Positions 1 through 57,938 of a stretch of 57,938 nucleotides of DNA are shown one piece after another. A program made the position numbers and the translations under genes. The DNA is taken from contig CAVQUB010000028.1 of the NCBI GenBank assembly GCA_963716725.1, positions 1-57,938 on the forward strand, given 5' to 3'. The first letter of the stretch is position 1, and every line of letters begins with the position of its first letter. The stretch is from an uncultured delta proteobacterium (GTDB lineage Bacteria > Myxococcota_A > Polyangia > Polyangiales > Polyangiaceae). The notes under the pieces are model-generated. The model saw only the letters and a list, made by a program, of their open reading frames with translations. It was not told the origin of the DNA and ran no database searches.

Positions 1-2
1 CT

Positions 3-1079
3 TTGTTCGGAGCGCCCGAGGCCGCCAGCGCCAACAACGACGCTTGGGCAACGCGACTCGCCGCGGCCGACGGGAAGCCGGTGTGGAGTCGTCGCTACGG
101 CGACGATTCGTTCCAGACCGCTCACGCATCCACGGGCTTGGCGCTGGCCGGCGTCGCTGGCGGCACCACGGATTTCGGTGGCGGCGTGTCGCTGAGCAGC
201 GCCGCGTCGCCGTCCCCCGCCGCGCCCACCTTCGTCGCGGCGATCGACGAAACCGGGGGCGCGACCTTCGCGCGCGTCGTGGGAGGAGCGCTGAGCAACG
301 CTGCCATCGCGGGTGACGGCAGCGGCGGCGCGCTGGTCGGGGTGAACGCGGCAGGCCAAGTCGACTTGGGACAAGGTCCCCTCGAAGTCGGCCTCAACCA
401 GGCCGTCGTCGCGCGCTTCGATGCGAGCGGCGCGCCGCTGTTCGTGCGTGTGCTCTCCGCCTCGGGCCTGGGTCAGGTGCGCGTGAAGGCGGTGGGCATG
501 GCGGCGGCCGAGACCAGTGTCGTGCTCGGCTTCGTCAAGGGCTCGGCAACCCTCGACGGCGAGAGCGTGGGACCGAGCTCGGACGCCGGAGCCCCTTTCG
601 TCGCACGCATCGGTCCTTCCGGTGACTATCTGGGCGCGGCAGTGCTCGACACCTCCTGCGAGTTCGAGCAGCTTGCCGTGCGCGGAACGCACGCGCTCGC
701 GACCGGGCGCTGTCCCGGCCTGAGCCTGTTCGCTTTCGAGTCCGATGGAACTGGGTCGTGGCAGCGCGAGCTCGGCGCCGCCAGCGCTGCGGTCGCGCTG
801 ACGGAAGCCGGTGACGTGTACCTGGCCGGGGGGTTCCGCGACACGCTCGTGCTCGGCGACAAAACGCTGGTCAGCGCGGGCGGCCTCGACGCCTTCATCG
901 CCCGATTGCACGGCGATGGAACGCCGGTTTGGGCCCTGCGGTTTGGTGACTCCTGGGACCAAGCGCTCGGCGGGATCGCGCTGGGCAGCGACCTGTTCGT
1001 GGCCGGCAGCGCGCTCACCCCACCCGGTCCTGCAACCTTCGACCTGGAGACGGTGACGCGGATCGCCGTGGCGAACTGA
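3..1079 (+). CDS. Beta-propeller repeat protein of the myxobacterial SBBP-like type, 5' partial
   Basis: ORF is open from the window edge; repeated units such as GDVYLAGGF, SAGGLDAFIARL and WALRFGD. Confidence 0.6.
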   Translation: MFGAPEAASANNDAWATRLAAADGKPVWSRRYGDDSFQTAHASTGLALAGVAGGTTDFGGGVSLSSAASPSPAAPTFVAAIDETGGATFARVVGGALSNAAIAGDGSGGALVGVNAAGQVDLGQGPLEVGLNQAVVARFDASGAPLFVRVLSASGLGQVRVKAVGMAAAETSVVLGFVKGSATLDGESVGPSSDAGAPFVARIGPSGDYLGAAVLDTSCEFEQLAVRGTHALATGRCPGLSLFAFESDGTGSWQRELGAASAAVALTEAGDVYLAGGFRDTLVLGDKTLVSAGGLDAFIARLHGDGTPVWALRFGDSWDQALGGIALGSDLFVAGSALTPPGPATFDLETVTRIAVAN

Positions 1080-1194
1080 GCATCGAACCGAGCGCGCTGG
1101 CGGACGCGCCACTAGCCAGGGAGACTCCACGGATTCCTACCGATTCCTGCCGAACTTACGGCACGATCATCGGAACGTTCGCAAGCGAGGACCC

Positions 1195-2355
1195 ATGACA
1201 GCACGCATCACCAGGAACCGGCTGCGCAGCCCCTTGCTCGGGGGCGCCCCCGATCCGAGCTTGGCGGCATTTCATCACCGGATGCCCGCTTACGCACCGA
1301 CGCTGCTCTTCAACGCACCGACACTTGCCGAGCGGCTCGGCCTCGGCAGACTCGTGATCAAAGCCGAGACCCAGCGAATGGGCTTGCCGTCGTTCAAGAT
1401 CCTCGGCGCGTCCTGGGCCACTTACCGGGCGCTCTCTGACCACCTCGGGAGCGAACCCGAACCCTGGCACAACATCAACGAGCTCGCCGCCAACCTCGCC
1501 CACCTACGCCCCTTCGATCTCGCTGCGGCCACGGACGGCAATCACGGACGCGCCGTCGCGTTCATGGCTCGACTCCTGGGCTTCGGTTGTCACATCTTCG
1601 TGCCGGCCGGGATGGTGCAGTCGCGGATCGAGGCCATCCGTCGTGAGGGAGCGTCGGTGACGATCGTCGACGGCAGCTACGACGATGCGGTCACCCAGTC
1701 GGCCGCAATGGCATCCGACCGCTGTCTCGTCGTGTCGGATACATCCTGGGAAGGCTACGAAGACACGCCGAGCCGCGTGATCGAGGGATACGGCACGATC
1801 TTCCGAGAGATCGACGACGCTCTCGACGCCTCCGGGATGGAGCGACCGGACGCCGCAGTGCTGCCGATGGGAGTCGGGGCGTTCATGGCGGCCGGCGTCG
1901 CTCACTATCGGCGCGACGAACGCAGCCCGCTGATTGTCGGCGTCGAGCCCCTCGACGCGAACTGCATCCAGGAATCCGCCGAGGCGGGCGACATCACCGT
2001 GGTGCCCGGACCGCACAAATCGATCATGGTTGGTCTGAACTGTGGGACCCCGTCGTTGATCGCCTGGCCGCTCGTGTCGAAGGGTGTTGACTGGTTCACT
2101 GCGGTCGACGACGAGGCTGCCCGCACCGCGATGCGCGACCTCGCGTCGATCGGCATCGTCGCGGGCGAAACCGGGGCCGCTTCGCTGGCAGGGCTCGAGG
2201 CGCTGCTCGCCAGTGATGAATGGTCGGCCGAGGGTCGGGACCTCAGCGCCGCAACCGTGTTGATCGTCGTCACTGAAGGCGCCACCGATCCCGACGCATA
2301 CGAAGCGATCACCGGGCGCCCGCCCGAGGCGATCGGTCGAGTGATGACCGCGTGA
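1195..2355 (+). CDS. dpaL: Diaminopropionate ammonia-lyase (PLP-dependent, fold type II)
   Basis: GLPSFKILGASWA (PLP lysine), ATDGNHGRAVA, GSYDDAV, SDTSWEGY, SIMVGLNCG, GETGAA; GAGG RBS before the ATG. Confidence 0.85.
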   Translation: MTARITRNRLRSPLLGGAPDPSLAAFHHRMPAYAPTLLFNAPTLAERLGLGRLVIKAETQRMGLPSFKILGASWATYRALSDHLGSEPEPWHNINELAANLAHLRPFDLAAATDGNHGRAVAFMARLLGFGCHIFVPAGMVQSRIEAIRREGASVTIVDGSYDDAVTQSAAMASDRCLVVSDTSWEGYEDTPSRVIEGYGTIFREIDDALDASGMERPDAAVLPMGVGAFMAAGVAHYRRDERSPLIVGVEPLDANCIQESAEAGDITVVPGPHKSIMVGLNCGTPSLIAWPLVSKGVDWFTAVDDEAARTAMRDLASIGIVAGETGAASLAGLEALLASDEWSAEGRDLSAATVLIVVTEGATDPDAYEAITGRPPEAIGRVMTA

Positions 2356-2514
2356 TCGACCGACCACTGTTTCCCCGGGGCTTCCAGGATCTCGGGCTCG
2401 GCGCGCTCGCGCCGCTCCACGCCGCGTTGCCCGACTTGGTGCGCGTCGCCGACGACGGGGCGCAAGGTGGGCCACGGGGTGGGCCACGGAAGCGGAACCA
2501 GCGAGAAAACAGGG
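2352..2514 (+). mobile_element. Probable remnant of an integrase 3' end and att region abutting the tRNA-Glu 3' end
   Basis: A short ORF (..QDLGLGALAPLHAALPDL..GPRGGPRK..ASPTGFEP) reads into the antisense tRNA; perfect 12-bp tandem repeat GGTGGGCCACGG at 2466-2489. The integrase resemblance is from recall, not a search. Confidence 0.4.
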
Positions 2515-2589
2515 CGTCCCCAACGGGATTCGAACCCGTGTTACAGCCTTGAAAGGGCCGTGTCCTGGGCCGGGCTAGACGATGGGGAC
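2515..2589 (-). tRNA. tRNA-Glu (anticodon TTC), CCA not encoded
   Basis: Reverse complement GTCCCCATCGTCTAGCCCGGCCCAGGACACGGCCCTTTCAAGGCTGTAACACGGGTTCGAATCCCGTTGGGGACG: 7-bp acceptor stem, anticodon arm CGGCC-CTTTCAA-GGCTG, T-loop GTTCGAATC. Confidence 0.97.
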
Positions 2590-2603
2590 CGGCAGGGTCG
2601 CCT

Positions 2604-2632
2604 CACTTAGCAAAAACCCGAGCGAACGACAA
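2604..2632 (-). promoter_or_regulatory. Sigma70-type promoter for tRNA-Glu
   Basis: TTGTCG-N17-TAAGTG with an extended TGc, 14 nt upstream of the tRNA 5' end. Confidence 0.5.
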
Positions 2633-3991
2633 TCAGGGTCTTGCTTCAAGGGCCCAAAGTGCCCCGCGCCGCTGATCACCCACGAAAATACGGCCGTCAA
2701 ACGCCGCCAGGGGGGCCGCGCAGTAGCCGTCGTCGATGGCGAAGGGAGACTTCTTCTCTTCGACCCGAGCCAGCACCGCGAGGCCTTTCGGCGTGAGCTC
2801 GAGCAAAGCCCGCTCCGCCATCACGAGCAGTCGCTCGCCCACCCGCAGCACGTCCGTCGGGCGCCCGGCGTCCGGGGGCAGCGTGACGAGGTCCCACCGC
2901 TCGCCGTCGGCGGTCACGCGCAGCTGACCGCCGTCGCCGCCGATGGTGATCCAGTAGAGCCGACCGCGATCGGCGTACCAGCGCAGGGTGTGCGCCCCGC
3001 CGGAGTCCGTCACCTGCACGGCGCGGGCGTGCTCGGGGGCGAGGGTGGTTGCGTCCTTGGGTGGTGCGACCACCAGGTAGTCGTGGCGATCGATGCCGAA
3101 GAGCGGGCTCACCGCGACGTAGAGGCGATCCTTGAAGCGGGTCATGTAGCCGAGGCGCACCGCGCTCTCGCCGCCTGCTCCCTCGTAGGCGTGGGCCACC
3201 TGCCAGCGATCGGGCTTGTCCCCCTCGACGAACAGGACGCCGGGGGATCGCGTCGCGGTGGCTTTGGGCGGCACCACTGCGCCGCTGGAAGCGTAGAGTT
3301 TGCCGCGAAAGCGGATCACGTCGAAGACGTGGATCGCGCCCGGCAGCAGGATGGTGCCGCCGCGCTCGGCGGTGGGCGCGCGGGGCGGTCGGTGACCGGG
3401 ACGCCCGACGCGCTCGAAGCGACCCGTGGGGTCGCTGCTGAACACGTAGCCCTCGACGCCGAAGGCGACGCCGAGGCCGAGGTAGGGAGGATCGGCGTCC
3501 GGGACGTAGATCCGACCGCCGATGTCGCGCAGGCGAAGAAAGCCCTGCCCACCCGCGCCGCCGGTCTCCGGCTCGCCGGGGCGATTCCAATCGAAGAGCA
3601 GCGCGAACGCCTCCTTCTGTTTCGGATCGTAGCGCGTCACCGTGGCGCCCGTGTATCCGAGGGGCGCGGTGGCGTGCGCCATCAACAACGTGCCGCTGCG
3701 GACCGCGAAGTCACAGACGCGATGCAGCGCGGACCAGTGCCGTCCGACCTTGGCGAAGCGCGGACGCTCCGGCAAGACGATCGCCGGCTCGGCGACCTCG
3801 TCATTGCCGTCGGGATCGATCTGGGGTGGGGCCGGCGGGGCGGTGGGCGCCGGCGGGGGAGACGACGCGGTGGCCGCAGGCCGAGCGCTCGGTGTCGCAG
3901 CGGGTGGCGGGCGGGCCGCCGTCGGCGTCGGGGCTGGTGGCGCCGCGCATGCGTGGAGCGCGAACGCCAGGAGTGATGCGGTGCGGCTCAC
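2633..3991 (-). CDS. Hypothetical lipoprotein with Pro-rich linker and probable beta-propeller
   Basis: Lipobox-like LHAC, Pro/Ala linker, repeated GKLYAS/DRLYVA/GRLYWI/GRIFVG strands. Confidence 0.65.
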   Translation of the reverse strand: MSRTASLLAFALHACAAPPAPTPTAARPPPAATPSARPAATASSPPPAPTAPPAPPQIDPDGNDEVAEPAIVLPERPRFAKVGRHWSALHRVCDFAVRSGTLLMAHATAPLGYTGATVTRYDPKQKEAFALLFDWNRPGEPETGGAGGQGFLRLRDIGGRIYVPDADPPYLGLGVAFGVEGYVFSSDPTGRFERVGRPGHRPPRAPTAERGGTILLPGAIHVFDVIRFRGKLYASSGAVVPPKATATRSPGVLFVEGDKPDRWQVAHAYEGAGGESAVRLGYMTRFKDRLYVAVSPLFGIDRHDYLVVAPPKDATTLAPEHARAVQVTDSGGAHTLRWYADRGRLYWITIGGDGGQLRVTADGERWDLVTLPPDAGRPTDVLRVGERLLVMAERALLELTPKGLAVLARVEEKKSPFAIDDGYCAAPLAAFDGRIFVGDQRRGALWALEARP

Positions 3992-4052
3992 GGGTGGCGA
4001 GCATAGCCCGCAGCCGACGGGATGGCGCGCTGGGTCGAATCAGCTTCGAGGC

Positions 4053-4295
4053 TCAGCCAGGCCTGGCAGCGCGCGCCTTGGCGGCGCGCCGGAGCGTGAC
4101 CATGACGCCCAAGAACCCCGCCCCCGCGCCGATGGCCGCCGTGGGGATCCCAATGCCCAGCGCCTCGCGCAGAAACACGACGGGGAGCGCCACGACGAAT
4201 TGCGCAACGAAGAAGATCACCAGCGCGTGCCAAAACGGAAGCGGGTGCCAGAACTTCCACGCGGGCGGGGGCCCAACCTCGGCATCGTTCCCCAT
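4053..4295 (-). CDS. Small membrane protein (2 TM)
   Basis: 80 aa with two hydrophobic helices; TGn-TAGGGT 6 nt upstream of the ATG. Confidence 0.6.
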   Translation of the reverse strand: MGNDAEVGPPPAWKFWHPLPFWHALVIFFVAQFVVALPVVFLREALGIGIPTAAIGAGAGFLGVMVTLRRAAKARAARPG

Positions 4296-4363
4296 CGCTG
4301 CACCCTATCACGGCCTCGCCAAAAACTCGGCCAACCCCGTTCCCCTGACTAGGGTCGGTCGGG

Positions 4364-5287
4364 TTGTTCCGCCGGTCGTCCATCGCCCTGCTGCTCGTCT
4401 TCGGCTCCGCCTGCGCGTCGACCGATGACGGCGCGCCGCCGCCCGCGGCGAAGAGCGCGCCCGCCGTCCCGAAGCGCGTCAAGAAGCGCACGAAGGCTGC
4501 GCCGCGCGCCGTCCCTCGGCCAGCCGCCTCCGTCGCGCCCAAGACCGAGCCCGCCGCGCCCGCCTGTCCCGAGGGCATGGGGCTGGTCGAAGGCGATCAC
4601 TGCCGGGCCGTGGAGCAGCGCTGCATCGAGCAGCACGGCGCCTCCGATGGCGGGATCGACGAGAACCGTTGCGCCAAATTCGAGGAGTCGAAGTGCACCA
4701 GCACCGCCGCCGAGCCGCGCAAGCTGCGCTTCTGCATGGATCGCTACGAGTATCCGAACAAGGTCGGCGAATTGCCGATGACGCTCGTGAGCTGGACCGA
4801 CGCCCAGCGGGTCTGTGAATCTCAGGGTAAGCGACTGTGCACCGAGAGCGAGTTCACCTTCGCTTGCGAGGGCGAGAAGATGCTGCCCCACGCCTACGGC
4901 TACGAGCGTGATGCCACCAAGTGCAACATCGACAAGCCCTACCTGACGCCGAAGACGCATCTCATCCCCTACGAGCAGTGCCTCGCGAACCCGAGCTGCG
5001 CCGCGGAGTACGCTCGCGTCGATGGCCGCGAACCCATCGGAGCTCGCCCCGACTGCGTATCGCCCTTCGGCATCTACGATCTGAACGGCAACGCCAACGA
5101 GTGGGTCAGCCAACCCTGGAAGAACGCGCCGCACCGCTCCGGAATCAAAGGCGGTTGGTGGGGCCCGGTCCGCAACCGCTGCCGACCCATCACCCTCAGC
5201 CACGGTGAGAGCTACCTCGGATACGAGGTCGGCTTTCGCTGCTGCCAAGACGCGCCCAAAAGCCCGGCCGCCGCCCCGGCTCGCTGA
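4364..5287 (+). CDS. FGE-sulfatase (SUMF1/EgtB/PvdO) domain lipoprotein
   Basis: Lipobox GSAC; FCMDRYEYPN, KRLCTESE, SPFGIYDLNGNANEWV, GFRCC. Confidence 0.85.
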   Translation: MFRRSSIALLLVFGSACASTDDGAPPPAAKSAPAVPKRVKKRTKAAPRAVPRPAASVAPKTEPAAPACPEGMGLVEGDHCRAVEQRCIEQHGASDGGIDENRCAKFEESKCTSTAAEPRKLRFCMDRYEYPNKVGELPMTLVSWTDAQRVCESQGKRLCTESEFTFACEGEKMLPHAYGYERDATKCNIDKPYLTPKTHLIPYEQCLANPSCAAEYARVDGREPIGARPDCVSPFGIYDLNGNANEWVSQPWKNAPHRSGIKGGWWGPVRNRCRPITLSHGESYLGYEVGFRCCQDAPKSPAAAPAR

Positions 5288-5356
5288 TCGGTCTGCGCAA
5301 ACGGTGGCATCATCGGCGCCACCCGTGCGCCGTCTGCGAGGTCGTGCGACGCCGCA

Positions 5357-6418
5357 TCAAGGCTTGAGGGGGGAAAGCCCTCCGCGCGCGAAGAAGTACG
5401 CTCCGAGCGCCAGCTCCAAGTATCCGTGGAACATCGCCAGCGACAGATACAGGTTGCGCGCGCCGTGCAGGTCGAAGCAGGCCGCGATGGGGACCAGGAC
5501 CATGGTGCCCAGCGCGATCCAGAGACCGAAGCGGCCCAGCTCGCGAGTCATCGACCTCACGGCCATGCGCCAGGTCGCGGTGCCTTGCCCACGTACGTCT
5601 TCTTGCGGCAGGACCAGGAGCCAGGTCGAGTAGTGCACGGACTGCAAGAAGGTGAAGCTCAGGGTGAGCCCTGCGGCTTCGCGCAGGGGCAGCCCCGGAG
5701 CGAGCCCGTCCGCCGCCTCGAGCACGTGCAGACCCATCAGATCGAGGCTGCCGAAGCGCTCGGTCCAGAAGTAGCTCTCGCCGCTCAGGAGCAGCGCCGC
5801 CAGCGCGCAGATCAGCGCGAGTGGCAGCAGCACCGCCCGCAGGCGACCGCGGAACAGGAACAGCCAGAGCAGTAGGGCGATCAGGTTGTGCACGTGCGCG
5901 AAGGCGACGCGCACGGCGAAGGGATCGACCTGAGCCCAGATGCCCAGCGCGATGACCGCCACGGCTCCGACGAGGATCCGCCCGATCCGGCGCGACGCCA
6001 GGCCGCCCGCCATCAGCGCAGCGCCCATCCAGAGCGTCACCACCCCGAGCTCGAGCCGGCTCCCGATCGAGAAGGGGAGGCCAAACTCTGACGCCGCTCT
6101 GAGCAGGATCAGCGTGGCGCAGGCCAGGGCGATCACCGCCAGCCAGCCCCGGCCGAGCCCCCGGCGCAGCACCAAGAAGCGCAGATCGGCGATCACGTGG
6201 GCGACGCCGAGAAACACCGGGCCCACGGCCAGGAGCAGGGTTGGGGTCAGGACCGTCAGCGAAAACGCCACCAACGCGTGCAGGGTGGCCGTCAGCGCGA
6301 CTCGGCGGTCCCGCAGCGTGATCATCGCCGCCAGCGGTCGAATGCCGAAGGCGAGCCGGTACATCCCGGTTCGCAGGGTGTCGAGGGGCAGAGCCGCGCG
6401 CTCGATGAGAGTCGTCAC
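5357..6418 (-). CDS. Multi-pass membrane protein of unknown function with His motifs
   Basis: Many TM segments; GVAHVIAD, HVHN, QSVHY, FHGYLE. Start reassigned to GTG 6418 because the longer ORF overlaps the divergent MBL gene. Confidence 0.6.
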   Translation of the reverse strand: MTTLIERAALPLDTLRTGMYRLAFGIRPLAAMITLRDRRVALTATLHALVAFSLTVLTPTLLLAVGPVFLGVAHVIADLRFLVLRRGLGRGWLAVIALACATLILLRAASEFGLPFSIGSRLELGVVTLWMGAALMAGGLASRRIGRILVGAVAVIALGIWAQVDPFAVRVAFAHVHNLIALLLWLFLFRGRLRAVLLPLALICALAALLLSGESYFWTERFGSLDLMGLHVLEAADGLAPGLPLREAAGLTLSFTFLQSVHYSTWLLVLPQEDVRGQGTATWRMAVRSMTRELGRFGLWIALGTMVLVPIAACFDLHGARNLYLSLAMFHGYLELALGAYFFARGGLSPLKP

Positions 6419-6478
6419 GATGAACCGGGTCGGCGAGCAGCTTAACACGCGACGAGCTCCATGCTCTGCTGCGCCGCC

Positions 6479-7165
6479 ATGGCCACCTTCTATCTTCGAC
6501 AGTTGCTCGTCGGTCGTGACGTGGGCAAGACCAGCTCGGTCGGTCGGCAGATGCAGAACTTCGTCTATCTGGTCGGTGATCGTGACGCCGGCGAGTGCAT
6601 CGCCGTCGATCCGGCCTGGGACGTGAAAGGTGTGCTCGACGTGGCGAGCGCCGACGGCATGAAGTTGGTCGGCGCCTTCGCGACGCACTACCACCCCGAC
6701 CACGTCGGCGGAGGGCTCTTCGGCTTCGGCGTGCAGGGCCTGCCGGATCTGCTCGAGCTCGAGAGCTGCCCGGTGCACACGCATCGGCTCGAGGCCGATG
6801 GCCTGCGCAAGGTCACCGGAATTTCGAAGGGCGACATGACGCTCCACGACTCGGGCGACAAGATCCGGGTCGGCGAGATCGAGATCGAGTGGCTGCACAC
6901 GCCTGGGCACACCCCGGGTTCGTCGTGCTTTCGGGTCAAAGACGCCCTGATCGCCGGCGACACGCTGTTCTTGCAGGGCTGCGGTCGGGTCGATCTGCCC
7001 GGCGGTGATCCCGACGAGATGCGCCGGACACTGACCGAGCGCCTCGCGACGCTGCCCGATCAGGTCGTGCTCTATCCCGGGCACGCGTACGGCGGCGAGC
7101 ACGCGCCGCTGGGTGAGGTGCGGCGGACGAACCCGCACTTTCCGCCGCCGCCGACCGAGGACTGA
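6479..7165 (+). CDS. MBL-fold metallo-hydrolase (glyoxalase II-like)
   Basis: THYHPDH (HxHxDH), HTPGHTPG, GDTLF, YPGH. Confidence 0.88.
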   Translation: MATFYLRQLLVGRDVGKTSSVGRQMQNFVYLVGDRDAGECIAVDPAWDVKGVLDVASADGMKLVGAFATHYHPDHVGGGLFGFGVQGLPDLLELESCPVHTHRLEADGLRKVTGISKGDMTLHDSGDKIRVGEIEIEWLHTPGHTPGSSCFRVKDALIAGDTLFLQGCGRVDLPGGDPDEMRRTLTERLATLPDQVVLYPGHAYGGEHAPLGEVRRTNPHFPPPPTED

Positions 7166-7966
7166 CTACTCGAAGCGAGTGCGCGCCACGTCGAGGCGCG
7201 GGTGCGCGGGGAAGGCGAGGGAACGCACTCGCCTCGCGACGCAGCGTTCGCTGCCGGGAGCGCGCGGCGACATGCGCACGGTAACCCCGAGCGCTCGCCC
7301 GTTCTGCACCGCGGCGCATACGTCGACGCGAGTGCCTTCGGGCACTCCGCAGGCCCCGAGGTAGCCGCCGCGGTTGAGCACGCGCGCGTAGTCCTCGGCA
7401 TGAAGATCGGCCGGGCCCCGCGGGCCACCAATCCGGATCTCGTCGTTCGCAGCGGCTGCCGCGGCTTCGCACGACAGCCCGTCGCTGGAACCCGGTCCGG
7501 CGGGCGGGGGGACCGGTGCGGGGGCTGGCGCGGGTGGCGGCGCCGGCGCGGGCGTCGGCTGCTGGAGCGCGGGCGCAGGTGCCGGCGCGTGCTCTGGCGC
7601 CGCGCGGGCCACGAGCTTCGGTGCCGGCTCGGCCGTGAGGGCGGGCGACGGGGCCCACGCTGGTGTCGGGTCGGGCTCGGGGCTCGACGGGGTGGGCTCG
7701 GCTGGCCGCATGGGCTCGGCAGTCGGCGCCGGTTTCGGCTCAACCGCGACGATGCGTGGCGTGTCGAGTGCGCGGGCTGGAGCCCGCGCGGGGCTTTGCT
7801 TCGCGCGGGCCGGCTCGGCTCCGGTCTCGAGCCACCGGTTGACCGGGATGGTGCCGGCGCTCACGCCCCACGCGACCGCCACGGCGGCGAGCCACGACAG
7901 CACGCCGACCGCGAGCACCGGCGAGCGCTGCGGGCGCGGCATCGGCGGCTCCTCGGGATCCGGCAT
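7166..7966 (-). CDS. Membrane-anchored Pro-rich protein with a small C-terminal globular domain (possibly TonB-C/AgmX-like)
   Basis: One TM, long PAPAP linker, Cys-containing C-terminal domain ending VRSLAFP; start uncertain. Confidence 0.55.
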   Translation of the reverse strand: MPDPEEPPMPRPQRSPVLAVGVLSWLAAVAVAWGVSAGTIPVNRWLETGAEPARAKQSPARAPARALDTPRIVAVEPKPAPTAEPMRPAEPTPSSPEPDPTPAWAPSPALTAEPAPKLVARAAPEHAPAPAPALQQPTPAPAPPPAPAPAPVPPPAGPGSSDGLSCEAAAAAANDEIRIGGPRGPADLHAEDYARVLNRGGYLGACGVPEGTRVDVCAAVQNGRALGVTVRMSPRAPGSERCVARRVRSLAFPAHPRLDVARTRFE

Positions 7967-8045
7967 GCGGACCCGGCGTTTGTACTCGAGCGGACGGGCC
8001 AAGGCGGGCCGGGTCGTAGCTGTTCTCCGCGAGGCCGTAAAGCGC

Positions 8046-9219
8046 TCAGCGCTGAACGCTCTTGCCGCCGCCGGCCGGGGGCAGTCGTCGCGGCGGGATG
8101 CGAACCGCGTCAGAGCGGCCGAGCTTGTCCTGCTTCGGGATCTTGAGCAGCTGTTTGAAGCGGATCTTGTTGTTTCGAAGACCGTTGGCGGCGCGGATCT
8201 CGGGCACGGTGGTGCCGTATTTCTTCGCGAGCATGCCCAGGGTCTCGGCGCGCTTCACGCGGTGGGTGACAAAGGCGGTGGCGGCGTTGGTGTAGCCCTT
8301 GGCCACCAGCGCTTGGTAGGCCCGCGCCGCGGTCTCTTGCGAAATCGGGTTGTGGAAGCGCACGTGCAGGTGCGTTGCGTGTCCTTTGGCGTGGAAGATC
8401 AGCGGGCGTCGCACACCGGGCACGCCCTTGAACAGGCCCTGGACCCAGGCCGGATCCTCGCCCACCGCCAGTGCGTGCTCGCTGAGCAGCACCTGCAGCG
8501 CGCGGTCGATCAGGATCAGCTCCACATCGGTGTCCGTGACCAGCGCTCGCACGAAAGCCCAGGTTCGCGCGCGATCGAGGTTGGTGTCGGTCGCGCGCCG
8601 GTACCACCGCGCCGAGTCGTCGTTGTAGAAGTAGCTCAGATCGACGTCGCGACCGGCCTGATGACTCACGTGGGGCCGGAGCGCGCCGCCGCGACGCGCG
8701 CTGATGTGCCCCACGTAGACGTCGTGGGAGTCGGGAAAGCGAGCGCGCACGGCGGTGATGGCGCGCACCAGGTAGTCGACGGTCTCCTGCGTCCCGTAGG
8801 CGTGGCCTGGATCCATCAGGGTCCAACCTTCACCTTTCGGCATCTGCACCCCGTTGATCAAGCCGCCGGCGCTGGGGCGTCCGAGGGAGATCGATCCGAG
8901 ACTGGTCGGGTCGCGAGCGAAGGCCTGGGCGATCTCCTTCGCGCTCTTGCCCTCCAGCGGGTGCGGCTTGCGCGGCTGCAGCTTCTAGTTCTGGAGCCCG
9001 GAGGTCCAACTCGAAGGGCTCTTCACCGTCGTCTGGCTCATCGTCGTGAGCCTGACCGTCGGTTGCGTGTTGGGGCAGCGCGGGGCCGGCGGTCGCAGGC
9101 GGCGATGTCGGGGCGGTCGGCGGATCGGCGGGAGGCGGCGCCCGTGGGGTCGCTCCAGGTGCCTTCGCGACACAGCCTGCGACCACCAGGGCCGCGACCA
9201 TCGGCAGAAGTCCGCGCAT
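8046..9219 (-). CDS. mepA: Penicillin-insensitive murein endopeptidase (MepA-like) with LysM, lipoprotein; frameshift near 8985
   Basis: SISLGRPSAGGLING, HVSHQAGRDVD, GHATHLHVRF and C-terminal LysM (HRVKRAETLGMLAKKYGTTV). The signal/lipobox (VAGC) lies in ORF 8830-9219 in another frame. Confidence 0.75.
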
Positions 9220-9284
9220 GGACGGCGGGAACGCTAGGCTATGGTTGGACCTCGTGCCAGCTTCCGCTGGTCGATCCTGAACCC

Positions 9285-9908
9285 ATGTCCTGGCTTCTCG
9301 CGAAGATTTACGACTCTTTCATGGCCAAGGCCGAGCGGGCGTGCCTCTCGGAATGGCGCGGCGAGCTCTTGGCGCCGCTCAGCGGGGACCTGCTCGAGAT
9401 CGGCGCGGGCACCGGCGCGAACCTCTCGCACTACGGTGCCGGCCTGTCGCGTCTGGTACTCTGCGAGCCCGACCCTCACATGCGGGGTCGGCTGGCGAGC
9501 AGGGTCGCGGGCCAGGTCGCGCGCGCGGAGGTGGAGGTGATCGACGCCGGCGTCGAGGTGCTGCCTGCCGATGCGGGCGCCTTCGATGTCGTGGTCTCGA
9601 CCCTGGTGCTGTGCAGCGTGGAGGATCTCCAGCTCGCGCTGGGCGAGATCCACCGAGTGCTCCGGCCCGGGGGACGGTTGGTATTCCTCGAACACGTCGC
9701 TGCGGAGGACCACTCGCAGCGCTTGAAGTGGCAAGAGCGGCTCGAACCCGCCTGGGTGCGTCTCGCGTCGGGGTGTCATCTGACGAGGCGCACCGACCGC
9801 GCCATCGAGCGTGCGGGGTTCGAAATCACCTCACTCACCCGGCAGAGCATGAGAAAGGCGCTGCCCTTCGTGCGCCCGACCATTCGTGGGGTGGCGATCC
9901 GACCGTGA
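9285..9908 (+). CDS. Class I SAM-dependent methyltransferase
   Basis: LLEIGAGTGANL, FDVVVSTLVLCSV, RVLRPGGRLVFLEH, GCHLTR. Confidence 0.88.
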   Translation: MSWLLAKIYDSFMAKAERACLSEWRGELLAPLSGDLLEIGAGTGANLSHYGAGLSRLVLCEPDPHMRGRLASRVAGQVARAEVEVIDAGVEVLPADAGAFDVVVSTLVLCSVEDLQLALGEIHRVLRPGGRLVFLEHVAAEDHSQRLKWQERLEPAWVRLASGCHLTRRTDRAIERAGFEITSLTRQSMRKALPFVRPTIRGVAIRP

Positions 9909-11923
9909 ACGACTATCCTCGCGCCGAAGTGGTCATCCAGATCCCCGATCACGACGAGACACTGTCCGCGCTGGGACAAAGCGAGATCCACTCGCAACGC
10001 GAGCCCGGGGTGAGCTTTCGCATCGGGACGCTGCTCGGGACCGGCGCCATGGGTATCGCGTACTTCGGCATGCGCCGCGCGGCGGACGGCAAGTCGCCCA
10101 TCGTGATCAAGCTGCTGAAGCCAGGCTATGTGCTGCAGGCAGGGGACACGGCACGGCTGGTGGTCGACAAAGAGGCGACGGCCCTGTCGCGGCTCAACAA
10201 CCGGGTTCCGCCCACGCCCTTCGTGGTTCGAATGATCGACACCGGAGTCATCCCCGTGGTGTACAGCGGGCGCCGGCTCGAGTTGCCGTGGCTCGCCCTC
10301 GAGTACGTGCACGGCGGCGTCGAAGGCACCACGTTGACCGAGCGCGTCGCGTACAGCGTGGACAAGACCGGCTACGCATTCGATCCAGCGCGGGCGGGCC
10401 TGGCGGTGGACTGCATCTCCAAGGGCATCGATGCGGTGCACGAGATGGGCGTCATCCACCGGGATCTGACGCCCAACAACGTGCTCTGCTGCGGCTTCGG
10501 GGACAGCGAGATCTTCAAGATCACGGACTTTGGGCTGGCCCGTCCCCTGGGCATGAACGCCACCTTCGGCGGCATCGTGGTCGGGACCGTCGGCTACGCG
10601 CCGCCGGAGCAGGCCGCCCTCGACGATCGCCGCATTGGGACCTGGAGCGACGTCTTCACCTTCGCGGTCGACCTGTATTTCATGCTGACCGGCCGTGGCT
10701 ACTTCCCGACGCGCAACGCCATGGATTCGTTGGCGCTGATTCGTTCGCCGGAGCGGACCAGCATCCTCGAGTCCGCCATGCTCTCGCCGGAACTCAGATC
10801 CCAACCCGCAGCCTGTGCGGGCATCGACCTCGCGCTCCGCCTGGCGACCAGTACGCGCCCCGAAGATCGACCGAAGACCGCGTCGATGTTCGCATCGATG
10901 GTGCTGCCCTGGCTCAAAGGCGTGCCTCGTTCGCGTCCGGCGTCGGCGCGCCTGATTGAGAGCGTGGCGCCGGTCACCGCGCCGACCGCGCCGGGCGAGT
11001 CCGCGTGGCGCTGGACGGTGCGCCACCTGCCCGGTGACGACCAGGTCGTTCGGAGCGTCGCCTGGGACGGTGACGGCCGCTGCCTCGCGGCCACCAATCA
11101 AGGCCTGCGCTTCTGGAACGGGACAGGTTGGCTCGAGGCACCGATGCACGATCTGCCGAATCAACGAGGCATCCGCTTCGTGCAGCGCGCCTCGGCGGGC
11201 AGCTGGCTGGTGGGCGGCGACCAAGCGACGCTCGCCACGTACTCCGCCGACGGAGTATCCGAGGTCGTGCGCGGTCCCTCGCCCGAGGTGAGCTTCTCCC
11301 ACGCCAGCGGCGACTTTTCCGATCTCGCGGTGGTGGTGGGTGAGTCCGAAGGCCGACCCCCGGTGCTGTTCGCGATTTCGGCGCGGCGCTGGCTCAAGCC
11401 GCTCACGCTGGCGGACGTGGCGCGCGTCAGCGCCATTGCGCGCATGGGAGACGATCGTTGGCTGATCGTCGGACGTCGGGGCGACGGAGCCGGGTTTGCC
11501 GCGGTCTACCACCCGCTGATGTGGCAGGTGCAGATGTTGGACATCCCCCGGGTCCGAGCGATGCTGTCGTGCGCGGGGCGCTCCGATCGTCGAGTCGGCG
11601 TCGCGACGGGTAGTGAGGGCTTGGTGATCTGCGTCGACGACGGCGGCGAGAGCCACTGGTTCCTGAAGGGCAAACCCGACCTGCCGGCGGCGGCGGTCGA
11701 CGTTGCGGGCCGGATCTGGGCCAGCGGCGCCGGCGGCATCTTCATGCGGGAGCCGGGCTCCGAGACCTTCGAGCCGGTTTGGCAAGATCCAACCTGGGTG
11801 ACTCCCATCGTCAGTCTGTTCGCGGACATCGGCATCGTGATTGCGATGGGCGCTGACGGCGGCATCGTAGAAGGCACTCGCGTGAGCGTCGATCCGGTGA
11901 CGTCGACGGACCGACCTTGGTGA
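9905..11923 (+). CDS. Hanks-type Ser/Thr protein kinase with C-terminal beta-propeller-like region
   Basis: GTGAMG, VIKLL, HRDLTPNN, DFGLA, GTVGYAPPEQ, DVFTF; the GTG start overlaps the upstream TGA. Confidence 0.85.
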   Translation: MNDYPRAEVVIQIPDHDETLSALGQSEIHSQREPGVSFRIGTLLGTGAMGIAYFGMRRAADGKSPIVIKLLKPGYVLQAGDTARLVVDKEATALSRLNNRVPPTPFVVRMIDTGVIPVVYSGRRLELPWLALEYVHGGVEGTTLTERVAYSVDKTGYAFDPARAGLAVDCISKGIDAVHEMGVIHRDLTPNNVLCCGFGDSEIFKITDFGLARPLGMNATFGGIVVGTVGYAPPEQAALDDRRIGTWSDVFTFAVDLYFMLTGRGYFPTRNAMDSLALIRSPERTSILESAMLSPELRSQPAACAGIDLALRLATSTRPEDRPKTASMFASMVLPWLKGVPRSRPASARLIESVAPVTAPTAPGESAWRWTVRHLPGDDQVVRSVAWDGDGRCLAATNQGLRFWNGTGWLEAPMHDLPNQRGIRFVQRASAGSWLVGGDQATLATYSADGVSEVVRGPSPEVSFSHASGDFSDLAVVVGESEGRPPVLFAISARRWLKPLTLADVARVSAIARMGDDRWLIVGRRGDGAGFAAVYHPLMWQVQMLDIPRVRAMLSCAGRSDRRVGVATGSEGLVICVDDGGESHWFLKGKPDLPAAAVDVAGRIWASGAGGIFMREPGSETFEPVWQDPTWVTPIVSLFADIGIVIAMGADGGIVEGTRVSVDPVTSTDRPW

Positions 11924-11925
11924 GC

Positions 11926-14166
11926 TCAGCGACCGTGGCTGAGCATGATGGTCGCGCAGGGGGCGCGCCGCGCCACGTCGATGGCGAACTGACCGAAGAG
12001 TGCCTTGCCACCGACGCGGGGTAGGCCCAAGACCACCAGATCGAAGCCCTGGGCGGCGGTCACGACGGCGTCGACGGGCCCCTCGCTCCGTATTGCGCGC
12101 ACGTCGGTCCTGCCGCCGGCCTCTTCGTGAGCCAAGCGCTCGAGGGCGCGCTCCGCTTCCCGAAGCCGATCGTCGCCGGTGTCGCTCGGCAGCACCCGCA
12201 GGTACTCGATCTTGCGCCGACCGCTCCGGTGGAGCGTGCCCAAGAGGCGAGCGCGCAGTTCGTGCTGCCGTCCGCCGCCCCCGGTTGGCACCAACACGCG
12301 AGCGACCCGTTTCAGATCGAACCCGGGCTTGGCGTTGAGCACGGCCACGTCGCAGTCGACCCGATTGAGCAAGCGCTCGAGCTCGCCGAGAGTGTGGTTT
12401 TCGTCCAAGCGCGTGAGGCCGAGCAAGATGCCTTCGCACTGGCGCCAGCGGGCTACCCGCTCGATCTCGTCCCAGGGAGAAGCGGCGATGGTCATCAGCG
12501 CTTCGGGTTTGTGCCCGCGTTCGAGCGCGCGCGTGACCGCTTCGACCAGCACCTCTTGGGCGCGCAAGAGGCTGGCTGGCGGGCCGTCGTAGAGCTCTTC
12601 TGGCTTCATCACGCTGAGCAAGAGCACGCGCCCCACGTCGGGAGGAGCCAGCGCGCTGGCGACCTCGACCAGTCCCTGCGCGCTCTCGGGATTTGCGACC
12701 GGGACCAGCACCATGGGCGAGCGACCGCGGAGGCGCAGCAGGGCCGGATCGCGAGCCTCGGCCCGGGCGTCCACGATCTCGGCCTTCGAGGCAAACGCGG
12801 CCACGTAGAGCAAGACGCCGAGGCCCAGCCAGACCGCGCTGATGCCGCCGGCGGCCGGCACGGTGACGGCCTGGAAGAGCGCCAGCGAGACGCAGCACAC
12901 TCCGCCGACGATGGGCACGGCCGGAAAGAACGGCGCGCGAAAGGCGTCCGGCGACGCGCCGCCCCGCCGCCGCGACAGATAGGCGGTCCAGTGCGCGAGG
13001 GCGAACGACACCAAGAAGATCAGGCCGGCGGCCGCGCCCGCCGACGCGAGGTCGGGGACCATGAACAGGATCGAGACCACCGCGAGCATGGTGGCGTAGA
13101 GCGCCATCACCGGCGTGCCGTGGACGCGATGCTCTTCAGCAAGGAGGCGGGGCAGGGTTCGGTCGACGGCCATGGTGTGCGCCACCCGGGAGGCAGCGAG
13201 CAGGCATGCTTGCAGCGCCGACAGCGTCGAGAGCACCGCCGCCACCATCACCAGCAGGTAGCCGAAGGGCCCCAGGAACTCGCGGACCGCGGCCGCGGTC
13301 ACCGTGTCGCCGTGTTGCTCCGCGAATGCCGTGATGTGGGTGCCCGCAGGCGTGCCCGCCGTGGTCATGATGAACAGGAGCGGCAGGTAGACGGCCATTC
13401 CGAGCCCGAGGGAGGCGAGGGAGGCCCGCGGGATGTTCTTGCGCGGCTCCTTCACGTCGCCGCCCACGCCCGCGATCAGCTCGAAGCCCTGCACCGCGAT
13501 GAAAGTCGCGCCCATCGCCGTGAGCACCCCGATGAAGCCCTTTGGCATGAAGGGCACGAGATCCCGGGCAATGGGGTCGCCACGCCGCACGCCGAGCGCC
13601 CAAAGTCCGCCGGCGAGCAGCACCGCAAACACCACCAGCTTGCCGATGGTCGCCCACTGGCCGCCGCCCGTGGGTTTTCGCGCGAGCGCGACCACGTAGC
13701 TGCCCGACGCCAGGATGGCGGCCACCAAGGCCGCGCGCCTCCCGGTCAGCCACCCTGGGGCCGGCAGGCCCGCGGCCCGGAGTCCGTCGGCCAGCAGCGC
13801 GGTGCCGTACTCGGCGAAGCCGAGCGCGTAGAGCACCGCGCCGACGATGTACGCAAACCAAAGCACCCAACCCACGGCGAAGGCGGCGCGCACGCTCAGG
13901 ATCTTCTTGGCGAACACGTAGGCGCCGCCGGACTCGGGGAATGCCGTGCCGAGCTCGGCGAAGGAGAGGGCCGTGATGGCGGCGATCAGCCCATTCAGAG
14001 CGAAGGCCAGGAGGGCAGCCGGTCCGGCCTCCCGAAAGGCGACGCCGGCCAGGACGATGATGCCGCCGCCGACCATGGCGCCGACGCCGATGCCGGTGGC
14101 GCCGAGCATGCCCAGGGTCCGCTCGCGGCTAGCGGACTCCAGGCGAGAGTCGGGGGACGGGTCCAA
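11926..14166 (-). CDS. APC-family amino acid permease fused to universal stress protein-like domains
   Basis: GVGAMVGGGI, ELGTAFPESGGAY, about 12 TM, then VLVPVANP and VLVPTGG USP-like segments. Confidence 0.85.
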   Translation of the reverse strand: MDPSPDSRLESASRERTLGMLGATGIGVGAMVGGGIIVLAGVAFREAGPAALLAFALNGLIAAITALSFAELGTAFPESGGAYVFAKKILSVRAAFAVGWVLWFAYIVGAVLYALGFAEYGTALLADGLRAAGLPAPGWLTGRRAALVAAILASGSYVVALARKPTGGGQWATIGKLVVFAVLLAGGLWALGVRRGDPIARDLVPFMPKGFIGVLTAMGATFIAVQGFELIAGVGGDVKEPRKNIPRASLASLGLGMAVYLPLLFIMTTAGTPAGTHITAFAEQHGDTVTAAAVREFLGPFGYLLVMVAAVLSTLSALQACLLAASRVAHTMAVDRTLPRLLAEEHRVHGTPVMALYATMLAVVSILFMVPDLASAGAAAGLIFLVSFALAHWTAYLSRRRGGASPDAFRAPFFPAVPIVGGVCCVSLALFQAVTVPAAGGISAVWLGLGVLLYVAAFASKAEIVDARAEARDPALLRLRGRSPMVLVPVANPESAQGLVEVASALAPPDVGRVLLLSVMKPEELYDGPPASLLRAQEVLVEAVTRALERGHKPEALMTIAASPWDEIERVARWRQCEGILLGLTRLDENHTLGELERLLNRVDCDVAVLNAKPGFDLKRVARVLVPTGGGGRQHELRARLLGTLHRSGRRKIEYLRVLPSDTGDDRLREAERALERLAHEEAGGRTDVRAIRSEGPVDAVVTAAQGFDLVVLGLPRVGGKALFGQFAIDVARRAPCATIMLSHGR

Positions 14167-14170
14167 TCGA

Positions 14171-14866
14171 TCACATGTTCAGGCGGCGGGCGAAGGCGGG
14201 GTTCTTCTCCACGAACTTGGTGGAGAACACGCTGACCAAGGTGCCCTGGGCGGTGCGGACCATCAGCGCTTGGGTGCCGGCGAGGGCGCCTCCGGTGAGG
14301 TTGCAGTGAAGCAGGGCGCCGCCGTGGGCGTTCTTCAGCGCCGAGCCACCGCCGAGCTGCTCGCAAGTCACGTCCCCCGCGCTGGTGGTCGCGAACTCGA
14401 AGGCGTCGGGCTCGGCCTCCCAGTAGGTCACGCTGAGCTTGTGCTCGCTCGCCGTGCGTTCCCGGATGCACCAGCGCTCCGTCCCCTTGGTAGGATCGGC
14501 CGGTGCGGTGCAGGCGACGTTCACCGCCGCGCCCGCCGGGTTGCCCTTGTGCGTGGCCACCCACTCGGTGAAGAGCTTCAACAGCTGCTCAGTCTGCTGC
14601 TTCTTGGCGTCCGAAGCCGCCTTGCGAGTGGCCGCTGCTGACTGCTGTTCGACGATCTCCTTGTCGAGGGCGTCGAGGGTAGTGCGGTCGGCGCAGTGTT
14701 TGTAGGCGTAGTCGCGCCACTGCCGAGCGGCGTTGAAATCTTCGGCCGCGATGCCCTGGCGGATCACGCCCTGGGCGTTCTCGCACTTCTTCGGATCCTT
14801 CAGGTTGCACCCGGTGGCGCAGACGACGACCAGAGCAAAGAACGACGCTGTACGGGCGAGCCTCAT
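14171..14866 (-). CDS. Hypothetical lipoprotein
   Basis: Signal with ATGC lipobox, several Cys; TAGTAT 9 nt upstream. Confidence 0.6.
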   Translation of the reverse strand: MRLARTASFFALVVVCATGCNLKDPKKCENAQGVIRQGIAAEDFNAARQWRDYAYKHCADRTTLDALDKEIVEQQSAAATRKAASDAKKQQTEQLLKLFTEWVATHKGNPAGAAVNVACTAPADPTKGTERWCIRERTASEHKLSVTYWEAEPDAFEFATTSAGDVTCEQLGGGSALKNAHGGALLHCNLTGGALAGTQALMVRTAQGTLVSVFSTKFVEKNPAFARRLNM

Positions 14867-14894
14867 GGGACGGGCATACTAGAGCGAACCGCCG

Positions 14895-16256
14895 TCAGCT
14901 AGCCAGCGGTGGATCGGCGGCCGAGAGCCGGGTTTCTTGGCCCTGTCGAGACTCCCCGCTGCGGTCGAGAGCGAGCTTGAACAGGATCGGGCCGATCACT
15001 TCGTTGATGGCCACCACCGCGATACACAGGGACCGAAGTCCCGGCCCGAAACTGGGAAAGGTGTTGGCCACCACCATCGAGAGACCGAGCGTCAGGCCAG
15101 CCTGCGAGACGAGCCCGGACCAGCCCCAGCGGCGGATCACCGCCGGATCTCTTGCCACGCGGGTGCTCGCGCGATGCGCGAGCCAGGTGAAGACGGCACG
15201 GCCGGCCGACAAAGCCAGGGCCAGAGGCCAGAGCGCGCGCAGCAGGGGGACATCCAGATGTGCGCCGGCCGAAGCGAAGAACACCACAAACACGATGGCG
15301 CTGGTCTGCTCGACCGCGAAGAGGAGCTTCTCACCTTGCCGAGAGAAGTTCTGAACCACGAAGCCTGCGATCAAGAAGGTCAGGAGCGGATCGAAATGCA
15401 GGTAACGCAGCCCCGCGGTGAGGCCGTAACCCATCGCCATCAGCACGACCAGAAGCTCCGAACTCACGAAGCGCAAGTAGAGCGCCAGCAGGAGACCGAG
15501 CGAGACGCCCAGTGAGGTGCTGCCCAAGAGCTCGTGCCCCAAGGCCTCGAAGTCCGAGAGCGATGCTTGCGCGCTCGGGTCGACGAGCTGGCGCGCGATC
15601 ATCATGGAGAAGGCCAGGACTACCAGCACCACGACGTCGCTGGACATGACGAAGGCCAGCGTGAAACGCGTGACCGGACCGCGCGCGCGGGTCTGCGAGA
15701 GGATGGCGAGCGTCGCGCTCGGGCTGCGGCTGACGGCGAGCACGCCCCAGAGCAAGCCGGCGCCGAGGGTGGCCAGCGTCGCGTGCCCGGCCAGAAAAGG
15801 CATGAATCGGGCGAGAAAGAAGAACATGACCGTGGTCAGCACCAGCACGATCAGCGACTGGAAGAGCATCGCCGAGGCGAGACTCTTGGCCGATTCGCGC
15901 AGATCTGCCAGGCGCAGCTCCGCGCCGCCGGCCAGCGCGATCAGCGCGAGCGCCAAGGTGTTGACCACCGACAGCTGCTCGACCGTGTCGTGATCGATCA
16001 AGTGCAAGACGTGCGGTCCTGCGACGACGCCTGCCAGGATGTAGCCGGTGAGGTGTGGGAGGCCGACGACCTCACAGATTTCGCTCGCGAGGGTGCCGGC
16101 GAGCAGGAGAAATCCCAGCGCTCCGACCAGCGATGCCACGCCTTGCGATTGCGGCACGACCTGCACGCCCAGCCAGAGCAGGCCGAAGAGCGCGATCAGC
16201 GTCACGAGCTGCGTCAGGCGCGCGGCCGCGGACTTTGCCGGCGCGGCGCTGCTCAC
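14895..16256 (-). CDS. Cation:proton antiporter (CPA family)
   Basis: GLPHLTGYILAGVVAGP, GGAEL, SPSAT, FFASAGAHL, QAGLTLGL, NEVIGP. Confidence 0.85.
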   Translation of the reverse strand: MSSAAPAKSAAARLTQLVTLIALFGLLWLGVQVVPQSQGVASLVGALGFLLLAGTLASEICEVVGLPHLTGYILAGVVAGPHVLHLIDHDTVEQLSVVNTLALALIALAGGAELRLADLRESAKSLASAMLFQSLIVLVLTTVMFFFLARFMPFLAGHATLATLGAGLLWGVLAVSRSPSATLAILSQTRARGPVTRFTLAFVMSSDVVVLVVLAFSMMIARQLVDPSAQASLSDFEALGHELLGSTSLGVSLGLLLALYLRFVSSELLVVLMAMGYGLTAGLRYLHFDPLLTFLIAGFVVQNFSRQGEKLLFAVEQTSAIVFVVFFASAGAHLDVPLLRALWPLALALSAGRAVFTWLAHRASTRVARDPAVIRRWGWSGLVSQAGLTLGLSMVVANTFPSFGPGLRSLCIAVVAINEVIGPILFKLALDRSGESRQGQETRLSAADPPLAS

Positions 16257-17497
16257 GCTGCCCCCGCGGGCGGTGCGGCGCTCGGGCGCTGGCCCGATCG
16301 CGAGGATGCGGGCGCATCGATTTCACCTGCGCGCTGCAGCGCAAAGCGCAGCGACGTCGGACCGACGAGCTCGCCGAACAGGGTCACGGAGAGCGCCGAC
16401 ACCAGCACCGTCTGGCCGACCTCGCCGGGAAACCTCAGGGCGAACGCCAGGCCGAAGGCCATGGCCAGCGCACCCGAGGGCAAGAGCCCGAAGCCGAGGA
16501 AGGGTCCCGAGTTGCGGCCGCCGCGGGACAAACGCAAGAGCGCGCCGCTGGTCCACTTCACGGCGGTGCGCGCGGTGAGCACCACCGCAATCAACAGGCC
16601 CAGGCGCGGCGGCGCCCCGAAGTCGACGTAGGCGCCTGCCAACACCAATACCGGCAGGAGCACGGAATGCTCGGTGGGCTCGAGCATGGCGCGGAGCTCC
16701 TCGCGGCGGCCGGCCAGGACCGCGACGGTGAGGCCGAGTACGAAGGAGATCCCCAGACCCGAGCCGCCGATGCGGGTCGCGATGCCGACGCCGAAGAGCG
16801 CGGTGCCCAGGACGATGCCCCAAGTCTGAGTCACCCGGGCTTCGACCCGGAGCAGCGCCGACGACAGCGCGCCGAGGAGGACTCCGACGCCGACCGTGGC
16901 GAGCGCGAGACCCCAATGGGGGAGCACAAAGGCGAGCCCGGGCATGGGTTTCAGCGTGAACGCGACGATGATGGCGAGCAGCGGGACGATGTCGTCACCG
17001 TCCGCGATGTCCGCCACCAATTCCGAGAGCGGACCGGCGGCGCCGTAGCGCTCCGCGACCCACCGCACCGCGTAGCGCGTCGTCTCGCAGGAGATGGCGC
17101 CCACTCCGATGCACGCGATCAGCAGATCTTGCCCCGCCAACGAAGTGAAGCTCTGTGCGAAGACGGCGAAGGCGGCGGCCACGCCGACCGCCGAACCCAG
17201 CGAGAGGACCACCGCAGCCAGCAGTCGTCGCAGGCGGATGCGCCGGCCGCCCACGAAGCCGTAGTCCACGCCAGTCAAGAGCGCGAGCCACGCGAGGGCG
17301 ACGAGCGCGAGGGGCTCGAGCGCGGACAGGGTCGGCCGATCGACGGCGCCGAGCAAGTGCGGCCCGAGCACGAGCCCGAGCAGCACCCACTCGGATCCCG
17401 ACGGCAGCCCGTGGCCGCGAACGGCGCGCCCGCCCACCAAGATGCTGCCGAGGTACGCCAGCACGAGCAGGCCCACCAAGACCAGGATCGAGCTCAA
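16253..17497 (-). CDS. Divergent CPA/Kef-like antiporter membrane protein
   Basis: GLPSGSEWVLLGLVLGPHLLG, many TM, ELVGP; start and stop overlap both neighbours. Confidence 0.65.
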   Translation of the reverse strand: MSSILVLVGLLVLAYLGSILVGGRAVRGHGLPSGSEWVLLGLVLGPHLLGAVDRPTLSALEPLALVALAWLALLTGVDYGFVGGRRIRLRRLLAAVVLSLGSAVGVAAAFAVFAQSFTSLAGQDLLIACIGVGAISCETTRYAVRWVAERYGAAGPLSELVADIADGDDIVPLLAIIVAFTLKPMPGLAFVLPHWGLALATVGVGVLLGALSSALLRVEARVTQTWGIVLGTALFGVGIATRIGGSGLGISFVLGLTVAVLAGRREELRAMLEPTEHSVLLPVLVLAGAYVDFGAPPRLGLLIAVVLTARTAVKWTSGALLRLSRGGRNSGPFLGFGLLPSGALAMAFGLAFALRFPGEVGQTVLVSALSVTLFGELVGPTSLRFALQRAGEIDAPASSRSGQRPSAAPPAGAA

Positions 17498-19230
17498 GCG
17501 TCCCCCGCGCCCTGTCCTCGACCGAGGCCGATGCCGCGCTCGCCCAATGCGTCGAGCAGCGCCGCCAGCACCTCGCTTCGCGAGGCTTCGACCTCGGCCG
17601 AGAGCAGCACTCGGAAGCTGAGGCCGTCAGCGCTCGCGGAGACGAGTTCGACCTTTGCGTCGGCGTGGAGCCGTCGGGCGGCTTCCAGCAGCGCTTCACC
17701 CGCGTTCGTCGGTTTTGCCGCGGCCGAGACCACGACGTCAATCGCACGCTCCCGAGTCCCCGGCACGAGCTCGGAGGTCTTGAACAAGAGCAGCAGGTGG
17801 GGCACGCGCACGAGCGCGCCTTGTTCCGTCTCGATCTGAACGTCGACCAGCCCAATGCTCTTGACGCGACCGGTGTGGGAGCCAATTCGCGTCAGGTCAC
17901 CCGGCGACAGTCGCCGCGAATAGAGCACGGCCGCCCCGGCCAAGGCGGTTGCGAGCAGGGGAGTCGCAGCAAGGCCGAGCGACGCGACGACCACCGTGCC
18001 CACGCGCGCCAGCGCGCCCTGCTCGTCTCCGGTGACGACGGGCGCAGCGAAGACCAAGACTGCCGCCACGATGCCGACCCGCAAGAGCGTGCTGGTGGGC
18101 GTTGCGCGCTCGGCTGACACCCACTCCACATGGGTCTCGCCGCGGGCGACACTGGCAAAGAACATCGCGACGAAGCGCAGGACGACGAGCACCGCGACCG
18201 TGGCGATGATGGTGACGACCAGCATCGGCAGGGTCGCGACCGTGCGCCCGACGAGCCCGGTGATCGGCGAGACGACCAGGCTCGTGAGTTTCTGGGTGTA
18301 GGGGCGGGTCGTTTCGAAGAGCGAGAGAGTGCCCAGCAGCCACAGATACCCGATCCCGATCTGCCCGATGAATCGCAGCGCTCCGAAGCCGACGACGAGG
18401 GCGCTGCGCAGCGCCGCGGGCCGCACGACCTCGAGGGAGTAGATGCGAAGCGCCGGCACCCGATCCGGGTGTTTCACCAGATAGCTGCGCGCGCGCTCGG
18501 TGAACTCGGCGAGCTTGCGCAGCAGGTAGATGGCGAACAGCGCCGCGAGGACCACCAGCGAGAGCGAGAAGACAGTGTTCGCGATGGCGCTGCGCTTTTG
18601 CTCGCGCCGGATGGCCTCGCGGACCTGCGCGGCGACGACCGCCGCGTGGTCCTTGACGCTGCTCGCGCCGGCGGAGCGGGCGTCTTCGGCGTGAAGCTCG
18701 ATGATCGGCGTCTTGTCGACGTAGACCACAGAGGCGTCGGCTCGATCTTCGACGCGCACGTCTTCGGGCTTCTGGCGCGCGACGGCTTGCTTGAGCGCGG
18801 CGGAGGCCGCGTCGGCTCGGGCCTTGGCGGTCTGGGTGCCGTAGCCCGCGTGGACCACGAAGACGGTCGCGTCACCCACGCGTACCGGGGCCTCCGATGC
18901 GCCGCTCGGCGCGGCCTGCGGAGCTGGTCCCGTGCTGTCGACCGGCGCCGCAGCTGCGCTGGGCGGCGGCGTCGCGGTCGCGCTCACGAGTGGCGCAGCG
19001 CTCGGGGCGGCTTCTGCCAGCGCGCTGGCCTCCGCGGCCCCGGCGTCGTCTGTGTCGACGACGATCATGTCGGCGTCGGGCGCGAAGGCCGGCGTCTCTG
19101 CGAGGGCGACTCCGGTCCAGGCTGCGACCAACGCGAGCGCGGCGGTCGCGAGCAGTCGAGCTCGCGACGCGCACTTCGACTTCGGTGCTTTGTCCCGCGG
19201 GGTCAGGCCGGCCAAGCTTCGACCATGCAC
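17494..19230 (-). CDS. MscS-family mechanosensitive channel with large periplasmic N-terminal region
   Basis: Signal-like segment, TM cluster, then LSPGDLTRIGSHTGRVKSIGL..VRVPH (MscS beta domain); start uncertain. Confidence 0.75.
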   Translation of the reverse strand: MHGRSLAGLTPRDKAPKSKCASRARLLATAALALVAAWTGVALAETPAFAPDADMIVVDTDDAGAAEASALAEAAPSAAPLVSATATPPPSAAAAPVDSTGPAPQAAPSGASEAPVRVGDATVFVVHAGYGTQTAKARADAASAALKQAVARQKPEDVRVEDRADASVVYVDKTPIIELHAEDARSAGASSVKDHAAVVAAQVREAIRREQKRSAIANTVFSLSLVVLAALFAIYLLRKLAEFTERARSYLVKHPDRVPALRIYSLEVVRPAALRSALVVGFGALRFIGQIGIGYLWLLGTLSLFETTRPYTQKLTSLVVSPITGLVGRTVATLPMLVVTIIATVAVLVVLRFVAMFFASVARGETHVEWVSAERATPTSTLLRVGIVAAVLVFAAPVVTGDEQGALARVGTVVVASLGLAATPLLATALAGAAVLYSRRLSPGDLTRIGSHTGRVKSIGLVDVQIETEQGALVRVPHLLLLFKTSELVPGTRERAIDVVVSAAAKPTNAGEALLEAARRLHADAKVELVSASADGLSFRVLLSAEVEASRSEVLAALLDALGERGIGLGRGQGAGDA

Positions 19231-19258
19231 GGTGGGCGTGGCAAGGGCGCGGAGCGGA

Positions 19259-20284
19259 TCACGCCGCGCTGCCGCGAAGCACCCGGGCGATAGGCAGGCA
19301 AACGAGCAGGAATATTAGCGCCAGGGTCGCTTGCGAGGCCCCGACGGGGAACTCGAAATAGAACGCGAACAGGTAGCCCAGGCCGCCCGCCAGCCCGCCG
19401 ATGACAGCGGCCAAGAGCAGCGCCCAGCGCACGCGCTCGACCAGCGCCAGGGCAGCCATGGCCGGCAGCACCGCGAAGGCGAAGACGGGCAGGGCGCCGA
19501 TGGCGCGGGTCGTCACCGAGACCTCGACGGCGACCAAGGCCCAGAGCAAGAGGTCGAGGGCGCGGACCGGCAGCCGGTGCACGCGGGCGCCCTCGGGATC
19601 GAAGCCCGCGAACAAGAATCCGCGGTACATGGTCGCAATCACCACCAGCGTGATCAGCCCAGCGCCGATCACCAGTCCGAGGTCGAGGGGGCGGACCAAC
19701 ACCGCGGTGCCGAACAAGATGCTGGCGATATCGTGGGACTCCTGGGCGATGCGATCGCCGACCAAGAGCGCGCCCGCGCTCGAGCCGAGGTAGATCAGGC
19801 CGACCAGCGTCTCGCGCGGGAGGCGCATGCGCTGCATGCGGAAGCTGAGCACCGCGGTGGCGGCGAGCGCGAGCATGAGCGCACCGCCGACGGGCGGGAT
19901 GGCGACGTGCCAGGTGAGCTCGACCAGGAACGCGAGAGCCACGCCGAGCCCAGCGGCCTGGCTCACGGCGGCGGTCACGAAGACCGCGCGTCGCAGCACC
20001 ACGAACACTCCGAGCACGCCCAACACGAGCCCGGCAAACACGCCGCAATAGACCGGATCGCGATAGATCCCGATCTCCCAGCCGTGCGCGAACTCCGACC
20101 ACGAAGGCGCGCCCTCCTGCGCGCTGCGCTCGGAGCCCATGGGGGGCGCGTCGGGCGTGGCCGCGGAGGACGCTGGGGGCGCGGCGCTGCCGGCGGGACC
20201 TGCACCCAGATCCCCGCCGAAGGCCTGCTGGAGCTCCTGATCGCTCAGCGCTTCGGTGCTCGAAGGCGCCGCTGCGTCAGCCAT
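19259..20284 (-). CDS. Metal (Zn/Mn) ABC transporter permease, ZnuB-like
   Basis: LGVFVVLRRAVFVTAAVSQ, ILFG, FDPEGARV, LPAMAA; ATG at 20284. Confidence 0.85.
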   Translation of the reverse strand: MADAAAPSSTEALSDQELQQAFGGDLGAGPAGSAAPPASSAATPDAPPMGSERSAQEGAPSWSEFAHGWEIGIYRDPVYCGVFAGLVLGVLGVFVVLRRAVFVTAAVSQAAGLGVALAFLVELTWHVAIPPVGGALMLALAATAVLSFRMQRMRLPRETLVGLIYLGSSAGALLVGDRIAQESHDIASILFGTAVLVRPLDLGLVIGAGLITLVVIATMYRGFLFAGFDPEGARVHRLPVRALDLLLWALVAVEVSVTTRAIGALPVFAFAVLPAMAALALVERVRWALLLAAVIGGLAGGLGYLFAFYFEFPVGASQATLALIFLLVCLPIARVLRGSAA

Positions 20285-21026
20285 CTTGGCCGCCCTTGGC
20301 TGCCAGCGCCGACGGGCGCTCGCTGAATCGCGCCTGGAAGCGATCGTCGGCAAAGACCTCTGCCGGTGCGCCGCTGACCACCGTCTGGGTGTCCCGGTCG
20401 AGCAGCAAGGCCCGATCGGCGAAGCGCCGCACCATGCCCAAGTAGTGACTGACGATGACGATCGCGAGCCCATGGCGCTTGCGCAGGCCGTCGAGCAAGG
20501 TGAACGCCTCGTGTTCGGCGACTTGGTCCATGGCGCTGGTGGGTTCGTCGAGCACGGCCAGGTGCGCGCTCGAGACGCTCAGTCGTGCGAAGAGCACCCG
20601 CTGCTTCTGCCCCTCCGAAAGTCGGCGGAAGGGCTCGTTGGCGAGGTCGAGCACTCCCATCTCGTCCAGGGCGCGCTCGACCGCCGGCGGTTCTCCGCCG
20701 AACCAAGGACGCAGGAAAGACCAGCTGCGGTCCAGGCCCATGCGCACCACGTCCCGAGCCAAGAGCGGGTAGAGTTCGTCGATGGCCTTGCGCTGAGGCA
20801 AGTAGGAGAGGTTCAGATCGCTTCGGCTCTGCTCGACGCTGCCCTTCACCGGCGGCAGGAGCCCCAACATGGTCTTGAGCCAGGTGGTCTTGCCCGAGCC
20901 ATTGCGGCCAATCACCGCCCAGAACTCGCCGGCGCGGATCTCGATCTCCACGGGCGGCAGGATGGCCTGGCCCAGGTAACCGACCTCGAGGCCGCGGCTG
21001 GCTAGAAGTGGTCGGGGGTCGGTCAT
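20277..21026 (-). CDS. Metal ABC transporter ATP-binding protein, ZnuC-like
   Basis: GRNGSGKT, YLPQ, LSEGQKQRV, LDEP, VSH. Confidence 0.9.
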   Translation of the reverse strand: MTDPRPLLASRGLEVGYLGQAILPPVEIEIRAGEFWAVIGRNGSGKTTWLKTMLGLLPPVKGSVEQSRSDLNLSYLPQRKAIDELYPLLARDVVRMGLDRSWSFLRPWFGGEPPAVERALDEMGVLDLANEPFRRLSEGQKQRVLFARLSVSSAHLAVLDEPTSAMDQVAEHEAFTLLDGLRKRHGLAIVIVSHYLGMVRRFADRALLLDRDTQTVVSGAPAEVFADDRFQARFSERPSALAAKGGQDG

Positions 21027-21042
21027 TGTGCCTGGTACCGGC

Positions 21043-21957
21043 TCACTTGCCGTAGATCTTCACGAGTTGTTTCACCACCTGATCGAGGTGGTGAATGAAG
21101 GTCTTGCCGCCCTTCAGGTCGGGGCCGCCGTAGATCTTCACCAGGCTGGCGCCGGCCTTCTTCGCGATCAGCTCGGTGTTCTTCCCGGGGTAGTAGGTCT
21201 CTTGCAAAATGGCCTTCACGCCGGCCTGCTGCGCGACCTCGATCACGTGCGCGACGTGATGCGGGTTCGGCGGAATGCCCGGGCGGGGCTCCACGTACTC
21301 GACCACGTCGAGGCCGACCCAGTCCGCGAAGTAGGAGATGGTCTTGTGGTAGCCGATGACCTTTGCGCCCCGGGCCTTGGCGAGGGAGGTCTCCCAAGCC
21401 TTGGTGGCCTTGCCGAGCTTCTTGATGAAGCCCAGGGCGTTCTTTCGATAGTCGCTAGCGTGAGCCGGATCGAGCTTGGCGAGTCGATCGGCGATGCCCT
21501 TGCTGACGCGCGCCGCCTGGCGCGGATCCAACATGTAGTGCGGGTTGCCCTGAGGGTGCACGTCGCCTTGGCTCCGGTCGACCTTCTCGGCCGGCACCTC
21601 GAGGACCCGCACTAGCGTCGAGCAGTCGAGGTAGCCCTCGGCGCCGCGCTGGATCTTGCCGTTGCGCGATCCGGTCTGCAGGGTCGGCAGCCAGGCGGAC
21701 TCGAGCTCGAGTCCGATGGCGATCAGTAGATCGGCCTTGGCCAAATGGAGCGCGAAGTGCGGCTTGGCATCCACGACGTGCGGGTCTTGGGTATGGAGCG
21801 CGAGGCTCTTGACCTCGACGTGACTGCCGCCGACCTCCTGGGCGATGGCTGCCAGATCCGGCGTGGTGGTCACGATCGCGATGGCGGCGCTCGAGATGCG
21901 GGGTAGCGCCAGCAGGGCCAGGGCCATCAAGACTGCAATGAAGCGAGACATGGGCAT
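21043..21957 (-). CDS. Metal ABC transporter substrate-binding protein, ZnuA/TroA-like
   Basis: QDPH, GLELE, GDVHPQGNPHYMLDP, YH, EPRPGIPP. Confidence 0.9.
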   Translation of the reverse strand: MPMSRFIAVLMALALLALPRISSAAIAIVTTTPDLAAIAQEVGGSHVEVKSLALHTQDPHVVDAKPHFALHLAKADLLIAIGLELESAWLPTLQTGSRNGKIQRGAEGYLDCSTLVRVLEVPAEKVDRSQGDVHPQGNPHYMLDPRQAARVSKGIADRLAKLDPAHASDYRKNALGFIKKLGKATKAWETSLAKARGAKVIGYHKTISYFADWVGLDVVEYVEPRPGIPPNPHHVAHVIEVAQQAGVKAILQETYYPGKNTELIAKKAGASLVKIYGGPDLKGGKTFIHHLDQVVKQLVKIYGK

Positions 21958-21965
21958 TTCTCCTT

Positions 21966-23340
21966 TCAGAACGAATGCGCGCCGTGGGCTCCCACCACCA
22001 GCTCTGCTGCCAAGAAGACCGCCCAGATGCCCTCAGCCGCGCCACCCGTGTCGCGGGAGCCCTGGAGCCGGAAGCGGGAGAACTCGGTCGGGTGGTGGGT
22101 GAGAGCGGCCGAGCCGCGGTGACGGGTTCGGGTCCACTCGGGATTCGAGCGGATCGTCGGCGACGTGGGCGCCGAGATCGTAGGCGGGAGTCCCGAGCTC
22201 GTAGCGGATCCCCGAGCTCCAGCGGCGCGCGAAGCGCACGTTGATCTGGCTGTAGCCGCCGCTGTCCCAGAGCAACTGCCCGCCGATCTGCCGGCGCCGG
22301 TGCAGCACCTCGGTTTGCCAGGTGACAACCGTGCTGTCTGCGCCGACGAGCGGTCGATACTTCAGGTAGAGATCGGTCCCGTAGACGGCGCTGCGATGCT
22401 CGCGGTCGGTCGGGCCGGGACCGAAGGCGCCCGAGACGCCCCAGAGCAGCGACCAGTCGCGGTCGAGATCGAAGAACTGCTTCACCGCCACGACCCCCAG
22501 CAGATTGCCCGGCCCTTCGACGCCGAGCTCGCTCTCACCGCGGAAGCTGCGATTGCTTCCGGCTCCGCTGGCCTCGGTCGCAGAGCCGACCAGCTCCACG
22601 TACCAAGGCAGCGGCAGGAGCCAGGACAGCTCGAGCCCGAGCCCGCGATTGCCCTCACCGCCGAAGGCCCGGCCGAGGGCGAAGGGCTGGTCGGCGAAAT
22701 CCCAGGCGTGGGGGTGCGTCGGGTTGATGCGGCCGAAGCGCGTGAGGAACTGCCCGAAGCGGGCTTGTAGGCCCCCGGGCAACGCGAGTGAGGTGGCGTA
22801 GACCTCTTCGATCTCGACCTCCTCTTCAGCGAAGACCACGCTCGCGTCGAAGCGCAGGTAGGGATCGACCACGCTCCGCGCGTTGAGCTCGAGCCCCTGC
22901 AGGTTGAAGCCAGTTCGAGTCGGATCGTGCCCGCCGCTTTGTTGGTGATCCGCGTCAGAGAACCAGGCCGCCGCGAAGTCGGCGATCAGCGCCAGATCCG
23001 GGTTCATCGATTGGGCGCCACGGGAGCCCCCGGGGAACGGCCGAAGTGGTGCAGCGGTGGCCGCCGGCGCCGCGGAGTTTGCGTGAGGCTCGCTGAGTTC
23101 GCGTTCGAGCTCCGCAAACACGTCCTCCTCTGCCGCCGGCGGAGGCACGAGGGTTGCCGCGGGATCGGCTACGCGGCCCGCCGGAGCTGGCGACGGATCT
23201 GGAGTGGGCGCTGCGTCGTCAACCGGTGGGGACGCCACACCCCTTCGGGTGTTCCCCGGGGGCTCGGGCGGCGTCGCTTGGGCGAGCGCAAACCGCGCGC
23301 TGAGGCACGCTACGAGGATGAAGCGGGTCGTGAGTTGCAT
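21966..23340 (-). CDS. Outer-membrane beta-barrel receptor associated with zinc uptake; 1-bp frameshift at about 22144
   Basis: MNPDLALIAD, GGHDP, EIEEVY, RINPTHPHAWDF; the C-terminus PTEFSRFRLQ..GAHGAHSF is in the adjacent frame, and deleting one A in CTCGAATCCC restores DDPLDPEW. Confidence 0.7.
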
Positions 23341-23382
23341 GCACGATTGTGGTGGTGAACGAGCGCTGGAGATTGGCGACGT

Positions 23383-23454
23383 GTCGCGGGACTCGGCGCC
23401 AAGACGGCGCGAATCGCGACGGGATCACGCTCCGCGGCGCGAGCCGCAGGAGCG
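23383..23454 (-). promoter_or_regulatory. Two GC-rich hairpins between the leader ORF and the receptor gene
   Basis: CGCTCC-T-GCGGC-TCGC-GCCGC-GGAGCG (23428-23454) and GTCGCG..CGCC-GTCTT-GGCG..CGCGAC (23383-23420), read on the minus strand. Confidence 0.45.
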
Positions 23455-23492
23455 GGTGAGGGCGACCGGGCCGAGGGCGCCGGCGCACGACA

Positions 23493-23903
23493 TCAGCTGC
23501 GGGGTGGGCCTTGCTTGGGCGCGAGGGCGAGCAGCGGGATCGAGCCGTGGGCGAAGCGTTCCGCGGTGGCAAAGTCGGTGACCGCATCGAGCGGAGTGGT
23601 CGCGATCACGGCCGCAGCCGCGGCGGTCACAGCTTCGGGCAGCGTGCGCACCGGGAACGTGCAGTCGTCGTGGGCGCCGTGATCGCCGTCGCTGCTCGGA
23701 GCCACGGCCTCGCCCTGCCAGCGCTCGCCGCCGCGGATCTCCGGCTCGTCGCCGTGGTGCAGCGTCCCGTGCGCGGCGCAGAGGTAGTGCGCCACCAAGA
23801 CGTGGTGACCGACGCTGCTGAGCTGCGCGCCGATCAGCAAGAGCGCCACCGTGCCCGCGATCGCGCGGATCGCTCGGGCGGCTGTGGTCGGTGCGCGGCG
23901 CAT
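23493..23903 (-). CDS. His-rich exported leader protein (DUF2946/CruR-like architecture) ending APKQGPPRS
   Basis: 136 aa: N-terminal hydrophobic signal, HH..H..C..HG..HH, HGAHDDC, low-complexity spacer, Pro motif two codons before the stop; first gene of the uptake operon. Confidence 0.7.
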   Translation of the reverse strand: MRRAPTTAARAIRAIAGTVALLLIGAQLSSVGHHVLVAHYLCAAHGTLHHGDEPEIRGGERWQGEAVAPSSDGDHGAHDDCTFPVRTLPEAVTAAAAAVIATTPLDAVTDFATAERFAHGSIPLLALAPKQGPPRS

Positions 23904-24046
23904 GGCGTTCGACGGAGTTCTGCCACGCGGTGCCCGGGCAGAGCAACCGGCAGGGCGCACCTGCGCCCGCGGTGATTGGCCCACATCAGGTGGCACGCCC
24001 GACACGGGGCCGATGGACCTTCGGGCCGAATCTGCGGAAATTTGGC

Positions 24047-24062
24047 TGGCTCGCGCCTTGCT
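24047..24062 (+). promoter_or_regulatory. Candidate sigma54 (-24/-12) promoter
   Basis: TGGCTCG-CGCC-TTGCT has exact GG-N10-GC spacing, 43 nt before the ATG at 24106. Confidence 0.45.
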
Positions 24063-24105
24063 CCGTAGGGTGAGTGCCCGGGCCCGACCCGGCAGGAGTT
24101 GCACG

Positions 24106-24675
24106 ATGACGAAGCTGAGCGTGATCTGGGTTGTGTCGATTCTAGGGGCTTTCGGCTGCGCGCGCGGGGAGGATCCGCCGGGCGTCGCTCGAGAGCCGCT
24201 GGCGCGGCAGGCGCCGGTGGTGACCGCCGCCGCACCGACGCCTGCGCCAGCGCAGCCTGCGATCAAGCCGGTCGAGGTCGTCGTGAAAGCGCCCGCCGGC
24301 TTGGCGAAGAAAGCGTCGAAGGGCGTCGAGGCTGCCGTCGCAGGCGAAGGGCTCGTGATCAAGCGACTCGTCGTCACCAACTCCATCGAGCACCGGGAGC
24401 CGGTGACGGTCGAGCAGCTCGCGCTTTCGGAGGAGCCGCTGTTCGCGTTCATCGAGGTGGCCAACCCCGGAGAGACGCCCGAGCAAATCGAGGTCACCTT
24501 CGAGAAAGACGGCAGGAGCGTCGGCCACGTCAAGCTCGAGGTGCCGGCGAAGAACAAGCGCTGGCGCACCTGGGGCAAGACTCGACAGGTGCGTCAGGCC
24601 GGCGAGTGGGTCGCGGTGGTCAAGACGGCGGACGGCAAGGAGCTGTCTCGCAAGTCCTTCGTGGTGGCTCCCTGA
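24106..24675 (+). CDS. DUF2914-like domain lipoprotein
   Basis: AGGAG RBS, lipobox AFGC, IEHREP, WRTWGK, GEWVAVV. Confidence 0.65.
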   Translation: MTKLSVIWVVSILGAFGCARGEDPPGVAREPLARQAPVVTAAAPTPAPAQPAIKPVEVVVKAPAGLAKKASKGVEAAVAGEGLVIKRLVVTNSIEHREPVTVEQLALSEEPLFAFIEVANPGETPEQIEVTFEKDGRSVGHVKLEVPAKNKRWRTWGKTRQVRQAGEWVAVVKTADGKELSRKSFVVAP

Positions 24676-24677
24676 GC

Positions 24678-25556
24678 TCAGCCCAAGAACCGCGTGAGCA
24701 CCCCGGCGAGGGCCTCGGGCTGGTGACGTTGGATCATATGCGAGGCTCCCTCGATCACGACGCGCTCGGCGCCATCGAAGCAGGCGACGCGGCGCTCGAG
24801 GTTCTCGAGCACGCGAAAGGGTGACTCGGAGCCCTCGACCAAGAGCACGGGGCAGGTGACGGCGCGCCAGAACGTCTCGGCCACGTCGATCCGGAACGGG
24901 TAGGGGCCTCGGGTGACATGCAGCGGGTCGTGCTTGAAGCGTCGACTGCCGTCCGGCAGCGCAACGGTCCCGCGCTCGGCAAAGAAGCGCGCGTGCTCGT
25001 CGCTCAAGAGTGGGTCGGCCGCACGGAGTCGTGCAGCGGCCGCGTCGATGCTCGGGTAGGCGCGAGGCTCGGCCTCGCGGGTGCGCTTCCAGGCGCGGAT
25101 CCAGCTGGCGACCCGGGTCGGGTTCGGAGTCTCGTCCTCGGGCGGACCGACGCCTTCGAGCAGCGCGAGGCGGTGCACTCGTGCGGGGAACGCGCCGGTG
25201 AAGTAGGCGGCGATGCTGCCGCCCATCGAGTGCCCGACCAGCGATACGCGCGAGCGCCCGACCTGATCGACCACGCTGGCGAGATCGGCGACGTAGTCCA
25301 TGAAATGGTAGTAACCGCCGGGACCAGCGCGATCGCTGTCGCCGTGCCCGCGCATGTCCGGCGCCACGACGTGGTAGCGCTCCGCGAGCCCCTGATCGAC
25401 CAGCGGAGCGAAGCCCCAGGCCAGATCCAAAAAACCGTGCACGAGCACGACGGTGTGATCGCGCGCCGCGTTGTTGGCGCCCCACTCGAGCAGCGAAAGA
25501 GAGAGCCCTGTGGCCAGCGGCAGGCGTCGCTCGGTCGGGATGTTCACGGCGGGCAT
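24678..25556 (-). CDS. Alpha/beta fold hydrolase
   Basis: LVHGFLD, DMRGHGDS, GHSMGG (nucleophile elbow), ASHMI; the true start may be GTG 25547. Confidence 0.9.
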   Translation of the reverse strand: MPAVNIPTERRLPLATGLSLSLLEWGANNAARDHTVVLVHGFLDLAWGFAPLVDQGLAERYHVVAPDMRGHGDSDRAGPGGYYHFMDYVADLASVVDQVGRSRVSLVGHSMGGSIAAYFTGAFPARVHRLALLEGVGPPEDETPNPTRVASWIRAWKRTREAEPRAYPSIDAAAARLRAADPLLSDEHARFFAERGTVALPDGSRRFKHDPLHVTRGPYPFRIDVAETFWRAVTCPVLLVEGSESPFRVLENLERRVACFDGAERVVIEGASHMIQRHQPEALAGVLTRFLG

Positions 25557-25640
25557 GCTACCTGTGGTGCCGGTCTCGGTCTTGCGCTAGCCTCTGGCTT
25601 TACTTGGGCCGGCCCGGATGTGGTCGAGCGAGGAGCTAGC

Positions 25641-26438
25641 GTGAGAATTGCCACAATCAGTGCCTTGGTCAGCGTCACCCTGGGATCCGCGTTCTTCGCG
25701 GCCTGCACCACCGACGACAGCGGTGGCGGCAACACCGGAGGCAAGACGACGGTCGGCGGTGCGGGCGGCAGCATCGGTGGCGCGGGCGGCGCGGGCGGCG
25801 CGGGCGGCGCGGGCGGCGCGGGCGGCGCGGGTGGCTCCACGGCCGGCGGCAGCTGCAAGGGTGTGTGCGACTCGCCGGATCCTCAGGGCAGCGACAAGTG
25901 CTACTGCGATTCGCAGTGCACCGGGAGCGGGGACTGCTGCAAGGACTACGCGACGGAGTGCTCCGGCCCGACGGTCACGATGCCGGCCGGATGCGTCAAG
26001 CCGAACACCGTGACCATGGGATGCAACCCCGTGACCAACGAGGGCTGCACCGGCGATGGAGTCGCGTGCGACTTCGCTGAGGGCAACAAGTTCAGCTGCT
26101 TCAAGCCCCCGAATGACGCCAAGCTCGGCGAGGCATGTGACCTGAAGAGCGGACCTTTCTGTATTCCGAAGCACATGTGTCAGGACAAGGTGTGCAGGCA
26201 GTATTGCTGCGCGGACACGGACTGCACCAGCGGGGGAAGCTGCAAGCCGATGAGCGCCGAGATCGGTACCTTGGGCTACTGCGACTCCGGCGGCACCGAC
26301 GGCGGAACCGACAGCGGAACCGACAGCGGAACCGACAGCGGAACCGATGCCGGTGCTGACGCGGCGAACGACGCCACGGCCGACGCAGCGGACGACGGCG
26401 GCGGCAACGACGCGGCGAACGACGTCTCCTCCGACTGA
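25641..26438 (+). CDS. Cys-rich lipoprotein with somatomedin B-like module
   Basis: AGGAG RBS, lipobox FAAC, Gly linker, SCKGVC..CYCDSQC..GDCCKDY..C, further Cys modules, acidic tail. Confidence 0.7.
   Translation: MRIATISALVSVTLGSAFFAACTTDDSGGGNTGGKTTVGGAGGSIGGAGGAGGAGGAGGAGGAGGSTAGGSCKGVCDSPDPQGSDKCYCDSQCTGSGDCCKDYATECSGPTVTMPAGCVKPNTVTMGCNPVTNEGCTGDGVACDFAEGNKFSCFKPPNDAKLGEACDLKSGPFCIPKHMCQDKVCRQYCCADTDCTSGGSCKPMSAEIGTLGYCDSGGTDGGTDSGTDSGTDSGTDAGADAANDATADAADDGGGNDAANDVSSD
25779..25832 (+). repeat. In-frame 9-bp tandem repeat (GGCGCGGGC, 5 perfect copies plus 1 near copy) encoding a Gly/Ala linker
   Basis: Read directly from the sequence. Confidence 0.9.
26292..26348 (+). repeat. In-frame 12-bp tandem repeat (GGAACCGACAGC) encoding GTDS units
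   Basis: Three perfect copies flanked by degenerate copies. Confidence 0.85.
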
Positions 26439-26453
26439 GCAGCTCCGAACGCG

Positions 26454-26495
26454 AAGAAGCCGCCCGGGTCCACCGAAGGACCGGGCGGCTTTTCT
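26454..26495. terminator. Intrinsic terminator between convergent genes, possibly bidirectional
   Basis: AAGAAGCCGCCCGG(G)TCC-ACCGAA-GGACCGGGCGGCTTTTC stem-loop with T-rich and A-rich flanks. Confidence 0.75.
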
Positions 26496-26519
26496 CATTT
26501 CAGCCGCGGGGAGGCGCTC

Positions 26520-28397
26520 TCAGCGCTTGATCTCGAGGCTCCAGCCGTTGAGCGTGCCGCTGTCGCCCGAGGCCACGTCCGACACGATCAACCGCCAGGT
26601 GCCCTGGCTTTCTTCGCCGACGAAGTCGCCGACGCTGAAGGTCTGCTTGCCGAAAGCGCCGCTCGAGGCGTCGGCTTCCTGCAGCACGACCTGCCCGACG
26701 CCGATGCGCTGGAGCTTGACCGTGAGGTCCCCCTTGTAGGGATGCGTCGCGTCCACCGTCACGCTGAGCGCTTTGATCTTGCCTGCCTCGGCCACCAAGA
26801 TGTCGGTCGAGATCCCGGTCGGGTCGTTGTCCTTGATGGGCTTCGACTCGGTGCTCGAGTAGTTCTGGCTCGAAGGCGCCGCGCCGCCGCGGGTGATGGA
26901 CAGCTTCCACGAGTTCAGCTTGCCGGCGTCGCTCTTGGCCTTGTCGATCACCACCAGCGACCAGGTGCCGGCGGAATCCTGGCCGTCGAAGGCCGTGACC
27001 GCGAAGGTCTTCTTCAGATCGTCGGCGCTGCCGCCAGCGCGATCCGAGAGCAGGACCTCGCCGCCGCCGTCGCGCACGAGCTTGACGATCAGATCGCCGC
27101 GGTAGGGGTGGGTGATGTCCACGGTCACGCTGAGCGAGCTGATGGATCCGCCCTCGGCGACCACGATCTCGCTCTTCACGCCCGTCGCGTCGTTGTCGGG
27201 GATCGCCGCGCCGGTGGTATTCTCGTAGTCCGCGCCGGTGCCCGTGCAGGCCGTGTCGGCGCTGCAGTCGCTGTCCGCGCAGTCGGTCTTGCCGTCGCCG
27301 TCGTTGTCGCTGCCGTCGTTGCAGATCTCTTTCTTGGGTTCGACCTTGGGCACGTCCGCGCCGTAGACCGTGCCGTACTCCTGCACGTACTTGTACGAGA
27401 GGTAGCCGTAGCCGGCGCCGTGGGGGTTCTGCGTGCCGAAACGGTCGGCGCCCCAGCTGTTCTTGAAGATGAAGAAGCCCTTCTCCTTGATCGGAGTGCC
27501 GGAGCCGTCCACGGCCGGCTTGCCCGCCTCGTCGAGGGGCTGGATCTCCTTGTCGTCGTCCCAGCCGACCAACAAGATGGCGTGACCAGCCCGGTGCGCC
27601 AGGCTCTCGGACTTGTCCTTGGCGTTCGGGTAGAAGACCACGCCTTCCTTCCAGTAAGTGGCGGAGTCCACCGGGATGGTGGACGAGCGGTGGTTCCACG
27701 CTTGATAAAAGAAGGTCATGCCCACGACCACGCCCTGCTTCTTGCTGGTCATGAAGGCTTTGATGCTGTTGGTCTTGGAGTTGACCCACTTGCCTGACGG
27801 CAGCTTGAAGCGCGGAGCCGCCAGGGCGCTCGCCGGGGGATCGCCGTTGGTGTAGCACTTGACCGGCATGCTCTCGCCCGTGCACTCGGGGTCGTTGGCG
27901 GCCGTCCACTTGGTTCCTTCGTAGGGCCAGTCCTGCTCGCGGACGATGCCGAAGCTGCTGATGGCCTCGAGGTTCGAGTTGGCGTTCGAACCTTCGGTGT
28001 TCGTGAAGTCGCCGCCCTCGACCTTCACCGACCACTGCAAGAACTGCTCGGAGAAGTCCGGGTTCGGCAGATTGCCGGCCTTGATATAGAGATGCTCCAT
28101 CAGGGCGTTGGTGGCGAAGATGGAGCAGACGCCGCGCCCCGCTTGGCTGCGCACCGGGGACTGCTGCGTGACGAGCTCGGTGAAGAGCTTGGGGTAGACG
28201 GCGTCGGCCTTGCCGAGCTCGTCGAGCTTGGCGTTGTCCGGGGCGTCCTTGAACAGCGAGTCGAGATCCGAGAGCGGCACGTCGTTGTCGAACTCGCCGC
28301 CGGCGCCCGGTTCGCCGTCGGAGGACGAACAGCCGGCGGCCAAAAGGGCGACCAGCGGCAGAGCGGAAAGAACCCGGAACCTAATGGGGTGATGCAT
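26520..28397 (-). CDS. C1 (papain-like) cysteine peptidase lipoprotein with two proprotein convertase P-domains
   Basis: VRSQAGRGVCSIFA (Gln, Cys), GHAILLVGWDD (His), FKNSWG (Asn); two VD.THPY.GDL..GTW.L P-domains; AGGAGG RBS. Confidence 0.88.
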   Translation of the reverse strand: MHHPIRFRVLSALPLVALLAAGCSSSDGEPGAGGEFDNDVPLSDLDSLFKDAPDNAKLDELGKADAVYPKLFTELVTQQSPVRSQAGRGVCSIFATNALMEHLYIKAGNLPNPDFSEQFLQWSVKVEGGDFTNTEGSNANSNLEAISSFGIVREQDWPYEGTKWTAANDPECTGESMPVKCYTNGDPPASALAAPRFKLPSGKWVNSKTNSIKAFMTSKKQGVVVGMTFFYQAWNHRSSTIPVDSATYWKEGVVFYPNAKDKSESLAHRAGHAILLVGWDDDKEIQPLDEAGKPAVDGSGTPIKEKGFFIFKNSWGADRFGTQNPHGAGYGYLSYKYVQEYGTVYGADVPKVEPKKEICNDGSDNDGDGKTDCADSDCSADTACTGTGADYENTTGAAIPDNDATGVKSEIVVAEGGSISSLSVTVDITHPYRGDLIVKLVRDGGGEVLLSDRAGGSADDLKKTFAVTAFDGQDSAGTWSLVVIDKAKSDAGKLNSWKLSITRGGAAPSSQNYSSTESKPIKDNDPTGISTDILVAEAGKIKALSVTVDATHPYKGDLTVKLQRIGVGQVVLQEADASSGAFGKQTFSVGDFVGEESQGTWRLIVSDVASGDSGTLNGWSLEIKR

Positions 28398-28565
28398 GTC
28401 GTGTGTCCTCCTACACTGTACGACAGTGAACTACACAATCTGCCCTCGGCGAGCGAGCGAAATCAACTGGTTGCCGCTCGGCCGGGCCCAGGCGCCCTGA
28501 AAATGACCTACGACCTCAGCCCGGGCCAGGGAAAAATCATAACCTTGTCGTCGTAGGGTCATCGC

Positions 28566-30686
28566 GTGCGAACCAAACTTGCTTGTCTCGGGTCTTGCCT
28601 GCTGCTCTCGGTCACCGCTTGCGGGGGAGGCGACGACAACAGCCCCCCGAAGCTCGACAACATCCCGGATCAGAGCGCCTCGGTGGGCACTCAGCTCTCG
28701 GTGGCGTTGCGCGCGACCGACCCCGACGGCGATCCGATCACCTTCGGCTTCAAGTCGGACATCAGCGACATGGGCAACCGAGCCTGGATCGACAGCGGCG
28801 CCGGCGGGACCGCTGTCTTCAAGTGGATCCCGATCGGCTCCGACGTCGGCATCCATTCCTTCGACTTCAGCGCCTCCGATGGCAAGGACAAAGCGCGGCG
28901 CACCGTTTCCATCGACGTGAAGTCGGCTGCGGCGGGCGAGGGCTCGCCCATCTTCATCAAACCGCTCGGCACCGGGACGACCCTGGACGTCACCACCAAG
29001 AAATGCGTCGACGTGCCGATCGTGGTCGCGGACGCGGACAGCACCCAGGTCGATTTGGCGCAAGAGCCGCCGCTCATCGACGGCGCGACGCTGGAGCAGA
29101 CCGACGGCTTGGTCGGCAACTGGAGCTGGTGTCCCACGGCCGAGCAGATCAGCGGTGGGGAGCTCTTCACGCTCTCGCTCTCGGCCTACGACAGCGACCA
29201 CCCCAAGGTGGTCAAAGACTTCTTGATCGTGCTCCAGAAGGGCAGCAAGCCGGACTGCCCCGGCGAAGCGCCGGTCATCGTGCACACGGCGACGGATCAG
29301 TCCACGAACCTCGATCTCTCGATCAAGGCCAAGGTCACCGATGACAAGGGGCTGAAGTTCCCGCCCTTGCTCATGTACAGCGACAAAGATCCGGGCCCGA
29401 CGCCAGACTTCGCGAGCATGACCCAGCTGACCATGGACGAAGTCGCGGGCAGCACGGGCGATTACAGCGGCAGCATTCCCAACCCCGTCGCCGCGAAAGC
29501 GCCCGGCGCGACGGCCAAGATCTACTACCTGATCGTCGCCAACGACAACGACGACGCCGAGGGCGACTGTGATCACCAGACGCGCTCGCCGGCGACCGGA
29601 TCCCACTCGATGACCGTCACCAACTCGCCGGGGGGCTCGGGCCTCGCGCCCTGTGCGACCTGCTCGAACGACGTGCAGTGCGGCGGAGCGAGCGACTACT
29701 GCGTGATCGTCTCCGGCGAAAAAGTCTGCGGCAAGGCCTGTAAGGACAAGTCCGAGTGCCCGTCGACCCACGACTGCTCGGCGTCGGCGGTGGTCAGCGT
29801 CGGCGGCAAGAGCAGCAAGCAGTGCGTGCCGACCTCGGGCAAATGTGGCGGCACCACCACGACCTGCACCGACGACAGCCACGAGGACAACGACACGTTG
29901 ACGCAGGTGAAGACCAAGCCGGGGTTGCCCGCCGGGAACTACCAGCTCAAGAGCTGCCCCGGATCCTACTTCGACGACGAGGACTGGTACCCCATCGACA
30001 TCAGCGCCGAAGCCACCGTGACGGCCACGCTGACCGGCGGGGCGGCGAGCAACCTCGATCTGATGCTCAAAGACTCGACCGGCAAGCTGGTGGTCAGCTC
30101 TGCCAAGCCGACTTCTTCGGAGACGCTCACGACCTGCCTGCAACCGGGTCGCTACTACTTCCACGTCTGGGCCTGGTCCAAGGCCGAGAACAGCTACACC
30201 CTCAACTGGTCGAAGCAGAACGGCTGCGCCGTGCAGTGCGTGGACGATTCGTCGGACGCCGGTGGCAAGAACGACGACAACAAGAGCCAAGCGCGCGACG
30301 CGGACATCTCCAGCGCCGCCTACAAGTCGGCTGCACAGCAGATCTGCGCCTGGGACGACGATTGGTACGAGGTGTTCATGGTCAAGGACGAGACCATCAA
30401 CGCCACCCTGAAGTTCACCCAGGCCAAGTTCAGCGAAGACATCGATCTCTACCTCTACGATCCGGCCGGCGTGCAGATCACCAAGTGCACCGAGGCCGAG
30501 CCGGATGACTGCGACAGCGGCAACGGTCAGTCGTCCACCTCCAACGAGAAGCTCAGCTACAAGATCCCCACGACTGGCAGCTACTTCATCGTGGTGCACG
30601 GCTGGGAGGGCGCTCAGAACAAGTACGACATCTGCATCGACTACACGAGCGCTACCAAGACCACCAACGGGTGCCCGCCCCTGTGA
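28566..30686 (+). CDS. Non-catalytic surface lipoprotein with Ig/cadherin-like, Cys-rich and two PPC-like domains
   Basis: Lipobox VTAC; N.PP.L..I.DQ..ATDPDGD Ig unit; two D.DWY..LDL/IDLYL..G.Y PPC units. Confidence 0.7.
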   Translation: MRTKLACLGSCLLLSVTACGGGDDNSPPKLDNIPDQSASVGTQLSVALRATDPDGDPITFGFKSDISDMGNRAWIDSGAGGTAVFKWIPIGSDVGIHSFDFSASDGKDKARRTVSIDVKSAAAGEGSPIFIKPLGTGTTLDVTTKKCVDVPIVVADADSTQVDLAQEPPLIDGATLEQTDGLVGNWSWCPTAEQISGGELFTLSLSAYDSDHPKVVKDFLIVLQKGSKPDCPGEAPVIVHTATDQSTNLDLSIKAKVTDDKGLKFPPLLMYSDKDPGPTPDFASMTQLTMDEVAGSTGDYSGSIPNPVAAKAPGATAKIYYLIVANDNDDAEGDCDHQTRSPATGSHSMTVTNSPGGSGLAPCATCSNDVQCGGASDYCVIVSGEKVCGKACKDKSECPSTHDCSASAVVSVGGKSSKQCVPTSGKCGGTTTTCTDDSHEDNDTLTQVKTKPGLPAGNYQLKSCPGSYFDDEDWYPIDISAEATVTATLTGGAASNLDLMLKDSTGKLVVSSAKPTSSETLTTCLQPGRYYFHVWAWSKAENSYTLNWSKQNGCAVQCVDDSSDAGGKNDDNKSQARDADISSAAYKSAAQQICAWDDDWYEVFMVKDETINATLKFTQAKFSEDIDLYLYDPAGVQITKCTEAEPDDCDSGNGQSSTSNEKLSYKIPTTGSYFIVVHGWEGAQNKYDICIDYTSATKTTNGCPPL

Positions 30687-32701
30687 GGCCCGATCCGAAG
30701 CTCAGGCGGGCGCGCGGTCTGGGTCGGCGATTGGCGCTGGCGCTCGCCGGCGTGCTGGCGCTGGGCTGGGTGGCCTGCGGCGACGATGCCTCCGAGGCGC
30801 CCGCCGGCAAGACCACGGACTTGATCGTGAACGAGGTCTTTCCCGCGGCCTTGGTCCCCGGCAGCGTGCTCGTGGTCGAAGGCAACTTCGTCGATCTGAA
30901 GCCGGCGTTCGTGCACCTGAGCGGCAGCATGAACGGGCAGCCGGTGGACGTGCTCTTGCCGGCCGAGCCCAAGGGACTCGGTCGGCTCGAGGTCAGCTGG
31001 AATGGCGGCGTGAGCATGGGCCTGCCCGGGAACGACGGGGAGTTCGTCGGCACCGTGCAGATCACTGCCAGCGTGCCGGCGGATCCACGCGAGCACCTGT
31101 CGCCCCTGCGGCCGCTGAACCTGCGCGTCGCCACCCAGCTCGTGCCCAAATTCTTCGGGGTCGAAGAGGGCATCAAGCAGGTCAACGACACGATCCGGGT
31201 CGATGGAGACGACTTCTTGCTCGGCGGCGGCGAGGGCCGCACCTTCGCGATCCTCGAGGGCTGCTTCCAGAAGGCCGGTGACACCTGCAAGCCGGTGCCC
31301 GACGTCGAGGTGCCCCTGGCGCCGGACGAGCTCCAGACGGATGTCACGACCCAGCGCAAGCTCGCGTCCTTCCCCTTTGCGCCCAAGATCGCGGGCATCG
31401 AGCCCGGGCTGTTCCAGGGCAGCGTGCGCCTTCGCAGCGATCACAAGTCGAGCGGTCCCAGCACCGAGACGGCGCAAATTCCAGTGGAGATCCAGCTGGT
31501 GCCGACGACCCTGACCTCGTTCTCGCCCGCGGCGGCCAGCCTGGGCCAGTACGTCGAGATCGGCGGCGGCGGCTTCGTCGGCAAGAACCCCGACGTCGCG
31601 GACTCGACGCCAGCGACCACGCGCATCCAGCTGGTCGGAACCTTCACGGCGACCGGCGCACCAAGCGGCAGCGCCGTGAACCTCGAGCTGATCACCGAGT
31701 ACGTGAACGGTCGCCTGGTCCGCTACGTGCTCAACGAAGAAGACGCTCTGGGACAAACCGCGGACCTTCGCACCGTGACCGGCGCGTTCAAGGGGACCGC
31801 CAAGCCCGTGGCGACCTACGGGAGCCAGTCGGTGACCGGCGGCGAGATCCAAGTGACCCTGGGTATCGCAGCCGTGAAGCAGGTGGTGTGGGTCAACTGG
31901 ATGCCGACCTACCGGGACAGCCTCGAGAACATGGGCCTGCGCGCCGCGGATCAGCGCATCCGAGAGCGCATCATCGAGGCCATGCAGGCGCCCTACATCG
32001 GCGTGAACCTGGAGTTTCGCACCGAGGAGCCCCGGGACTTCAAGCTCTACGCCCGCGTCGATCTCGAAGGTCCGGACCCCAACGGACTGGGGCTCTTGGG
32101 CTACGACAACACGGCCGGCAAGGACAAAGGCAACGACCGCCTCGAAGACCGGATCGGCGGCGTGAACGCGGTGACCCAAGAAGGCGGATATCCGGGCTAC
32201 GGCGGCGTCTTCATCGACTCGCTCTTCGGCTTCAGCACGCACCCGGGCAAGTTCGCGACGAAGCTCGAGGTTGCCGATCCGCTCTTCGACCAGATCTTCG
32301 ATCCCTTCCGGCCCGATCGAAAGGGCAAGCCGGTGCTGGCGGAGGAGTTGGCCGTGAACGTGCCGGTGCTGCAGAGCGGTGCGGGCTGCCCGGCGGCAAA
32401 GAACGATCGCAAGGGCCGCATCGCCTGCGCGATCTGGGTGCTCGGCTCCCTGGTGGGCACCACCGCTGCCCACGAGGTCGGGCACTCCCTCGGCTTGGCC
32501 GATCCCGAGGGCGAGGACTTTCACAACTCCGGCGACGAGCCGAATCGACTGATGGACTCGGGCGGTGCTCGGAGTCTCCGCGAACGCGCCGAGCTCGGCG
32601 AGGGACCGGGCGTGTTCTGCGACGACGAGTACAAATATCTGAAGCAGATCCTGCCGAGCCCGATCCCCGATCCGGTGGGCATGCGCCCGACCTGCAACTG
32701 A
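30683..32701 (+). CDS. Lipoprotein with C-terminal zinc metallopeptidase motif
   Basis: Lipobox WVAC; HEVGHSLGLAD followed by a Met-turn-like RLMD; GTG overlaps the upstream TGA. Confidence 0.7.
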   Translation: MRPDPKLRRARGLGRRLALALAGVLALGWVACGDDASEAPAGKTTDLIVNEVFPAALVPGSVLVVEGNFVDLKPAFVHLSGSMNGQPVDVLLPAEPKGLGRLEVSWNGGVSMGLPGNDGEFVGTVQITASVPADPREHLSPLRPLNLRVATQLVPKFFGVEEGIKQVNDTIRVDGDDFLLGGGEGRTFAILEGCFQKAGDTCKPVPDVEVPLAPDELQTDVTTQRKLASFPFAPKIAGIEPGLFQGSVRLRSDHKSSGPSTETAQIPVEIQLVPTTLTSFSPAAASLGQYVEIGGGGFVGKNPDVADSTPATTRIQLVGTFTATGAPSGSAVNLELITEYVNGRLVRYVLNEEDALGQTADLRTVTGAFKGTAKPVATYGSQSVTGGEIQVTLGIAAVKQVVWVNWMPTYRDSLENMGLRAADQRIRERIIEAMQAPYIGVNLEFRTEEPRDFKLYARVDLEGPDPNGLGLLGYDNTAGKDKGNDRLEDRIGGVNAVTQEGGYPGYGGVFIDSLFGFSTHPGKFATKLEVADPLFDQIFDPFRPDRKGKPVLAEELAVNVPVLQSGAGCPAAKNDRKGRIACAIWVLGSLVGTTAAHEVGHSLGLADPEGEDFHNSGDEPNRLMDSGGARSLRERAELGEGPGVFCDDEYKYLKQILPSPIPDPVGMRPTCN

Positions 32702-32722
32702 GGCGCTTGGCGCCCGCGCGGC

Positions 32723-33859
32723 TCAGAGTCCCTGGATCCACGCATCGACGGCGGCGAGGCCCGCGGTGTCAACGACCTCGGTTCCGAGGGGCGGCATCTG
32801 AGTGATGGTGCCGCGCTCGTTCATGCGGATGTGCAGGTCGCTCTTGCTCGGATCGCCCGGCACCACGCGGGACTGACCGGTGCTGGGGTTGGACGAAGTG
32901 AGCGACTTGTTGGCCGTGGTCAGGTAGGAGTCCGTGGTCTTGACCGAGCCCAGGTTCTCGACCCTGAGCCAGAGCTGCATGTCGACCATGGCCAAGACGA
33001 AGCTCTTCTCGTTGTGGCAGATGCCGCAGTTGGCGTGCAGGGTGCCGAGCGCTGCCTGGTCCTGGGTGCTGCCCGGGAGCGTGAAGGAGCCGGCGGGGTT
33101 CTGCGTCAACTGGCCGCCAGCCATGAGCTTGGCGAGGGTCACGCCGGCGTCGCTGTGCGAGAGCTGGATGGCGCTGAAGGACGCCGCGCGGTCGGGCATC
33201 TTGGAGTGGCAGACGCCGCAGTCGCCCTCGGACGGGATGTCGTGCTTCGTGCCCGACGCGTCCTTCACGCCCGCGGGCACCGCGACGGCGTCCGTCTGCG
33301 CGGTGTTCCACTGGTAGGCCATCATGTCCCAGACCGTGGCCGAGGTCTTGTGCATGAGCCGCGTCTCGACCCGAACCCCGTCGCGCACGAACTCTTTCCA
33401 GAGCTTGGTGCCGACCGGATAGACCCAGAAGTTCATGTCCGTCGTGTCGATCTTTGCGCCGCTCGGCAGATAGACCCAGCGCTTCTTCACCGCGCCGTCG
33501 GTCCAGAGCTCATACTTCGGGCGATATTCCTGGACTCCCGCCGCGAGGGTGCCCTTGGCCGCATCCGAGTAGAGGCCGGTCTGCGAGAGCTTGTCGGGAA
33601 CGCCGCCGTCGGAGGATCCGCCGCTGCCCGCGCTGCCGCCGCTACCGCCACTGCCCGCGCTGCCGCCACTGCCCGCGCTGCCGCCGCTGCCTGCGACGCC
33701 GCCGCTGCCTGCGACGCCGCCGCTGCCCGCGACGCCGCCGCTGCCCGCGCTGCCGCCACTGCCGCTGCCGCCTCCAGTGCCCTTCTTCGCGTCGCTCTCA
33801 TCCGAAGAGCAGCCCAACACCAGCGCCACGATCGCGACCGGAACGATGCGAGTCCACAT
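32723..33859 (-). CDS. Diheme c-type cytochrome lipoprotein
   Basis: Lipobox VLGC, Gly/Ser linker, LSQTGLY..LWTDGA.K.RW..YPVGT..KEF..ETRL, CGVCH, CGICH, QMPP. Confidence 0.8.
   Translation of the reverse strand: MWTRIVPVAIVALVLGCSSDESDAKKGTGGGSGSGGSAGSGGVAGSGGVAGSGGVAGSGGSAGSGGSAGSGGSGGSAGSGGSSDGGVPDKLSQTGLYSDAAKGTLAAGVQEYRPKYELWTDGAVKKRWVYLPSGAKIDTTDMNFWVYPVGTKLWKEFVRDGVRVETRLMHKTSATVWDMMAYQWNTAQTDAVAVPAGVKDASGTKHDIPSEGDCGVCHSKMPDRAASFSAIQLSHSDAGVTLAKLMAGGQLTQNPAGSFTLPGSTQDQAALGTLHANCGICHNEKSFVLAMVDMQLWLRVENLGSVKTTDSYLTTANKSLTSSNPSTGQSRVVPGDPSKSDLHIRMNERGTITQMPPLGTEVVDTAGLAAVDAWIQGL
33618..33772 (-). repeat. In-frame 18-bp degenerate tandem repeats (SGGVAG/SGGSAG linker)
   Basis: Read directly from the sequence. 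Confidence 0.8.
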
Positions 33860-33874
33860 GAGCGCGAGTGTAGC

Positions 33875-34102
33875 TCAGCTCTTCTTGTCGTTGGCGCCCG
33901 CCGCGGCGCCGATGACCAAGAACATCGCTGCGAGCAGGCCCACGACCACCGGTCGATGAACGAGCGGGCGCTTGTTGGTCGTGGATTGGGTCGCGATCTT
34001 GGGCGGGGTCGCGATCTTGGGCGGGGGTGCTTCGTCCGCCAGCGCGGGCGCAGCGCCGAGCGCGACCGCCAACCCGACCCCCAGGAGCAATCGCCGTCCC
34101 AT
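33875..34102 (-). CDS. Small exported or membrane-anchored protein
   Basis: Signal peptide ending ALA, 18-bp duplication (PPKIAT x2, 33988-34023), C-terminal hydrophobic helix followed by KK. Confidence 0.5.
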   Translation of the reverse strand: MGRRLLLGVGLAVALGAAPALADEAPPPKIATPPKIATQSTTNKRPLVHRPVVVGLLAAMFLVIGAAAGANDKKS

Positions 34103-34189
34103 CCCGTCACGAGTATTCTGGTGACCTCGGGCCGTCAAGGCTGCGGGGCACTCGGTTCCCGAGAGGCACGGGCCGTCCGCGATGGTGTG

Positions 34190-35398
34190 TCAGCGCGCCG
34201 CGGGGTGAGCGCGCTCGAGCTCTCCGCGAGCGAGGGCTGCCTCGCGCCGCACGTCGGGGTCCGGATCGGCGAGGGCCGCCACCAGGGCCGGCTCCGCGCG
34301 GGATCCACCGAGTCTGCCCAGGGCCCAGGCCGCGTGCGCTCGCACCAAGGCGCTGGGGTGCGAGGCCAGGGCCTGCGCGAGTGCGGGCACGACCGAGGCA
34401 TCGCCGGAGTTGCCCAGGGCGACGGCCGCGTTCCGTGCGAGCACGTCGCGGCTGACGCGACGCAGCGCGGTCCGACGCACCAGCCGTCGATGGGAGGCGT
34501 TGCCCGCGCTCAGCAGATCCGTGAGCACGATGCCGAGCTGGTCGATGCGCCCGGCAAGCTCGGGAGCGTGGGGTCGCGGCGAGGCCGAGGCATCGAAGGG
34601 GCACACCGCTTGGCAGTCGTCGCAGCCGAAGATGCGCGCGCCGATCAGCGGGCGGATCTCCAGCGGAATGAGGCCGTGGTGCTCGATGGTCCAATACGAG
34701 ATGCAGCGCCGCGCATCGACCACGAAGGCAGCGACGATGGCTCCGGTCGGGCAGGCGTCGATGCAGGCGACGCAACCGCCGCAGCCCGCAGGCATGGCAG
34801 CTCCCTCGTCAATTTCGAGATCGGTGATCAGCTCTCCGAGCATCACATTGGTTCCGATGCCCGGAATGATGAGCAGCGTGCTCTTGCCGACGAAGCCGAG
34901 GCCCGCGCGCGCCGCTAGCTCTCGTTCGAGCAATGGGGCGGTGTCGACGGCGATGCGCGCGTGGTGGCTCTTACCGGCTGCGTTCGCGAGAGCGTCTGCG
35001 AGGGCCCGGAGCTTTTCCTTCATGACCAGGTGGTAGTCGGTGCCCCGGGCAAAGGCGGCGACGCCGCCTCGGAGGGGTTCGCCCTGGGCCGAGCGACGCA
35101 GCAACGTGGGAGTGGGCGTGGCGAGAGCGGCGACGATCACCGAGCGTGCCCCCGGCAGGAGGGCGCGCGGATCGGCGCGGTCGCCGCCGCGCATGTAGTC
35201 GAGATCTGCGTCGTGCCCGGCCGCGAGCCAGGCGTCGAGGCGGGCTCCGCCGGCGTCGAGCCGGTCTGCGGGGGCCACCGCCATTGCGGCGAAGCCCAGG
35301 GCCAGGGCCTCGCGGGTCAGGCGCTCAGCGAGCGCGCGGCCCGAGAGCCCGGCGCCCTCAGTCTGGGGCTGGTGGTGGCCGGTCGCGGGGTCCTGCAC
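34190..35398 (-). CDS. queG: tRNA epoxyqueuosine(34) reductase with C-terminal HEAT repeats
   Basis: DYH, VDTAPLLERELA..AGLG..GK, CGGCVACIDACPT, RCISYWTIE, GCDDCQAVCP, RNAAVALGN. Confidence 0.92.
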   Translation of the reverse strand: MQDPATGHHQPQTEGAGLSGRALAERLTREALALGFAAMAVAPADRLDAGGARLDAWLAAGHDADLDYMRGGDRADPRALLPGARSVIVAALATPTPTLLRRSAQGEPLRGGVAAFARGTDYHLVMKEKLRALADALANAAGKSHHARIAVDTAPLLERELAARAGLGFVGKSTLLIIPGIGTNVMLGELITDLEIDEGAAMPAGCGGCVACIDACPTGAIVAAFVVDARRCISYWTIEHHGLIPLEIRPLIGARIFGCDDCQAVCPFDASASPRPHAPELAGRIDQLGIVLTDLLSAGNASHRRLVRRTALRRVSRDVLARNAAVALGNSGDASVVPALAQALASHPSALVRAHAAWALGRLGGSRAEPALVAALADPDPDVRREAALARGELERAHPAAR

Positions 35399-35527
35399 GA
35401 CAGGAGCAGTTCTACACCGGAAAAATCGACCGACGGGAATAGTCTCGGCGCCTTCCGGGTCCCGGGCGGGCGCGTCTTGTGGTAACGCGGGGCCCCCAAT
35501 GGGTCCTCGGAAGAGCAGTCGACAGCC

Positions 35528-36554
35528 GTGATCGAGATCAGCGAGCTTTACAAGTACTACGGGGATCGGCGCGCCGTCGGTCCGCTGTCGGCCCGCATCG
35601 AGAAGGGCGAGATCGTCGGCTTGCTCGGCCTCAACGGCGCCGGCAAGACCACCACTCTGCGCATTCTTGGCCTGCGATCTGCTGCCGACCAGCGGGTCGG
35701 TTCGCGTCGGTGGCCTCGACGTGGTCGACGTCGCCCCACGAGGTGCGCAAGCGCATCGGGTATTTGCCGGACACGCCGCCGGTCTATCCGGAGATGACCG
35801 TCGAGGAGTACCTGATCTTCGCGGCGCGGCTCCGGGGTGTGTCGGGGAGCGACGTCGAGAAGCGGGTGGACGAGGCCCTCGAGCTCACCGAGATCGGGCG
35901 CCGAGCGCGATCACGCCCATCGGTGCGCTCTCCCACGGCTATCGGCAGCGGGTCGGCATCGCCCAGGCCATCGTGCACAAGCCGGAGTTCGTGGTGCTCG
36001 ACGAGCCCATCAGCGGGCTCGATCCCGTGCAGATCGTCGAGATGCGCGATCTGGTGCGCAGCCTCGGTGGCGATCACACCGTGGTCGTCTCGAGCCACAT
36101 CCTGAGCGAGATCCACGAGACCTGCGATCGGATCTTCGTGATCCGCGACGGCGAGATCGTCGCCTCTGGGACCGAGAAGGAGCTGTCGGAGCGCTTGCTG
36201 TCGGGCATGCGCATCACGCTCTCGGTGCGAGTGGGCGACGGCGGCGCAGCGCGGGCCACCGAGCTCATTTCCGGTGTCGCCGGCGTCTCGCAGGTCGAAC
36301 TCGCAGCCGAGAACGCGCCCGGGGGGCGCAGAGGCGTCGCCAACTACCGGGTGGAGCTCGCCCGAGACACCCGAGACGAGCTGACCCGAGCCGTGGTGAA
36401 CGGCGGGCTCGGGTTGCTCGAGCTGACGCGCGGCGAGCGCGAGCTCGAGAGCGTCTTCCTCGAGCTGGCCAAGAGCGACGAGCCGGCGCGCCGCAAGAAG
36501 AAGCGGAGGCAGGCCGCCGCCGCCGCTGAGCCGCCCGTGGAGGAGCCGTCATGA
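35528..36554 (+). CDS. ABC transporter ATP-binding protein (GldA-like); three frameshifts at about 35666, 35728 and 35905
   Basis: GLNGAGKTT, IGYLPDTPPVYPEMTV, LSHGYRQRVGIAQA, LDEP and SSH are spread across three frames. Confidence 0.8.
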
Positions 36555-37276
36555 GTCAGGCATTGCTGATCGCCCGCCGGGAGTTGAGCGCGTACTCGGC
36601 GCTCGCCGCTGGGCGCCATCGTGATCGCCGGGGCGCTGCTGATCGACGGCATCTACTTCTACTGGAAGGGCCTCACAGAAAAGCTGGTCTCGGCCCAGGT
36701 GCTGAGCGAGTTCTTCTACGGAGCGAGCGGCACCACCATGATCGCCGGCATCGTCTTGGCGATGCGCCTCTTGGCCGAAGAACGCCAGACCGGGACCCTC
36801 ACCCTGCTCAACACGTCGCCGGTGAAAGACAGCGAGATCGTGCTGGGCAAGTTCGTGAGCGCCTTTGGGGTGCTGGCGCTGATGACGGCCTTCACGGTCT
36901 ACATGCCGCTCCTGATCTTCGTGAACGGCAAGGTCAGCGTCGGCCACATTGTCGTCGGGCTACGCGGGGCTGCTGCTGCTGGGCGCGGCGTCGCTCTCCA
37001 TCGGCCTGTTTGCGTCGGCGGTCGCCAAGTCGCAGGTGGTGGCGGCGCTCATCGGCGCGCTGATCCTGGCGCCGCTGGTGCTGCTTGTGGGCGGTCGCCA
37101 AGGCGGTCGATCCGCCGCTGAACGGCGTGATGTCGGCCATGGCGATCCACCACGAGAACTTTCGCCCCTTCATGAGCGGGATCCTCGAGCTCGACGGCGT
37201 CGTGTACTACGTCGCCGTCACCTACTTCTTCTTGCTCGCGGCGACCAAGACCTTGGAGGCACGCCGATGGCGCTGA
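36551..37276 (+). CDS. ABC transporter permease (GldF-like); three frameshifts at about 36597, 36958 and 37085
   Basis: IARRELSAY..SPLG, MRLLAEERQTGTL.LL.TSPV..IVLGKF, IGLFASA..SQVVAA, LEARRWR across frames. Confidence 0.8.
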
Positions 37277-39570
37277 AGGACGACGATCGGGACTCGAAGC
37301 CCGGCAGCGAGCGCGAGCCCGAGGCCAAGGCGCCCGCGGCCGAGAGTCCGGCCCAAGAGGTACAAACCGCTGGCCCGGAGCTCCCGGGTCGCCCGGCGCC
37401 CCTGTGGGTGGTGCCCGCGTACGTGCTGGGCCTGGTGCTGGTGTACCTCGGCGAGCGCGTGCTCGAGCCGATGCCGACGGCTCGGTATCTGGTCACGGCC
37501 GTCGGGCTCGGGGCCGTGAGCGGAGCCACGGTCGTGCGCTTCCTGCCCCGGTTCCGCGTGGGAGGGGAGCGCCAAGACATCGAGAAGTTGCTCGGAGTCT
37601 TGAGCGTGTTCGGCGTCGCGGCCCTCGCGACGTACTTCCTCACCAGCGATTTTGGCTGGGAGAAGAGCGGGCTCATCGCTCTCGAGCCGGAGACCGGACA
37701 GCGACTGCGGGGGGTGCTCACCATCGTCTGGGTGGTGCTCGTGCTGGTGGCGACGTTGCCCATGCTCTTCGCCGAGGCGGCGCTGCTGCCCATGCGTCAC
37801 GCCGAGCGGCCCGAGGCCAGGCGCGTGCGCGCGGCGGCCGTGAGCGGCCTCACGCTGGTGGTGGCTGCGACCTACGGAGCGCTCTTCGTGTACTCCGCCG
37901 ACAAAGTCGCGGTCCGAGTGGACTACTCCTACTTCAAGACCTCCCGCGCCAGCGATTCGACTCGAAAGATCGCCGACAGCTTGAGCGAGCCCCTGGAGGT
38001 CGTGGCGTTCTTCCCGCAGGTGAGCGAGGTCAAGACCGAGGTCGAAAATTACCTCACCGAGCTCGGCCGCGGCGTGCCCAACTTGAAGATCGAGATCCAG
38101 GATCGCCTCCTGGTTCCCAAGCGCGCCAAGGAGCTGAAGGCCACCCAAGACGGGGTGATCGTGCTCGCCAAAGGCAGCGTGACCGAGAGCTTGACCATCG
38201 GAGTCGACGAGAAGAACGCCCGGGCCAAGCTCAAGACCCTGGACCGGGACTTCCAGGAGAAGCTCCTGAAGATCGTCCGAGCGCGCCGCGTCGCTTACTT
38301 GACCGTCGGCCACGGGGAGCTGAACGATCCGTCTCAGGACGACGGCAGCCAGCGTTCGGTGAAGATCGCGCGCACGATCTTGCAGAAGCAGAACTACTTG
38401 GTGAAGGACTTGGGCCTGTCCCAAGGCCTGGGCAGTGAGGTCCCAGATGACGCGGACGTCGTCTTCGTGCTCGGACCGACGGAGCCCTTCGCTCGCGAAG
38501 AGCTGGCCTCGCTCGAGCGCTTCGGCGCCCGGGGTGGGCGCCTCTTCATCGCGCTCGATCCCGACGCGGTGAGCTGGGCAGAGGCCGGCTCCGGCGCCGC
38601 TGACGGCGGAGAGGCCGAGCCCGCTCCGCCGGGGTCGTCAACGACGCCCGCGCCCTCGGCTGCGCCGAGCGTGGCTGCGGCCAAACCCGCGCCCTCTGGC
38701 GTGGCTCCCAAGCCCGCGCCCTCTGGCGTGGCTCCCAAGCCCGCGCCCTCGGCGGCGCCCCACGGCTCGGCGGCGCCCCACGGCTCGGCGGCGCCCCACG
38801 GCTCGGCGGCGCCCGCCATGCCGGAGGCACCCAAGCCCATCTTGTCGGCGGGAGCGAGCGGGCTTTCGGCCCTCGGTCGCATCGTGGGCGTCGAGTTTTC
38901 GCCCGTGGTGCTCGCGAACGACAAGCAGCACGTGCGACGGCGCTACAACGACTCCGACCGCACCCTGCTGGTGACCAACCGATTCTCTTCGCACGCCTCG
39001 GTCTCGACCCTGAGTCGGAACTCGGCGCGGGCTGCCGTGGGCGTGTTCGGCTCCGGTAGCCTCGAGCGCGCGGCCGGCGCCACCGAGAAGATCGACTTTG
39101 CGCTCAAGAGCGTGGCGGGCACCTTCGCCGATGCCAACAAGAACTATCGCGCCGACGCCGACGAGAAACCCGGCGCCTACAACCTGGCCGCCGCGGTCAC
39201 GCGCCCGCGCAGCGCGGAGCCGCTGAAGAAGAAGGTCGAGCCCGAGCCGAAGGCTGACGCCAAGAAGGACGCGAAATCGGATCCCGACGAGATGCGGGCC
39301 TTCGTGCTGGCCGATGCCGACGCCGTCACCGACGTGGTGCTGGCCAACGTCGTGGCCAATCAGGTGCTCTTCGCCGATGCGGTCCGTTGGCTCGGAGGTG
39401 AAGAGAGCTTCGCCGGCGAGGTCAACACGGAAGAAGACGTCCGCATCGAACACACCAAGCAGAAGGATCTGGTCTGGTTTTACGCCACCATCTTCGGCGC
39501 ACCGGCGCTGGTGCTCGGGGCCGGCCTGCTGCTGTCACGGCGCGGTAAGAAGAAGGCAGGTGCGGCATGA
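37267..39570 (+). CDS. GldG-like ABC transporter auxiliary component
   Basis: N-terminal TMs, AYLTVGHGE, VPDDADVV..GP, GGRLFIALDP, N..F.DAVRWL, C-terminal TM. Confidence 0.75.
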   Translation: MALKDDDRDSKPGSEREPEAKAPAAESPAQEVQTAGPELPGRPAPLWVVPAYVLGLVLVYLGERVLEPMPTARYLVTAVGLGAVSGATVVRFLPRFRVGGERQDIEKLLGVLSVFGVAALATYFLTSDFGWEKSGLIALEPETGQRLRGVLTIVWVVLVLVATLPMLFAEAALLPMRHAERPEARRVRAAAVSGLTLVVAATYGALFVYSADKVAVRVDYSYFKTSRASDSTRKIADSLSEPLEVVAFFPQVSEVKTEVENYLTELGRGVPNLKIEIQDRLLVPKRAKELKATQDGVIVLAKGSVTESLTIGVDEKNARAKLKTLDRDFQEKLLKIVRARRVAYLTVGHGELNDPSQDDGSQRSVKIARTILQKQNYLVKDLGLSQGLGSEVPDDADVVFVLGPTEPFAREELASLERFGARGGRLFIALDPDAVSWAEAGSGAADGGEAEPAPPGSSTTPAPSAAPSVAAAKPAPSGVAPKPAPSGVAPKPAPSAAPHGSAAPHGSAAPHGSAAPAMPEAPKPILSAGASGLSALGRIVGVEFSPVVLANDKQHVRRRYNDSDRTLLVTNRFSSHASVSTLSRNSARAAVGVFGSGSLERAAGATEKIDFALKSVAGTFADANKNYRADADEKPGAYNLAAAVTRPRSAEPLKKKVEPEPKADAKKDAKSDPDEMRAFVLADADAVTDVVLANVVANQVLFADAVRWLGGEESFAGEVNTEEDVRIEHTKQKDLVWFYATIFGAPALVLGAGLLLSRRGKKKAGAA
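38686..38814 (+). repeat. In-frame 27-bp (PAPSGVAPK x2) and 18-bp (SAAPHG x3) tandem repeats inside the GldG-like gene
   Basis: Read directly from the sequence. Confidence 0.85.
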
Positions 39571-40616
39571 TTTCGTGGCGTGCCTTATCCGGTCACCTGG
39601 TGGCGCTGGGAGTGGCGTCGGCCGTGGCGCTCGTGGTCTGGACGCGGAAGGATCCGGCGGCCAACACCCAGAAGGGCAACGTCGAAGTCTGGGGCGGCTC
39701 CGCCGACAGCGTCGAGCGGATCGTGTTCGAAGCCGAAAATCGCTCGGTCCGCCTCGAACGTCGCAAGGACAGCCAGGGCCTCTGGTACGTGGGCAGCGTC
39801 GACAAGTCCGTTGAGGTCCGGCCGGCGAAGCCCCCGGGCGACGCGGGGTCCGCCGACGCGGCCCCGGCGGACGACGCCGGCCTACCGCTGGAGAAGAAGC
39901 GCGAGAGCAGCACCTTCGTCAGCGTCGAGCAGGGCAAGAAGCTGGCGGAGAGCGTGGCGCCGCTGATGGCGGTGCGTCGCCTGGGCAAGATCGAAGAGGC
40001 CCGTGCCGAGGAGTTTGGGTTCAACAAGCCCGAGGGCACCCTGAAGGTCACGCTGGGCGGGCGAGAGCGCACGCTCGTGTTCGGCGGCACCACCCCGGGT
40101 GGCGGCGATCGCTACGTCAGGGACGACAGTGGCGAGGCGTTTGCGATCAGCGGCAGCGTCGCGCAGAGCGTGCTCTTTGCCGAGTCGCGCCTGATCGAGC
40201 GCAACCTGCATGGCTACGAGGCGGACGAGCTCGCGGGCGCCAAGATAGAGCGCGGCACGCTGTCTCGGGAACTCACTCGCATCGAGGATAAGAAAGACGG
40301 TTGGGCAGACTCTGCCTCGCCGACGACCTTGGATGAGACCGCGGGCAATTGGATGGCCAAGGTCGATCGCTTGCGCATCCTGAACTTCGTGGAAAATCCG
40401 GGAGAACTCGGCCCCGACGCCCGCGTGGTCAAGATCGAGCTCAGCGGCAAGGGCGGGCGCAAGCTCGGGTTCCTCGAGCTCTACAAAGCTGCCGGCGAGG
40501 GCGGCAAGCCCAAGTTCCTGGTCAAGACCGAGCACACCCGCTGGTACGCCGAGGTGATCGCGAGCGCCGCTGAGCAGGTGGAGCAGGACCTCGGCTCGGT
40601 GGTCAAGGCTCCCTGA
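39567..40616 (+). CDS. DUF4340-like domain protein
   Basis: N-terminal TM, EFGFNKP, LVFGGTTPGG..RYV; usual fourth gene of GldAFG-type operons; ATGA overlap. Confidence 0.7.
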   Translation: MISWRALSGHLVALGVASAVALVVWTRKDPAANTQKGNVEVWGGSADSVERIVFEAENRSVRLERRKDSQGLWYVGSVDKSVEVRPAKPPGDAGSADAAPADDAGLPLEKKRESSTFVSVEQGKKLAESVAPLMAVRRLGKIEEARAEEFGFNKPEGTLKVTLGGRERTLVFGGTTPGGGDRYVRDDSGEAFAISGSVAQSVLFAESRLIERNLHGYEADELAGAKIERGTLSRELTRIEDKKDGWADSASPTTLDETAGNWMAKVDRLRILNFVENPGELGPDARVVKIELSGKGGRKLGFLELYKAAGEGGKPKFLVKTEHTRWYAEVIASAAEQVEQDLGSVVKAP

Positions 40617-40621
40617 GGCGA

Positions 40622-42547
40622 TCAGCGCTGCAGCCGCCGCCGCACCAGGTCGGCCAAGGCCAGAATGGAGAACGGCTTCGGGAGGAAGTCGTCCCCCTCC
40701 CGCAGGGGGAACTCGCGGCCCGCGGCGTCCGCGCTGTAGCCGCTGGTGTAGATGATCTCGAGGTCGGGCTTCTGTTCGAGAAACCGCTGCGCCAGCTCCG
40801 CGCCGGTCATGCCGTCGGGCAACACCAAATCGGTCAACAGCAGCTGGATGTCAGCGCCGTGCTCCTCGAACACCGCCACGGCGGCGGGGCCGCTTCCGGC
40901 TTCGAGCACGTCGAAGCCGGCCTGGGTCAGCGTCCGGCGGATCACGGCTCGAAGCGCGAACTCGTCTTCGACCACCAATACTCGCTCCCCACGGCCTGGG
41001 AGCGGAGCGATGGGCGGAGGTCGCGCCGTGGACGGCCCAGTTGCGTTCGCGAGGGGCAGAATGACGCGGAACTCCGCGCCCGAGCCGGGTTCGCTGCTGA
41101 CATCGACGAAGCCTTCGTGCTGTTGCGCAATGCCCAAGACGGTGGGTAGCCCCAGTCCCGTGCCGCGCCCGACGTCTTTGGTCGTGAAGAAGGGCTCGAA
41201 GATCCTCGGCAAGACATCCGACGGGATGCCGGTGCCGCTGTCCCCGACACTCACGCAGGCGTAGACGCCGGGCGTCGCCCCGGAGAACGGCCCAGCGCGG
41301 GCATCATCGAGGTCGACCAGCGAAGTCCGGATGCGAAGCGCGCCGCCGTTCGGCATCGCGTCCCGAGAGTTCACCGCCAGGTTGACCAGGATCTGAACCA
41401 ACATGCCCTCGTCGGCGTGGACCGGCAGCGGCTCTGGGGTCGTGCCCACCTCGATCCGGATGTCTTCGCCGACGATCCGCTCGAGCATTCGCACGGTGTT
41501 GGCCACCACCTCGTTCAGGTCGAGGCCGCGTCGATGCAAGGTCTGACGTCGGCTGAACGCGAGCAGCTGTCGGGTGAGGCCGGCGGCTCGCTCGGCCGCG
41601 TCCTTGATTTCTTGCAGCAGCTCCTGCGCCAGCCCCGGGGGTGCATCCTCCTGCAAGGTGGCGGTGTCTCCGAGGATCACCGTGAGCAGGTTGTTGAAGT
41701 CGTGGGCCACACCGCCCGACAGGCGGCCGATGGCCTCCATCTTCTGGGCCTGCTGCAGCTGGGCCGCGAGCTGCAAACGCTCACTGATGTCGATGGCCAT
41801 GCCGAGCACGCAGGGGGACTCGTCCACCACCAGGCGGACGCCGGAGATGAGGTGGGGAAGCATCGCGCCGGACCGACTCAGGATCGAGACCTCGACTTGA
41901 TCGCGCCCGTGCTCGAGGGCTCTTGCGATGCTCGCAGCGACGCGCGCGTGGTCCGCGGGCGCGATGAAGTCCACGGGACTCATGGCCGAGATCTCGTCGT
42001 CGCCGTAGCCGCTCACCGCTTCGAAGGCGGCGTTCCAGCGCATGAATCGGCCGTCGTGCCGCAACAAGAACACCGGGCCGGGCAGGCTCTCGAACAGCGT
42101 GTCGGACAAGGCCCGCTCGGCGGCCAATACCGCGGCGCCCCGCCTCTTTTCCCTGACGTCTCGCACGAAGGCGGCGACCCGCGCGGCAGGGGGCCGACCC
42201 ACGGTGAACAGCCTGACGTGCAGGTCCACCAAGGAGCCGTCTTTGCGCAGGTGCTGCGTCTCGAACTCCGCGGTGCGGCGCCGCACGAACTCCTCGAGGC
42301 GAGCGGCGACCTCCCGCGGCGAACGCGCGCCTTCGCGGTCGCGGATGTTGGTCCCTACGAGCTCGCCGTCGGAGTGCCCGACCATGCGCTGATAGCTCTC
42401 GTTGGTCTCGAGGATGGTGCCCGCGAGATCCGCCAAGATGTAGCCGTCGGCCATCGCGCTCAGCACCAGGCGGTTCCACTCGGTGGGCGAGACCAAGTCG
42501 GCGTTGCGCTCGGGCTCGTTCGCGTCGGAGTCGCGCGTCACGGGCAC
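40622..42547 (-). CDS. Hybrid sensor histidine kinase (2 PAS, HisKA, HATPase, REC)
   Basis: QKMEAIGRLSGGVAHDFNNLL, NLAVNSRDAM, FEPFFTTK..GTGLGL, VVEDE, TDLVLP, KPF. Confidence 0.92.
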   Translation of the reverse strand: MPVTRDSDANEPERNADLVSPTEWNRLVLSAMADGYILADLAGTILETNESYQRMVGHSDGELVGTNIRDREGARSPREVAARLEEFVRRRTAEFETQHLRKDGSLVDLHVRLFTVGRPPAARVAAFVRDVREKRRGAAVLAAERALSDTLFESLPGPVFLLRHDGRFMRWNAAFEAVSGYGDDEISAMSPVDFIAPADHARVAASIARALEHGRDQVEVSILSRSGAMLPHLISGVRLVVDESPCVLGMAIDISERLQLAAQLQQAQKMEAIGRLSGGVAHDFNNLLTVILGDTATLQEDAPPGLAQELLQEIKDAAERAAGLTRQLLAFSRRQTLHRRGLDLNEVVANTVRMLERIVGEDIRIEVGTTPEPLPVHADEGMLVQILVNLAVNSRDAMPNGGALRIRTSLVDLDDARAGPFSGATPGVYACVSVGDSGTGIPSDVLPRIFEPFFTTKDVGRGTGLGLPTVLGIAQQHEGFVDVSSEPGSGAEFRVILPLANATGPSTARPPPIAPLPGRGERVLVVEDEFALRAVIRRTLTQAGFDVLEAGSGPAAVAVFEEHGADIQLLLTDLVLPDGMTGAELAQRFLEQKPDLEIIYTSGYSADAAGREFPLREGDDFLPKPFSILALADLVRRRLQR

Positions 42548-42698
42548 ACCGCCGGTCGGCCGTTGCTGAGGCGACGCTTCGGTGAGGGCGAGGACAGTGG
42601 GCGCACGGGCGATGCTCGTTCCGGACGCCTGCGCGCCGATTGTCGGGCCGAGATTGTACCGTCAGTGGTTTCTTCGCGCGAGGGCTTCATTGGCAGGC

Positions 42699-43157
42699 TC
42701 ACCAGCGATGAAAGGCCGGGTGCCCCTCCTTGACCGCGACAAACACGCCCCGACAGGTCGCGGTGGTCTTGCCGCCGGCCTCGAGGCTGGCCTCGACCAC
42801 CACCTTGTCGCCCTCGACGCTGGTGGGTTTGGCGCGGAGCTTGAGCGGAGACAGCGGCGTGGGCGCGCGGAGCTTGACGTGGAACTCGGCGGTGACGGTG
42901 CAGGGTGGCGCGGCGAGAGACTGCGCTTGCATCAGCGCGTGGGCGGCTGCCCAGTTGCTGTGACAGTCGAGGAGCGCTCCGGCGATGCCGCCGTTGAGCA
43001 CGCCGCCGAAGGCTTGATGGTGATCTTCCGGAAGGAACTCGGCGGTGAGCTCGTCGCCCTCGACGTGGCTCTTGATCCGCAGCCCCCGCTCGTTGGCTGG
43101 CCCGCAGCCGAAGCAGCGGTTGTTGGGGGCGTAGCGGTCCTGGAGGCTCTCGGACAT
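42699..43157 (-). CDS. PaaI-family (hotdog fold) thioesterase
   Basis: CFGCGPAN.RGL, GVLNGG...LLDCH, VTAEF.VKL..PTP. Confidence 0.85.
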   Translation of the reverse strand: MSESLQDRYAPNNRCFGCGPANERGLRIKSHVEGDELTAEFLPEDHHQAFGGVLNGGIAGALLDCHSNWAAAHALMQAQSLAAPPCTVTAEFHVKLRAPTPLSPLKLRAKPTSVEGDKVVVEASLEAGGKTTATCRGVFVAVKEGHPAFHRW

Positions 43158-43171
43158 GCGCCGAGGCTACC

Positions 43172-45110
43172 TCAGGGCCGACGCATGCCGAGGAGAGTTT
43201 CGACTCGATCGAGCAGCGCCCGGGCCCGGCGGGCGTCGTGGGACGCGGCGGCGCCATCGCCGGCGAGCAGGCGCACGAGCTCCAGGGCCTCGCGTCGCTT
43301 TGGGTCGACGATTCGATGCAGTTCCCGAGCGTGAAGGGGACGCTTTGGATCGGGGCGCAGCCCGAGGGCGCGCAGCGCGGCGTCGGTGCGCTGCCGGATG
43401 GTCGAATCGGCCTTCGGTACGCCATCGGCGTGGCAGCCTCGGGAGCAGCGCTGCTGGTCGATCCCGAAGGAGTGGTTCTTGCCCCGAGCCGTCGCGCTGG
43501 CGGGACGCCCCGCGTGACAGCCGACGCAGCCCTTGGGCACCAGGGCGTGGGCGCCGATTGCGTCGTGATCGAAGAGCAGGGTGGCGGCCGAAGCGTCCGG
43601 CCCCGCGTGGCACTCGACGCAGACGCGGCTGGGCAGCGCGGTTTCGGGCAGCTTCCACCCCCCGGGCGCGGGCAGCGAGCGCAGCAGGGCGCGCCCGATG
43701 TGATCGCCGTGCGGCGCGTGGCAGGCCGCGCAGCCAATACCCAGTTCGAGATCCGGGCTCGTCGGGCCGGCGTCCTTGCGCACGCCGATCCGGCCCAAGA
43801 ACCCCGCCGTGGTGTGGCAGCCGCGGCATGGCGCGGTGAGGCGCGCCGCCGGATCGCGATCAGCCCGGGCCATGCGGGTGCTCAGCCAGGCCTCCACATG
43901 GCCATAGCGCGGAGGCGCGTCGTGGCAGGTCGCGCACAGATCCGTGCGCAGGACCGCCCAGCGCGCGGCCGGCTCCGGGATCGCACCCGGACCGTGGCAC
44001 GCGGTGCAGGTCACGCCGGCGAGCCGTCGCAAGGGGCGGGGCAGATCGCGATACGCGTCGGGTCGGATCTCGAAGTGCCCGCTGAGGCCGAGCTCGTCGC
44101 TGATTTGGGAGAATCCTCCATCGGGAAGACCGGGCTCTCCCGCGGTGTGGCAGGGCAGGGCGCAGGCGACTTCGTAGCGTGGCAGCTGTCCGCTGATGCC
44201 GCGCTCGAAGACCCGCGTCATGCGCGAGGTCTTCACCTTCTCGGTGGCCTTGGCGTGGCAGTCGCTGCGGCCGCAGTCGAGCAGCGTCTCGGAGTGAGTG
44301 CCCACGACCAACGCGAGGTCGCGGCCGTCTCCGTCGACGAGTACCCAACGCCCGCGGGCGTCGGGTTGGAACGACGTGTGCGGGCCCTTCGTCATGATCT
44401 CGGCCTTGCCGTCCTTTGCGCGCTCCTTGACGCGCCATTGGGTGCCGCCCAAAAGCACACGCTGCGAGAGCGCTAGGCTGGGCAAACCCGACGAACGCGC
44501 CGCCGCCGAGACTCGGATCTTCAGCGAGTGCGCGCCGGAGGTCGCTGTCAGCTCGATCTGGCCGCGGGTCCGAGGGGAGAGCGGCACGATGCCCCAAGGC
44601 AGGGGCGCGTTGAACGGCGGTGTTCGTCCGCGAACGACCAGGCCGCCCTGCTCGGTGGAGAGCTCGACGGGCGCGCCCCCGGTCTGCTTCCACTCCACCT
44701 TCGAGGTCAACGCCTCACGGCAGCCGGGCGTCAGCGTCACGACGAAGGGCGCATCGAAGCCAATCTGCGTGAGATCCCCGCCCGCCGCGCTGAGCCAGGG
44801 CTTGACCGTCGCGCGCGTGATGGATCCGGGCTGCGCTCCCGCCACGGCAACCTCGAGGGCACAGGCGCCGGGCGTGTGCACGGTGATGGACGCCGAACCC
44901 GGTCGGACTTCGAGGTCCAGTTGGTCGGCGGCCGTGGTCATGCCGAGCAGCGCCGTCGTGGGCTCGACTCGACTCTGTCCGAGCGAAACCCCGGAGCCGA
45001 CCTCGGCGCGCACGATGACCCGGGCGCCAGTGATCTCTGGATTCGCTGTTCGAGCTGCCGGCTGCGCACGCCGTGAGCATCAGCAGCGCGGCGGTCGAGA
45101 GGCGTCTCAC
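43172..45110 (-). CDS. Multiheme c-type cytochrome lipoprotein; frameshift just after the lipobox (about 45040-45065)
   Basis: Six CxxCH (CTACH, CATCH, CRGCH, CAACH, CVECH, CVGCH) plus CGRSDCH, CALPCH and CSRGCH; signal VRRLSTAALLMLTAC starts at GTG 45110 in another frame. Confidence 0.8.
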
Positions 45111-45856
45111 CCAGTCTCCCGACAGCTGCCGTGGGCGCACTTCGCCGCGCCTCCGCAGTCCTTGTCCACCCAGCAGCTCGGTTTCGGTTCGAGCGGCAAG
45201 CAGCGTTCGAGCACGCACACGCTGCCGAAGGGACAGCCATCGCCGCAGGCGCGACCGAGCGGTCCCGGGCCGCCGCGAGTGCAGCTGCGTCGCGCGGCGT
45301 GAGACTCGTGGTGGAACCTGCAGCTCCAGGGCTCGCCGGCGGGACGGTCTGGCGCGAAATCGACGCAGATGCGCTCGCTCGGCGCACCGGCCCGGCCGCC
45401 GCAGTGCCAGCCAGGATCGACCGGGCCGGCAACGACGCCCGCGGCTTCGGACCAACCCCGACACACGACGACGCCATCGAGATCCGCGCATTCCCACTCG
45501 CCGTCGTCCGGCATGCGCGGGTGACGCTGAGTGCAGAAGTCGGCCTTGCAGCTGAATGGCTCCGAGGCAAAGCGTCGATCTTCGCAGCGCTGTTCGGACC
45601 CGCTGCCCGCGCAGCGCAGGCCACGATCGCCGCCCGAGGCCAGGGCGGCTCGGTCGACCCGACGAACCTCCGAGGCTCCGGGCCCGAGCCAGCACGCGCG
45701 TTGGTCCGCGACGTCAGCACAGGCGCGGCCGACGTCAGCCCCCGCCGGGATGGATCGCGAGCGCACGCCCAGCTCGAAGCGGGGCCGGGTCTCATCGGCG
45801 CGCGAGCAGCCCAGGGCCAGCGCGCCCAGCAGCAAGCCGCGACCGACTCCGATCAC
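45107..45856 (-). CDS. Cys-rich lipoprotein of unknown function
   Basis: Lipobox ALGC, many Cys, PRMPDDGEWEC; GTGA overlaps on both sides. Confidence 0.65.
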   Translation of the reverse strand: MIGVGRGLLLGALALGCSRADETRPRFELGVRSRSIPAGADVGRACADVADQRACWLGPGASEVRRVDRAALASGGDRGLRCAGSGSEQRCEDRRFASEPFSCKADFCTQRHPRMPDDGEWECADLDGVVVCRGWSEAAGVVAGPVDPGWHCGGRAGAPSERICVDFAPDRPAGEPWSCRFHHESHAARRSCTRGGPGPLGRACGDGCPFGSVCVLERCLPLEPKPSCWVDKDCGGAAKCAHGSCRETG

Positions 45857-46989
45857 TGGCAAGTGACGATGGTGCTGCAGTTCCCGATGGACTTGTCGTC
45901 CTTGGGGTAGTTCTGGCAGCACTGGTTTGCCTTCACGCAACAGTCGGCGCTGTAGAGCGAACCGGTGCATCCGGGCGGGGGCGTTTGCGTCTCGATGCAC
46001 GCGCCCCACTTGCCGTTGCTGCCGCACTTTTGCTTGCCCCAATGGCAGTACTGCGGGTCGTCGCACCAGCGCTCGCTGCCGGGAGTGCACTTCTGACAGT
46101 CGAGATCAGCGCAGTCAGTGCTTTTGTCGCAGTCTTCGTCCTTGCCGTCACTGCAGGCGGTCTCGGTGGGCGTGCAGCCGCAGTCGCCGGGACGCTTGCA
46201 GTCCGGATCATCGCAGTCGACTTTGCCGTCGCAGTCGTTGTCGACCTTGTCGCCACACAGCGCCTCGACGAAGAAGGGGAACTGCGGGGTGCAGTTGGGG
46301 ACTTGCTTGCAGCCCGTGGCGTTCACGCAGTCCGCGTCTTTGCAGTCGACCTGACCGTCGCAGTCGTTGTCCTGGCCGTCGTCGCACTTCTCGGGGCTGC
46401 AGGTGCAAATGGCGGCGCACTCGGGATCAGCGCAGTCGACCAGGCCATCACACTCGTCGTCCGTGCCGCTCCAGCAGTCCTCGTAGGTCGCCGTGGGCAC
46501 GCAGGGCCCACCGGAGTCGCCGTCGCAGTCTTCGTCCACGGCGTTGCCGGCGATCTCGGGTGAGGGCAGGACCTCGCCCACGCACTGGCCCCAGGCGAAG
46601 AACTCACCGTAGCTCTGGCAGGCCTGCTTGCCGTCCTTGCATGCGCCCTTGTTGCGACGTTCGGCGGGTCCGCTCCAGCAGTCCTGCAGCGCGTCCTTGG
46701 AGCAGGCGCAGCCCTCGTCCACGAGCCCGTTGCCGTCGTTGTCCTGACCGTCGCCGCAGGTGTCTTGGCTCGTGCCCGCGTCCCCGCTCGCTCCGCCGCC
46801 GCCCGCGGCGCCGCCGCTGCCCGCAGCGCCACCCAGATTGACGCCTCCCGTGCCGGAGTTGCCGCCGACTGCTCCCGAGCCGCCGGCGTTGCCGGCGCCG
46901 CCGCCGCCACCCTCGTTGCTGGTGGCGGAGCACGCCACGCCCGTAGCAATCAGAACCGCGAGCCCGAACCGCAAGCGCGTCGCCGCCAT
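45853..46989 (-). CDS. Cys/Asp-rich repeat lipoprotein (putative metal-binding, MopE-type repeats)
   Basis: Lipobox GVAC, Gly linker, repeated C.DG.DNDCDG.VDC.D.DC units. Confidence 0.75.
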   Translation of the reverse strand: MAATRLRFGLAVLIATGVACSATSNEGGGGGAGNAGGSGAVGGNSGTGGVNLGGAAGSGGAAGGGGASGDAGTSQDTCGDGQDNDGNGLVDEGCACSKDALQDCWSGPAERRNKGACKDGKQACQSYGEFFAWGQCVGEVLPSPEIAGNAVDEDCDGDSGGPCVPTATYEDCWSGTDDECDGLVDCADPECAAICTCSPEKCDDGQDNDCDGQVDCKDADCVNATGCKQVPNCTPQFPFFVEALCGDKVDNDCDGKVDCDDPDCKRPGDCGCTPTETACSDGKDEDCDKSTDCADLDCQKCTPGSERWCDDPQYCHWGKQKCGSNGKWGACIETQTPPPGCTGSLYSADCCVKANQCCQNYPKDDKSIGNCSTIVTCQ

Positions 46990-47105
46990 GGTCCGAAGAG
47001 AGTCGCACTTGCTGGCGGGGCGGGCAAGTCGCCCTCTGCGGGTGGCCCTGATCCGGCGGGGAGCTGATCGCGCTCTGCCCGCGCGTCGCCTCGGGACCGT
47101 CGCTT

Positions 47106-50100
47106 CTAGACGGCCGCGGCCGGCTCCTCCTTGGGCAGATCGCGCGCCTTCCACAGCGCGAAGAGGGCGGGGTACACCAGGAGCTCGATCAAGAACGAAG
47201 TGACCAAGCCGCCCACCATCGGGGCGGTGATGCGCTTCATCACGTCCGATCCGGTCCCGGTGCTCCACATGATCGGCACCAGGCCGATCATCGTGGTGAG
47301 CACCGTCATCAACTTGGGTCGGATGCGCTGAGCCGCGCCCTCCACGATCGTGTCCTGCAGGTCGCTGAAGGTCTTCAGCTGGCCGGACTCCTGGCGCCGC
47401 TTATGAGCGATCTTCAGGTAGAGCAGCATCACCACGCCCGTCTCGGCGTCGAGTCCCGCCAGGGCGATCAGCCCCACCCAGACCGCGACGGACATGTGGT
47501 AGTCGAGCAGATAGAGCAGCCAGATGGCGCCCACCAACGAGAAGGGGACCGCCAGGAGCACCATCGCCGTCTCGACGACCGACTTGGTGTTGAGGTAGAG
47601 CAGGAAGAGGATCATGGCCAGGGTGATCGGGACGATCAGCGTGAGCTTCTCCTTCGCGCGCTCGAAGTACTTGAACTGCCCCGCCCACTCGATACGCTGA
47701 CCGGAGGGGATCTGGACTTCGGCCGCCACGGCCTTCCTGGCGTCCGCGACGTACTCGGCGATGGGCCGATCGCTGATGTCGACGAAGACGAAGCCGACGA
47801 GCTTGCCGCTCTCGCTGCGCAGCATGTCGGGCCCGGTCGTGAAATCGAGCTTGGCGACCTGTGAGAGCGGGATCTGCGCGCCCGATGGCGTCGCGACCAG
47901 CACGTTCTTCATGGTCTCGGGGGTGTCGCGGAACTCGCGGGCGTAGCGCACGTTGATCGGGTAGCGCTCGCGGCCCTCGACTGTCTCGCTGATGTTCATG
48001 CCGCCGATGCTCGACATGATCACGTCGTTCACGTCCTGAACCAGCAGCCCGTGCCGCGCGGCTTCGGCGCGGTCCACGCTGAAGTCGGCGAAGAATCCGC
48101 CGGCGGCGCGCTCGGCGTAGGCGCTGCGGGTCCCCGGCACCTTGGCGACGGCCTTCTCGATGGCCACCGCCGTCTTTTCGATGCCCTGCACGCTGTCGCC
48201 GATAGACCTTGATGCCGAGCTGGCTGCGAATACCGGTCGCCAGCATCTCGGTGCGAGTCTGGATCGGCATCCACCAGGCGTTGGGCATGCCCGGGTACTG
48301 GAGCGTTGCATCCATCTCCTTGACCAGGCCCTCCCAGGTCAGGCCCGGGCGCCACTGATCCTTGGGCTTGAGCAGGATGACGATCTCGGCCATCGACAGG
48401 GGGGCCGGATCGGTCGGCGTGTCGGCGCGCCCCGCCTTGCCGAAGACGGTCACGACCTCGGGGAAGGTCTTGAGCTGACGGTCCATCGACTGCAGCACCT
48501 TCACGGCTTCGGACTCGCTCATCCCAGGCGGAGAGGTGGGCATGTACAAGATCGAGCCCTCGTTCAGCGGGGGCATGAACTCGCTCTGAAGGCGCATGTA
48601 CGCCGGGATCGTGAAGATGATGCCGAGCAGGGCGGCGACGATCATCGTGCGGCGGTAGCGCACGACGAGCCGCACCACCGGCGAGTACAGGGCGATCAGC
48701 CAGCGGTTGAGGGGGTTGGCTTCTTCGCCGCGGATCTTGCCGCGGATGAAGATGGCGGCCAGGGCCGGTGTCAGCGTGATGGCCAGGATGGCCGCGAAGC
48801 CCATCGAGTAGGTCTTGGTGAACGCCAGCGGCTTGAAGAGCCGCCCCTCGGTGGCCTCCAGCGTGAACACGGGCATGAACGAGACCGTGATCATCAAGAG
48901 CGAGAAGAAGATGCTGGGCCCGACCTCTTGCATCGCCTCGACGATCACATTGACCCGGTCGCCGGGTTTGCCCTCGGCCTGCCAGTGCTCCAGCTTCTTG
49001 TGGATGTTCTCGATCAGGATGATCGACGCGTCCACCATGGCGCCCAGGGCCACGGCGATGCCGCCCAGGGACATGATGTTGATGGTCAGCCCTTGGTAGT
49101 ACATTGGGATGAACGCCAGCAGCACTCCGAGCGGCAGCGTCAAAACCGGGATCAGCGCGCTCCGGACGTGCAACAGGAAGAGGAAGATGATCAGGCTGAC
49201 CACCACCATCTCCTCGATCAAGGTGTGCTTCAGCGTCTTGATCGACGCTTCAATCAGCTCCGAGCGGTCGTAGGTGACGACCAGCTTCACGCCTGGGGGC
49301 AAGGCCGATTCGAGCTCTTTCAGCCGGTGTTTGACCCGCGCGATCACGTCCAGGGCGTTCTCGCCGTAGCGCATCACGACGATGCCACCGACGGCCTCTC
49401 CTTTCCCGTCGAGGTCGGCGACTCCGCGCCGCATGTCGGGCCCCAGTGACACCTCGCCCACGTCGCGCACGTAGACCGGCGCGCCGTCCGGGCGCACCTT
49501 GAGCGGGATGAGTTCGAGGTCCTCCTTCTTCTTCACGTAGCCGCGGCCCCGCACCATCTGCTCGGTGCCCGCGATCTCGATCACGCGGCCTCCAACGTCT
49601 TGGTTCGAGGCGCGCACTCGGCGGATCACCTCCGAGACGCTGACGCCCTGGCTGCGCAGTTTGTTGGGGTCGAGATTGACCTGGTACTGCTTGATGTAGC
49701 CCCCCACGGAGGCGACCTCGGCCACCCCCGGAACGGCCTCGAGCGAGTAGCGCAGGGTCCAGTCTTGCAAGCTGCGCAGCTCGGAGAGGTCGTGCTTTCC
49801 GGTCTCGTCGACGAGCGCGTATTGGAACACCCAGCCCACGCCGGTAGCGTCGGGTCCGATGCTCGGGGTCACGCCCTCGGGCAGCTTGCCCTGGGCGGTG
49901 TTCAGGTACTCGAGCACCCGCGATCGCGCCCAATAGATGTCCGTGCCGTCTTCGAAGATGACGTACACGAACGATCCTCCGAAGAAGGACTGCCCGCGCA
50001 CCGCCTTGACGTTGGGCGCCGAGAGCAGGGTGCTGGAAATCGGGTAGGTGATCTGATCTTCCACCAGGTCGGGGCTTCGACCCGGCCAATCCGTGTAGAT

Positions 50101-50277
50101 GATCACCTGCGCGTCGGAGAGATCCGGGATGGCGTCGAGGGGCCCGTGCCTCATGCCGTAGACACCCCAGAGCGACATGGCCGCCACGAAGATCAGGGTC
50201 ATGTACCTGTTCTTCGCGCACCACGCGATCACCCGTCCGACGACGCCGGAGCTTTCAGCCGAGCTCACGCCGCTCAT
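47106..50277 (-). CDS. cusA: CusA-type heavy-metal efflux RND permease (Cu/Ag); 1-bp frameshift at about 48202
   Basis: DAIPDLSD, VEDQITYP, GPDATGVGW; Met triad equivalents ILYMP, APLSM and RTEML; LDAETGVVM, RIRPKLMT. The C-terminal part is in ORF 47106-48311. Confidence 0.9.
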
Positions 50278-52076
50278 CACCACATCTCCGTGGCGCTCTT
50301 CAGTCGGCTGTCGGCGGCGATCAGGAAGTTGCCGCTGGTCACCACGCGCTCACCCGCCTTCAGGCCGTCGAGCACCTCGAAGTAGTCGGCCGATCGGATT
50401 CCGACCTTGATCTCGCGGGGCTTCAGCCGATCGTTGCCGACGTCCACGAAGACGATGCGGCGCGGTCCCGAGTAGATCACCGCGGAGTCCGGCACCACCA
50501 ACTTCTCGCCTCGGCTGACGGTCAGCGCGACGTTGGCGTACATGTCGGGCTTGAGCTCGACGTCTTTGTTCGCCAGCTCGATCCGGACCTTGCCGGTGCG
50601 TGTTGCCGGGTCGAGGTAGGGGTAGACGAAGGTGACCTTGCCGGAGAAGTCTCGGTCGGGAAGGTAGGGGAGGGTGACCTTGGCTTCGTGGCCGAGGGGT
50701 ACGAGCGGGATCTCCTCTTCGTACAGCTCGGCCTCGATCCAGACCTTGTCCAAGTTGGCGATGCGCATCAGGCGCATGCCGGGCTCGACGGCCGAGCCGT
50801 CGAAGACGTTCTTTTCGACCACGAAGCCGCTGGCGGGAGAGGAGATGGGAACGTAGCGGACGGGCTTGCCGTCCTTCTCGACTTTGTCGATGGTGCCCTT
50901 CGAGACGTCCCACAGCCTGAGCCGCAGCCGCGCTGCGTCGACCAGCGTATCGGGTCGTCCCGCTCCGCCGTCGATGCCCCGACGGCTGGACAGAGCCAGC
51001 AAGAGCTCCTCCTGAGCGGCGTAGATCTCCGGGCTGTAGACCGTGAACAAGGTCTGTCCGCGGCGCACCTTCTTGCCGGTGGCGTTGGCGACCAGAGTGC
51101 CGATGTAACCCTTGAACTTGATGGTCACCTCGGTGAGGCGCGTCTCGTCGTAGGTGATGCGCCCGACGGTCTTGATCTGGCGCTCCACCGCGCGCTTCTC
51201 GACCAGCGCGGTCTTGACCCCGATCAGCTGCCGGCGTGCCGCATCGACCCGCACGGTCCCGGTCGCGAGCTCTTCCTTGGTGACGGCCACCAGGTCCATG
51301 CCGCAGATCGGGCACTTGCCCTGCGTCGGCTGCTTGACCGACGGGTGCATGGGACAGGTGTAGTGGGCGACTTCGCCGGGAGCAGCGTCCGCGGCGGCGT
51401 GCGCTGCGTGTTCGCCCGGCGGCTCGACCCAGGTGCTCTCCGATCCGCAGGTGAGCATCTTCTTGCCCATGTACGGGTTTTCGAGCCGTTCTCCCCGTTG
51501 AAGCCACTTGTTGAAACCCGACACCATTGGGCACTCGAAGATGCGACGCTCTTTGGCCAGGCGTTGATCGGCCGCGACGATCGACACGATGGACTCGCTC
51601 AGATCGCCGAAACGCTTGCGGCCGTCGTCGAGGCTCTCGGCCTTGGCTAGCCCTTTCGCCTCGCTCGATCCGGCTTGGAAGCGCTGCTTCACCTCGAGGG
51701 GCGCTTGCTCGAGGCCGGAGTGCGCGGCGGCGAGGGCCGCGGCGAGGCGCTGACTCGAAGCGGCGACGCCTTCGAGCGTGTCTTGCACCAGCGAGGTTCG
51801 GATCTCCTCGTAGGCGTCGAGCGCGGTGCGGACCGAGGCCAGAACCGGTTCGGGGAACTGCTGTTCGGGCAGCGGCGGCAGCCTCGGCTGACCGGGCTTG
51901 CCGGCCGCCGGACTGGCTGCGCTGCTCGTCGCGTGGGGCGCTACCGGCGAAGAACCGCCGGACTTCGGCGAGAACCAGGCCACGATGGGCCGGCGGAAGA
52001 CGAGCCCGAGGATCACGGCGACGACCAAGGCCAGCGCCGGGAGCAGCTTGTATTTGTGGCGATCCAAGGCGCTCAT
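50277..52076 (-). CDS. cusB: CusB-type RND periplasmic adaptor with DUF3347-like and heavy-metal-binding domains
   Basis: FECPM..WLQ..NPYMG..ML.CG, YTCPMHP..CPICGMDL, YSPE, LKPDMYA, VVTSGNFLI. Confidence 0.88.
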   Translation of the reverse strand: MSALDRHKYKLLPALALVVAVILGLVFRRPIVAWFSPKSGGSSPVAPHATSSAASPAAGKPGQPRLPPLPEQQFPEPVLASVRTALDAYEEIRTSLVQDTLEGVAASSQRLAAALAAAHSGLEQAPLEVKQRFQAGSSEAKGLAKAESLDDGRKRFGDLSESIVSIVAADQRLAKERRIFECPMVSGFNKWLQRGERLENPYMGKKMLTCGSESTWVEPPGEHAAHAAADAAPGEVAHYTCPMHPSVKQPTQGKCPICGMDLVAVTKEELATGTVRVDAARRQLIGVKTALVEKRAVERQIKTVGRITYDETRLTEVTIKFKGYIGTLVANATGKKVRRGQTLFTVYSPEIYAAQEELLLALSSRRGIDGGAGRPDTLVDAARLRLRLWDVSKGTIDKVEKDGKPVRYVPISSPASGFVVEKNVFDGSAVEPGMRLMRIANLDKVWIEAELYEEEIPLVPLGHEAKVTLPYLPDRDFSGKVTFVYPYLDPATRTGKVRIELANKDVELKPDMYANVALTVSRGEKLVVPDSAVIYSGPRRIVFVDVGNDRLKPREIKVGIRSADYFEVLDGLKAGERVVTSGNFLIAADSRLKSATEMW

Positions 52077-53500
52077 CGGGCGCCTCCTTTCCGGGATCCG
52101 AGCGGGAAGCGGCCCTGGGATCGGTCGAGGCGTGCGCGTCGCTTCGAGAGCTCGGCGGCGGCGGCGTGACGCGCGAGCTGCACGTTGCGCAGGCTCTTCT
52201 CTGCCGAGATCACCGTGGCGAAGTTGGTGTTGCCGGCGCCGAAGTCGGCTCTGGCCGCCGCGACCTGGCTCCGGGCGGTGGGGATCAGTCGACTGTCGTA
52301 CAGCGTTACCACCTGGATGGCCTCGACGACCCGCCTGCGATCGACCTCGACGCGCGCGCGGATCCTGTCGGTCACGCTCTTTGCGTCGTGATCGAGCTCG
52401 GCCGCCATGGCGCTGGCTTCGTCCACCATGCCCGCGCGACTGCCACGTTGGACCGGGATGGGCGCCTCGAAGCCGAGCATGAACTGGTGCTCGATCTCCG
52501 CGAACATGGAGCTGTAGCTCGCCATCAAGGTCACGTCCGGGTAGTACTGGCGTTCGGCGTAGCGGATGCGGGCCTGAGCTGCCCGTGACTTCGCGGCCAG
52601 CTTCTTGAGCTCCGGGCTCGACGCCACTGCCCGACGTTGGAGATCGACGCTCGCGGGCGGAATGCTCAGCACGACGCCGAGGTCGGCGGGCGGAGCGGGT
52701 AGCGGGCGCTGGGGTGGCCGGTGCAAGAGCGCGTTCAGCTGCGTCACCACGATGTCCCTCCGGGAAGCCAAGCCGAGATCTTGCTCCTCGAGCATGGCGA
52801 TCTCGAGCTCGGCTTGGAGCGGATCCGAGAGCGAGGCGCGGCCGACGGAGTACTGAATTTCAGCGCTGCGTTTCAGCTCGCCGAGCAGGTTCCGGTGCTC
52901 GGAGTTCACCTCGGCGGAGCGATCGACGAGCCAATACTCGTCGTAGAGCAGCGAGGCCTCGAGGGCGAGATCCAGCTCGGTCAGCTCGAGCTCGTGCCCG
53001 CTGGCGGCGGCCGCGCGCTCCTCGGCTTCCGACGCATTGGCGAGCTTTCCAGGCCAGGGGAAGCGCTGGCTCAGGCGAACGGTCTGGCCAAAGCGCATCT
53101 TCGAGACGACGCTGAGGGGCGCGATCTCGTAGCCGAGCATCGGGTCGTCGAGGGAGTCGACCTGTCGCCCCTTGCTGCGCGCAGCTCGCCAGGCCGCCCG
53201 TCGAGCGTCGATGTCCGGGTTCTTGGCGAGGACCTCGCGGATGACGAGCCCGCGATCCAGTCCGGCACCGGCGACCGTGCCCGGCGCGGTGGCGGGGCGC
53301 TCTTCGGAGATCGCAACCGCCCGCGCACCGGGCGTGGGCTGAGCGCCCGAGACCGTGAGGCTCCCAGGCTCGCTTTCGTTGCCGGCGCGGGCCTCGGCCG
53401 CGGGTCGGGCCGGCACGCAAGCGGCGCTGAGGGCGAGAAGCAGGGCGCTGGGCGTGAGCCAGCGTCGGGGAGCGAGCAGATGGAACGATGGAACGAACAT
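52073..53500 (-). CDS. TolC/CusC-family outer-membrane efflux lipoprotein
   Basis: Lipobox SAAC, NPD, SQRFPWPGK, SPEL, YYPD; directly upstream of cusB and cusA. Confidence 0.85.
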   Translation of the reverse strand: MFVPSFHLLAPRRWLTPSALLLALSAACVPARPAAEARAGNESEPGSLTVSGAQPTPGARAVAISEERPATAPGTVAGAGLDRGLVIREVLAKNPDIDARRAAWRAARSKGRQVDSLDDPMLGYEIAPLSVVSKMRFGQTVRLSQRFPWPGKLANASEAEERAAAASGHELELTELDLALEASLLYDEYWLVDRSAEVNSEHRNLLGELKRSAEIQYSVGRASLSDPLQAELEIAMLEEQDLGLASRRDIVVTQLNALLHRPPQRPLPAPPADLGVVLSIPPASVDLQRRAVASSPELKKLAAKSRAAQARIRYAERQYYPDVTLMASYSSMFAEIEHQFMLGFEAPIPVQRGSRAGMVDEASAMAAELDHDAKSVTDRIRARVEVDRRRVVEAIQVVTLYDSRLIPTARSQVAAARADFGAGNTNFATVISAEKSLRNVQLARHAAAAELSKRRARLDRSQGRFPLGSRKGGAR

Positions 53501-53504
53501 GAAA

Positions 53505-53604
53505 AACCTCTCCGCGTCACAGCGACGAGCGCGCCGAATCGACGGCGCTCGCCAGCCCAGCGCGACGCACCAGTGCGCAGCGCCCGAGCGAGACGGGGGA
53601 GGTT
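53505..53604 (-). promoter_or_regulatory. Structured intergenic RNA in which an anti-SD pairs with the TolC/CusC Shine-Dalgarno
   Basis: AACCTCCCCCGTC (53604-53592, starting in the leader stop codon) is complementary to GACGCGGAGAGGTT (53518-53505); two internal hairpins lie between them. Confidence 0.55.
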
Positions 53605-54005
53605 CAGATCAAAATCGCGCAGTTGCGCAGGAAGATCGGTGGACCCAGCGGTGGCGGACCGCGGGCACGGGGGGCGAAGGTCTTGCTCTCGGCCAGCGCC
53701 CACTCGATGCGCACGATGGCAGGCAGGAGTTCGAGCAGGACCGCCGGCGGCACGTCGGAGGCCGCTCCAGCCTGAACCGCCGACGCTTTCTCCGCGTGGC
53801 TCGTGACGTCCTTGCAGCAGGCGGCGCGATCGATGGCGGGCGTCTTGCAGTGCGCGGACTCGGGTTCGCTGTGCTGGCAGCAGCAGGCCTTGCCGGCACG
53901 TCCGCCCATGTTGCAGAGGCTGAGCACGCGGGCGAACGCCGTGACCGGGACCAGGAGGCCCGCCACCAACGTGATCACCAGGACGTGCAAGCGCAGCTGC
54001 TTCAA
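53604..54005 (-). CDS. Cys-rich exported leader protein with RGPP motif, upstream of cusCBA
   Basis: Signal peptide ending AFA; C..CCC..C..CC; RARGPPPLGPPIFLRNCAILI*. Start placed at TTG 54005 (TACACT 9 nt upstream); ATG 54062 is the alternative. Confidence 0.7.
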   Translation of the reverse strand: MKQLRLHVLVITLVAGLLVPVTAFARVLSLCNMGGRAGKACCCQHSEPESAHCKTPAIDRAACCKDVTSHAEKASAVQAGAASDVPPAVLLELLPAIVRIEWALAESKTFAPRARGPPPLGPPIFLRNCAILI

Positions 54006-54070
54006 TGCAAGGCCAGTGTAGCTGCCGCGCCCTGCGCTGTCACCCGGCGGCGGGAGGGGCATTTCAGGCC

Positions 54071-55429
54071 TCAGTTCGCCGGACCGCTGGCGGTGCCGCC
54101 ACCCTCGAGCTTGTTGCCGCCGTAGGGCTTCACCTTCGGCAGGGGCCCCCAGACCTTTTGATAGAGCGCCTTCATCTCGGCCAGCTTCTCGGGCTGGGTC
54201 TTGGCGAGGTTCTTGGTCTCTCCGGGATCGCTCTTCAGGTCGTAGAGGTCGAAGCGCCAGTCGTTGCCGAAGACCAGCAGCTTGTAGTCACCGCTGATCA
54301 GCGCCCGGCGCTCGGGGTTGTTGCTGTCGGCGGGCAGGTCGAGCAACACCGGTCGGTCCTTGGGTGCCGCGCCGCCGAGCTCGGCCACCAGGGACTCGCC
54401 GACGAAGTCGTTGGAGGCTTTGACGCCCATCAGCTCGACGATGGTCGGAGCGAAGTCGATGCTGGATCGCGGCGACTCGATGCGGCGCGCCTGGATGTTG
54501 GGCCCGCAGAACATCAGCGGGACGTGCACCAGCATTTCCCAGAGCTCGAAGGCGTGCCGGTACATGTTGTGCTCGCCGAAGGCTTCGCCGTGATCGGCGC
54601 TCACGATCACCACGGTCTTGTCCCACCACGACTGCTTCTTCATGTGGTCGAGCAGCTTGCCGATCCACAGATCGGTGTAGAACACCTCGGAGTCGTATTT
54701 GTCCCGGACCTTCTTGCCGAAGACCGGCGTGTCCTTGTGCTGGTGGTAGACGTCGTGCGGGTCCATGTAGTGCAGGTACATGAAGAAGGGTTTGTCCTTC
54801 GGCGCGGCCTCGAGCTGCTGGATGGCCAGCGGCGTCACCTTGTGGCTGGTGACGTGGTTGTCGGTCTGCGCGTCAAAAGAGAGCCCGTCCACGATGCGCC
54901 AGTCCGCGAAGCCTTGATCCATGCCGTTGTGGCCCTTGCGCATGTACATATGAGCGTGCGTGCTCATGGTGTGCGCGCCGGCCGCGCTGAGCAGCTCGGG
55001 AAAGAACAGGTTGCTCTCCGAGTACTTGGTGAAGAAATAGCCGCTGCGTTTGAGCGTGCTCGGGTACTTGCCCGAGAGCGCAGCCGCGACGCTCTTCGCG
55101 GTGTAGCTGGAGGTGGAGTAGCCCCGCGTGTAGCTGGCGCAGGACTTCTCCAGAGCCGCCAGGTTCGGGGCGATGTCCCGCGGGTAGCCGCTCCACGGCA
55201 TGTCGGCGCGCAGGCTGTCGACCAGCAGGAGGACCACGTTGAAGGGTCCCTGCTTCGGCGCGGGTGCAGGCGCTGGGGTCGCCGTGGTGGCAGGCGGTGC
55301 GGGCGCGGCGCCGGTCTCTGCTGGCGCGGCGCCGGTCGGCGTCGGCGGCGGCAAAGGCGCCGGCTCGACGGGAGGCGACGCACCGGCGCAACCCGCGACC
55401 AGCGCGGCGGTCCACAGCAAGGTCCTCAC
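54071..55429 (-). CDS. Sulfatase-like (alkaline phosphatase superfamily) lipoprotein
   Basis: NVVLLLVDSLRAD, SSYTAKS, HYMDPH, SADHGEAFGEH, HVPL, LYDLKSDPGE. Confidence 0.88.
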   Translation of the reverse strand: MRTLLWTAALVAGCAGASPPVEPAPLPPPTPTGAAPAETGAAPAPPATTATPAPAPAPKQGPFNVVLLLVDSLRADMPWSGYPRDIAPNLAALEKSCASYTRGYSTSSYTAKSVAAALSGKYPSTLKRSGYFFTKYSESNLFFPELLSAAGAHTMSTHAHMYMRKGHNGMDQGFADWRIVDGLSFDAQTDNHVTSHKVTPLAIQQLEAAPKDKPFFMYLHYMDPHDVYHQHKDTPVFGKKVRDKYDSEVFYTDLWIGKLLDHMKKQSWWDKTVVIVSADHGEAFGEHNMYRHAFELWEMLVHVPLMFCGPNIQARRIESPRSSIDFAPTIVELMGVKASNDFVGESLVAELGGAAPKDRPVLLDLPADSNNPERRALISGDYKLLVFGNDWRFDLYDLKSDPGETKNLAKTQPEKLAEMKALYQKVWGPLPKVKPYGGNKLEGGGTASGPAN

Positions 55430-56787
55430 GGCTTCTTCTCCACGGGGCCGGTCGGGCCCTTGGCGCTGCCGCCTTCCTTCAGCTTCATGCCGCCGTAGGG
55501 TTCGACGAAGCCGATCTTGCCGAACTTCTCGGCGAAAACCAGCTTCATCTCGGCGAGCTTCTCGGGCTCGGCACGGCTGAGTTCCGTCTTCTCACCGGGA
55601 TCGTTCTTCAGGTTGAACAGCAGGTGCTTGGACCCGCGGCCCCAGACCGTCAGCTTGTAGTCGCCACTGATCACGGCGCGCCGCGGCGGGTTGTGGCTGT
55701 CCTCGGCCAGTTCGACGGCGATGGGCTCGCGACTCTCGGCTTCACCGCCCGCGAGCTCGGGCTTCAGGCTCTTGCCCTGAAACTGCTCGAGGGGCTTCTC
55801 TCCCAAGAGCTCCATGATCGTGGGCGCGAGATCGATCAGCGAGCGACGGGCGTCGATGCGTCGTGGCTTGGTGTCCGGAAGCTTCACGATCAGCGGAACC
55901 CGGACCAGCACCTGCCAGACGTCGAAGGCATGTTTCCAGGCGCCGTTCTCGCCGAAGGCCTCGCCGTGGTCCGACGTGATGATCAGCGCGGTGTCCTTCC
56001 ACCAGGGCTGGCCCTTGCACCAGTCCAGCAGCTTGCCGAGCCACAGATCCGTGTGGAAGACCTCGGCGTCATAGCGGTCGCGGTTCTTGTTGCCGAAGTC
56101 CGGCGCGTCGGAGTGCTTCTTGTACTCGTCGTGCGGGTCCATGAAGTGGGTCCACGCAAAGAAACGCTTGCCGGTGTTTTCCGGCTTGCCCAGGATTTCC
56201 ATCGCGAGGTTGACGGTCTTCTCACTGGTGATGTGCTCGTCGGTGTTCGGGTTGAAGGTGATGCCCGGCACCAGCTCCCACACGTCGAAGCCCTGGTCGA
56301 GGCCCTTGCCGCGACCCAGGTACATGTGGGCTTGCCAGGCCAAGGTCCGGATCCCCTTCTCTTGGAGCACCTCGGGGAAGAAGGTGTTCGCCTTGGCGTA
56401 GCTCGTGAAAAACCACCCTGCTCGATACAGCGTGGCGGCGTAGCGCCCCGTCATGTACGTGGCGACGCTCTGCGCCGTGTAGCTCGATGGCGAGTAGGCC
56501 TCGGTGTAGACGATGCTCTCGTCGACGAGCTTGGTCAGGTTCGGCGCGATCTTCCGCTCGTACCCGGTCCAGGGCATGTCCGCGCGCAGGCTGTCGACAG
56601 TCAACAGCAGCACGTTCAGTGGCCTCGGCTCGGGGGCTGCCGCGGGCGGAGCGGAGGCTGAGGCGGCGGGGGCAGCCGCGCTCGGCGCCGCTGCTGGACT
56701 CGGGCTCGACGCGCTCGGCGCGGGAGGCTCGGATTTCGAGCAGGTGACGGCGGAAAAGGCCAGAAGGAGCGTTGCGAGCTTGCGCAC
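55426..56787 (-). CDS. Sulfatase-like lipoprotein, tandem paralog
   Basis: NVLLLTVDSLRAD, SSYTAQS, HFMDPH, TSDHGEAFGE, LFNLKNDPGE; GTGA overlap. Confidence 0.88.
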   Translation of the reverse strand: MRKLATLLLAFSAVTCSKSEPPAPSASSPSPAAAPSAAAPAASASAPPAAAPEPRPLNVLLLTVDSLRADMPWTGYERKIAPNLTKLVDESIVYTEAYSPSSYTAQSVATYMTGRYAATLYRAGWFFTSYAKANTFFPEVLQEKGIRTLAWQAHMYLGRGKGLDQGFDVWELVPGITFNPNTDEHITSEKTVNLAMEILGKPENTGKRFFAWTHFMDPHDEYKKHSDAPDFGNKNRDRYDAEVFHTDLWLGKLLDWCKGQPWWKDTALIITSDHGEAFGENGAWKHAFDVWQVLVRVPLIVKLPDTKPRRIDARRSLIDLAPTIMELLGEKPLEQFQGKSLKPELAGGEAESREPIAVELAEDSHNPPRRAVISGDYKLTVWGRGSKHLLFNLKNDPGEKTELSRAEPEKLAEMKLVFAEKFGKIGFVEPYGGMKLKEGGSAKGPTGPVEKKP

Positions 56788-56819
56788 GCTCGGCTCCTAA
56801 CAGAGCTAGGTTTGCTGCG

Positions 56820-57074
56820 CTACTCGGAGATCTCTTTCTCGAGTTTGTCGAGCTCCGCCTCGGCGTTCTCCGCCGTGATCTTCTGCTCGGCTTCGTCCTC
56901 GAAATCTTCCTCGACCGGCATCTCGTCGCGGGCTTCCGCGGTCGCCGCGGCAGCCGTGGTCGGGGTTGCGGCGGTTCCGGCGGGCGCGGCAGCGGGTGCC
57001 GGCGCTTCTTTCTTGTCGCAGGCGGCCAGCGACAGTCCCAGGAAGGTGAGCGCGAGGATCAGCGCCGGCTTCAT
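56820..57074 (-). CDS. Small acidic lipoprotein
   Basis: Lipobox LAAC, Ala/Pro linker, EEDFEDEAEQKITAENAEAELDKLEKEI helix; ATGA overlap. Confidence 0.7.
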   Translation of the reverse strand: MKPALILALTFLGLSLAACDKKEAPAPAAAPAGTAATPTTAAAATAEARDEMPVEEDFEDEAEQKITAENAEAELDKLEKEISE

Positions 57075-57622
57075 TGCGCGTCTCCCTGGGTCTTGAGCGT
57101 GTCCATGCGCCGCTGGTGCCGCGCTTTCTCCTTGTCGATCAGCTTGTCCACTCGACTCACCAATTCGGTCTTCTCTTCGGCTTTGGCTACGGCCCGGATG
57201 CGGTTCAGGCGAGCCATCCGCCAGGCGTGCACCTTGAGCTCGGCTCGCATTCCCGGATGCTCGCTCAGCGGGCCCCACTTCTTCTTGATCTCCTCGCGGC
57301 GCTCCTGGCGCCGGGCCTTGCGCGTCTCGCGGAGCTTCGCCCCGGCTTCAGCGAGCTCTTTCCGGGCCTCCTTGACCTCCTTGTGGGCCTCCTTGGCCTC
57401 GGCTTTCGCTTCGTCCTTCGCTTCGGCGGCGGCGTCCCGGGCACCGGCGACCTTCTCCTTGAAGTCGGCCTTCTTCTCCTTGAGCTTGTCGCGCGCCTCC
57501 TTGCGCGCTTCCGCAGCCTTGCCGACGGGACCTTTGCCTGCGGGAGCATCATCCGCGTAGGCCGGAACGCTGAACAGCGCGGCGCAGAGGGACGAGAGCA
57601 CGAGCCTCGAGAGGGAATTCAT
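57071..57622 (-). CDS. Secreted Lys/Glu-rich coiled-coil protein
   Basis: AGGAG RBS, signal peptide ending AYA, long charged helix. Confidence 0.7.
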   Translation of the reverse strand: MNSLSRLVLSSLCAALFSVPAYADDAPAGKGPVGKAAEARKEARDKLKEKKADFKEKVAGARDAAAEAKDEAKAEAKEAHKEVKEARKELAEAGAKLRETRKARRQERREEIKKKWGPLSEHPGMRAELKVHAWRMARLNRIRAVAKAEEKTELVSRVDKLIDKEKARHQRRMDTLKTQGDAQ

Positions 57623-57808
57623 GTCGTTCTCCTGTTGGACGAGCCGGGCCAACCGTCGATGGACCGCGGGGCGGCATCTTGAGCTGGGCGGCCCGGTGAG
57701 CGCCAGGCTGGGTTCGATTGAGCCATGATTTCGCCGGCTTCCGTCCGGGTCGCGGTGGCGAAGTCGGCTATGGCATCGGCGCAGCTCGTGCAATGATGGG
57801 TTCCGCGC

Positions 57809-57938
57809 ATGTCCGCCACCGCCCGCGGCCTACTCGGTGTCTTTGCGATCGGGCTCCTCACCGGCGCTGCCGCCATTGGCGCGAGCGTGGCTTGGGACGA
57901 CGCCTGGACCGAAATCGTCCGGCAGTTCTGGGTGGTGT
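57809..57938 (+). CDS. Probable membrane or exported protein, 3' partial
   Basis: MSATARGLLGVFAIGLLTGAAAIGASVAWDDAWTEIVRQFWVV is open to the window end. Confidence 0.4.
   Translation, partial: MSATARGLLGVFAIGLLTGAAAIGASVAWDDAWTEIVRQFWVV

Follow-up and report, generated by a model that had tools for sequence, protein, structure and literature searches.

The ribosome-binding site (RBS) of a cusC-like metal-efflux gene on a 57,938-nt stretch of myxobacterial DNA (contig CAVQUB010000028.1, hereafter the window; all features described lie on its minus strand) is, in predicted folds, locked in an RNA helix whose other strand centres on the stop codon of a small upstream leader ORF, and this anti-RBS is roughly as extensive as the footprint of a terminating ribosome. 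By the same calculations, the predicted RBS becomes cheaper to open only for a ribosome that has come to the leader stop or to the few codons before it, and the pump is probably translated only when a ribosome passes the stalling motif of the leader and gets to its stop. The explanation that we favour, at slightly under an even chance, is an arrest-gated translational coupling of leader and cusC, in which a putative metal signal would act on a putative ribosome arrest, with a polarity that would be opposite to that of CutF and CruR.

The leader gene and its family

The leader is the first gene of an operon with the order leader–cusC–cusB–cusA. Its ORF (53604..54005) encodes 133 amino acids from a TTG at 54005, a length also given by gene callers elsewhere; the longest frame, from an ATG at 54062, would encode 152 residues, and a 1-nt deletion at 54051 in a related strain argues against that start. 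A sigma-70-like promoter candidate, recognised by consensus match only (GTGACA, 17 nt, TACACT; 54015..54043), lies 9 nt upstream of the TTG, with 1 match observed against 0.0 expected in shuffles, and 29 of 58 homologous loci have a TAnnnT element 6–11 nt upstream of the in-frame start, compared with 26 of 4524 control positions. The placement of this promoter-like element directly at the leader start codon suggests a leaderless mRNA, and the leader could thus be what chiefly senses metal for the operon. One metatranscriptome run contained a 168-nt contig at 53774–53941, within the leader ORF and with 5 differences; as a contig from an RNA library it leaves transcription unproven, and elsewhere the stretch had no RNA coverage, which is uninformative.

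By inspection, the leader begins with an export-signal-like segment (K/R, a hydrophobic stretch and AFA; 53931..54005), followed by cysteine motifs conserved in alignments (C-x-M, CCC at 53885–53877 and CC at 53819–53814, together spanning 53814..53915), an arrest-type RGPP motif (53652..53663) and a conserved 15-codon tail, PLGPPIFLRNCAILI (53607..53651), in which the amino acids are kept while the codons vary synonymously. The 3′ end of the ORF reads ...RARGPPPLGPPIFLRNCAILI-UGA, with the stop at 53606–53604, and several of the tail codons do not end in G or C. RAPP and RGPP are reported to be strong, context-tolerant arrest motifs (PMC12992588), and the P-site proline codon of RGPP starts 51 nt ahead of the stop, in agreement with the distance of about 45 nt given in a first-pass annotation of this DNA. 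An AlphaFold2 model whose first residue is one codon after TTG 54005 contains a helix at residues 2–22 (block pLDDT 95/89), with the model from alignment A2 weak overall (pLDDT 67, pTM 0.34) and with short strands at the cysteine motifs. The leader had no match in NCBIfam or in a Pfam copy that does not include PF26622, nor in a tblastn search of plasmids, and a search of genome contigs with the single leader protein returned 221 pattern matches, none of which was confirmed.

The leader belongs to an unannotated family of 2308 cluster representatives, labelled Myxococcota on the basis of the ESM Atlas taxa line, whose members share the export-signal-like segment, the CxM/CCC/CC motifs, R[AG]PP and then a conserved tail of 14–16 residues. 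In the ESM Atlas, the clusters closest to the leader consist of unnamed proteins from Myxococcota, and in one of them 47% of the members carry PF26622 (DUF8199). Five cysteines are invariant in alignment A2, to which alignment A1 adds M33. Of 150 family representatives, 134 carry RAPP or RGPP and 148 have Leu at −2, while among the 139 motif-bearing representatives the CC-to-R spacing is 51–53 residues in 119 and the motif is followed by 14–16 residues in 134. At the locus level, R[AGP]PP is found in 27 of 34 family loci, with 15–16 residues to the stop in 25 of these 27, and the leader stop is TGA in 33 of the 34.

Predicted fold of the leader–cusC spacer

The leader stop codon (UGA, 53604..53606, as read from the sequence) is separated from the cusC start by a spacer of 103 nt. 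In the predicted fold, a 5′ arm acting as anti-RBS (53605–53592) pairs with a 3′ arm (53518–53504) to form a 13-pair closing helix that begins at the leader UGA, both arms also appearing in the pairing map. The outer part of the helix comprises seven pairs, one of them a G.U to which the UGA contributes its G, and the inner part consists of a C/A mismatch (53598/53511) and then six pairs with one bulged C (53514). The Shine–Dalgarno sequence (SD) GGAGAGG (53513–53507) lies within the 3′ arm, upstream of the cusC AUG at 53500, and all of its bases but one A are paired. A helix of 12 pairs with one mismatch and one bulge had been described in the first-pass annotation and is recovered here with an extra G.U; in the favoured fold of the leader–cusC region, an anti-SD overlapping the stop sequesters the SD, as had been proposed.

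The closing helix and two enclosed hairpins (about 53590–53555 and 53554–53523) are present in the minimum-energy fold at both lengths tried, namely 111 nt (−59.0 kcal/mol, z = −2.73, none of 200 shuffles equalling the native value) and 181 nt (−83.4 kcal/mol, z = −1.91, 6 of 200 shuffles equalling it). In the pair-probability map of this locus, pairing of stop +1 to +14 with the RBS window has values of 0.4–1.0. The three-way junction proposed earlier is retained for this locus and its near relatives, whereas homologues enclose one to three hairpins, with the first (53555..53590) varying in sequence and number across loci and the second at 53523..53554. The apex of the first hairpin appears semi-conserved by eye (GCRCA-NNGG-UGYGC). 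A terminator-like hairpin at 53629–53616 followed by a U-run was also considered, but it was not apparent by eye in homologues and is not counted among the conserved elements.

Predicted cost of opening the RBS

Masking the first 13 nt after the stop does not raise the unpaired probability of the SD core at this locus (0.33 to 0.32), because weak local pairings replace the helix; the mean over loci rises only from 0.22 to 0.41. As the unpaired probability proved insensitive in GC-rich RNA, we adopted the predicted cost of opening the RBS, and defined the opening-cost drop by comparing RNA masked to 13 nt past the stop with unmasked RNA. This locus has a drop of 5.3 kcal/mol, the second largest among the 167 co-directional junctions of its genome. 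With analyst-chosen starts, the mean cost over the family loci is 17.0 kcal/mol for the unmasked RNA and 9.8 once nothing before stop +13 is left free to pair; 23 of these 32 loci have a drop of at least 5 kcal/mol and 6 have one below 1 kcal/mol. An objective start rule gives a drop of at least 5 kcal/mol in 22 of 30 loci. Held-out loci from other families and classes, many of them from one genus (g27; 13 of 18 genomes matched), have drops of at least 5 kcal/mol in 11 of 21 cases and at least 3 in 16 of 21, compared with a genome background of 166 other junctions with a mean drop of 0.16 and values of at least 5 in 1 and at least 3 in 14; as the loci are related, these locus counts overstate their independence.

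A scan of the leading edge indicates where a ribosome would have to be for the RBS to open. As long as the first free nucleotide lies upstream of about −20 the predicted cost remains at ~17 kcal/mol; it reaches ~10 by +10 and is flat beyond, and the anti-RBS in the family-average pairing map extends from −14 to +16 around the stop. The leading edge of a ribosome stalled at RGPP would be about 35 nt before the stop and the helix, which is predicted to stay closed; the earlier claim that a stall at RGPP leaves the RBS closed is therefore upheld, as a matter of geometry, by the opening-cost scan.

An anti-SD over the stop that hides the SD, first noted at this locus, recurs in homologous loci with different sequences, with three to six pair types at each of the helix positions +3 to +9 across loci. 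In an arm-swap test, native duplexes had a mean of −18.05 kcal/mol versus −14.59 for swapped ones, and none of 10000 permutations reached the native value. Covariation in homologous spacers, named in the first-pass annotation as a check on the helix, was approached through this alignment-free test; with 23 spacers aligned by MAFFT, RNAalifold gave 0 consensus pairs.

A proposed gate and its relation to known arrest peptides

In arrest-gated coupling, the nascent leader would be an exported, cysteine-rich metal sensor. The ribosome would arrest at R[AG]PP, 51–54 nt before the stop, with the CC motif about 52 residues from the peptidyl-transferase centre, and in this arrested state the helix would be closed and the pump untranslated. 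The arrest would be released once the nascent chain binds a soft metal, for example Cu(I) or Ag(I), a step borrowed from CruR; the released ribosome would translate the tail, get to UGA and unwind the anti-RBS, and cusC would be started by a 30S subunit or by the terminating ribosome itself. As metal-triggered release would open the RBS, the output would be ON with metal, and the phrase ‘opposite output to CruR’ in the first-pass annotation fits as a description of this proposed model. Arrest means ON in SecM, CruR and CutF, and the proposed leader switch would have the opposite polarity. We suggest tentatively, at somewhat short of even likelihood, that an inverted-polarity arrest-peptide switch of this kind, in which the stall is OFF because the stop-centred anti-RBS lies out of reach of the stalled ribosome, and metal-triggered release turns efflux ON by long-range translational coupling, operates across Myxococcota.

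The system shares several features with CutF–cutO of Rhodobacter capsulatus, in which copper leads to stalling and to the ON state, the stalled ribosome melting a stem (PMC9973294; bioRxiv 10.1101/2025.02.05.636593). In both, a metal-detoxification gene is directly preceded by a small cysteine-bearing leader, exported in CutF and putatively so here, that has a proline motif in its C-terminal part, and an intergenic stem, here predicted, shields the downstream SD; opening of the CutF stem is reported to need leader translation in cis. The leader falls within the CutF-like filter of PMC9973294, with 133 residues, PLGPPIFLRNCAILI as its last 15 and cusC 103 nt after its stop. Genes of the OEP (CusC/CzcC) type are the commonest downstream neighbours of CutF-like proteins in the same report, so that the leader–OEP gene association is already in print (PMC9973294). 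The stall motif of CutF is at the C-terminus, whereas the arrest motif here lies 51–54 nt before the stop, where a stalled ribosome cannot reach the helix, the anti-RBS is stop-centred and a conserved tail of 14–16 residues follows the motif. The cysteine motifs also differ, being CxM/CCC/CC here and CxxxC in CutF, and the spacer comparison among CutF-like loci is, in the accessible text of PMC9973294, one of lengths only. Copper prolongs stalling in CutF (PMC9973294), and a leader acting likewise would therefore mean OFF with metal under the coupling model.

Copper relieves a RAPP arrest in CruR (Bp2923)–bfrG of Bordetella pertussis, where the output is reported to be Rho-dependent termination, arrest is ON, metal is OFF and the target is an uptake system (PMC9426467). 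Like CruR, the leader is the first gene of a copper-related operon, carries a RAPP-type motif and precedes a long structured spacer, and the spacing from cysteine motif to arrest motif is fixed in both, at 45 residues in CruR and about 52 here. RAPP lies three residues from the C-terminus in CruR, whereas the motif here is 15–16 residues from the end, the output is predicted to be translational and an efflux pump is the target. The leader has neither a CXXC copper motif nor the 45 ± 2 spacing to RAPP of CruR, and DUF2946 (PF11162) gave no match to it at E-values up to 0.01, no match in the whole genome at the same threshold and weak matches in only 2 of 12 homologues (best E-value 0.059).

Among other arrest peptides, ApdA, ApdP and Streptomyces uORFs have the same four-residue core in small secretory proteins encoded ahead of regulated genes, some of them copper-related (PMC12992588, PMC10951233); here, an R-[AG]-P-P core likewise lies in a small, putatively secretory protein whose gene precedes a co-directional one. 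The RAPP/RGPP peptides described in the accessible text of these reports stall near an RBS-masking structure or the C-terminus, and none is described there with a stop-centred anti-RBS downstream. In rpmI–rplT, as here by prediction, a downstream RBS is paired across a spacer with sequence covered by the ribosome of the upstream gene, and coupling by RNA unfolding is reported to work at +52 nt (PMC12548453); this pair is described without an arrest peptide or ligand gate, whereas the spacer here is 103 nt and bridged by the enclosed hairpins. CzcI, CusD and SilD are small exported ORFs that, like the putatively exported leader, lie before the outer-membrane gene of a heavy-metal RND operon, with CzcI reported to lack a proline motif (PMC9973294).

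That arrest-gated coupling at this locus represents a new relative of the CutF and CruR systems with reversed polarity seems to us only just short of evenly balanced. The modes of action of CutF-like leaders before CusC/CzcC-type genes ‘will require further studies’ (PMC9973294), and the locus, together with roughly 2300 family representatives, provides a concrete, testable geometry for the largest CutF-like class, with candidate arrest site, tail, stop codon and anti-RBS at fixed mutual distances. If the polarity suggested here is true, ribosome arrest could serve as a ligand-released brake too, not just as a wedge that opens an RBS, and soil and wastewater myxobacteria could induce metal efflux via a nascent-chain sensor alone.

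Alternative roles of the tail, the arrest and the helix

The conservation of the tail as a peptide after RGPP was missed in the first-pass annotation and is both unneeded and unexplained by the coupling model. It keeps alive a second model, in which a conserved C-terminal module (R[AG]PP, xxGPP, L[FY][ILV]x[NH]C[SA]xLx) acts in the exit tunnel with the ribosome at UGA: metal on the exported nascent chain would slow termination or translation of the last codons, and the paused ribosome would hold the cusC RBS open, giving the CutF/SecM polarity in which stalling is ON. The maintenance of tail amino acids through synonymous variation, with the near-constant Leu at −2 and tail length given above, is consistent with this pause, as are the tail codons of this locus that do not end in G or C and the extent of the anti-RBS (−14 to +16), which fits the stretch that a ribosome holding UGA in its A site would cover. 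Stalling is moreover ON in all characterised relatives (CutF, PMC9973294 and bioRxiv 10.1101/2025.02.05.636593; CruR, PMC9426467, as far as these are described there). However, R[AG]PP is reported to arrest with its own proline codons in the P and A sites (PMC12992588), which places the arrest 51–54 nt before the stop, and the pause model thus needs a prior release from R[AG]PP. Distant family members also keep an R-A-G-P motif at the same place while their tails diverge. To our knowledge, the tail contains no recognised termination-arrest motif. We consider a pause at the stop codon unlikely; were it right, the conserved tail would be a new termination-arrest peptide.

We also assign a low probability to a simpler coupling, in which the helix ties cusC initiation to leader translation for the sake of stoichiometry, the silencing of spurious initiation or mRNA stability, and the arrest serves another purpose, either at the transcript level as in CruR (Rho shielding, cleavage) or in exporting a metal-binding protein to the periplasm and controlling its quality. 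Helices that sequester an RBS until upstream translation opens them are reported as a general coupling device (PMC12548453), CruR is reported to work through Rho (PMC9426467), and the leader is predicted to be an exported protein with conserved cysteines and short strands at the cysteine motifs, although the AlphaFold2 model concerned is the weak one (pLDDT 67, pTM 0.34). Against this, the CruR logic of metal, release and termination would shut an efflux pump down just when metal is present, the spacer folds extensively instead of being open and C-rich, and the fixed motif-to-stop distance would, if unrelated to the stop-centred anti-RBS, be an odd coincidence.

A fold without any dedicated function appears very improbable, although several controls show how readily pairing of this kind arises, given that spacers rich in GC fold, that the ends of an RNA tend to pair and that a purine-rich SD is a ready partner for a C/U-rich stretch. 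When the 24 nt after the stop were shuffled, at least 6 arm-to-arm pairs with the SD region still formed in 55% of folds, and the number of loci with at least 6 such pairs averaged 17.6 in shuffles, with a maximum of 22 of 32, versus 23 for the native sequences. As at least 6 pairs were also reached in 33% of background junctions, the arm-to-arm pair count in the minimum-energy fold was set aside as a poor discriminator. Composition-preserving shuffles gave an opening cost of 11.6 kcal/mol compared with 13.6 for native sequences; the native value was reached by 116 of 384 shuffles, and the native cost exceeded the shuffle mean of the locus in just 21 of 32 cases. These composition-preserving controls weaken the structural case for the favoured model, and the z of −1.91 for the 181-nt fold points the same way. 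Set against these controls, 33 of the 51 loci in the family and held-out sets have an opening-cost drop of at least 5 kcal/mol, versus 1 of 166 background junctions under the same rule, and no arm-swap permutation reached the native pairing energy. A related strain has 55 differences over 4297 nt, of which, among the best-supported differences listed, one falls in the 103-nt spacer, and this change (U53504C) turns the G.U with G53605 into a G-C and strengthens the closing helix.

A riboswitch or protein-binding RNA at the junction, sensing metal or a regulator directly, is the least credible reading: the multi-helix junction of this locus and the semi-conserved hairpin apex would suit it, but hairpin number (one to three) and sequences differ between loci, alignment A3 has no conserved junction core and an Rfam scan of 53300–54200 gave no match at E-values up to 1.

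Downstream genes of the operon

The cusC-like gene (52073..53500) encodes an outer-membrane efflux protein (Pfam OEP, 1.9e-30), whose matches to the TolC/NodT subfamilies fall under the curated cut-offs. It is followed by a cusB/czcB-like adaptor gene (50277..52076) with HMBD and DUF3347 domains and by a CusA/CzcA-family heavy-metal RND gene (47106..50283), which carries a frameshift near 48201 in this record, with TIGR00914 matching at profile positions 3–690 in one frame and 689–1044 in another. One base at 48201 is missing from contigs of three DNA runs from three studies.

Closing helix between the leader stop codon and the cusC ribosome-binding site

Four co-directional genes on the minus strand follow a sigma-70-like promoter consensus match (54043-54015): a small cysteine-rich leader ORF (UGA 53606-53604; C-terminal end ...RARGPPPLGPPIFLRNCAILI), a TolC/OEP-family gene labelled cusC (AUG 53500; Pfam OEP, 1.9e-30), a CusB/CzcB-like adaptor gene with HMBD and DUF3347 domains, and a CusA/CzcA-family heavy-metal RND pump gene (47106-50283; TIGR00914, 781.8 bits against a cut-off of 701), 'cus' being a label for the pump genes and not a metal assignment. 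In the computed folds, the ribosome-binding site (RBS) of cusC is sequestered, and the sequestering strand coincides with the footprint of a ribosome with the leader stop codon in its A site. In the helix (53605-53592 with 53518-53504, minus strand), a C/A mismatch separates seven outer pairs from a further six, which are interrupted by one bulged C; the only G.U among the outer pairs is formed by the G of the UGA. It encloses two hairpins and buries all but one A of the Shine-Dalgarno (SD) sequence GGAGAGG (53513-53507). The first-pass annotation described this helix and its hairpins correctly: the helix is present in the minimum-energy folds of both 111 nt (-59.0 kcal/mol, z -2.73, 0 of 200 shuffles equally stable) and 181 nt (-83.4 kcal/mol, z -1.91, 6 of 200), with the SD paired as proposed. 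In one DNA run, a related strain is represented by contigs with 55 differences from the window over 4297 nt; among the best-supported differences listed, only one falls in the 103-nt spacer, U53504C (minus strand), which changes G53605.U to G-C. The apex of the first internal hairpin (53555-53590, minus strand), compared by eye with the homologous loci L005, L007, L012, L029 and L031, is often GCRCA-NNGG-UGYGC.

The TTG start of the leader lies 9 nt downstream of the promoter match, and 29 of 58 loci carry TAnnnT 6-11 nt before an in-frame leader start, compared with 26 of 4524 control positions; from this spacing, the leader mRNA may be leaderless, starting with GTG, TTG or ATG. In the related strain, one nucleotide is missing at 54051, a position between ATG 54062 and TTG 54005; this favours the TTG start and a 133-aa leader.

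Conservation of the RNA arrangement across homologous loci

The first-pass observation holds up, and it extends to a large family. Downstream starts were set by eye in 32 of 34 loci (L022 and L042 had none), and a fixed rule (first ATG, GTG or TTG 40-260 nt downstream that has an SD word at -16 to -4 and opens an ORF of 150 codons or more) matched 28 of the 30 callable by-eye starts. In the minimum-energy folds of most loci, the SD region is paired with sequence that lies at the stop or immediately 3' of it, around one to three enclosed hairpins that differ in sequence among loci. The most discriminating measure was the opening cost, the ensemble free energy needed to free the downstream start region (-18 to +6) of pairing. 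Its mean was 17.0 kcal/mol when the RNA was available for folding from 33 nt upstream of the stop, and 9.8 kcal/mol when only the RNA from stop+13 onward was available, which represents a ribosome at the stop. With by-eye starts, 23 of 32 loci showed a drop of 5 kcal/mol or more and 6 of 32 a drop below 1; with rule-based starts, the drop was 5 kcal/mol or more in 22 of 30. When the leading edge was scanned, the mean cost stayed at ~17 kcal/mol to first free nucleotide -20, reached ~10 by +10 and was then flat (window locus, 16.7 at -2 and 11.5 at +10), and a pair-probability map placed the RBS-pairing strand at -14 to +16, counted from the first stop-codon base (window locus, +1 to +14). Homologous locus L037 has a four-segment spacer, in which GAUCACCACC after the stop pairs with mid-spacer GGUGGUGAUC and a second GACCACC is the partner of the SD GGAGGUGGUC; this looks like an attenuator-style relay on the same principle.

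Elsewhere in this genome, 166 co-directional junctions (spacers 77-195 nt, SD word, ORFs GC3-filtered) had a mean drop of 0.16 and a median of 0.10, with a drop of at least 5 in one and at least 3 in 14; the window locus, at 5.3, ranked second of 167 junctions. The fixed rule alone, applied to 24 held-out loci from other families and classes, called 21 starts with a mean drop of 6.8 (at least 5 in 11, at least 3 in 16), counts that retain two starts (56 and 61 nt) that look wrong and score about zero; these loci are not independent, because many come from a single genus. RNAalifold on a sequence-based alignment gave no consensus pairs. Swapping arms between loci (first 27 nt from the stop against the last 22 nt before the start) favoured native pairs, with mean duplex energies of -18.05 kcal/mol native versus -14.59 non-native and 0 of 10000 permutations reaching the native value. 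Each position from +3 to +9 finds a partner in the RBS window in 23-28 of 53 loci, and three to six kinds of base pair are seen at each.

Shuffles that preserve composition give a less favourable picture and count as evidence against the structural interpretation. When the 24 nt following the stop were shuffled, 55% of folds still had 6 or more pairs between the arms, and loci with that many pairs averaged 17.6 (maximum 22 of 32, 30 replicates) versus 23 for the native sequences. The opening cost was 13.6 kcal/mol native versus 11.6 shuffled (116 of 384 shuffles reached the native value; Wilcoxon p = 0.0026, on related loci), and at the window locus 16.6 versus 12.1 +/- 1.8 (0 of 12). The C/U-rich post-stop segment therefore carries a large part of the signal, to which locus-specific complementarity adds. 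The mean unpaired probability of the SD rose only from 0.22 to 0.41, with no rise at the window locus, where the strong helix is replaced by weak local pairings.

Leader family and conserved peptide tail

Judged from homology searches, the leader family is large and unannotated. The leader had no match in Pfam or NCBIfam; of 41 related genomes, 11 contain a homologue, as do 43 of 201 same-family genomes (29 of 89 genera) and 49 of 401 genomes of a phylum-wide sample (33 of 254 genera). A 33-member profile searched against 1.84 billion proteins retrieved 2308 cluster representatives at E<=0.001 and 655 at 1e-10. The nearest library proteins lack Pfam domains, have either no name or the label 'hypothetical' and are in most cases annotated at 133 aa, and the nearest ESM Atlas clusters are from Myxococcota, one having PF26622 (DUF8199) in 47% of members. 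DUF2946, the CruR/CutF family, matched only 2 of 12 leader-family members (best E 0.059) and nothing in the window's genome.

The leader begins with a predicted hydrophobic helix followed by A-x-A, and the invariant cysteines of the family lie in C-x-M, CCC and CC motifs. R[AGP]PP occurs in 27 of 34 non-duplicate loci, 15-16 residues from the stop in 25 of those 27, and five of the seven other loci have R-A-G-P, a SecM-type core, at the same place. The best 150 library representatives include 80 with RAPP and 54 with RGPP; their 139 motif-bearing members have 14-16 residues after the motif in 134 cases and a CC-to-Arg spacing of 51-53 residues in 119, and Leu occupies position -2 in 148 of the 150. 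This Leu is encoded by TTG (14), CTG (10), CTC (4) or CTT (1) in 29 loci (five distant loci omitted), and the conserved Gly and Pro positions likewise use multiple codons; by this codon usage, the tail is conserved as a peptide.

The window tail (53607-53651, minus strand) contains the codons cca, ggt, cca and att, none ending in G or C, and ttg; the comparison was with genes of the same genome selected at GC3 >= 0.85. A terminator-like 5-pair hairpin followed by AUUUUGAUCU lies within the last leader codons (53616-53629, minus strand), and none was seen by eye in homologues. Two homologous loci, L004 (NAPRDGPD...) and L033 (QACAPP...), have lost the R[AG]PP core and kept the tail; the stop-to-RBS helix is kept in L004 (drop 6.8 kcal/mol) and absent in L033 (1.1), and both are natural test cases for the contribution of arrest.

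Proposed arrest, release and output

RAPP and RGPP are described as strong arrest cores requiring little upstream context (PMC12992588). By the computed geometry, a ribosome arrested at R[AG]PP would be unable to open the helix, its P site being 51-54 nt upstream and its leading edge at about -35, and so would one at the second GPP (leading edge about -20). That a stall at RGPP leaves the RBS closed, as originally suggested, thus agrees with the computed leading edge and the flat cost until -20, in the geometric sense only. The remainder of the interpretation, which is partly supported overall, is that the nascent, presumably exported leader would sense a soft metal while arrested. Once released, the ribosome would proceed to the stop and open the anti-RBS there, permitting initiation on cusC and turning the efflux pump ON with metal, an output that is sensible for efflux and that the first-pass annotation also proposed. 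CruR provides a reported case of RAPP arrest relieved by copper, in which Cys-to-RAPP spacing matters (PMC9426467), and coupling through RNA unfolding is reported to function across tens of nucleotides (PMC12548453). We hold this arrest-release coupling as quite possible but tentative, because its signal path is one that we infer, copper is reported to prolong stalling of the exported leader CutF, the other characterised relative (PMC9973294; bioRxiv 10.1101/2025.02.05.636593), and the tail has no role in it; CutF-like prolonged stalling here would give the wrong output.

The conserved tail would gain a role if it formed part of a tunnel-acting module that paused the ribosome at the stop, on the anti-RBS, making the stall the ON state with the usual polarity, a reading that we consider unlikely. 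Simple coupling, in which the arrest would instead shield the transcript from Rho or assist export, is similarly doubtful. Chance folding, towards which the shuffles lean and away from which the arm swap and the background junctions point, is very improbable, and a ligand-binding RNA, for all the enclosed hairpins, which vary among loci, is more improbable still.

Compared with known systems, the leader class is already known: RND metal pump OEP genes are reported as the commonest downstream neighbours of catalogued CutF-like/DUF2946-like leaders, and an SD-shielding stem melted via leader translation is established for cutF-cutO (PMC9973294). Four features appear to be absent from the literature covered by full-text searches: a conserved tail of fixed length (14-16 residues) following the arrest core, an anti-RBS with the leader stop codon at its centre, the resulting expectation that the arrested state is OFF, and a family of Myxococcota leaders not captured by Pfam DUF2946. 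Members of the family may already be included in the PMC9973294 supplementary lists and the PMC12992588 figures.

Genomic setting of the pump genes

The CusA/CzcA gene is frameshifted near 48201, TIGR00914 positions 3-690 being encoded in one frame and positions 689-1044 in another, by ORF 48311..47106. One base at 48201 is missing from contigs of three DNA runs, each from a different study and one of them possibly the window's own source, and the frameshift is therefore probably specific to the window record. Tandem sulfatase-like paralogues (452 and 453 aa; 54071-56787, minus strand) lie directly upstream of the leader on the same strand, the first stopping 9 nt short of ATG 54062. DNA near-identical to window positions 53300-54200 is present in 20 runs from 8 studies, four of which runs were compared along the window sequence, under biofilter, groundwater, wastewater and sediment metagenome labels.
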